From: Chlamydiae bacterium RIFCSPLOWO2_12_FULL_45_20
GTDB lineage: Bacteria; Chlamydiota; Chlamydiia; Chlamydiales; SM23-39
NCBI GenBank assembly: GCA_001796285.1
Contig: MGMD01000024.1
Span: 4,404-68,403 of the forward strand
DNA length: 64,000 nt
Reading direction: 5' to 3'
Part shown: positions 1-64,000 of the stretch, piece by piece
Numbering within the stretch: position 1 is the stretch's first letter
How the letters are laid out: each line of letters opens with the position of its first letter
Program-made: the position numbers and the translations under genes
Notes under the pieces: generated by a model
The model's input: only the letters and a program-made list of their open reading frames with translations
Told to the model about the DNA's origin: nothing
Databases searched by the model: none

Positions 1-8342: not shown

Positions 8343-9221
8343 ATGTCGCGATTGGAGAAGGGTTTCACGTTCAACATGAAGATGAACTCATACCATGTGT
8401 GTTTGATCTTTTTTATTTCTGTTCTTTCAGCCACCGTCAATGAGCCCCCGCGAGTGGAATGGAGTGGCGGATATAGAAACGATCGCATCCATTGGCACCT
8501 TCAAGACCCAGCGCCTCCTTCCGCCTTGACTTACAGTGAACTCTATCGAAATATAGAGTATTGGGAAAATGGCCTAACTTTTTCAAGGATTTATCGAGAT
8601 CTCACCATCTATCTGCGCGGCACCTATGCCGTATTTGGCAAGGGGAGTGTTTTTCAAAACTTTCCTAGCGTGGCAACATTGCAGTATGCTACTTCTGGCT
8701 GGGCTGCTGATGTTGAGGGCTATTTTGGCTATGCAGTGGATTTGACAGAAGACCGAGTTTACAGTGTTATCTTGACCCCTTTAATTGGCTACTCTAGCTA
8801 TTTTGAAGAGATCAGCAACCGCTCAGGAGCCTCGCTTCCTGGAGCATTCCGGCTTGTTTGGAATGGATTCCTCTTTGGGGCAACCTTTGGGGTAGATCCA
8901 GGAGGTCCCTTGTCTTTTTGCCTACGCTACTCCTATCACTTAATGCACAATCGAATCCACACAGCGCTTTTGAACCCATTTTCTGAACGCCAATCTCTGA
9001 GAGAAAGTTCTGGGGGAAATTCTGGCCATACTGGAATGGTTCAAGTAGACTGGAGGCTTCATCAAGATTGGCGATTTGGAGCACAAAGTTTACTGCACTA
9101 CTTTTCCACTCGCGTTGTCGATGCAACTGTACGGCAATCTGGCAGGGGAAATTTTTCCCAAAAACTGAAACTCCGATGGACAGTCATCACAGCTGCTTTT
9201 GAAATTTCGAGGTATTTTTGA
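8343..9221 (+). CDS. Predicted outer-membrane beta-barrel protein
   Basis: Signal-like segment MKMNSYHVCLIFFISVLSA (possible start at 8376). Alternating aromatic/hydrophilic strands and a C-terminal ...FEISRYF ending in Phe. Confidence 0.6.
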   Translation: MSRLEKGFTFNMKMNSYHVCLIFFISVLSATVNEPPRVEWSGGYRNDRIHWHLQDPAPPSALTYSELYRNIEYWENGLTFSRIYRDLTIYLRGTYAVFGKGSVFQNFPSVATLQYATSGWAADVEGYFGYAVDLTEDRVYSVILTPLIGYSSYFEEISNRSGASLPGAFRLVWNGFLFGATFGVDPGGPLSFCLRYSYHLMHNRIHTALLNPFSERQSLRESSGGNSGHTGMVQVDWRLHQDWRFGAQSLLHYFSTRVVDATVRQSGRGNFSQKLKLRWTVITAAFEISRYF

Positions 9222-9949
9222 AACTCCCTCCTAAAGACCAAATGATTATTGGTGTCCAACCGATCAGAGAACTTCTCCGCCTTCATCCCCAAAGAATTCT
9301 CAGAGTTTATACGGGAGAGCACAAGCAATCGGAGCTTTTGAACAGCTTAGTAAAACACAATATTCCCATTACTTTTGTCAAGAAAGATCAATTGACTAAG
9401 ATGGCAGGAACAGAGTCTCATCAGATGCTGCTTGCACAAATCACCCCCCGCGACTACTTCACCGTGCAACGGTATCTGGAAAGGGCAAAAACTCCCTCAT
9501 TGCTTTTAATCATGGATCAAATTTTTGATCCTCAAAATTTTGGGGCCATCCTGCGATGCGCCGAGTGTTTTGGAGCTTCAGCTGTTCTTTGGTCCAAAAA
9601 CCGCGGCACAGAATTAACGCCCACTGCAGCCAAAGCAAGCAGTGGCGCCAGCGAATTGCTCCCCCTCATTCGAATCTCAAATTTGGCAACAGCGGTAGAT
9701 CAGCTCAAAACAGAGGGATTTGAGATCGTAGCCGCTCAAATGACCGATCAGGCAGAGTCTTCCTATGACTTTACTTTTGCCCCAAAAACTGCCTTGATCA
9801 TGGGATCAGAAGGGGAGGGGATTCAGCCCTTATTACAAAAGAAAGCCTGCCGCTCTATTTTTATTCCGATGGCTGGACATATCCGTTCTCTAAACGTCGC
9901 TCAAGCAACAGCTGTTTTGCTAGCCCTTTGGAATCGAGGGCCAAGGTAG
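9218..9949 (+). CDS. SpoU/TrmH-family rRNA 2'-O-methyltransferase (RlmB-like)
   Basis: Motifs DQIFDPQNFGAILRCAECFG, GSEGEGI and SLNVAQATAVLL. The start is either the TTG at 9218 or the ATG at 9242. Confidence 0.85.
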   Translation: MKLPPKDQMIIGVQPIRELLRLHPQRILRVYTGEHKQSELLNSLVKHNIPITFVKKDQLTKMAGTESHQMLLAQITPRDYFTVQRYLERAKTPSLLLIMDQIFDPQNFGAILRCAECFGASAVLWSKNRGTELTPTAAKASSGASELLPLIRISNLATAVDQLKTEGFEIVAAQMTDQAESSYDFTFAPKTALIMGSEGEGIQPLLQKKACRSIFIPMAGHIRSLNVAQATAVLLALWNRGPR

Positions 9950-10219
9950 AGACATGGTTGACTGTCCATGGACGTTCAAAAAGGCATCCACGTCTGTTTC
10001 TAAGGTCTTTCCCTTGCTAATGACTTCTTCTAATTCTTCCCAGCTGTTTGAAACGGAGGCTTGGTCGACCAGGCCTAGAAGCTCATTATAAAGCCTATCT
10101 TCTAAATCTACCATCCCGTCATTTACAGAAAGAGATAGGGCCTCCTGAATCGCTTTTAAGTTGTCAATGACATCTGACTTAGTATTGATAAACTGAAGTA
10201 ACTTTCCGTCTTTTTCCAT
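9920..10219 (-). CDS. Hypothetical small acidic protein
   Basis: 99 aa ORF directly downstream of the transporter on the same strand. Helical and acidic composition, no motif recognised. Its 3' end overlaps the rlmB-like 3' end by 30 nt. Confidence 0.45.
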   Translation of the reverse strand: MEKDGKLLQFINTKSDVIDNLKAIQEALSLSVNDGMVDLEDRLYNELLGLVDQASVSNSWEELEEVISKGKTLETDVDAFLNVHGQSTMSLPWPSIPKG

Positions 10220-10232
10220 CCGAATTTTATCT

Positions 10233-11315
10233 CTACAAAATATTCTGAACGATCTCAGCCCCTAATATGAAAAGAGCAAATAGCATTAAAAGTACAAGTA
10301 ACGGTTTTCCGCCTGGAAGTTGTGGAGGAGCTAAGGCGGAGTAGTTTTTCATGTAGCGGCCGATCCACGCAAGGAGCGGAGGCATAAGGCCGAATAGAAA
10401 GGCACAAAAGATTCCTCCTGCATATCCTAAAGAGACCAAGAAAATATGGGGGTAAGCGATGCTTATGATCATGGGAATGCCAAAAATAGCTGCTGTTAAA
10501 ACAGCCCGCTGAAGGCCCTTTTTTTCCCATTTGAGCCCATCTGCCATAAAATCAAAAAACGACAGAGCGAGAGGTATAAAAGAAGTAGTAAGGGCGAAAA
10601 AAGCAAAAAACTTGCCTATGTTAAAAACCTGGGGAATCAGTTGTTTCAGCGGTCCCACGGCATTTTGACCGAGCCTCTCAGCTTCAATGAGATCTTCCGT
10701 AGGGATGATTCCCAAGATGACAAGTTCCCAAAGTAAATAAATAATGAGGGGGATAGCAGATCCGAAAAAAATGGCAAGCCGTAATTTTTTTTGGAGAAGA
10801 TCCAAGTGAATCTTATCAGCAGCGAATCCAATGAATGCAAAATAAGAAACCACAACACCGCTTATTAAAAACAAATTTAGGCGGTCAACGCTTTTGGCGC
10901 CTAAATAAACCACAGGAGCTAGAACTATTGAATATATAAAGATTGCAAGCCCACTGGGTACATTCCAGCCTGTCACATCGAGGAGGACAGCACCGCCTCC
11001 GACCGCATGAGCGACCATTATCGTAAAGAAGAAGAAGAGATAGATGATCCAAAACATATAGCGTCCAATGGGGCCAAAAATATGCTCTGCCATTGAAATG
11101 AAGCTAGTATCTTTAGGCATCCAGAGACTCACTTCTAAAAGTAAAAGGCCGGTGCACAGCATAAAACCCCAAGAGATGAGATACATAGTCACAGAAGGGA
11201 GGAAGCCAGCAGAGCCTGTTGTAACGGGCAAAGCGAGCATGCCGACACCAATCATTGTGCCCGCAATGAGTAAAGTACCGCCAACTACGTGCCCCATTGA
11301 GTGGATTATTCGCAT
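10233..11315 (-). CDS. Aromatic amino acid permease, HAAAP family (TyrP/Mtr-like), unusually short
   Basis: GGTLLIAGTMIGVGMLALP at the N-terminus and KKLRLAIFFGSAIPLIIYLLWE in the middle. I count about 10 hydrophobic segments in 360 aa. Confidence 0.85.
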   Translation of the reverse strand: MRIIHSMGHVVGGTLLIAGTMIGVGMLALPVTTGSAGFLPSVTMYLISWGFMLCTGLLLLEVSLWMPKDTSFISMAEHIFGPIGRYMFWIIYLFFFFTIMVAHAVGGGAVLLDVTGWNVPSGLAIFIYSIVLAPVVYLGAKSVDRLNLFLISGVVVSYFAFIGFAADKIHLDLLQKKLRLAIFFGSAIPLIIYLLWELVILGIIPTEDLIEAERLGQNAVGPLKQLIPQVFNIGKFFAFFALTTSFIPLALSFFDFMADGLKWEKKGLQRAVLTAAIFGIPMIISIAYPHIFLVSLGYAGGIFCAFLFGLMPPLLAWIGRYMKNYSALAPPQLPGGKPLLVLLMLFALFILGAEIVQNIL

Positions 11316-11451
11316 TTTGCCTCTTTTTTATCTGGAAGTATAGGTTCTCAGTCTCTAAAAACATACTATAAAATCTTTGGTAGGTAAAAAATGCTGCTAG
11401 AAACAACATAACATGTATTATTAGACGTTTTAGGAAAGCGAGAATAACTAC

Positions 11452-12330
11452 TTAGAACTTCAATAGGACCGCAACGCCAACGTCTTTATCGGTAGAGGTT
11501 ACGTGCTCCTGGATCTGCAAGCCGTTGGGGACGAAGCCCCCAACAATCAGGCGATACTCATTAGTTCTTTCACGAACATGAGTATAACTGTAGCGGTTCC
11601 CGTTCTGCTCATTGCCTCCCGGATAAAGGCTGTCCCCTGTTGCTATTTTTTTAAGAAAAATGGTTGCGATAGTATCATGAAGACGAGGAACTTGCCAATC
11701 TACAATGGTTTTTTGGGCTAAAGAATGAACCAGCTGTACTTGTTGTAAATAAGTTGTATTCTGACTGTTTTCTAATACGTCGTTTGTGTGCAATACCCAA
11801 TGAGTAGACTCGAATGGGAGATTTGCGTGTTCTAAACGAACTGAATGGTCGAAATTTAGAAATGGGTTTATATCGCAGGATCTAACGATCCCTGCAAATT
11901 GATTGATGTTCTGAAGGCTTTCAGGAATCAGCATGAGGGTACATTTGTCTCCAACGGTATAAACAGTCCCATCCGGTTTCACTGTACTGCAGATTTGTTC
12001 TGGACATTGGCTATTGAGAATATTATGGATATCTCGAGGTAGCGGTGGAATTTTGTCCGGAAGTTTCTTGATCACTTTCAGAGCCTTATACCAAGTCGTT
12101 AGTGGTGGCGAAAGTAGGTGCTCAGCAGCTAGATCCCGTAATGAAGGAATCTTTTGATTGGAACGTTCCAAGACAGATGGGATTAAACACTCAATCATCA
12201 CCTTCTCCGGCACATCGAAGGTTTTTTGGGGCTCATCCCTATTTTCATTCATAGGTACCGTTAATCGATACAGTTGCTCTTCGGGGGTAATCCACTTAGT
12301 GGGCAATGCTACAGATGACATATTTACCAA
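11452..12330 (-). CDS. Hypothetical protein (orphan, AT-rich flanks)
   Basis: 292 aa ORF with no signal peptide or TM segment. No family recognised. Confidence 0.6.
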   Translation of the reverse strand: MVNMSSVALPTKWITPEEQLYRLTVPMNENRDEPQKTFDVPEKVMIECLIPSVLERSNQKIPSLRDLAAEHLLSPPLTTWYKALKVIKKLPDKIPPLPRDIHNILNSQCPEQICSTVKPDGTVYTVGDKCTLMLIPESLQNINQFAGIVRSCDINPFLNFDHSVRLEHANLPFESTHWVLHTNDVLENSQNTTYLQQVQLVHSLAQKTIVDWQVPRLHDTIATIFLKKIATGDSLYPGGNEQNGNRYSYTHVRERTNEYRLIVGGFVPNGLQIQEHVTSTDKDVGVAVLLKF

Positions 12331-12421
12331 ATAATTATAAACATAATAACTAAAACAACCATTTTATTGCAATACATGGCACACTTTTATAATATTTTTT
12401 TGAAATGCGGACTAGAGATTT

Positions 12422-13417
12422 TTACCAGTAGTTAAAGTTCTGGTCAGATGCATCTTCCTGCATACGTTCAGCTTCAGGCGTGTAGCAGTCGATCGACTCT
12501 TGCCCTGCTTTTTTTCGAACTGCATTGTAAGCTTGCATATCAGTTCCTATCACTTTCCCATTTTCGAAAATAACGGGCAGGTATTGAGGCTCTTTTTTTC
12601 GAAAGTTCACTTTATAAAACCAAACGATGTACATCTCATTTTCGACTAAAATGCTTTCCTGATTATCAGGAGATCCCAGTTTCCTAGTTACTTGCTCGGG
12701 ATTCATCCTTGTACGGACCTGCGCAAACTCCTTCCGGGTAATACCCAACGCTGTTTTGGCCGCAAGATAGGGCTTGATCAACTTTGGAGGAGATGACTGG
12801 GCCCCTTCCTCTAAGCCAGTGATACCATCAGACTCGCTAATAATATGAACATTCGGGGGTAATTTTTTCTCCGAAGGAGGGGCTTTTTCTTGAGCCGAAG
12901 ACGGGTTATGCTCTGGCATTACATCTTTAGAAGGAGAAGCCGGCTCACCCTTTCCTTCTACCGAAGTTTCTTTTCCTTTATTGGGGGCTTTTAATGCCTC
13001 TTCAAACGCTTCATCTTCAGCATCTTGAGAGGGGTGCTGAGGAGATTTAGGTTGTGTTTCTTCTAGCTCCATGGACTGCGTTTTCATCGCATAATAATAC
13101 CAGCTGTAACCTGTCCCGACTAAAATGCCATTTTTAAAAGTCAGCGGCGTTAAATTTTGAGCTACCATTCGAGTTTGATCAAGCCCTGTTGGCCATGTGA
13201 CGTAGAACCACACATCGTAGATATCGCCCTCTGCCTGAAAAGACTCATAGCTATAGGGCTTGTGCATGATTTGAAGGACTTGCGTTTCGCTCATTCCCTT
13301 GCGTACTTTCGCTAAATGGTATTGATTTGTCGTCGCTATGGATTCATAAGTTAATCCATTACTGGCAAGGCACCCTGTTAATAAAGCTGCCATGCAAACA
13401 CAACAAAAAGACTTCAT
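12422..13417 (-). CDS. Lipoprotein with two BamE/SmpA-OmlA-like repeats and a Pro/Glu/Ser-rich linker
   Basis: Lipobox LLTGC. There are two copies of a module, (K/R)GMSETQVLQIM...WFY...FKNGILVG and RMNPEQVTRKLG...WFY...FENGKVIG. Confidence 0.75.
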   Translation of the reverse strand: MKSFCCVCMAALLTGCLASNGLTYESIATTNQYHLAKVRKGMSETQVLQIMHKPYSYESFQAEGDIYDVWFYVTWPTGLDQTRMVAQNLTPLTFKNGILVGTGYSWYYYAMKTQSMELEETQPKSPQHPSQDAEDEAFEEALKAPNKGKETSVEGKGEPASPSKDVMPEHNPSSAQEKAPPSEKKLPPNVHIISESDGITGLEEGAQSSPPKLIKPYLAAKTALGITRKEFAQVRTRMNPEQVTRKLGSPDNQESILVENEMYIVWFYKVNFRKKEPQYLPVIFENGKVIGTDMQAYNAVRKKAGQESIDCYTPEAERMQEDASDQNFNYW

Positions 13418-13468
13418 GCCTATCCACCCTTGCTCACCTTCCAGAAATACTGTAAGTTCAGGGACAAG

Positions 13469-14410
13469 TCAAGAAGAAGAGTCATCCTCTTTTTCTTTAA
13501 ACCAAAAGCTCTTGCGCTTCTTCCTTTTGCGACGCATTTCAATCGCTTGTTTAATGAGGAACTGAAAGGGCGCGCCAGGAAGATAGGGACGCTCATCTAA
13601 TAAGCGTGGTTTTGGCTCCCCGCCCTTCTCAGAATTGCTGTGTAGACGATCTGTGAGCTGGATGTGCTCGTTTGGATGTCTTTTATTTTTAGCAACATCT
13701 GCCTCTGAAAAGAGCTTCTTTAGCCCTTCTTGAGCGCGATGCTCCGGCTGAGATGTCTTGTGCTCCAAAGGTCGCCCTAATTCCCAAGTGTTTTTTTGTA
13801 TCGTTTTCAAATCACTTGGATCGAGCTGCTGTTGAACAACATCTGGTAGAGTGCAGCGATCTGATTTCTCCCCTCGCTGAACCGTTTCAATGATTCGATC
13901 GAGCTGAGGTTTGAGCCTTTTCAAAGCCTCTTCAAGAGGCTCGGAGCAAGGCTGTGTTAAGTAAGCGGGCGCTGAGAGCTGAGAAATGGCCTTATGTACT
14001 TCACGAATCAGCCGTTCTGCCTGAGAAGCTAGCGGCCGCATCGAATCTTGTCTATTCACTATTTCAGTCCTCCCCTCCCCTTTCAGTTCCTCTGCCATGG
14101 CAATGGTTTTTTTATGGGACGCAGCAGGTCTTTCTTCGATCCTCTGGTGTATTTCTGCCTCTACTTTCTCAAGTTCCTTTGAAAGAGCCAGGATGGCGTG
14201 CCTCGTTGGCACAGACCCAAAACAGGTGCTGATCTGAGGATTACAAAACCGCTGGTTCAAAAAAAACGATGTAGACAATGCCTGCACGGTCAGCGGAGTT
14301 AATGCCTGAATCAGTTGAAAAAGAAGATCTTGTGCACGGAACCAATCGACTGGATTCATGGATAAAAACTTGGTTATTTTCATGATAAAGGACTGGCCTA
14401 TTGAAGACAA
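13469..14410 (-). CDS. Hypothetical protein, helical, with strongly basic C-terminal cluster
   Basis: 313 aa ORF lying 4 nt downstream of the 66-aa ORF. C-terminus ...EMRRKRKKRKSFWFKEKEDDSSS. No family recognised. Confidence 0.6.
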   Translation of the reverse strand: MSSIGQSFIMKITKFLSMNPVDWFRAQDLLFQLIQALTPLTVQALSTSFFLNQRFCNPQISTCFGSVPTRHAILALSKELEKVEAEIHQRIEERPAASHKKTIAMAEELKGEGRTEIVNRQDSMRPLASQAERLIREVHKAISQLSAPAYLTQPCSEPLEEALKRLKPQLDRIIETVQRGEKSDRCTLPDVVQQQLDPSDLKTIQKNTWELGRPLEHKTSQPEHRAQEGLKKLFSEADVAKNKRHPNEHIQLTDRLHSNSEKGGEPKPRLLDERPYLPGAPFQFLIKQAIEMRRKRKKRKSFWFKEKEDDSSS

Positions 14411-14414
14411 TTCG

Positions 14415-14615
14415 TTAATCCCAGCGACGAGACTTCTTTTTATTTTTAGCAGGCTGGCTGTATTTAAGCTGAAAGTCTACTTCAGCATCGTCAAACCACG
14501 CAACCAACGTCTTATATAAGTATTTGCCTTGCTGGATGACCCACTGGTCGCGATCTGAAGTCATTACCCAAATGTACGCTGCAAATAGAAGGACGGCCCA
14601 AAGCATCTTTCTCAT
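14415..14615 (-). CDS. Small single-TM protein
   Basis: 66 aa with an N-terminal TM helix (MLWAVLLFAAYIWVM) and a basic tail. First gene of a minus-strand three-gene string. Confidence 0.5.
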   Translation of the reverse strand: MRKMLWAVLLFAAYIWVMTSDRDQWVIQQGKYLYKTLVAWFDDAEVDFQLKYSQPAKNKKKSRRWD

Positions 14616-14682
14616 CCATTCGGAACTTATACCAAATGGATTTTATTTGCCTCTAAAATGGAGGATCGCTAGGGTATAAGAA

Positions 14683-15777
14683 ATGTTACTCACCAACCTT
14701 CAGCTAATCCGTCCCGTTTTCGAATCCACACAAGAAGAAACCCTACGCTGGCTCGTACATGCCCACGTCATGGCCGAAAAAAGCGAGGCATTTCGCAGCA
14801 CCATCGAAGAAAAACTTTGGCATGTAGGATGCAAGCCTGATCATATTCAAAAACGGGGGCATGTGCTTGCCGATTTTTTGCATACTGATTGGGAAAAAAT
14901 GACCATTTATACTCTTAACGAGACCCCCCAAGGAAAAAACCTCTCTGCAAGATCTGAAGTTTTCGAGGAAGAAGTGGATAAGGTTTTTGATCAGTTTTAT
15001 CCAACGGGCTCTTCTGCTCCCAATGACCTGATTCACGTCAGCTGTACAGGATATCTCTCACCCAATGGAGCGCAAAAAATTGTCTCTAAAAGAGGTTGGG
15101 GGGAAGAAACAACTGTGACTAACGCCTACCATATGGGTTGCTATGGTTCCATGCCAGCGATTCGAATGGGCATCGGGTTTTTAAAGAATCGAGAGGAGGT
15201 ATCGAAAGTTGACGTTGTTCATACTGAAATCTGTTCCCTACACTCCAACCCTTCTATGCACAAACTCGATCAGCTCGTTTCCCAATCCCTCTTTGCAGAT
15301 GGGTTTATCAAGTATTCGCTCGTACAAGACACGGACGCCCCCCATTTCAAGCTACTCGCACTCAAAGAAGAGATCATCCCAGACTCTTTAAACGCAATGT
15401 CTTGGAATGTCGCAGATTGGGGCTTTCAAATGTTTTTGGCTAAAGAAGTTCCTGTGCTCATTCGGCGCTACCTTCCCTCATATTTGAAGAGGCTTGCCAA
15501 AAGACTGGAGGATAAACCCCTTTTTGCAGTGCACCCAGGAGGCCCAAAAATCCTGACGCATATCCAAGAACTTCTCGAACTCTCTGATTCGCAGATGGCT
15601 TATAGTTTTCAGGTATTAAAAGAATATGGCAATATGTCTTCAGCGACCTTGCCCCACATTTGGGAAAAAATACTCGCTGATACCAATATTCCCAGTGGCA
15701 CTCAGGTTGTAAGTCTCGCCTTTGGTCCTGGTTTAAGCATCTCTGGATCTCTTATGGAAAAAATATGTGGATCTTAG
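14683..15777 (+). CDS. Type III polyketide synthase (chalcone/stilbene synthase superfamily)
   Basis: Catalytic triad contexts are HMGCYGS (Cys), FAVHPGGPKIL (His) and YGNMSSATL (Asn), plus AFGPGLS near the C-terminus. Confidence 0.9.
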   Translation: MLLTNLQLIRPVFESTQEETLRWLVHAHVMAEKSEAFRSTIEEKLWHVGCKPDHIQKRGHVLADFLHTDWEKMTIYTLNETPQGKNLSARSEVFEEEVDKVFDQFYPTGSSAPNDLIHVSCTGYLSPNGAQKIVSKRGWGEETTVTNAYHMGCYGSMPAIRMGIGFLKNREEVSKVDVVHTEICSLHSNPSMHKLDQLVSQSLFADGFIKYSLVQDTDAPHFKLLALKEEIIPDSLNAMSWNVADWGFQMFLAKEVPVLIRRYLPSYLKRLAKRLEDKPLFAVHPGGPKILTHIQELLELSDSQMAYSFQVLKEYGNMSSATLPHIWEKILADTNIPSGTQVVSLAFGPGLSISGSLMEKICGS

Positions 15778-16271
15778 CGATTTTGCCCTTTCTACTACAG
15801 GCCTTCTGCATGGTTTTTGACGAGGGGTATTTTCACATAAGACGAGGCCTTCCCAAATGGGAAAAAATAGGTCACCCCATCGACACTTTCAGCGTTCTTT
15901 CTTGTATGGCGTTTGTGCTCTTCGTCCCCTTCTCCCACTGTACCCTCACTCTTTATGTTGTCTTGGCCAGCTTTTCTTCCATTTTAGTGACAAAAGATGA
16001 GTTCGTCCACAAAAAGCACTGTCCAGCATCAGAAAACTGGCTGCATGCAGTCCTCTTTACTCTCCACCCCATCTCTTTAGCTTCTGCAGGATTTATGTGG
16101 CCCGTTGTACAGGGCACCGAGGTGAGCTCTTGGGTCGCTCGATGGCTCAATCGCCCGGAAGCTTTGCGCCTTTTTTTATATACGCAATTCAGCCTTATGA
16201 CGTTATTTCTCCTCTATCAGATCCTTTTTTGGAATGTAATATGGAAAGACAAACCCGTCCTCAAAGAATAG
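15765..16271 (+). CDS. Small polytopic membrane protein, His-rich, unknown family
   Basis: 168 aa with about 5 TM segments. Overlaps the PKS stop by 13 nt. Motifs FDEGYFH, KDEFVHKKH and WLHAVLFTLHP sit at helix ends. Confidence 0.65.
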   Translation: MWILAILPFLLQAFCMVFDEGYFHIRRGLPKWEKIGHPIDTFSVLSCMAFVLFVPFSHCTLTLYVVLASFSSILVTKDEFVHKKHCPASENWLHAVLFTLHPISLASAGFMWPVVQGTEVSSWVARWLNRPEALRLFLYTQFSLMTLFLLYQILFWNVIWKDKPVLKE

Positions 16272-17038
16272 ACCTCTTGCATAATCCCGAAAAGCGACAA
16301 AACCTGAATGATGCAAGAGGTTTAATAAATAACGATTTTTATGAAGATCTCGGTGATGACTGGTATGAGGCTGACGACCACCCCATCGCCCTTCTACGCG
16401 CTGAAAATGCTGTCCGTGTCCCTTGGATTATCCAAGAGATCGGTTCCCAAAAAAAAGTACTCGATGTGGGTTGCGGCGCAGGAATTTTAACGAATGCGCT
16501 AGCAAAAGCGGGCCATCACGTCTATGGCATCGATCTTTCCCCCAAAAGTTTGGAGGTCGCTAAACAAAGAGACTCAACAAAATCCGTTGAATATTTCCAA
16601 GCTAATGCCTATAAACTTCCTTTCGAAGAGCTCTCTTTTGATGTCGTGTGTGCAATGGATGTCCTAGAGCACGTCGAAGAGCCCCACCTTCTCATTCAAG
16701 AAGCGGCCCGGGTTTTGAAACCAAATGGCCTCTTCTTTTTTCACACCTTTAATAGAAATTTTCTAAGCTTTCTCATGATCATCAAAGGTGTGGAATGGTG
16801 CGTGCCCAATGCCCCAAAAAATATGCATGTCTATCCCCTCTTCATTAAGCCTTGCGAACTCAAAGGCCTCTTGCTGAAAGAAAGGCTTCAGTGGATGAAG
16901 ATGCAAGGCTTTCGTCCCAAAATCTTGAGCTGGTCTTTTGTGAAGATGCTGATGAGAAAAAAAATTCCCAAAAATTTTGGCTTTTGCTTTTCAAAAAGCC
17001 TGGCAACAGGATATTGTGGATACGCAAAGAAATTTTAG
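16241..17038 (+). CDS. Class I SAM-dependent methyltransferase (UbiG-like)
   Basis: VLDVGCGAGILTNALAKAGHHVYGIDLS, FDVVCAMDVLEHVEEP and LKPNGLFFF. I prefer the ATG at 16241 (MERQTRP). The track N-terminal extension from 16097 overlaps the membrane ORF. Confidence 0.88.
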   Translation: MERQTRPQRIDLLHNPEKRQNLNDARGLINNDFYEDLGDDWYEADDHPIALLRAENAVRVPWIIQEIGSQKKVLDVGCGAGILTNALAKAGHHVYGIDLSPKSLEVAKQRDSTKSVEYFQANAYKLPFEELSFDVVCAMDVLEHVEEPHLLIQEAARVLKPNGLFFFHTFNRNFLSFLMIIKGVEWCVPNAPKNMHVYPLFIKPCELKGLLLKERLQWMKMQGFRPKILSWSFVKMLMRKKIPKNFGFCFSKSLATGYCGYAKKF

Positions 17039-17051
17039 CAAGGGAACGGTT

Positions 17052-42993: not shown

Positions 42994-44171
42994 ATACCTT
43001 GTCAAAAGTTACATGGATGCTACTCTATTTCTCCGTATCTTTAAGCGCAGAAAACTATAGCTCCTACGAAAGGATTGCTGAGCCAATGGCTCCACGCAAC
43101 ATCCAAATTCTTCTAGAAAAAGAAGCCGATGGAGCGCTTCTCGAAGTGAAAGGTCCCTACTACATTTTTAATCCCCATGACGGTTCGCGGATTGCTTCCG
43201 GCCTACTCGGCAAGCGATTTATGATTCATGAGCTAGATAGTGGCATTAAATGGGGCGAAGAATTTGTGGGAATCCACCAGATTTATATCAAACCCCGTTC
43301 TTCTGAAACGTCCATCTTTGTCAATGGCATCCAATATGCAGGCTCTATCGCAATTTACGGAATTAACGGCGCTATCAGCATTGTGAATGATGTGGATATC
43401 GAATCTTATGTAAAATCCGCCCTCACCTCCCAATTTGTAACCCCACTCGAACCCGAAGTCATGTCTGCTTTAGCGATCTTATCTCGCACCGATGCATACT
43501 ATCAGGCCATGCGAGCCAACCCTAGCAGTTTCTGGCACATTTCAGCTGAGGAAACAAACTATCAAGGATCTGCCTTGGTAGTGAGTAAATCTTCTATCGA
43601 TAGAGCAGTAGATAGCACTCGCCACTTGATCTTACTCCATAATGAAGAAGGCCGCAATCTCCCCTTTAGAACAACCTGGACAGAAAATAGCGCTGGCAAA
43701 ACAGCCCCCTATAGCGCGATCTTTAGAAAGGACGCTCATCCTGATAGAGGAGTAGAAGCTCCCCTTGCAGCCCTCTCCCGCCAAGAGTCCAAGTGGACGT
43801 ATCGCATCGGAAAAAAAACACTGGCCCATCTGTTTAACATGCAATCGATTGGCAACTTAGAATTGTTTGTGGATCCTGACTCTTCCAAAGTCTATGGAAT
43901 CCGCCTAAGCGATGGTTCAACAAGCGCGAATCTAGACTTTTTGTCCCTGCAAGAACGGCTTGGAAGCGCTTTTTTAAAAAGCTCAGATTTTACAGCTTCT
44001 TTGCAAGAGGACTCTGTCCTCTTTACCGGATATGGCAGCGGGCATGGCGTAGGACTTTGCCTCTATTCTGCTACAGCTCTTGCTCAAAATGGGGAAAATG
44101 CGGTGAGAATCTTGGCCAAATTTTTCCCCGAAACTTACCTCTACAACCTGGATGCAATACCTAAGGGGTAA
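42990..44171 (+). CDS. SpoIID/LytB-domain protein (peptidoglycan remodelling)
   Basis: Signal peptide, YVKSALTSQF and a C-terminal GYGSGHGVGLCLYSA typical of SpoIID-type lytic transglycosylases. ATGA overlap with ruvB. Confidence 0.85.
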   Translation: MNTLSKVTWMLLYFSVSLSAENYSSYERIAEPMAPRNIQILLEKEADGALLEVKGPYYIFNPHDGSRIASGLLGKRFMIHELDSGIKWGEEFVGIHQIYIKPRSSETSIFVNGIQYAGSIAIYGINGAISIVNDVDIESYVKSALTSQFVTPLEPEVMSALAILSRTDAYYQAMRANPSSFWHISAEETNYQGSALVVSKSSIDRAVDSTRHLILLHNEEGRNLPFRTTWTENSAGKTAPYSAIFRKDAHPDRGVEAPLAALSRQESKWTYRIGKKTLAHLFNMQSIGNLELFVDPDSSKVYGIRLSDGSTSANLDFLSLQERLGSAFLKSSDFTASLQEDSVLFTGYGSGHGVGLCLYSATALAQNGENAVRILAKFFPETYLYNLDAIPKG

Positions 44172-44178
44172 CAGTCCC

Positions 44179-44208
44179 TTGTCTCAAATTAGCAAAATTT
44201 GTTATGCT
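44179..44208 (+). promoter_or_regulatory. Candidate sigma-70-type promoter for the SRP RNA
   Basis: TTGTCT (44179..44184), an 18-nt spacer, then TATGCT (44203..44208). This ends 9 nt before the predicted RNA 5' end. Pattern match only. Confidence 0.3.
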
Positions 44209-44216
44209 GCCCTCTT

Positions 44217-44312
44217 GCCGGGGATCTCTTGGAATAAGCAATCTGAACCAGGTCAGGGCCGGAAGGCAGCACCCTTAAGGAATCTGCCTTATGCCATGAG
44301 GCCATCCCCGGC
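44217..44312 (+). ncRNA. ffs: Signal recognition particle RNA (4.5S type)
   Basis: Contains AACCAGGTCAGGGCCGGAAGGCAGCA. This matches the universally conserved domain IV (E. coli ACCAGGUCAGGUCCGGAAGGAAGCAGC), including the GGAA tetraloop. The terminal helix pairs GCCGGGGAT with ATCCCCGGC and is followed by TTTTTT. Confidence 0.85.
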
Positions 44313-44927
44313 TTTTTTAAATTTTTCCTCATACTGTGCGCAAATGCGACGAAGAGCACTTTCCGCATCGATCCCTATCCCTTCCATCTTTTCGATAAGA
44401 TCCCACAGTTCTTGCGCTATACCGTGCTCCGTCAAATTTGGTGCAGTGGACATTTTTTCTTTGAAAACAGCGATTTTATACCTTTTCATTTTTTGAATCA
44501 CTTTTTGGGCCCGAGCTGCCGCAGGAAGCGTCGGAGGAATATCATCGATGGGATGTTTCTTTCCCTCTTTCTTTTTCACCTCTTCCCATTGCGCAACAAC
44601 GTCGTCAGAGGACGAAACCACAGCTCCCTCAAATACATGGGGATGACGCCGGATCAATTTATCTTTTACTGTTTGAATCGACTCTTCTAGTGTAAAATGA
44701 GCATTTTTCTCTCCTAATTTGGCGATAAAAATAAGGATAAAGAGTACATCCCCCAGCTCCTCCATGATTTTTTTTGAATCTCCAAGATCGATCGCTTCTA
44801 TGAGTTCATGAGTCTCCTCTAGAAGATAGGGTTGCACAGTAAATAATGTTTGAGCTCGATCCCAAGGACACCCTTTAGGACCTAGGAGACGATCCGCCAC
44901 TGCTAGTAAATTTTTAAATTCATTCAT
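44289..44927 (-). CDS. mazG: MazG-family nucleoside triphosphate pyrophosphohydrolase
   Basis: GCPWDRAQT, YLLEETHELIEAI, ELGDVLF and RRHPHVF. I prefer the ATG at 44927 (MNEFKNLL). Confidence 0.88.
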   Translation of the reverse strand: MNEFKNLLAVADRLLGPKGCPWDRAQTLFTVQPYLLEETHELIEAIDLGDSKKIMEELGDVLFILIFIAKLGEKNAHFTLEESIQTVKDKLIRRHPHVFEGAVVSSSDDVVAQWEEVKKKEGKKHPIDDIPPTLPAAARAQKVIQKMKRYKIAVFKEKMSTAPNLTEHGIAQELWDLIEKMEGIGIDAESALRRICAQYEEKFKKAGDGLMA

Positions 44928-45017
44928 ACAATCCATTCCATTAGGAGTTGTTATTTTCATGTGTTTGCAAATGCTCACCTATTGTATAATGATGTCACAA
45001 TTAAATATCATATTTAC

Positions 45018-47993
45018 ATGAACATACAATTTTCAGACCCATTAAACTCCGGACTAAAGAATGTTGTTTCTGGCTTCTCACGGACTCTAGTCCTCCCTCT
45101 GAGCCACTGGGTCCATCCTCCCACTCCTTCGAGTGAGGTGTTAAAGAAGATCAGCCAAGCTGCCAATGAGGGACTCGGGGCTGCTGCAGCCGCTAGTCAT
45201 ATGGCAGAGCTCGCAGAAGGGGAAGAGATCAATTGGAAGGATCAAATCGAAACCAACAAGCGCACTTTGATCCATAAGTTGAGCATGTTTGCCACTCTTC
45301 TTCAAATGCGGGACAAAGCAGAAATTTCAGAAGAAGACAACACCTCCCTCATGAATCTAGTGAAAACTGCGACAACAGGGCCTAACCCACCTTCCCTCTG
45401 GTCTCTTTTTTCTACCCATTATGGAAACCGGCTCTCTTTTCTGCAAAAATTCAAAGCTTTTTGGATTTATTGGTTTTATTATCAAACTTCTCTCATTCAC
45501 AATACTACAAACGCCTATCTTTCTGGGTTCATTAAAAACGTCACTCAAAACCTGGTTCAGGAAAATTCAAGCACCAGAGTGAAATTTTTTACGAAATTGC
45601 TTGAGCAAACCAACCAATTTTTGATCGCAGACATAAATGCTACCAAGGCGTTTGCACTGAGTAGCGAAGACGGAGATTTAGAGCAGTACCGCAATCGGGC
45701 TATTGAAAAGGTTTATGGCTTTTCTTTATCAGAGCTTTGCCGCACGTTCAGCGAGACACAAGTGGATAATAGTTTGCCGAAAGTCGAGTTTTTCAAGAAT
45801 TTTCAATCTATCCCTATCGCAGGACTTTTTTTTTGCCTATTTGAGTGGTTTGTCAATCGATTTATCATTCAAAGTGCAATGAAAGCCTGGATCTTACCTA
45901 ACGCTTTACAATCTGTGGTGACTGAAGGATTAAAGGCCACAGACCCCAATCACCTCCCATTCAGCTTAGCTCTTACTAGATTCCTCAATACCCAACTTGT
46001 ACAACTTCAACAGAAATTGCAAACAGGTTCTTTTTCCACAGGTCCAATGTCCCAGCTACCTGGAACGGAACAACTTCCAGAAACAGTGAAGCATTTGATG
46101 GAAGCTTTAGCCTTAGAGGGGTGTAAAACGGAAAGAGATATCACAGCAAAACTCGACGAATTAAAACACGAGAAAAAAGGGACGATTGAAAAAGACGTCG
46201 AGGCAGCCATTGAGCTAGCTGTGAATGACGCAGCCTCTCTTCTTCTACACTTTCTCAACGAAAAAGCGGCCTCAGGTGAACTCTTTGCAAAATTACTAGA
46301 GATCTCCTTTGCACCCTTTTCTGGACAAACTCTGGATCAAAAGATGCTTCTATCGGAGTACAAGAATGAGCTGGCCATACTCCAAAACGATGGATCTTTA
46401 CTGCTATCGAAAGTGATTCGAGACGCTGTTGCGGAAAAATTCCACTCCAAAGCCAGCATCGATTCAAAAACACAAGCAGAGGAGTCTTTCTCGAATCAGA
46501 AAAGGGTGATAAAAAAAGTCATGGCCACAATCGTACCGCTTTGTGAGAAAATGGCAGAAAAAATTAAAGACTCAAAGGAACATCCGTCCGACACCAGTAC
46601 GAACATTCAAATCGATCTTCAATCTCTCCTTGAGGTGCTGAGGCTATTTGTCAATAGTAAAGAACTGATCTCCTCCACCGCAGAAACAAGCTCTGACGTA
46701 GATCTCAAGGAAATGTGGCTCATTGTAACGCCCCTTTATGAGAAGATACACAGCCTGCTACAAAGAGCCCTTGAGCTCCAAAAACTGCAAGACCAATTCC
46801 CCTCTCATGCGAAAGTTTCCTTTCATCTCATAAAAATCTCCCATATCCTCTCCAACCCTTTGACAGCTCAACGGCTTCAGGATCTTTCACACCATGCAGA
46901 TGAAATGGCACACTGTCGTGTGAAAAATGTCCCCTTAATAAAAGAAATCAAAGAGCTATTGGAAGAACTTTCTCTCCGCTTCCAAAAAATTTCTAAGGAA
47001 CAAGCAGTCATAGATGCCATTTGTGGAATTTATCCTCCAAGACATTCTGTTCATGACCGTGTAGTCCCAGGACCTTTAGACCACCTCTTAAACAACGCAC
47101 TGGGGGTTCCTCCGGTAGGATTTCGGAAGACTCACTGCTTACAAGAAATCAATCGTTTCCTCTCCTATCTACCAGAAAATGAAAAACAAGAATTGCAGCA
47201 AATCATCGGGGACGGAAATCACATATTAACTCGATACAACCTACTGCAAAAGGCAATGCAAAGAATCTACTCAAGCCATATTCAAACCCAAGAGCCCGAT
47301 AAGCTTTCCCTAGACGCCCTGCTAAAGCTTAAGGCAACATGGACTCACTCTCTTAGCGAAAAATATCGTTCATTAAAAGAGAAAGACCACAACTCTATGG
47401 AGCATGAAATAGAAGCAATGTGCAACCAAGCCAGGAATCTTGCCAGGACAGTGGAAGCAGCAAAGCTTCAACTGCCTGATGCAGACTCTCATTGGACTCC
47501 CCGCACAGTAACAACAGCGATCGGCCTCACCGGAACGTTAACGGGTTATGCGCTCAGTTCTGCTACTTTTTTCAGATACCTTGCCCCTTTTATCACCTCC
47601 CTAATGGCAGGAGGAGCTGGCTTCTGGTACGCTTACCAATCCAAGAATGAAACACAAAATCGTACCCTAGAAGCCCTGAAAAAACCAACAGGGAAAATGC
47701 AAAGAACGCACTTCCAACAACTAGCGTGGAAAGTCGCACCATCAGGACTAACCGCCCTAGCTGTCGCTTCCCTCACTCCTTTCGTCCACCCTTGGCTCGG
47801 CGCGGTTACAGCAGCAGCAGGGGGGTTTCTCGGAGCTTATGCAGGAAACAAATCTCATCAGGAAGCAGCATCGCAAGCGGAACAGGCAGCATTCACCCGA
47901 ACCTGGGAACTTGCCTCGAGCGCCATTGAACTGCTTAAACGGTCAAGAGTCTACAAGGCCTTCTTCACTAGAGTAATGTTAGCCATGTCGTAA
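45018..47993 (+). CDS. Large hypothetical protein (991 aa) with C-terminal paired hydrophobic domains
   Basis: ATG at 45018. Mostly helical and low-similarity sequence. The C-terminus carries two bilobed hydrophobic blocks, AIGLTGTLTGYALSSATFFRYLAPFITSLMAGGAGFWYAY and PSGLTALAVASLTPFVHPWLGAVTAAAGGFLGAYAG. Confidence 0.7.
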   Translation: MNIQFSDPLNSGLKNVVSGFSRTLVLPLSHWVHPPTPSSEVLKKISQAANEGLGAAAAASHMAELAEGEEINWKDQIETNKRTLIHKLSMFATLLQMRDKAEISEEDNTSLMNLVKTATTGPNPPSLWSLFSTHYGNRLSFLQKFKAFWIYWFYYQTSLIHNTTNAYLSGFIKNVTQNLVQENSSTRVKFFTKLLEQTNQFLIADINATKAFALSSEDGDLEQYRNRAIEKVYGFSLSELCRTFSETQVDNSLPKVEFFKNFQSIPIAGLFFCLFEWFVNRFIIQSAMKAWILPNALQSVVTEGLKATDPNHLPFSLALTRFLNTQLVQLQQKLQTGSFSTGPMSQLPGTEQLPETVKHLMEALALEGCKTERDITAKLDELKHEKKGTIEKDVEAAIELAVNDAASLLLHFLNEKAASGELFAKLLEISFAPFSGQTLDQKMLLSEYKNELAILQNDGSLLLSKVIRDAVAEKFHSKASIDSKTQAEESFSNQKRVIKKVMATIVPLCEKMAEKIKDSKEHPSDTSTNIQIDLQSLLEVLRLFVNSKELISSTAETSSDVDLKEMWLIVTPLYEKIHSLLQRALELQKLQDQFPSHAKVSFHLIKISHILSNPLTAQRLQDLSHHADEMAHCRVKNVPLIKEIKELLEELSLRFQKISKEQAVIDAICGIYPPRHSVHDRVVPGPLDHLLNNALGVPPVGFRKTHCLQEINRFLSYLPENEKQELQQIIGDGNHILTRYNLLQKAMQRIYSSHIQTQEPDKLSLDALLKLKATWTHSLSEKYRSLKEKDHNSMEHEIEAMCNQARNLARTVEAAKLQLPDADSHWTPRTVTTAIGLTGTLTGYALSSATFFRYLAPFITSLMAGGAGFWYAYQSKNETQNRTLEALKKPTGKMQRTHFQQLAWKVAPSGLTALAVASLTPFVHPWLGAVTAAAGGFLGAYAGNKSHQEAASQAEQAAFTRTWELASSAIELLKRSRVYKAFFTRVMLAMS

Positions 47994-48047
47994 ATAGACC
48001 TCTTGCAGGACCTGTGAGTAGTGATGGCGGTCTTGAACAACTCCTCC

Positions 48048-48284
48048 CTACCAGCGGCGATGCTGCCTTTCTTGTCCCGGTTGAACCCGCTCCTGAGTAT
48101 CCCATCGGTAAGGGCGTTCCTCAACGTCATTATTGTTATTGTTATTGTATTTATCTGGGCATTTCATATTCCCAGGACAATAACTTTGATCGCAGCACGA
48201 TGAAATAGCAAAAGCAAATGCCAATGCAATAAATGCCAGTATTAATTTTTTCACAAAATTCCCCATTTTAACCAAACTATTCAT
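48048..48284 (-). CDS. Small lipoprotein, Cys-rich with Asn run
   Basis: Lipobox FAISSC. Mature part is CDQSYCPGNMKCPDKYNNNNNND... Convergent with the 991-aa gene. Confidence 0.5.
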   Translation of the reverse strand: MNSLVKMGNFVKKLILAFIALAFAFAISSCCDQSYCPGNMKCPDKYNNNNNNDVEERPYRWDTQERVQPGQERQHRRW

Positions 48285-48351
48285 TCACTCTCTTATTGAA
48301 CCCTCTAATATTTATCTTTTTTTTATTCAATAAAAAATTATAATTCTGATT

Positions 48352-49470
48352 ATGGAATCATTTTTTATAGCAGCTACCGGACAAAATATAGGCAAAACAA
48401 CGACTTGCTTGGGTCTTGTTTCCGGGTTAAAACAACGGGTCAAGACGGTAGGCTTTATGAAGCCTGTTGGCCAGGAACATGTGGAAACAGAAACAGGCGA
48501 ACACGTAGATAAGGACGTTGTTCTTTTTAAACACTACTTTAAGCTCAAATTTCCTTACGAGGCCATGAGCCCCGTCTTATTTCCCAAAGGGTTCACTCGA
48601 GATTTTCTAGATAAAAGAGTCGATCATGAAGATATGGTGCAAAAGATTCACAAAGGGTTTGCAGTCATTCAAGCCACCTCCCAAGTAACGGTCATTGAAG
48701 GGACAGGACATACGGGAGTCGGATCCATTGTGAATTTAAACAATGCGCAAGTTGCCAAGCTTTTGGGACTTCCTATGATTCTCATTGCATCGGGCGGTCT
48801 TGGCTCTAGCATTGATCAGCTTTCATTAAATTTTGCCAATTGTGAAAAATACCAAGTCCGAGTAGCAGGCGTCATTTTAAACCGCGTTCTAGAAGAAAAA
48901 AGGGACATGATTTTGAATTATGTCTCTTTGGCCCTCAAACGCTGGAACATCCCTTTACTCGGAGCGATCCCCTATAGCGAATTTTTAAACATGCCATCGA
49001 TGCGTGATTTTGAATCGCTTTTTCAAACGGAACTTCTTTGCGGCAACGAATTTGCGCTAAGACACTTTGAACATATGAGAATTGCAGCAAGTTCTGTCGA
49101 AGTTTACCGAACCACTCTGGCCCCCCATCAACTCATCATTACACCCGCAGGTAGAGAAGATATCATTTTAGCTACCCTGACTAGATTTTGGGACTTAAAA
49201 ATTTCCCACCCGGAAGAAGATCTTCACACCGGCCTTATTTTGACGGGGAAAATGCCCCCGAAAGACTCTCTTGTACAACAAATGAAAACAGCTAAAATTC
49301 CCGTGATCTATGTACCCCTTAGCAGCTTTGCAGTTATGAAAATGATCAATAACTATTCGTTAAAAATCAGAAATGAAGATCTTGAGAAAATTCACGAGGC
49401 GGTGAAGATCGTAGAAAATCACATTGACTTTGAAACGCTTGAAAAAGCTCTTCGGAAGTCAAATCCTTGA
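48352..49470 (+). CDS. BioD-like P-loop plus DRTGG-domain protein (resembles the N-terminal half of phosphotransacetylase)
   Basis: FFIAATGQNIGKTTTCLGL, EGTGHTGVGS and AGVILNRV, followed by a DRTGG-like region (LIITPAGREDI). Confidence 0.7.
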   Translation: MESFFIAATGQNIGKTTTCLGLVSGLKQRVKTVGFMKPVGQEHVETETGEHVDKDVVLFKHYFKLKFPYEAMSPVLFPKGFTRDFLDKRVDHEDMVQKIHKGFAVIQATSQVTVIEGTGHTGVGSIVNLNNAQVAKLLGLPMILIASGGLGSSIDQLSLNFANCEKYQVRVAGVILNRVLEEKRDMILNYVSLALKRWNIPLLGAIPYSEFLNMPSMRDFESLFQTELLCGNEFALRHFEHMRIAASSVEVYRTTLAPHQLIITPAGREDIILATLTRFWDLKISHPEEDLHTGLILTGKMPPKDSLVQQMKTAKIPVIYVPLSSFAVMKMINNYSLKIRNEDLEKIHEAVKIVENHIDFETLEKALRKSNP

Positions 49471-50455
49471 TGCAGGCGCCTGTCTCACAATCCCTTAAAA
49501 GGGGGCATTGCTTGATAAAGACTTGCCCATAAGGGCATTTTCCTTGGATACCACAGTGTTTTTTGCCGATGGGCTTAAAGACCTTTAAAGAGGTGGGGCC
49601 AAACACACTAAAGCTCGGAGTAGAAGTAGTGCCGCAAAGATGTAGAGCGCTGGAATCGACAGCAAGTACAAGATCCATGTTATTCATCACATTCTGCCAC
49701 ACGGGTATCTGTAGTCTATCAAGGATATAAGAGGAAGGGAGGCTAGCTTCCAGCTCTTGACAAAGGGCCTTTTCTTGAAGATCTCCCCAGACAAGGAAAA
49801 AAGCCGTGTCATACCGCTGTTGAATCTTTTGAAGCAGCTCAAGCAGCGTCTTTTTAGGGAGTTGCTTGTTTTGCCACTTGGATCCTGGGCAAACCATGAC
49901 CGCTTTTTTCTGAGAGGCCTTTTGAGCAATTTTCTCTACAAGCTCCTTCTCTTCTTCGCTTATTTTAAAAAAGACTCCTGGAAAATCGCAAACCATGCTT
50001 TCTTGAAAATAAGATGCTACTAATTCTAAATAAAACGATCGGATGTTTTGTTCTTTGGAGATGTTAAATCGTAGATTCGTGCTGAGGAGATTAGGCCACT
50101 CCCGAACGGATGCATAGCTATACCCGATCTTTTTGGAAGAACGGGAAAAAAATGTCACCAGCCCCGATTTTGTATTGGCCTGTAGATCAAATACGCAATC
50201 ATACCGTTCTTGTCTCAGGTCTTTGAGAGATGGAAGAAGATTTTTCCATGTCTTAATATCCATCGGAATCGTCCTCCGGATCAGCGGATGGGAGGCAACA
50301 ATAGGAAGGAAACGCGTTTCAACGGCCCAGTCGATTTGAACCTTTGGAAAGCGAATATGTAGCGTATCTAATACGCTAAAAGCTTGAATGATATCTCCTA
50401 AGGAGGAAGTTTTTACAATGAGAATGCTTGAGGGGAATCCATTTACCATGTACAT
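49367..50455 (-). CDS. Family 9 glycosyltransferase (LPS heptosyltransferase-like)
   Basis: ILIVKTSSLGDIIQAFSVL, PGSKWQNKQLP and AVDSSALHLCGTTSTP. Confidence 0.85.
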   Translation of the reverse strand: MYMVNGFPSSILIVKTSSLGDIIQAFSVLDTLHIRFPKVQIDWAVETRFLPIVASHPLIRRTIPMDIKTWKNLLPSLKDLRQERYDCVFDLQANTKSGLVTFFSRSSKKIGYSYASVREWPNLLSTNLRFNISKEQNIRSFYLELVASYFQESMVCDFPGVFFKISEEEKELVEKIAQKASQKKAVMVCPGSKWQNKQLPKKTLLELLQKIQQRYDTAFFLVWGDLQEKALCQELEASLPSSYILDRLQIPVWQNVMNNMDLVLAVDSSALHLCGTTSTPSFSVFGPTSLKVFKPIGKKHCGIQGKCPYGQVFIKQCPLLRDCETGACIKDLTSEELFQAFQSQCDFLRSSPPREFSQDLHF

Positions 50456-50481
50456 ACAGAAAGCGGAAGAGGTTATTTTGT

Positions 50482-51756
50482 ATGCAGCTTTCCAAACACC
50501 CTAAAGAACTTTGGATCTTGGGCCTGACTGAACTTTGTGAACGCTACGCATTTTGGGGAGTAAACAATCTCCTCGTCCTCTATTTGGTAGAATACTACCA
50601 TTATTCCAATGAAAATGCTATGCATGTTTATGGGTTTTTTTCTGGATTTGCAGCTTTTATGCCTTTTGCGGGGGGCTGGCTGGCAGATCGCTGGAATTAT
50701 CAGTCCCCTCTTTTTCTCGGGGCTTTGGCAAATGCTTTGGCTTGCTTTTGTATTGCGACAGGCTCCCACAGCCTTCTTTATATTGCTTTGACCATGATGA
50801 GCTTAGGTTACGCGCTTTTCACTCCCAGCATCATTACTATTTTGGGGTTTTCGTATCATGATAAGCCACACTTAAGACACGCGGGCTTTTCTCTTTATTA
50901 CGCATCGATCAATATTGGGGTATTTTTAGCTCTAGCAAGTATGGGGACTGTGGCCAAGCTAGTCAACTGGGAAATGGCCTTTGTGCTCGCAGGATTTGTG
51001 CAGATTATAGGACTTATTCCCCTCACCCTATATGTAGTAAAACACAAAGAGGTGTATCGCCAATATAAGTCGAGACAAGCCGCTCCATCCAAAATAACCT
51101 ATGAGCAGAAAGATCGTATGAAGGTTCTAGGAGTCTACTGCGTTATTTCGTTGCTATTTTGGATCTCCTATATGCAATGTTTTTCCTCGATGGAAATTTT
51201 TGTGCACCAATTTATGAATAAAACGGTTTTTTCTCTCCCGATTCCAGAAGGAGTATTTCTTTCGATGGAAAGTTTTTTTCTCCTTCTACTCGCTCCTATC
51301 TTAGCGACGCTTTATGTGCGATTAAAGCGAGACCCTTCGCCTGCTATAAAAGGAGTTTTAAGTCTGTACTTTATGGCGGCAGGCTTTTTACTCATGGCAA
51401 TAGGCTCTACCCTGATTCCCAGCCAAGCAACATCTGCAAACGTATCTTGGGGGTATGTTGTTGGCTCCTATTTTCTCGTTGCCTGTGGAGAAATGCTATT
51501 CGCCCCCATCGGGCTTTCGCTATTTTCTCATCTGGCCTCTAGGCGATTTAAAGCGTTTAGTGTGGGGGTTTTTTATGGCAGTATAGGAGTTGCTTTTTAT
51601 ATGGGAGGGCTCTTAGCTGGACTCATGAATAGCATGGGAAGCCTTTTTTACTTCTTCTTCCTATTTGTTGGCATCACATTGGCTGGCGCTTTAGTGATGA
51701 CCTTCATCCAAAAATGGCTGACTAGGAAGTCCCATTTCCAAGGAAGCTTTGATTAA
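50482..51756 (+). CDS. POT/PTR2-family proton-dependent oligopeptide transporter
   Basis: ELCERYAFWGVNNLLVLYL and FAGGWLADRW are PTR2 signatures. ATG at 50482. Confidence 0.88.
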   Translation: MQLSKHPKELWILGLTELCERYAFWGVNNLLVLYLVEYYHYSNENAMHVYGFFSGFAAFMPFAGGWLADRWNYQSPLFLGALANALACFCIATGSHSLLYIALTMMSLGYALFTPSIITILGFSYHDKPHLRHAGFSLYYASINIGVFLALASMGTVAKLVNWEMAFVLAGFVQIIGLIPLTLYVVKHKEVYRQYKSRQAAPSKITYEQKDRMKVLGVYCVISLLFWISYMQCFSSMEIFVHQFMNKTVFSLPIPEGVFLSMESFFLLLLAPILATLYVRLKRDPSPAIKGVLSLYFMAAGFLLMAIGSTLIPSQATSANVSWGYVVGSYFLVACGEMLFAPIGLSLFSHLASRRFKAFSVGVFYGSIGVAFYMGGLLAGLMNSMGSLFYFFFLFVGITLAGALVMTFIQKWLTRKSHFQGSFD

Positions 51757-52563
51757 GACTTCTTTCATATCTTGAGGAAGGGGAGCCTTGAGCTCCAACA
51801 TTTCATCACCTACTGTAAATTGGAGCCCGTATGCGTGTAAATGGGGTCGGCTGCAAGGGATAGAGGAACGATAGCGTCTAGCATATTGAGGATCGACCAG
51901 AATGGGGTGGCCCATTTCTGCGGCATGAACCCGAATTTGATGCGTTCTTCCTGTGAGCGGCTCAGCGAGTAATAACGAAGCTTGTTCCCCAACTGCAAGC
52001 CTTTGAAAACGGGTGATTGCATGCAGCCCTTGATAGGGATTGGATGCCCATAGGGTTTGTCCATGATAGGCGCCTTTTTTTACAAAAAAACTCTCTTGCG
52101 TCCATGAAGTCTTTTGGACAGATCCATCAACGATGGCTAAATAACTTTTGCGAATCTTTCTTTCTTGAAAAAGAGCCATCATCTGTTCTCTCATAGAAGG
52201 GCTTTTAGCCAATACAAGAAGTCCTGTTGTACCGACATCGAGCCGATGGACAAGAAAAAGGTTGGGGCCAAAAGTACGAAGGGTATTTTGCGGCGAGGAA
52301 ACAAAACCTGCTGGCTTATTGATGATCTTGAGGATCTCATTTTCAAAAATAATTTCAAACTGTTGATTCCTAGGTTGTAAAGACAGAGACAGCTCAACCA
52401 AGTCCCCTCTTTCTATGGTCCGAGAAGCAAACCGTTCGATTTTTCCATTGACGCGACACTGATTTTGACTCAAAAGCCTGCGAACTCCTTTACCAGAATA
52501 GCTGGACAGCTCGTTCTGCAAAAAGCGCGCCAGCTTATCAGAACTTTTGGTGACCCACTTCAA
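51691..52563 (-). CDS. RluA/RluD-family pseudouridine synthase
   Basis: S4-like GVRRLLSQNQCRVNG and catalytic HRLDVGTTGLLVLAK. There is no in-frame ATG near the domain start. A TTG at 52563 overlaps the pepA TGA as TTGA. Confidence 0.85.
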   Translation of the reverse strand: MKWVTKSSDKLARFLQNELSSYSGKGVRRLLSQNQCRVNGKIERFASRTIERGDLVELSLSLQPRNQQFEIIFENEILKIINKPAGFVSSPQNTLRTFGPNLFLVHRLDVGTTGLLVLAKSPSMREQMMALFQERKIRKSYLAIVDGSVQKTSWTQESFFVKKGAYHGQTLWASNPYQGLHAITRFQRLAVGEQASLLLAEPLTGRTHQIRVHAAEMGHPILVDPQYARRYRSSIPCSRPHLHAYGLQFTVGDEMLELKAPLPQDMKEVLIKASLEMGLPSQPFLDEGHH

Positions 52564-53969
52564 GAGAGCTTCCGCTTTAAAAGCTCGACAAGAAGACGAA
52601 CTCCATATCCAGTGGCGCTCGAAGAGCAATAGAACTGGGGTTTTGAGAGAAACGCTGGTCCTGCAATGTCGATGTGAGCCCAAGGAATATCTTGGGTAAA
52701 TTCTTTTAAAAAAAGTGCTGCAGTGATGGATCCGGCCCAGCGTGGCCCAGCGTTAACCATGTCTGCAATCTCTGATTTGAGATGCTTTTTATACTCATCA
52801 TGTAAAGGGAGTCGCCACAAGAGTTCATCGGTTAGCTGGGATGCATGCAAAAGCGCTTCCGCCAAATTGTCATCCGGGGTGAAAAACCCAGCGATTTCTT
52901 CTCCTAATGCAATAACGCAAGCCCCTGTCAAAGTCGCAAGGTCCACCATAAACGTGGGCTTGAGATGTTTGGCTGCATAGGAAAGCGCGTCCGCAAGTAC
53001 CAGCCGGCCTTCCGCATCAGTGTTATTAATTTCAACCGTTTTGCCAAAATACGAGGTATACACATCGCCCAGTTTGTAACTTTTTGATCCAATGCAATTT
53101 TCAGTAAGAGGCGCTAAAGCGGTAACATTGACTTTCAGCCCCAATGCGGCAGCCGTTTTCACAGCCGCAAGCACAGTGGCAGCGCCGCTCATATCGCTCT
53201 TCATCGACAGCATGTTATCCGTCGGCTTGAGGCTAAGACCTCCTGTATCGTAGGTAATTCCCTTACCGACTAATACAATATGATCTTTTGCTTTGGGGTT
53301 ACCTCGATAAGAGGACTTGAGAAGCACCGGTTCTTTACTGGAAGCGCGATTCACAGCTAAGATTAGCCCCATTTTTTCTTTGACTAAAAATTTTTTATCA
53401 AAAACAGTGGTCGTCACTTCGGGATGGAGCTTTTCCGCGGAGGCTATGAGCTTTTCGATTTTATCATCAGCATTGGAGTTAACGAGATTGCGGACAAAGT
53501 GAACCCCCTCTGCCACGATCAAAATCTCGTCAGTAAGCGCAGACTTGCTAGCGCCCACAATGGTAACTGTTTCAATCAAGGGGTTTGGCTTTTCGCTTTT
53601 GTAAGAAAACTGGTAATTAGAAAGAGCGATTCCCTCTGCAATGCCTCGTAGAAACTCAGCTTTCTGTTTACAGTCGGGGAAAAGAACCTCTATATGCTTA
53701 TAACCCATTGTAAGGATTCTCTGAACTGCCTTGGAATAGGCCCGCCTCAGTCCTTCCACATTCGCCTTGTCTTGTTTTCCAAGTCCTACGAGAAGGCACC
53801 GTTCTTCACCATCAAAACAAAGAGAAGTGTCTCCCTCCTTGCCCTTAAAATCTCTTACGGGGAGCGCTAAACTGATCGGCGCGAAATCGGCGGCAGGTTT
53901 TCCTCCTTCCCAGAGGGGGAAGAGCTTGATATCAGACGCTTTGAATTGGGCACTAAAGAGGAACTTCAA
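52560..53969 (-). CDS. pepA: Leucyl aminopeptidase (M17)
   Basis: VGKGITYDTGG and NTDAEGRLVLADAL. Confidence 0.93.
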   Translation of the reverse strand: MKFLFSAQFKASDIKLFPLWEGGKPAADFAPISLALPVRDFKGKEGDTSLCFDGEERCLLVGLGKQDKANVEGLRRAYSKAVQRILTMGYKHIEVLFPDCKQKAEFLRGIAEGIALSNYQFSYKSEKPNPLIETVTIVGASKSALTDEILIVAEGVHFVRNLVNSNADDKIEKLIASAEKLHPEVTTTVFDKKFLVKEKMGLILAVNRASSKEPVLLKSSYRGNPKAKDHIVLVGKGITYDTGGLSLKPTDNMLSMKSDMSGAATVLAAVKTAAALGLKVNVTALAPLTENCIGSKSYKLGDVYTSYFGKTVEINNTDAEGRLVLADALSYAAKHLKPTFMVDLATLTGACVIALGEEIAGFFTPDDNLAEALLHASQLTDELLWRLPLHDEYKKHLKSEIADMVNAGPRWAGSITAALFLKEFTQDIPWAHIDIAGPAFLSKPQFYCSSSATGYGVRLLVELLKRKLS

Positions 53970-54457
53970 AAAGGCACCTCATCATCGAACGTTTCCCCCT
54001 TGCCCTGGGCGACTCCTGCCTTACCTATTGGCGGGAATCCAGCATAGGGATTCGCAGTTCCTTCTTCGCTCGGCGTCGTACCGAAAGGCGCTGAGTGAGG
54101 TTGCGTAGTCGTGCGGTTTTCTTGCGACGAACCACCCGGCTTTCCAAATGGACTAAATTCGAGATGAGAAGCTGTGATGTCGAGGGAAATCTGAGGTTTA
54201 CCTTCTCGGTCAGTAAAAATCTCCGGCTTATGAACATCTCCAAAAACCATGACGGAGGATCCCTTTTTTAAGTAGGAGATCAGCTTGTCATATTGCTCTC
54301 CCCAAACTGTGACTCTCCACCAGATCGTGAGTTCTTCGCTATTTTTGCCCCTTCTAGAGCGAGTCGCTACTTTTAAAGTCGTCACTTTTTTTCCTGTTGA
54401 GGTGAAACGCACCTCGGGATCGGCGCCAAGATTTCCGGCGATATGAATGAAATTCAC
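53966..54457 (-). CDS. ssb: Single-stranded DNA-binding protein
   Basis: OB-fold N-terminus (IAGNLGADPEVRFT...WWRVTVWG), a Gly/Pro-rich linker and the acidic tip DDEVPF. Confidence 0.93.
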   Translation of the reverse strand: MNFIHIAGNLGADPEVRFTSTGKKVTTLKVATRSRRGKNSEELTIWWRVTVWGEQYDKLISYLKKGSSVMVFGDVHKPEIFTDREGKPQISLDITASHLEFSPFGKPGGSSQENRTTTQPHSAPFGTTPSEEGTANPYAGFPPIGKAGVAQGKGETFDDEVPF

Positions 54458-54514
54458 AAGACACCTCTAATAAATTCTTGAAAGACCCCATTATCTAGCG
54501 GAGAGCGAAAAAAA

Positions 54515-55495
54515 TCAAGTCCGAAAATATCTGATTCGATAAAAGAACACTCCTGCAAGAATGGCTGGAATACTGAGCATTTGGCCCATTGTCAGATAAG
54601 AGAAGCTCCCAAGAGCGCTTTGCTCGGTTTTCAAATATTCGATTAAAAAACGGGCGCCAAAGACAAGGATGAGGAAAAGTCCGATCAGCTTGCCTTCCCT
54701 AGCTAAATTTTCTTTTTTAAAACTCATTTTCCAAAGGAGGAAAAAGATCAGAAAATATACCATCGCTTCATAAAGGACTACTGGATGGCGGGGAATGGGG
54801 AAGGAGTGGTCTGCTGGGTGGCCAAAAACAACCCCCCATGGCCTATTGGTTGGGAGACCTAAAATTTCTTGATTGATAAAATTTCCGATACGGATAAAGC
54901 CTCCCCCCAAGGCGGCAGGGACGGCAATAAAATCGAGTAGCCGAATCCACGTTATACCACGCACGGCCTGATACTGGAGTTTTGAGCTGCACGAGAGCTC
55001 TCCAGAATCGACGAGCGCCAATCGGTTCATATTCCACGTTTCAGGCCATGCGTAGTATAAATCGGGGGCATTTTTACGCATGCGATAGCTGAACAAAAGA
55101 AGGCCTACGATAATACCGATGGCGCCACCGTGGCTTGCAAGGCCTCCTCCCCAAACTTGTAATAGCACCAGAGGATTGGAAAAATATTTTTCTGGCCTTT
55201 CGTAAAAAATAAAGTGACCTAACCGGGCCCCGATGATGGTTGCCAGAATCATGTATATCGTGAGCTTGTCAGTAATATGAATCGCTTTTGCTCTATGTTT
55301 TTGTCCCCAAAAACGGGTCAAAATCCCAACAAAAAGGGGGAAACCGATCGCGAAACTCAAGGCAAAAAAAACTCCGTACCAGAGGATCGGCCAGTCCAAA
55401 ACAGGGATGCGGAACACTTCCGGATTGGAGTCCCAATAAATGGCTGCACATCGTATCATCGGTAAAGGTATAGAAAGAAACATGTTTAAAGTCAA
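54515..55495 (-). CDS. lgt: Prolipoprotein diacylglyceryl transferase
   Basis: WGGGLASHGGAIG, IRIGNFINQE and HPVVLYE. Carries an insertion of about 35 aa relative to typical Lgt length. Confidence 0.9.
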   Translation of the reverse strand: MTLNMFLSIPLPMIRCAAIYWDSNPEVFRIPVLDWPILWYGVFFALSFAIGFPLFVGILTRFWGQKHRAKAIHITDKLTIYMILATIIGARLGHFIFYERPEKYFSNPLVLLQVWGGGLASHGGAIGIIVGLLLFSYRMRKNAPDLYYAWPETWNMNRLALVDSGELSCSSKLQYQAVRGITWIRLLDFIAVPAALGGGFIRIGNFINQEILGLPTNRPWGVVFGHPADHSFPIPRHPVVLYEAMVYFLIFFLLWKMSFKKENLAREGKLIGLFLILVFGARFLIEYLKTEQSALGSFSYLTMGQMLSIPAILAGVFFYRIRYFRT

Positions 55496-55519
55496 AGTCG
55501 AGGTTATACCAAACGAGAT

Positions 55520-55987
55520 TCAAGAAGAAAATAGATCTGCAGTTCTTGCTGCTTTAAAGTAAATCAGAGCTCCATTAATAAGAGCAGAGCCCACAGTCAC
55601 ATCCACCATCCCCCTAACAAGCATCGGAATCGGAAGATACTTGACCGCCATTCCTAACAGCACCATCATTCCGATGAGAGCCCAATAGCTAGGAGCGTAA
55701 GCATCTTTAATCTGAATGGTCCCCTCAAAAGTAAGAAGCCTCTTGATCACGCGCTTGACCGTTTTGACTAGAACAAAACGCCCCTTGAAAAACCCTGCCA
55801 GTAAACTCATCCCGATCAGAGCTGTCGCAGCTCGATCTTGCGATCCAAATACCTGGCTGAGCCGCGCACATGTTGAACCGCTCTCAAAGGCTGCACTTGT
55901 AATAAAAACTAACCCTTTGTATAGAAGAAAGGAACCGATAAAAAACCAGAGATACCCAGAGAAAACAATCCAACCACGATGACTCAT
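55520..55987 (-). CDS. Hypothetical 4-TM membrane protein
   Basis: Hydrophobic ORF. I prefer the ATG at 55987 (MSHRGWIVF). No family recognised. Confidence 0.55.
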   Translation of the reverse strand: MSHRGWIVFSGYLWFFIGSFLLYKGLVFITSAAFESGSTCARLSQVFGSQDRAATALIGMSLLAGFFKGRFVLVKTVKRVIKRLLTFEGTIQIKDAYAPSYWALIGMMVLLGMAVKYLPIPMLVRGMVDVTVGSALINGALIYFKAARTADLFSS

Positions 55988-57151
55988 TCTACAGGAATGG
56001 TAACAAAAACTCTTTTGCTCGTCGACAAAAATCGCTTGAATCCATACAATCACGTGGGTAGTCAGATCCTAAAATCAAGGACCGTTTTGAATTTAGCTCT
56101 TGCTTTTTCTCGCACATTTTTCATGATCCTCAGCATGTTCTTTATGACCCTTTACATGGTCACAGGCCCTTATGGATATTCATGGAAAAATATAAGCTGG
56201 GGACTTCTCTTGGGAGCTATGTTAGGTCTCACACTGATAGGCTTCGAACTTCTTTTTAGAAGGTTTAATTTGCGCTCTTTTAATGTCGCGATTTTGGGCC
56301 TTTTTATCGGCTATTTTATGGGGCTTGCTCTCGTATTAACCTTGGATGCCATCCTACAAATTAGCTCGGCAACGATTCACTTACCTCCCCAAGTTTTGGA
56401 AATCATCAAAATCTCCTTGTATCTCTTCGGTGTTTATCTCGGAACCCTTTTTACCATCCGCTCTGCCGACGAGCTTTATATCAGTATTCCTTTTGTGCGA
56501 TTTACCCCAACAGCCCATAGAAAAAAAGATCTGGTTGTGGATTCCTCTGTTTTATCAGATGCCCGCATTCTCGACATGGCCTCTTCCGGGCTTATCGACC
56601 ACTGCCTTATTGTGCCCCGTTTTGTCGCAAAAGAGCTCTACATCCTCACAGAATCTCAAGAAGAAATGGAAAGAGCCAAGGCAAAAAGAGCTCTCGAAAT
56701 CTTCAAAAAGCTTGAGTCTATGCCCGATCTTCATATGCGCAGCAATGATACAGACTTTCCTGAAACAAAAGATATCATGGGAAAACTCATCCGCTTAGCC
56801 AGGCTGTTTGATGCCAATATTTTAACGGCTGATATTAGCCGTATTCAAATGGCAAACATAGAAGGAGTACGGATCATTAACCTACACAACCTCTCCAATG
56901 CGCTCAAACCTCTCATGCAGGCAGGCGAGCATATTAAGATTAAAATTCAGCGCTATGGCAAAGAACCGAGGCAAGGAGTTGGCTACTTAGAGGATGGAAC
57001 CATGGTCGTAGTCAATGGCGGCGGAGAATATATTGGCGAAACCATCGACGCTATTGTTCTGTCTGTCAAACATACTTCCTCAGGCCGAATGATTTTTTGT
57101 AATGCTCCAGACGAAGAAGGGAGACTTCATTCAGAACATGACGAGCATTAA
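55979..57151 (+). CDS. PIN/TRAM-domain membrane protein (YacL-like)
   Basis: N-terminal TM helices, a PIN domain (LVVDSSVLSDARILD...VPRFVAKEL) and a TRAM domain (GVGYLEDGTMVVVNGGGEYIGETIDAIVLSV...SGRMIF). The true start is probably downstream of 55979. Confidence 0.8.
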   Translation: MTHSTGMVTKTLLLVDKNRLNPYNHVGSQILKSRTVLNLALAFSRTFFMILSMFFMTLYMVTGPYGYSWKNISWGLLLGAMLGLTLIGFELLFRRFNLRSFNVAILGLFIGYFMGLALVLTLDAILQISSATIHLPPQVLEIIKISLYLFGVYLGTLFTIRSADELYISIPFVRFTPTAHRKKDLVVDSSVLSDARILDMASSGLIDHCLIVPRFVAKELYILTESQEEMERAKAKRALEIFKKLESMPDLHMRSNDTDFPETKDIMGKLIRLARLFDANILTADISRIQMANIEGVRIINLHNLSNALKPLMQAGEHIKIKIQRYGKEPRQGVGYLEDGTMVVVNGGGEYIGETIDAIVLSVKHTSSGRMIFCNAPDEEGRLHSEHDEH

Positions 57152-57512
57152 AGGAATCGGCAACGACATTCTGGAAATTGCCCGCATGCAAAAAAGCATC
57201 GAGCGCCAGGGCAAGCCGCTTCTGAATCGCCTGTTTACAGCAAAAGAACAGGCTTACTGCGCTAAATATAACCAAAAAGAAAAACGCTTCGCTGGCCGCT
57301 TTGCCGCTAAAGAAGCGATCGCCAAAGCGTTAGGAACCGGGATTGGAAAAAAACTCTCCTGGCATGACATAGAAATCCTTGCCGATACCCAAGGAAAACC
57401 GATCGTCCACTTTTCTGAAAAAGCCAAGAAGCAATTTCACAATCCCCTAATGCTTATCTCTATTAGCCACTCTGATGCTTATGCAACGGCCATAGCTATT
57501 TGGTTAGAATGA
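57138..57512 (+). CDS. acpS: Holo-[acyl-carrier-protein] synthase
   Basis: GIGNDILEIARM, FAAKEAIAKALGTG and SISHSDAYA. ATG at 57138. Confidence 0.9.
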   Translation: MTSIKGIGNDILEIARMQKSIERQGKPLLNRLFTAKEQAYCAKYNQKEKRFAGRFAAKEAIAKALGTGIGKKLSWHDIEILADTQGKPIVHFSEKAKKQFHNPLMLISISHSDAYATAIAIWLE

Positions 57513-58310
57513 AAAGGGAAGTAGGTAACTGAAGATAAATGCATTGACTTCCGCCGGGCAAGATCTGGCAAGAACGCGTCGAAAATAGGTAAAGCGTAGC
57601 GTGCCGTACACTCCTAGTCGATAGCCATAGCGAAACCCTAGATCAATGGCCTTCTCGCGGATCTTCGCATACCCGTCAAAATCATCGATAAGAACCGCCC
57701 TTCTTCCTCCATAACCATTAATCCCTTCAGCAAGGAAGGCGAATTTGTGCCGATCATCATAGTTGGTCTCAACAGCAACAATTCCTCTAACCCAAGGAGA
57801 CCCACGATTTGCGTGACCTACTGCGCCAAATCCCCAAACTCTCCAAGCCCAGCAGTCAGAAAGATCAAACTCTTTACCCATCGCAAGGCTCGCTTCAAAA
57901 TCAAAATTCGCATGATAAGGACAACTGACATCCCGCAAGCTATCTGTGTTCGTAAAACGACCATTGACGCCTGTAACCAAACTGACTCGATCTCCCACAA
58001 TATCATCTAGCCAAAGATAGCGCGCCTGAAAAGCAATGGTACGGAAGTTAAAATGCTGCTTCGTCGTATCGGCAAGCTGCATTTCTGTATCGACGCTCCA
58101 TTCCGGTGTTGGAGAAAAATCGAGGCTCAAAGAACTCACATGAGATTGAAAAGAGCTTGTCAGTTGGGGACGTCCACCCTGTACGCGATCAAAAAAACTG
58201 TAAGAATAGCTACCTAAAAAATGAAACTCCAAACAGTCACCAAACCACGGCTGCACTTCTAGAGCTCCTAGCGGGAGAATGAGGAAGAGAATAGATTTAC
58301 AAAACCTCAT
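57504..58310 (-). CDS. Predicted outer-membrane beta-barrel protein
   Basis: Signal peptide [16 protein letters not shown], amphipathic beta-strand pattern and a C-terminal ...YLLPFSF. Confidence 0.65.
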
Positions 58311-59257
58311 GCAATGCCCATTTCACCAAGCCACCTTTCCGCATCTAAAGCCGCCATACATCCCGTTCCCGCAGCCGTTACCGCCTGCCGATACGTTGGA
58401 TCTTGAACATCCCCCGCCGCAAATACTCCCTCTATCGAGGTTCGCATCGAGCCCATGTGCACGCGAATGTACCCCGTTGCACTCGTATCGAGCTGCCCAT
58501 TTAAAAATTGGGTGTTGGGCTGATGCCCAATCGCAAAAAAAACCCCGCCAGCCTCCGTTTCTTCTACTTGATTTTTGACAAGATTTTTGATGAGAACTTT
58601 TTGAACAATCTTATCCCCCAGGACCTTCTCAATAACGGAATTCCAGAGGATCTGAATTTTAGGGTGATGCTTTGCTCTGTCTGCCATAATTTTAGAAGCT
58701 CGAAGCTCCTCGCGGCGATGTACGATATACACTCGGCTGCCATATTTCGTCAGAAACACCGCCTCTTCCACTGCACTATCCCCTCCTCCAATCACAAAGA
58801 GGGGGCGATTTTTAAAAATAGGAGCAGCTCCGTCACACACTGCGCAAGCAGACACTCCTTTTTGCCAAAAACCGTCCTCTCCAGCCCCCTCAATATCAAG
58901 CCGCTTAGCTGTAGCTCCAGTAGCAATAATCAAAGCTTCCGTTTGGACGGAGGCGCTCGAGCCCTTTACCAAAAAGGGCCTTTTGGATAGATCGACCGAC
59001 AAAACGTCTTCTGTAAGAATTTGGGTCCCGAATCGCTCCGATTGCTGACGAAAAAGATCCATGAGCTCCGGCCCCATAATCCCTTTTGGAAAGCCGGGGT
59101 AATTTTCCACATCAGTCGTCGTCATGAGCTGCCCTCCAGAAGGACCTGTGGTAAATCCTTCAAACAGCAAAGGCTCTAGATTGGCACGAGCAGCGTAAAT
59201 AGCCGCAGTATGAGCTGCTGGCCCTGATCCGATAATTACCAGTTTTCTCTTTTCCAT
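58307..59257 (-). CDS. trxB: Thioredoxin reductase
   Basis: [17 protein letters not shown], redox centre [16 protein letters not shown] and FAAGDV. Confidence 0.95.
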
Positions 59258-59331
59258 GACCTCTAAACTTTTCGCTCAAAAGATCCAACTAGTTCTACAC
59301 CGAAGGAAGGTTTTACTCAAGAGGGAATTGG

Positions 59332-60138
59332 CTACGGATCTAAAGAAAGCTCTTTGGAACGCACCATTGCGGCGAGAAAAACCTCTGCTAATGCCTCTAT
59401 AAGCTTCAGTTCTTTCATTTTTTTCAGCCCCACTTCCGTCACTCCTTGCGGAGTTGCGATGCGTGCCAGGAGCTTTTGAGGGGAATGGCCTTTCACAACC
59501 ATTTTTGCAGCGCCAAGAAACGTTTGCGCAGTAAGTAGAAGAGATTGATCGGGAGATAGCCCTTGAGCTTCGCCCATTTGCGCCACACTTTCGATCAGCC
59601 GAAACACAAAGCCGGGGCCACTTCCAGCAATAGCACACGCTATATCCATGAGTTCTTCTCGAATCTCCAACACCTTCCCCATGGAGCCAAACAACCTTTT
59701 GACAAGTTCTTGAAACGCCAAGGTTACACCTTTTGGAAAAACGAGTGTCGTCATCCCCTCTGCTACACCTGCGGCTAGATTAGGTAAAGCTCGGCATAGC
59801 TGTCCTTTCCAGAGATGTTGGTAGTAGTCTAACTTCAGGCCAGCCAGCACCGTGATAAGCATTTTCGAAGGATCATATTCCTCCACTTTTGTCAATACCT
59901 CTTTCGCTTGATGGGGTCTCACCGCTAGGATCAATAGATCTGAATGTGTTACAAGATTTTTGAGACTCGTCGCCGTTATACCGTAGAGCATCTCATTTTT
60001 TTTCGCTCGGTCCGGGTCCCTTTGGTGGAATTGCACCTGAGAGCGGGGGAGCAACCGAGCGTTCTCCATGGCCTGAAAAAGGATTTGGGCCATATGTCCA
60101 AACCCAATAAATCCCAAGCGGCAATCTGAAATCTTCAT
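59332..60138 (-). CDS. proC: Pyrroline-5-carboxylate reductase
   Basis: LGFIGFGHMAQ, ILAVRPHQ, GSGPGFVF and TPQGVTEVGL. Confidence 0.9.
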   Translation of the reverse strand: MKISDCRLGFIGFGHMAQILFQAMENARLLPRSQVQFHQRDPDRAKKNEMLYGITATSLKNLVTHSDLLILAVRPHQAKEVLTKVEEYDPSKMLITVLAGLKLDYYQHLWKGQLCRALPNLAAGVAEGMTTLVFPKGVTLAFQELVKRLFGSMGKVLEIREELMDIACAIAGSGPGFVFRLIESVAQMGEAQGLSPDQSLLLTAQTFLGAAKMVVKGHSPQKLLARIATPQGVTEVGLKKMKELKLIEALAEVFLAAMVRSKELSLDP

Positions 60139-60265
60139 TCAACAAAATCTAAGGAAAATTTCTTTTTTTGTCATGAGTTTGTTATAACGGTAAAATCACC
60201 CATCTATTACAATGACGATCAATTGATGTTTTTGAAGAAATTGTCTCGAGAAAACAGGGGGGGAG

Positions 60266-63046
60266 TTGTTAAAATTCTTTCAAAAAGCATTTGGTCTTTA
60301 TTCCGGGGATTGGGCGCAAGCCCTGAGATTCACAAGGCTCGCCGCCCTTTGGGCTTTCGGTAGCTCATGCCTCGACACTCTCTCTGACGGCCTTTTTCTA
60401 GAACAAGTGGGGGCTGGGTCTCTTCCAAACGTCTATCTTTCTATTGCTTGCGGGACTATTTTTGTGTCCACCCTCGTCCTTTATAGCTTAAGGCACACGA
60501 GCCCCTATCGAATTTTAACGACAGCAATGGTTCTCGGAGGATCGATCTGTATCAGTGCCGCGATCTTTCTCGAAACCTCTCCGCCGGTTTGGTTTTGGTA
60601 TGCGATTAAGATCGCGGCAAGAATGTTTTTTGCCGTTATGATCGCCTGTTCTTGGACCTTTACAGATCAGTATCACGACCTTCAGGATGCCAAAAGGGTC
60701 TATTCCATCTACAGTGCGGCCTACTTTTTTGGAACGATCATTGCAGGTACTGCGATCAATTTATTTCTTGCATCCATCGGAGTTCGGGGGCTGTTACTCT
60801 TGGCTGCTGGGTCCATTTCGCTGGCTCTTATAGAAGCTCGGAATATTGCCCACAAAACCAAGGCTGTCCATGATGACACAATAGAAGGGATTTTTTCTGG
60901 GAGCCGCGATACCTTTACTTCTCTTATCAAGTTGATCACCCGATCTCGTTTTGCCATCGTCCTTCTTCTTTTGAGCCTCTTTTTACAGCTGATGGTTACG
61001 GTAACCGAATTTAACTACATGGAAACCTTTGGGAATTACTTCGCATCGACCTCAGGAGAGCTCAGCGAGGGTTCTATCGCGATCTTTTTAGGGAAATGTC
61101 GAGCCATTATTTCTGCCTGTAATATCATTATTGGCATTTTCTTCTATGGTAGATTCGTCCGGAAAATGGGGCTAAATAACATCATTTTGGTCACTCCGCT
61201 TTTCTTTTTTGGCGTCTACTCAGGCTGGATTTTGCAAAATGCCATGTGGCTTGCGGTGCTTGGGCTCATCGCCGTGGATGGGGTTCTTTTTACCATCGAG
61301 GACAACTGTTTTAATCTTCTTTCCAACGCGGTTCCCTCGAAGCTTAAATCCAAAGTGAGAATCATCAACGACTTTTTCTTCGAACCTATTGGCATGCTCC
61401 TGAGCGCTCTTCTTCTTTTTGCTCTTTCAGATGGCAGCCGCTGGCTGGGGATGGTATTAACGGTCATCACCTTAACTTTAGCCCTAATTATTAAATCGAT
61501 CTATTCCAAAGCTATCATGCAAAATTTGAAAGAAAATGCGCTGCACTTTGAAAAAAAAGTCCAAAGCTGGCTTTATTCGATGACCCGAAGAGAACAAAGG
61601 GAAAGCAAAAAAGATATTTTAGCGGCGCTTCGTTCTCCTTCTGAAGAGACGCAGCTTCTGGCCATCGAGTCTCTTCTCGACCTTTCTCTCACTCCGCCTC
61701 AAATCCTTAACGCGGCACGAAGGTTTAGCACAGCTGCAAAAATCCAATTTTTGCGGCTCATCGATCAAACTCCTTTTGGCAATGACTCGAGAATTCTTGA
61801 AATGATCGATACTTGGACAGATGAAAGCGAATCCAAGGAACTCGGCCGACGGGCGTATCTGTACTTAGCAAAAAGGGGTCTTTTAAACCCCGAAAAAGTG
61901 GAAGATGACCTGGGCCACCCCGACCTTTTCCTAAGGGGCGCTGCGATTTTAACTATGAAAAAATCGCTTGCACAGCAATCTTTTGACACAGCAGCACTCA
62001 ACCGGACGATAGCATCAAAAAAGCTCGATCTCATGCTCAAATCCTCGCACATCGATGAGATCAGCATGGGACTCGATATCCTTGCGGAAGAGCCATCGTT
62101 AGAAACGGCAGAAAAAGCCCTTCCCTTTTTGTCTCACGAAGCTCTTGTGGTCAAGCGGGCGGCAGCTCGCTGTCTTGCCCGTCTTTCTGACAAACGACTC
62201 TCCCGCCATGCCTTCAGGCTACTCGAAGTTCTCGAAGAGGCAAAAGATAACACCTTACGCCTTTCTCTTTTAGAAACCCTTGGGAACATTTCTGATTCGA
62301 CAACGACCAAAGAAATCCTTCTTGCTAGCGTCTATTTGAGACCCAACGAACGAAGAAAAGCAGAAAAAATTTTAGTAAAAATGGGTCTTAAAATCGTCCC
62401 TCTTCTCATTAGTTTCACAAAAGATATAGGCCTTCCAGAAAGGGCAAGAGTTTTAGCTGGTAAAATTTTAGGCCAGCTCGCTTTACCCCAGCTACAAGCG
62501 AATCTCCCAGACATCCTAGACATTGAAATAGAGCGTGCCTATTTTTACTTTTACTTTGGCCACACGATCCAAAAAAAATACCCTCTCTATGATCTAAATA
62601 TGCTCGAAAGCGCCCTTTTAACCGGCTACCAGTCGGTGATCGACTTCATTATCCATCTCCTCGGTGCCGCAGGCTCCTCTGAAGATCCTGAGCTAATCGT
62701 TCGGGGTTTACATAGCCGTAATGAGAAAACCCATTCCCATGCAGTGGAAAGTTTGGAAAAAACGTGCGATGTGCGTATTTTTAAGCTGATCGCACCCCTT
62801 TTGGATGACCTTCCTTTGGAAGATAAAATGGCGGCCTGTCTCAAATGGCAAGGAGACTATCCTGAGCTCAGCCTCTCTGAACTCCTTTCCAAACTCGAAC
62901 AATCCCCTTCCCTTTTTGACCGAGTGGTAGCCGTTCGCCTCAAGGCACAATTAAAAATGCCGAACTGGCGTGAAGAACTCCGCGAACAGATGAAACACTC
63001 TGATGAAAATTTCCACCAATTTGCATATGAGCTATTAGAGTTATGA
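60266..63046 (+). CDS. TLC/NTT-like transporter fused to a C-terminal HEAT-repeat domain
   Basis: The N-terminal region of about 430 aa is polytopic (about 12 TM, FTDQYHDLQDAKRVYSIYSAAYFFGT). The C-terminal region of about 480 aa holds repeated helical units (LRSPSEETQLLAIESLLDL, ALVVKRAAARCLARLSD, TLRLSLLETLGNISD, ERARVLAGKILGQLA, EKTHSHAVESLEK). The track start is a TTG abutting a G7 run. Confidence 0.85.
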   Translation: MLKFFQKAFGLYSGDWAQALRFTRLAALWAFGSSCLDTLSDGLFLEQVGAGSLPNVYLSIACGTIFVSTLVLYSLRHTSPYRILTTAMVLGGSICISAAIFLETSPPVWFWYAIKIAARMFFAVMIACSWTFTDQYHDLQDAKRVYSIYSAAYFFGTIIAGTAINLFLASIGVRGLLLLAAGSISLALIEARNIAHKTKAVHDDTIEGIFSGSRDTFTSLIKLITRSRFAIVLLLLSLFLQLMVTVTEFNYMETFGNYFASTSGELSEGSIAIFLGKCRAIISACNIIIGIFFYGRFVRKMGLNNIILVTPLFFFGVYSGWILQNAMWLAVLGLIAVDGVLFTIEDNCFNLLSNAVPSKLKSKVRIINDFFFEPIGMLLSALLLFALSDGSRWLGMVLTVITLTLALIIKSIYSKAIMQNLKENALHFEKKVQSWLYSMTRREQRESKKDILAALRSPSEETQLLAIESLLDLSLTPPQILNAARRFSTAAKIQFLRLIDQTPFGNDSRILEMIDTWTDESESKELGRRAYLYLAKRGLLNPEKVEDDLGHPDLFLRGAAILTMKKSLAQQSFDTAALNRTIASKKLDLMLKSSHIDEISMGLDILAEEPSLETAEKALPFLSHEALVVKRAAARCLARLSDKRLSRHAFRLLEVLEEAKDNTLRLSLLETLGNISDSTTTKEILLASVYLRPNERRKAEKILVKMGLKIVPLLISFTKDIGLPERARVLAGKILGQLALPQLQANLPDILDIEIERAYFYFYFGHTIQKKYPLYDLNMLESALLTGYQSVIDFIIHLLGAAGSSEDPELIVRGLHSRNEKTHSHAVESLEKTCDVRIFKLIAPLLDDLPLEDKMAACLKWQGDYPELSLSELLSKLEQSPSLFDRVVAVRLKAQLKMPNWREELREQMKHSDENFHQFAYELLEL

Positions 63047-63477
63047 AAAGTTTAATTGAACGAGCTTTTTTTCTTAAAAAAACGCGCCTTTTTTCTCAGC
63101 TAGACCTCGAGATTCTGCTCGCTATTGCGGAAAAACTGCATGAAGATGACTACGACAAGGACGAAAAAGTATTTACTCCAGGCCAAGTGGCCAACCGAGT
63201 ATACATGATCGCATCTGGAGCCGTAGCCATCTTCTCTCACAACTCTATAAAAGAGCTTGCTGTGGGAGATTTTTTTGGGGATGAATCGCTCTTCAATGAT
63301 CAGCCAAGGGAGTATACGGCCATCTGTGCTAGTGACACTATTCTCCTAACGCTTTCAAGAAGTCATCTTCTTTCCATTATTTCAGAATGCCCCAGCGTAG
63401 CGGTGCAGCTCTTGCAATACTACTCGCAAAAACTTCCCTGCCGCCATATTGAAAAATCGATGGAGATCGAATCATGA
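63043..63477 (+). CDS. Stand-alone cyclic-nucleotide-binding domain protein
   Basis: 144 aa with FLKKTRLFSQL, GQVANRVYMIASGAV, FFGDESLF and REYTAICASDTILL. ATGA overlap with the upstream stop. Confidence 0.85.
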   Translation: MKSLIERAFFLKKTRLFSQLDLEILLAIAEKLHEDDYDKDEKVFTPGQVANRVYMIASGAVAIFSHNSIKELAVGDFFGDESLFNDQPREYTAICASDTILLTLSRSHLLSIISECPSVAVQLLQYYSQKLPCRHIEKSMEIES

Positions 63478-64000
63478 AAATCCGCACCCGGCTTCTACTC
63501 TTTCTCCTCCCGACACTCGTTTGCAGTATTGCACTGGTTTCGATTCTTTTGTCCTATAACTGGTATCGAGAAATTGTGGAAGGATTTCAAACGCGACTCA
63601 AGGCCGCCGTTATTACCACAGCCATGCTACAACCTTCGGAGGAGACTTTAAAGATCATTCGAGATCGGTTGGAAGTCACAGACCTTTACCACGTTCCTCT
63701 CAATACACCTAATATTGATACAATTCCCAAACAGCTACATATTACTCCGATTTATAAAGCAAAAGACGGCAATAAAGTCATGACGGGATTTGCTCCCATC
63801 CATGACTCGAACGGACACATCTCTGGGCTCATGGCAGCCGATATCAACGTGAGTCTGATCGACAACAAGTTTCACGAAAGCCTCTATCTCATTCTCATTT
63901 GCGCAGGGGTTACAATTCTCATCGTCGTCGCAACGCTTTTTGTCATCGCTAATAAAATCTCCATCCCTGTGGCAAGACTGAATAACTCAGCTCTTGCGAT
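63474..64000 (+). CDS. Membrane sensor protein (signal anchor, extracytoplasmic domain, TM, start of HAMP), 3' end truncated by window edge
   Basis: ATGA overlap with the cNMP gene. MKIRTRLLLFLLPTLVCSIALVSILL, then about 130 aa of soluble sequence, then a second TM (LYLILICAGVTILIVVATLFVIA) followed by NKISIPVARLN. The layout resembles chlamydial RsbU-type sensors, but the output domain is not in the window. Confidence 0.65.
   Translation, partial: MKIRTRLLLFLLPTLVCSIALVSILLSYNWYREIVEGFQTRLKAAVITTAMLQPSEETLKIIRDRLEVTDLYHVPLNTPNIDTIPKQLHITPIYKAKDGNKVMTGFAPIHDSNGHISGLMAADINVSLIDNKFHESLYLILICAGVTILIVVATLFVIANKISIPVARLNNSALA

Follow-up and report, generated by a model that had tools for sequence, protein, structure and literature searches.

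A translationally coupled operon of an NTT-HEAT carrier, a small cNBD protein and a HAMP sensor with a predicted PP2C-like pseudophosphatase domain in Chlamydiota

The analysed stretch of DNA (64,000 nucleotides, hereafter the window) ends with three genes that form one translationally coupled operon. An earlier sequence-only reading had described them as three plus-strand genes joined by two ATGA overlaps, which was confirmed from the open reading frames and by direct reading of the sequence, and its domain assignments for the three products proved correct on Pfam, profile, hydropathy and model evidence. The features of the locus are the following:

60168..60196 (= L001 7126-7154), + strand: sigma-70-like promoter candidate, TTGTCA-17 nt-TAAAAT, a consensus match only
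60266..63046, + strand: gene 1, NTT-HEAT protein, 926 aa, TTG start
60266..61555, + strand: NTT-like 12-TM (MFS-fold) domain of gene 1, aa 1 to about 430 (AlphaFold, Foldseek, PDB profile match)
61559..63043, + strand: HEAT/PBS-type helical-repeat solenoid of gene 1, aa about 432-926 (Pfam, alphaRep matches, all-helical model)
63043..63046, + strand: ATGA overlap between the stop of gene 1 and the start of gene 2, read directly from the sequence
63043..63477, + strand: gene 2, stand-alone cNBD protein, 144 aa (PF00027)
63274..63321, + strand: equivalent of the phosphate-binding cassette (PBC) in gene 2, aa 78-93, F-G-D-E-S-L-F-N-D-Q-P-R-E-Y-T-A (alignment to PKG/PKA PBCs)
63474..63477, + strand: ATGA overlap of the gene 3 start and gene 2 stop, read directly from the sequence
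63474..64000, + strand: 5' part of gene 3, aa 1-175 of 430, the reading frame running past the window end
63891..63947, + strand: TM2 of gene 3, aa 140-158, followed directly by HAMP from 63948 (hydropathy)

The TTG start of gene 1 is preceded by a Shine-Dalgarno-like GGGGGGA run, and the promoter candidate sits in the 127-bp gap between gene 1 and the divergent proC. The part of gene 3 inside the window encodes TM1, a small Cache/PDC-like periplasmic domain, TM2 and the start of HAMP, while the HAMP remainder, a signalling helix and a PP2C-fold domain, predicted to be a pseudophosphatase, lie beyond it.

The combined evidence shows gene 1 to encode an NTT-lineage 12-TM carrier with a cytoplasmic HEAT solenoid of about 495 aa. 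In its AlphaFold model aa 13-427 form about 12 TM helices and helical repeats take up the next 495 aa or so, and AtNTT1 and CpNTT1 were its top PDB fold matches in Foldseek. In Pfam, HEAT_2 passed the cut-off (aa 617-699, E=2.3e-07), MFS_1 matched below threshold, and TLC/PF03219 gave no match at E<=1; the profile of the gene 1 family matched the solved structure of C. pneumoniae NTT1 (9j3n, E=1.8e-5), and the solenoid gave alphaRep matches (E=6.8e-21). The NTT domain carries the motif W130-TFTDQYHDLQDAKR144-VY, and D134, K143 and R365 are invariant in the family alignment; the C-terminal part of the solenoid is also highly conserved (EIERAYFYFYF..SVIDFIIHLLG..ESLEKTC). Gene 1 is 29% identical to the NTT domain of the C. 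trachomatis NTT-HEAT protein WP_009871581.1 (E=4e-47) and falls within the NTT-HEAT clade that Major et al. (2017) published.

Gene 2 was assigned to the cNMP_binding family (PF00027, E=1e-15) with a score of 57.9 bits, where the cut-off is 27.5, and its PDB matches were PKG, PKA-R and CRP. The sequence-only reading had made its proposal depend on the presence of a PBC. Alignment to PKG and PKA revealed a recognisable cassette with the key invariant Arg, but not a canonical one, since Glu is replaced by Asp and the near-universal Ala by an invariant Tyr. In an alignment of 75 gene 2 sequences, made up of the window protein, L007 and 73 complete orthologues drawn from the 80 loci, F78, G79, E81, F84, R89 and Y91 were invariant. 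In the related cassettes found outside Chlamydiota, the small cNBDs lack the PBC Arg entirely. Given this absence and the non-canonical residues, the ligand may not be a cyclic nucleotide.

The sequence of gene 3 was completed to 430 aa using identical metagenome contigs, as the earlier reading had proposed, and the extension disclosed an output domain with the PP2C (RsbU/SpoIIE/SiaA) fold. TM1 (aa 7-25) precedes the sensor domain, and TM2 leads into HAMP (PF00672, aa 159-205, E=9.6e-08), the TM2-HAMP region giving PDB profile matches to Tsr and NarQ. Folds were compared on an orthologue with 76% identity, whose AlphaFold model has a pLDDT of 85.6; in this model the sensor domain matched CitA, DcuS and Tlp3, and the output domain matched the RsbU domain 3ke6, SiaA 6k4e, SpoIIE 5mqh and RssB 3f79. 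The periplasmic domain is absent in 23 of the 60 complete orthologues, which keep the TM hairpin, HAMP and the PP2C-like domain. Judged from these sequences, the sensor domain is dispensable, and the input might therefore also come from within the membrane or from the cytoplasm.

Of the catalytic Asp positions, three have disappeared or been altered in the PP2C-fold domain of gene 3. In the hhalign comparison with a canonical Cache-HAMP-PP2C protein, GGDLYD corresponds to G-L-L-L-D, GDV to x-E-A, with a Glu that is invariant in the family alignment, and T-D-G to N-x-G. Pfam PF07228 did not match the window protein and was touched, weakly, by only three of 36 orthologues. These losses suggest a pseudophosphatase of the RsbU/CT589 type. 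The analogy with chlamydial RsbU, which the sequence-only reading had drawn, holds for the fold recovered by Foldseek but not for the catalytic site: the output domain is predicted to be catalytically dead and CT589-like rather than RsbU-like. It is improbable, in our estimation, that gene 3 is still an enzyme; it would then be a phosphatase of non-canonical PP2C type, relying on the invariant Glu together with other acidic residues, and would respond to HAMP signalling by dephosphorylating RsbV-like proteins or the carrier. The fold, the invariant Glu at the GDV position and a near-invariant Asp in the G-D motif are in favour of such activity, as is C. trachomatis CT259, which is still considered potentially metal-binding despite Asp-to-Glu substitutions (PMC4552016). 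However, Leu stands in place of the first Asp (GD), the position of the TDG Asp varies and is not acidic, the family has not conserved the C-terminal DD motif, PF07228 does not match the window protein, and CT589, which has undergone comparable losses, is held to be inactive (PMC4552016).

The gene neighbourhood was surveyed in 80 GTDB species-level Chlamydiota loci, counting the assessable subsets. Gene 2 directly follows gene 1 in 74/74 loci, and gene 3 comes next in 62/72; in the reverse search starting from gene 3, gene 2 was directly upstream in all 34 assessable metagenome loci, with gene 1 also present wherever the contig extends far enough. The linkage is conserved, and gene 2 is the obligate small cNBD partner of gene 1. 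The 4-bp overlap is kept between genes 1 and 2 in 60 of 74 species-level loci and between genes 2 and 3 in 52 of 62, and it recurs in loci with protein identities of 38-78%, which speaks against chance. Proteins of close relatives are 65-83% identical, indicating strong selection. Gene 3 is missing in 10 of the 72 chlamydial lineages, including the Chlamydiaceae-like locus L141, where a fab operon stands directly 3' of gene 2; the gene 1-gene 2 pair can therefore work alone. No cyclase or STAS/RsbW genes were found within 7 kb in the chlamydial loci or in the 64-kb window.

Distant relatives of 1045-1117 aa have a cNBD fused to the HEAT end, in agreement with PMC5381601. Outside Chlamydiota a small sample of six contigs (36-62% GC) was studied, and in five of them the fused NTT-HEAT-cNBD gene has as neighbours a small cNBD and a large protein of the sensor-HAMP type. 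A gene 3 homologue of about 460 aa (hhalign 99.5%, E=2.9e-22) then follows in four (L091, L097, L139 and L140), while the L096 contig stops short of this position; the alignment covers only the first strands of the PP2C-like C-terminal part. ATGA overlaps also occur at several junctions of these cassettes. L091 and L139 have STAS and RsbW-like genes close by, L091 also a canonical SpoIIE phosphatase, and a HAMP-guanylate/adenylate cyclase lies near the cassette in L096. We consider it unlikely that the three products are independent and the overlaps simply reflect compaction of Chlamydiota genomes. These genomes are indeed compact, 4-bp overlaps are common in bacteria and gene 3 can be lost, but the linkage is complete from gene 1 to gene 2 and in reverse from gene 3, other phyla have genes 1 and 2 as a single fused gene, and the same partners re-associate in non-chlamydial genomes, both GC-rich and GC-poor, that are not those of compact symbionts.

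The idea of a stoichiometric unit, put forward from the sequence, is strengthened by the near-universal linkage, the conserved coupling and the natural NTT-HEAT-cNBD fusions. Our best reading, to which we would assign about an even chance, is that the three products constitute a stoichiometric membrane signalling or regulated-transport complex. In such a complex the HEAT solenoid would be a docking platform both for the PP2C-like domain and for the cNBD protein, with which it forms one polypeptide in other phyla. Gene 3 might use its TM/HAMP module to integrate whether the cNBD is occupied by ligand, which transport state the carrier is in and, where a Cache domain is present, its periplasmic ligand. 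The PP2C-like domain would act by binding and not by dephosphorylation, and would probably bind either a partner-switching protein of the STAS/RsbV type or the HEAT arm of the carrier itself. The complex would thereby link a solute from the host, taken up or sensed, to the regulation of genes or to the activity of the carrier.

A rival possibility, which we hold only tentatively, is that gene 1 is a genuine transporter of nucleotides or another solute, with genes 2 and 3 as accessory gates: the cNBD would report a cytoplasmic nucleotide and the Cache-HAMP-pseudoPP2C protein a periplasmic cue, both opening or closing transport via the HEAT arm, with no downstream signalling output. Consistent with this, gene 1 retains the NTT signature motif and the charged TM residues D134, K143 and R365, all of them invariant, its best fold match is to ATP/ADP translocators, and carrier and cNBD are fused in other phyla; cAMP tuning of uptake was proposed by Major et al. 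(PMC5381601), and the chlamydial operons have no partner-switching genes beside them. On the other hand, a periplasmic cue cannot be general when so many gene 3 orthologues have no periplasmic domain, and a connection with partner switching is suggested by a PP2C fold that strong selection has maintained and that has STAS and RsbW-like neighbours in two distant loci, one of them with the canonical SpoIIE.

Part of the unit, for which the sequence-only reading knew of no functional description, has already been reported: NTT-HEAT fusions with a cNBD gene downstream or fused are known, and their regulation by cAMP was proposed (Major, Embley, Williams 2017, Genome Biol Evol, PMC5381601). They are of the same family as gene 1, with an NTT-like domain, C-terminal HEAT repeats and a cNBD gene immediately downstream. 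That description lists the fusion in Chlamydiaceae and Estrella only, against 80 chlamydial species here, and does not include a HAMP/PP2C-like third partner, the conserved coupling through ATGA, the departures of the PBC from the canonical form, or the partner-switching and cyclase genes in the neighbourhood. The third partner, gene 3, and its conservation appear to be undescribed.

Pairs of a carrier and a membrane sensor that sense together include the trigger transporters DctA-DcuS, BceAB-BceS, UhpC-UhpB and LysP-CadC. The likeness would be a functional analogy: carrier and sensor are encoded together, and the sensor can read the carrier state via TM contacts, which fits the gene 3 variants without a periplasmic domain. 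Their sensors, unlike gene 3, are histidine kinases or ToxR-like regulators, and they are not known to use an NTT-type carrier, HEAT arm, cNBD or pseudophosphatase.

The closest known chlamydial likenesses to gene 3 are the adjacent paralogues CT588 (RsbU) and CT589 of C. trachomatis, which span the membrane and combine a sensor domain in the periplasm with a PP2C-like one in the cytoplasm, with a HAMP linker noted for RsbU (Thompson et al. 2015, PMC4552016). CT589, likened to gene 3 through its published description, also misses metal-coordinating residues. In gene 3 the sensor, where there is one, consists of a single and much smaller PDC, and it gave no match to the solved periplasmic domain of RsbU; moreover, gene 3 is coupled to the cNBD and carrier genes, whereas CT588/CT589 are described as standing elsewhere in the genome. 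SiaA of the P. aeruginosa SiaABCD system, which acts on the STAS-like SiaC, shares the TM-HAMP-PP2C architecture, and gene 3 has one of its best structural matches in the PP2C domain of SiaA (6k4e). However, SiaA is an active phosphatase feeding a diguanylate cyclase, whereas in gene 3 the catalytic Asp residues are missing and no SiaB/C/D-like genes adjoin it. P. aeruginosa RssB, whose structures 3f79 and 3eq2 are also among the matches, is a soluble response regulator and has, beyond the fold, no sequence relationship to gene 3, but the PP2C-like domain at the C-terminus of this anti-sigma adaptor illustrates the PP2C fold as a protein-binding module.

The NTT-HEAT gene near the 3' end of the window (gene 1) is followed by two further genes on the same strand:

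60266..63046, + strand: gene 1, an ORF of 926 aa with a TTG start located 3' of a G-rich Shine-Dalgarno-like run
63043..63477, + strand: gene 2, an ORF of 144 aa, encoding a small cyclic nucleotide-binding domain (cNBD) protein
63474 to the window end, + strand: gene 3, an ORF with 175 codons in the window, encoding a membrane sensor protein

The two ATGA start/stop overlaps of this trio were found exactly where a sequence-only reading had placed them and, as far as gene arrangement goes, the trio is shown to be a translationally coupled operon. Extension past the window end was possible on identical contigs, which supply the 3' end of gene 3 and set its full length at 430 aa. Several metagenome contigs from groundwater and soil, NCBI GCA_001796235.1 among them, carry the same locus with identical sequence, and all metagenome matches to it came from DNA metagenomes (groundwater, soil). 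An ORF of 180 aa with a coiled-coil-like middle and a hydrophobic C-terminal anchor lies 3' of gene 3 (11843-12385 of the identical-sequence contig L001). It was placed outside the unit because it is separated from gene 3 by an AT-rich gap of 118 bp and shows no conservation among relatives: in L007, a relative at 76% identity, an ORF of similar size occupies this position, with no detectable sequence similarity. On a scaffold of the same population (ANAN16, L006:1750-4529), gene 1 is broken into ORFs of 533 and 382 aa. The probable cause is a frameshift or an error of assembly, and not true pseudogene formation, since the intact 926-aa gene is present on the other contigs returned with it.

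The sequence-only reading had proposed that the three products work together, and a gene-neighbourhood survey bore out their linkage. In a forward scan of one genome per GTDB species, the best 80 loci all belonged to Chlamydiota (38-78% identity), with Chlamydiaceae lying outside this set. Among these, each of the 74 loci of sufficient length has gene 2 directly after gene 1, the 4-bp overlap being retained in 60, and gene 3 comes next in 62 of the 72 assessable loci, again with a 4-bp overlap in 52 of the 62. Where gene 3 is missing (ten loci), gene 2 is directly followed by the acpP-fabGDH operon or by unrelated genes. The reverse search, starting from gene 3, found gene 2 directly upstream in all assessable metagenome loci (34/34), and gene 1 also wherever the contig was long enough. 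The NTT-HEAT and cNBD genes are thus shown to be an obligate pair, and some lineages have lost gene 3. The whole trio is present in Waddlia and in many Parachlamydiaceae bins. In Estrella lausannensis, gene 3 is replaced by an ORF of 159 aa (L093:10266-10745), which has no Pfam match and overlaps the cNBD gene by 4 bp; it may be a gene 3 remnant or a replacement partner.

Gene 1 had no match to the Pfam TLC family (PF03219) at E<=1, and its score against MFS_1 (22.6 bits) was under the Pfam cut-off. Its close homologues, which are plentiful in Chlamydiales and Parachlamydiales bins (65-83% identity, about 926 aa), do have precomputed PF03219 matches, mostly faint ones, and one of them is annotated as an Npt1/Npt2-family transporter; the scores of distant fused relatives, at 20.5-25.6 bits, lie around the cut-off of 21. 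In an AlphaFold model of the protein (pLDDT 75), aa 13-427 form about 12 TM helices and aa 432-926 a solenoid that is helical throughout. The predicted membrane domain has a 12-TM MFS-type fold nearest to solved NTT structures: the top three Foldseek matches were AtNTT1 (9j3m, 9j3l) and C. pneumoniae NTT1 (9j3n), with E-values from 1e-6 to 3e-5 and TM-scores on the target of 0.61-0.65, leading generic MFS proteins (NorA, VMAT) by a small margin. The sequence profile of the gene 1 family also matches 9j3n (E=1.8e-5). Comparison by eye located the conserved motif of the NTT TM4 region, W-x-F-x-[ND]-[EQ]-x(6-7)-A-[KR]-[KR]-x-Y, which reads W130-TFTDQYHDLQDAKR-VY in gene 1 and has D134 and K143 invariant in the family. 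C-terminal to the NTT-like domain are HEAT repeats of the PF13646/PF02985 type, with a HEAT_2 match at aa 617-699 (31.5 bits, cut-off 27.7) and a match of the family profile to alphaRep/PBS-type HEAT repeat proteins in the PDB (E=6.8e-21). BLASTP aligned 416 aa of the NTT domain with that of C. trachomatis WP_009871581.1 at 29% identity (E=4e-47); this protein is listed by Major et al. 2017 (PMC5381601) in their NTT-HEAT clade. By its Pfam matches, predicted fold, motif and this identity, gene 1 is therefore placed as a member of the published clade. Major et al. noted that NTT-HEAT genes often precede a cNBD or are fused to one, and speculated on control by cAMP (PMC5381601); gene 2 lies directly downstream with its 4-bp overlap, and fused NTT-HEAT-cNBD forms of 1045-1117 aa were confirmed among distant gene 1 relatives. 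No member of the clade has been assayed for transport (PMC5381601), and no later functional paper was found in a search of the non-subscription literature.

Two other carriers of the NTT family are encoded in the window:

19321..20853, + strand: canonical NTT, 510 aa, with FWGFANEVTTVDEAKRFY as the counterpart of the gene 1 motif
21043..22338, - strand: NTT4-like carrier, 431 aa, 24-27% identical to gene 1 residues 40-307

Together with gene 1, they bring three branches of the NTT family into one stretch of 64 kb.

The product of gene 2 is a stand-alone cNBD (PF00027, 57.9 bits, cut-off 27.5, E=1e-15), whose closest solved relatives are domains of PKG, PKA-R and CRP. Aligned with these, its phosphate-binding cassette (PBC) reads F-G-D-E-S-L-F-N-D-Q-P-R-E-Y-T-A, compared with the canonical G-E-x-A-L-x(4)-P-R-[STA]-A-[ST], in which the Glu binds ribose and the Arg binds phosphate. 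An alignment of 75 sequences, which besides the window protein and L007 takes in 73 complete orthologues from the best 80 loci, has F78, G79, E81, F84, R89 and Y91 invariant, while the position immediately after Arg89 is variable. The cassette that the sequence-only reading had left to a proper alignment thus keeps its key Arg but is non-canonical: the position of the canonical Glu is mostly Asp (63/75, with Glu in 12/75), and the near-universal Ala two residues past Arg89 is an invariant Tyr. The pocket is under selection, but what it binds may be something other than cAMP or cGMP.

The part of gene 3 within the window gave weak Cache/PDC matches in Pfam, and HAMP (PF00672, E=9.6e-08) was the sole domain that Pfam and NCBIfam detected in the protein, leaving the output domain unseen. 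Profile searches of the PDB recovered TM2-HAMP only, the C-terminal profile giving spurious matches to TNF ligands. Where sequence-only searches came up short, the output domain was found by fold search. The AlphaFold model of P0121, a 76%-identical orthologue (pLDDT 85.6), comprises TM1, a small PDC/Cache-like domain, TM2 and HAMP, then a long signalling helix and an alpha/beta domain. In Foldseek, the sensor domain matched CitA, DcuS and Tlp3, and the alpha/beta domain matched PP2C-type structures with E-values of 1e-7 to 7e-6: 3ke6 (RsbU domain), 6k4e (SiaA), 5mqh (SpoIIE), 3f79 (RssB) and 3w40 (RsbX). The model thus gives gene 3 the alpha-beta-beta-alpha fold of PP2C and the sensor-HAMP-PP2C membrane architecture of the chlamydial proteins RsbU and CT589. 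Full-length gene 3 had no match to SpoIIE (PF07228) at E<=1, and of 36 orthologues three matched it weakly (best E=0.0014). A canonical Cache-HAMP-PP2C protein encoded beside a distant homologue (on the non-chlamydial contig L091), with the motifs VGGDLYDF, VGDVSGKG, YTDGVTEA and ADDIT, served as the reference for the catalytic site. According to hhalign (E=1e-4), its GGDLYD corresponds to GLLLD in gene 3, with Leu for the first Asp, its GDV to xEA, with an invariant Glu for Asp, and its TDG to NxG, with the Asp gone; the C-terminal motif (DD.T) varies across the family, and the family alignment shows no conservation at any of the lost Asp positions. By sequence alignment, gene 3 accordingly lacks the metal-coordinating Asp motifs (GD.yD, DvsGhG, tDG, DD.T) and combines the architecture of RsbU with a degenerate catalytic site. 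The analogy to RsbU made in the sequence-only reading holds for architecture and fold, but the output domain most probably works by binding and not as an enzyme. By length, gene 3 falls into three groups (short, 23; medium, 27; long, 10), and in the short group a TM hairpin is all that is found at the position of the periplasmic domain, showing that the periplasmic sensor is dispensable.

Six non-chlamydial contigs (36-62% GC) with fused NTT-HEAT-cNBD genes were also inspected. Five of them carry a recurring cassette made up of the fusion, a sensor-HAMP protein of 708-755 aa and a cNBD-like protein of 125-140 aa, with ATGA overlaps at several junctions. A Cache-HAMP protein of about 460 aa comes next in four of the five cassettes (L091, L097, L139, L140), the contig of the fifth (L096) stopping short of this position. 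The 460-aa proteins are homologues of gene 3 (hhalign 99.5%, E=2.9e-22) from the first residues (MKIRT...) through the sensor and HAMP to the first PP2C-like strands; detection required a four-sequence profile, and hhalign of the C-terminal profile against single HAMP proteins was uninformative. The small cNBDs of these cassettes have no PBC Arg, and the chlamydial cNBD has similar HMM scores against the fused and the small cNBD types and may stem from either. Within a few kb of the cassettes, genes for STAS and RsbW-like (HATPase_c_2) proteins were found at two loci (L091:394-3022 and L139:1-3029), one of which (L091) also encodes a canonical Cache-HAMP-SpoIIE phosphatase, and a HAMP-guanylate/adenylate cyclase was found at L096:3236-4729. 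This phosphatase and the cyclase have a sensor-TM-HAMP module in common with gene 3 (tblastn). The same parts are thus shown to re-associate across phyla, near partner-switching and cyclase genes; no such genes were found near the chlamydial operons.

At four of the six loci (L091, L094, L097, L140), the fusion gene is adjoined by genes for arginine/ornithine decarboxylase (PF02784/PF00278), or for arginase and a pyruvoyl arginine decarboxylase (PvlArgDC), and MTS-type methyltransferases also recur at the non-chlamydial loci. In the window, proC (59332..60138, - strand) is the divergent upstream neighbour of gene 1. The decarboxylase, arginase and proC neighbours may be a clue to a substrate or a pathway, with polyamine, arginine or proline as candidates.

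On L141, a Chlamydiaceae-like contig, the NTT-HEAT/cNBD pair occurs by itself, without gene 3, in the order SDF, SNF, two small ORFs, NTT-HEAT, cNBD, acpP-fabG-fabD-fabH, recR and bamA. Its upstream portion agrees with C. psittaci, whose contig stops within the NTT-HEAT gene. The synteny of L141 and of a further locus (L088) fits the CT230-CT241 map of C. trachomatis, in which the two small ORFs presumably occupy the incB/incC position. With this synteny and map, and with CT234 being annotated as an MFS transporter in one published annotation, CT234/CT235 is probably the NTT-HEAT/cNBD pair of C. trachomatis. A protein search with the N-terminal domain of the C. trachomatis NTT-HEAT protein gave three matches only. 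CT590, located beside CT589 and RsbU, was also considered and its size (954 aa) fitted, but it was rejected: peptides at the ct590 transposon junction (RVQDL, aa 123-127) are missing from the C. trachomatis NTT-HEAT N-terminus, and its listing as Chlamydiales-specific, without cyanobacterial matches, also counts against this identity.

On the favoured reading, the products of the trio would form a membrane complex in which the HEAT arm would dock the cNBD and the PP2C-like domain, and the TM/HAMP module of gene 3 would read the carrier and/or a ligand. Gene 3 would then exert its output by binding a protein, which could be of the RsbV/RsbW type or the carrier itself. The main rival explanation sees the trio as purely a regulated carrier, without downstream signalling. 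The non-canonical PBC, the lack of a nearby chlamydial cyclase or partner switch and the losses of gene 3 count against every mechanistic version. A reading that we regard as unlikely is that a sensory-transporter module of ancient origin spans several phyla, that the trio is its reduced form in chlamydiae, and that its carrier acts as a transceptor feeding an RsbV/RsbW switch. Such a module would consist of an NTT-like carrier with a HEAT arm, one or more cNBDs, and Cache/HAMP proteins (one or two) whose binding domain derives from PP2C. The HAMP pseudophosphatase would relay to the partner switch both the carrier's state (transport or ligand) and a nucleotide-like second messenger. In Chlamydia the RsbV/RsbW switch sets the availability of the main sigma factor, and a transceptor of this kind would wire host-metabolite uptake directly to the developmental programme.

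NTT carriers are a hallmark of chlamydial energy parasitism. The NTT-HEAT branch, for which we know of no function, is conserved in human pathogens, environmental lineages, cyanobacteria and oomycetes, and its association with gene 3 extends to most environmental chlamydiae and to unrelated bacteria. A signalling or regulated-transport complex offers a first concrete, testable hypothesis for this family, with tractable candidates in the putative CT234/CT235 pair of C. trachomatis and in cultivable Waddlia or Parachlamydia with the full trio. The sequence-only reading knew of no functional description of such a unit; the NTT-HEAT/cNBD pair has in fact been known as a bioinformatic observation since 2017 (PMC5381601), while no paper was found, in the non-subscription literature, on the third partner or its character as a pseudophosphatase, on the coupling statistics or on the extended cassette, all of which appear to be new. 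The membrane architecture of RsbU and CT589 has been described (PMC4552016), and CT589 resembles gene 3 in having a degenerate PP2C site (PMC4552016); besides CT589, gene 3 is predicted to represent a second PP2C pseudophosphatase class in chlamydiae.
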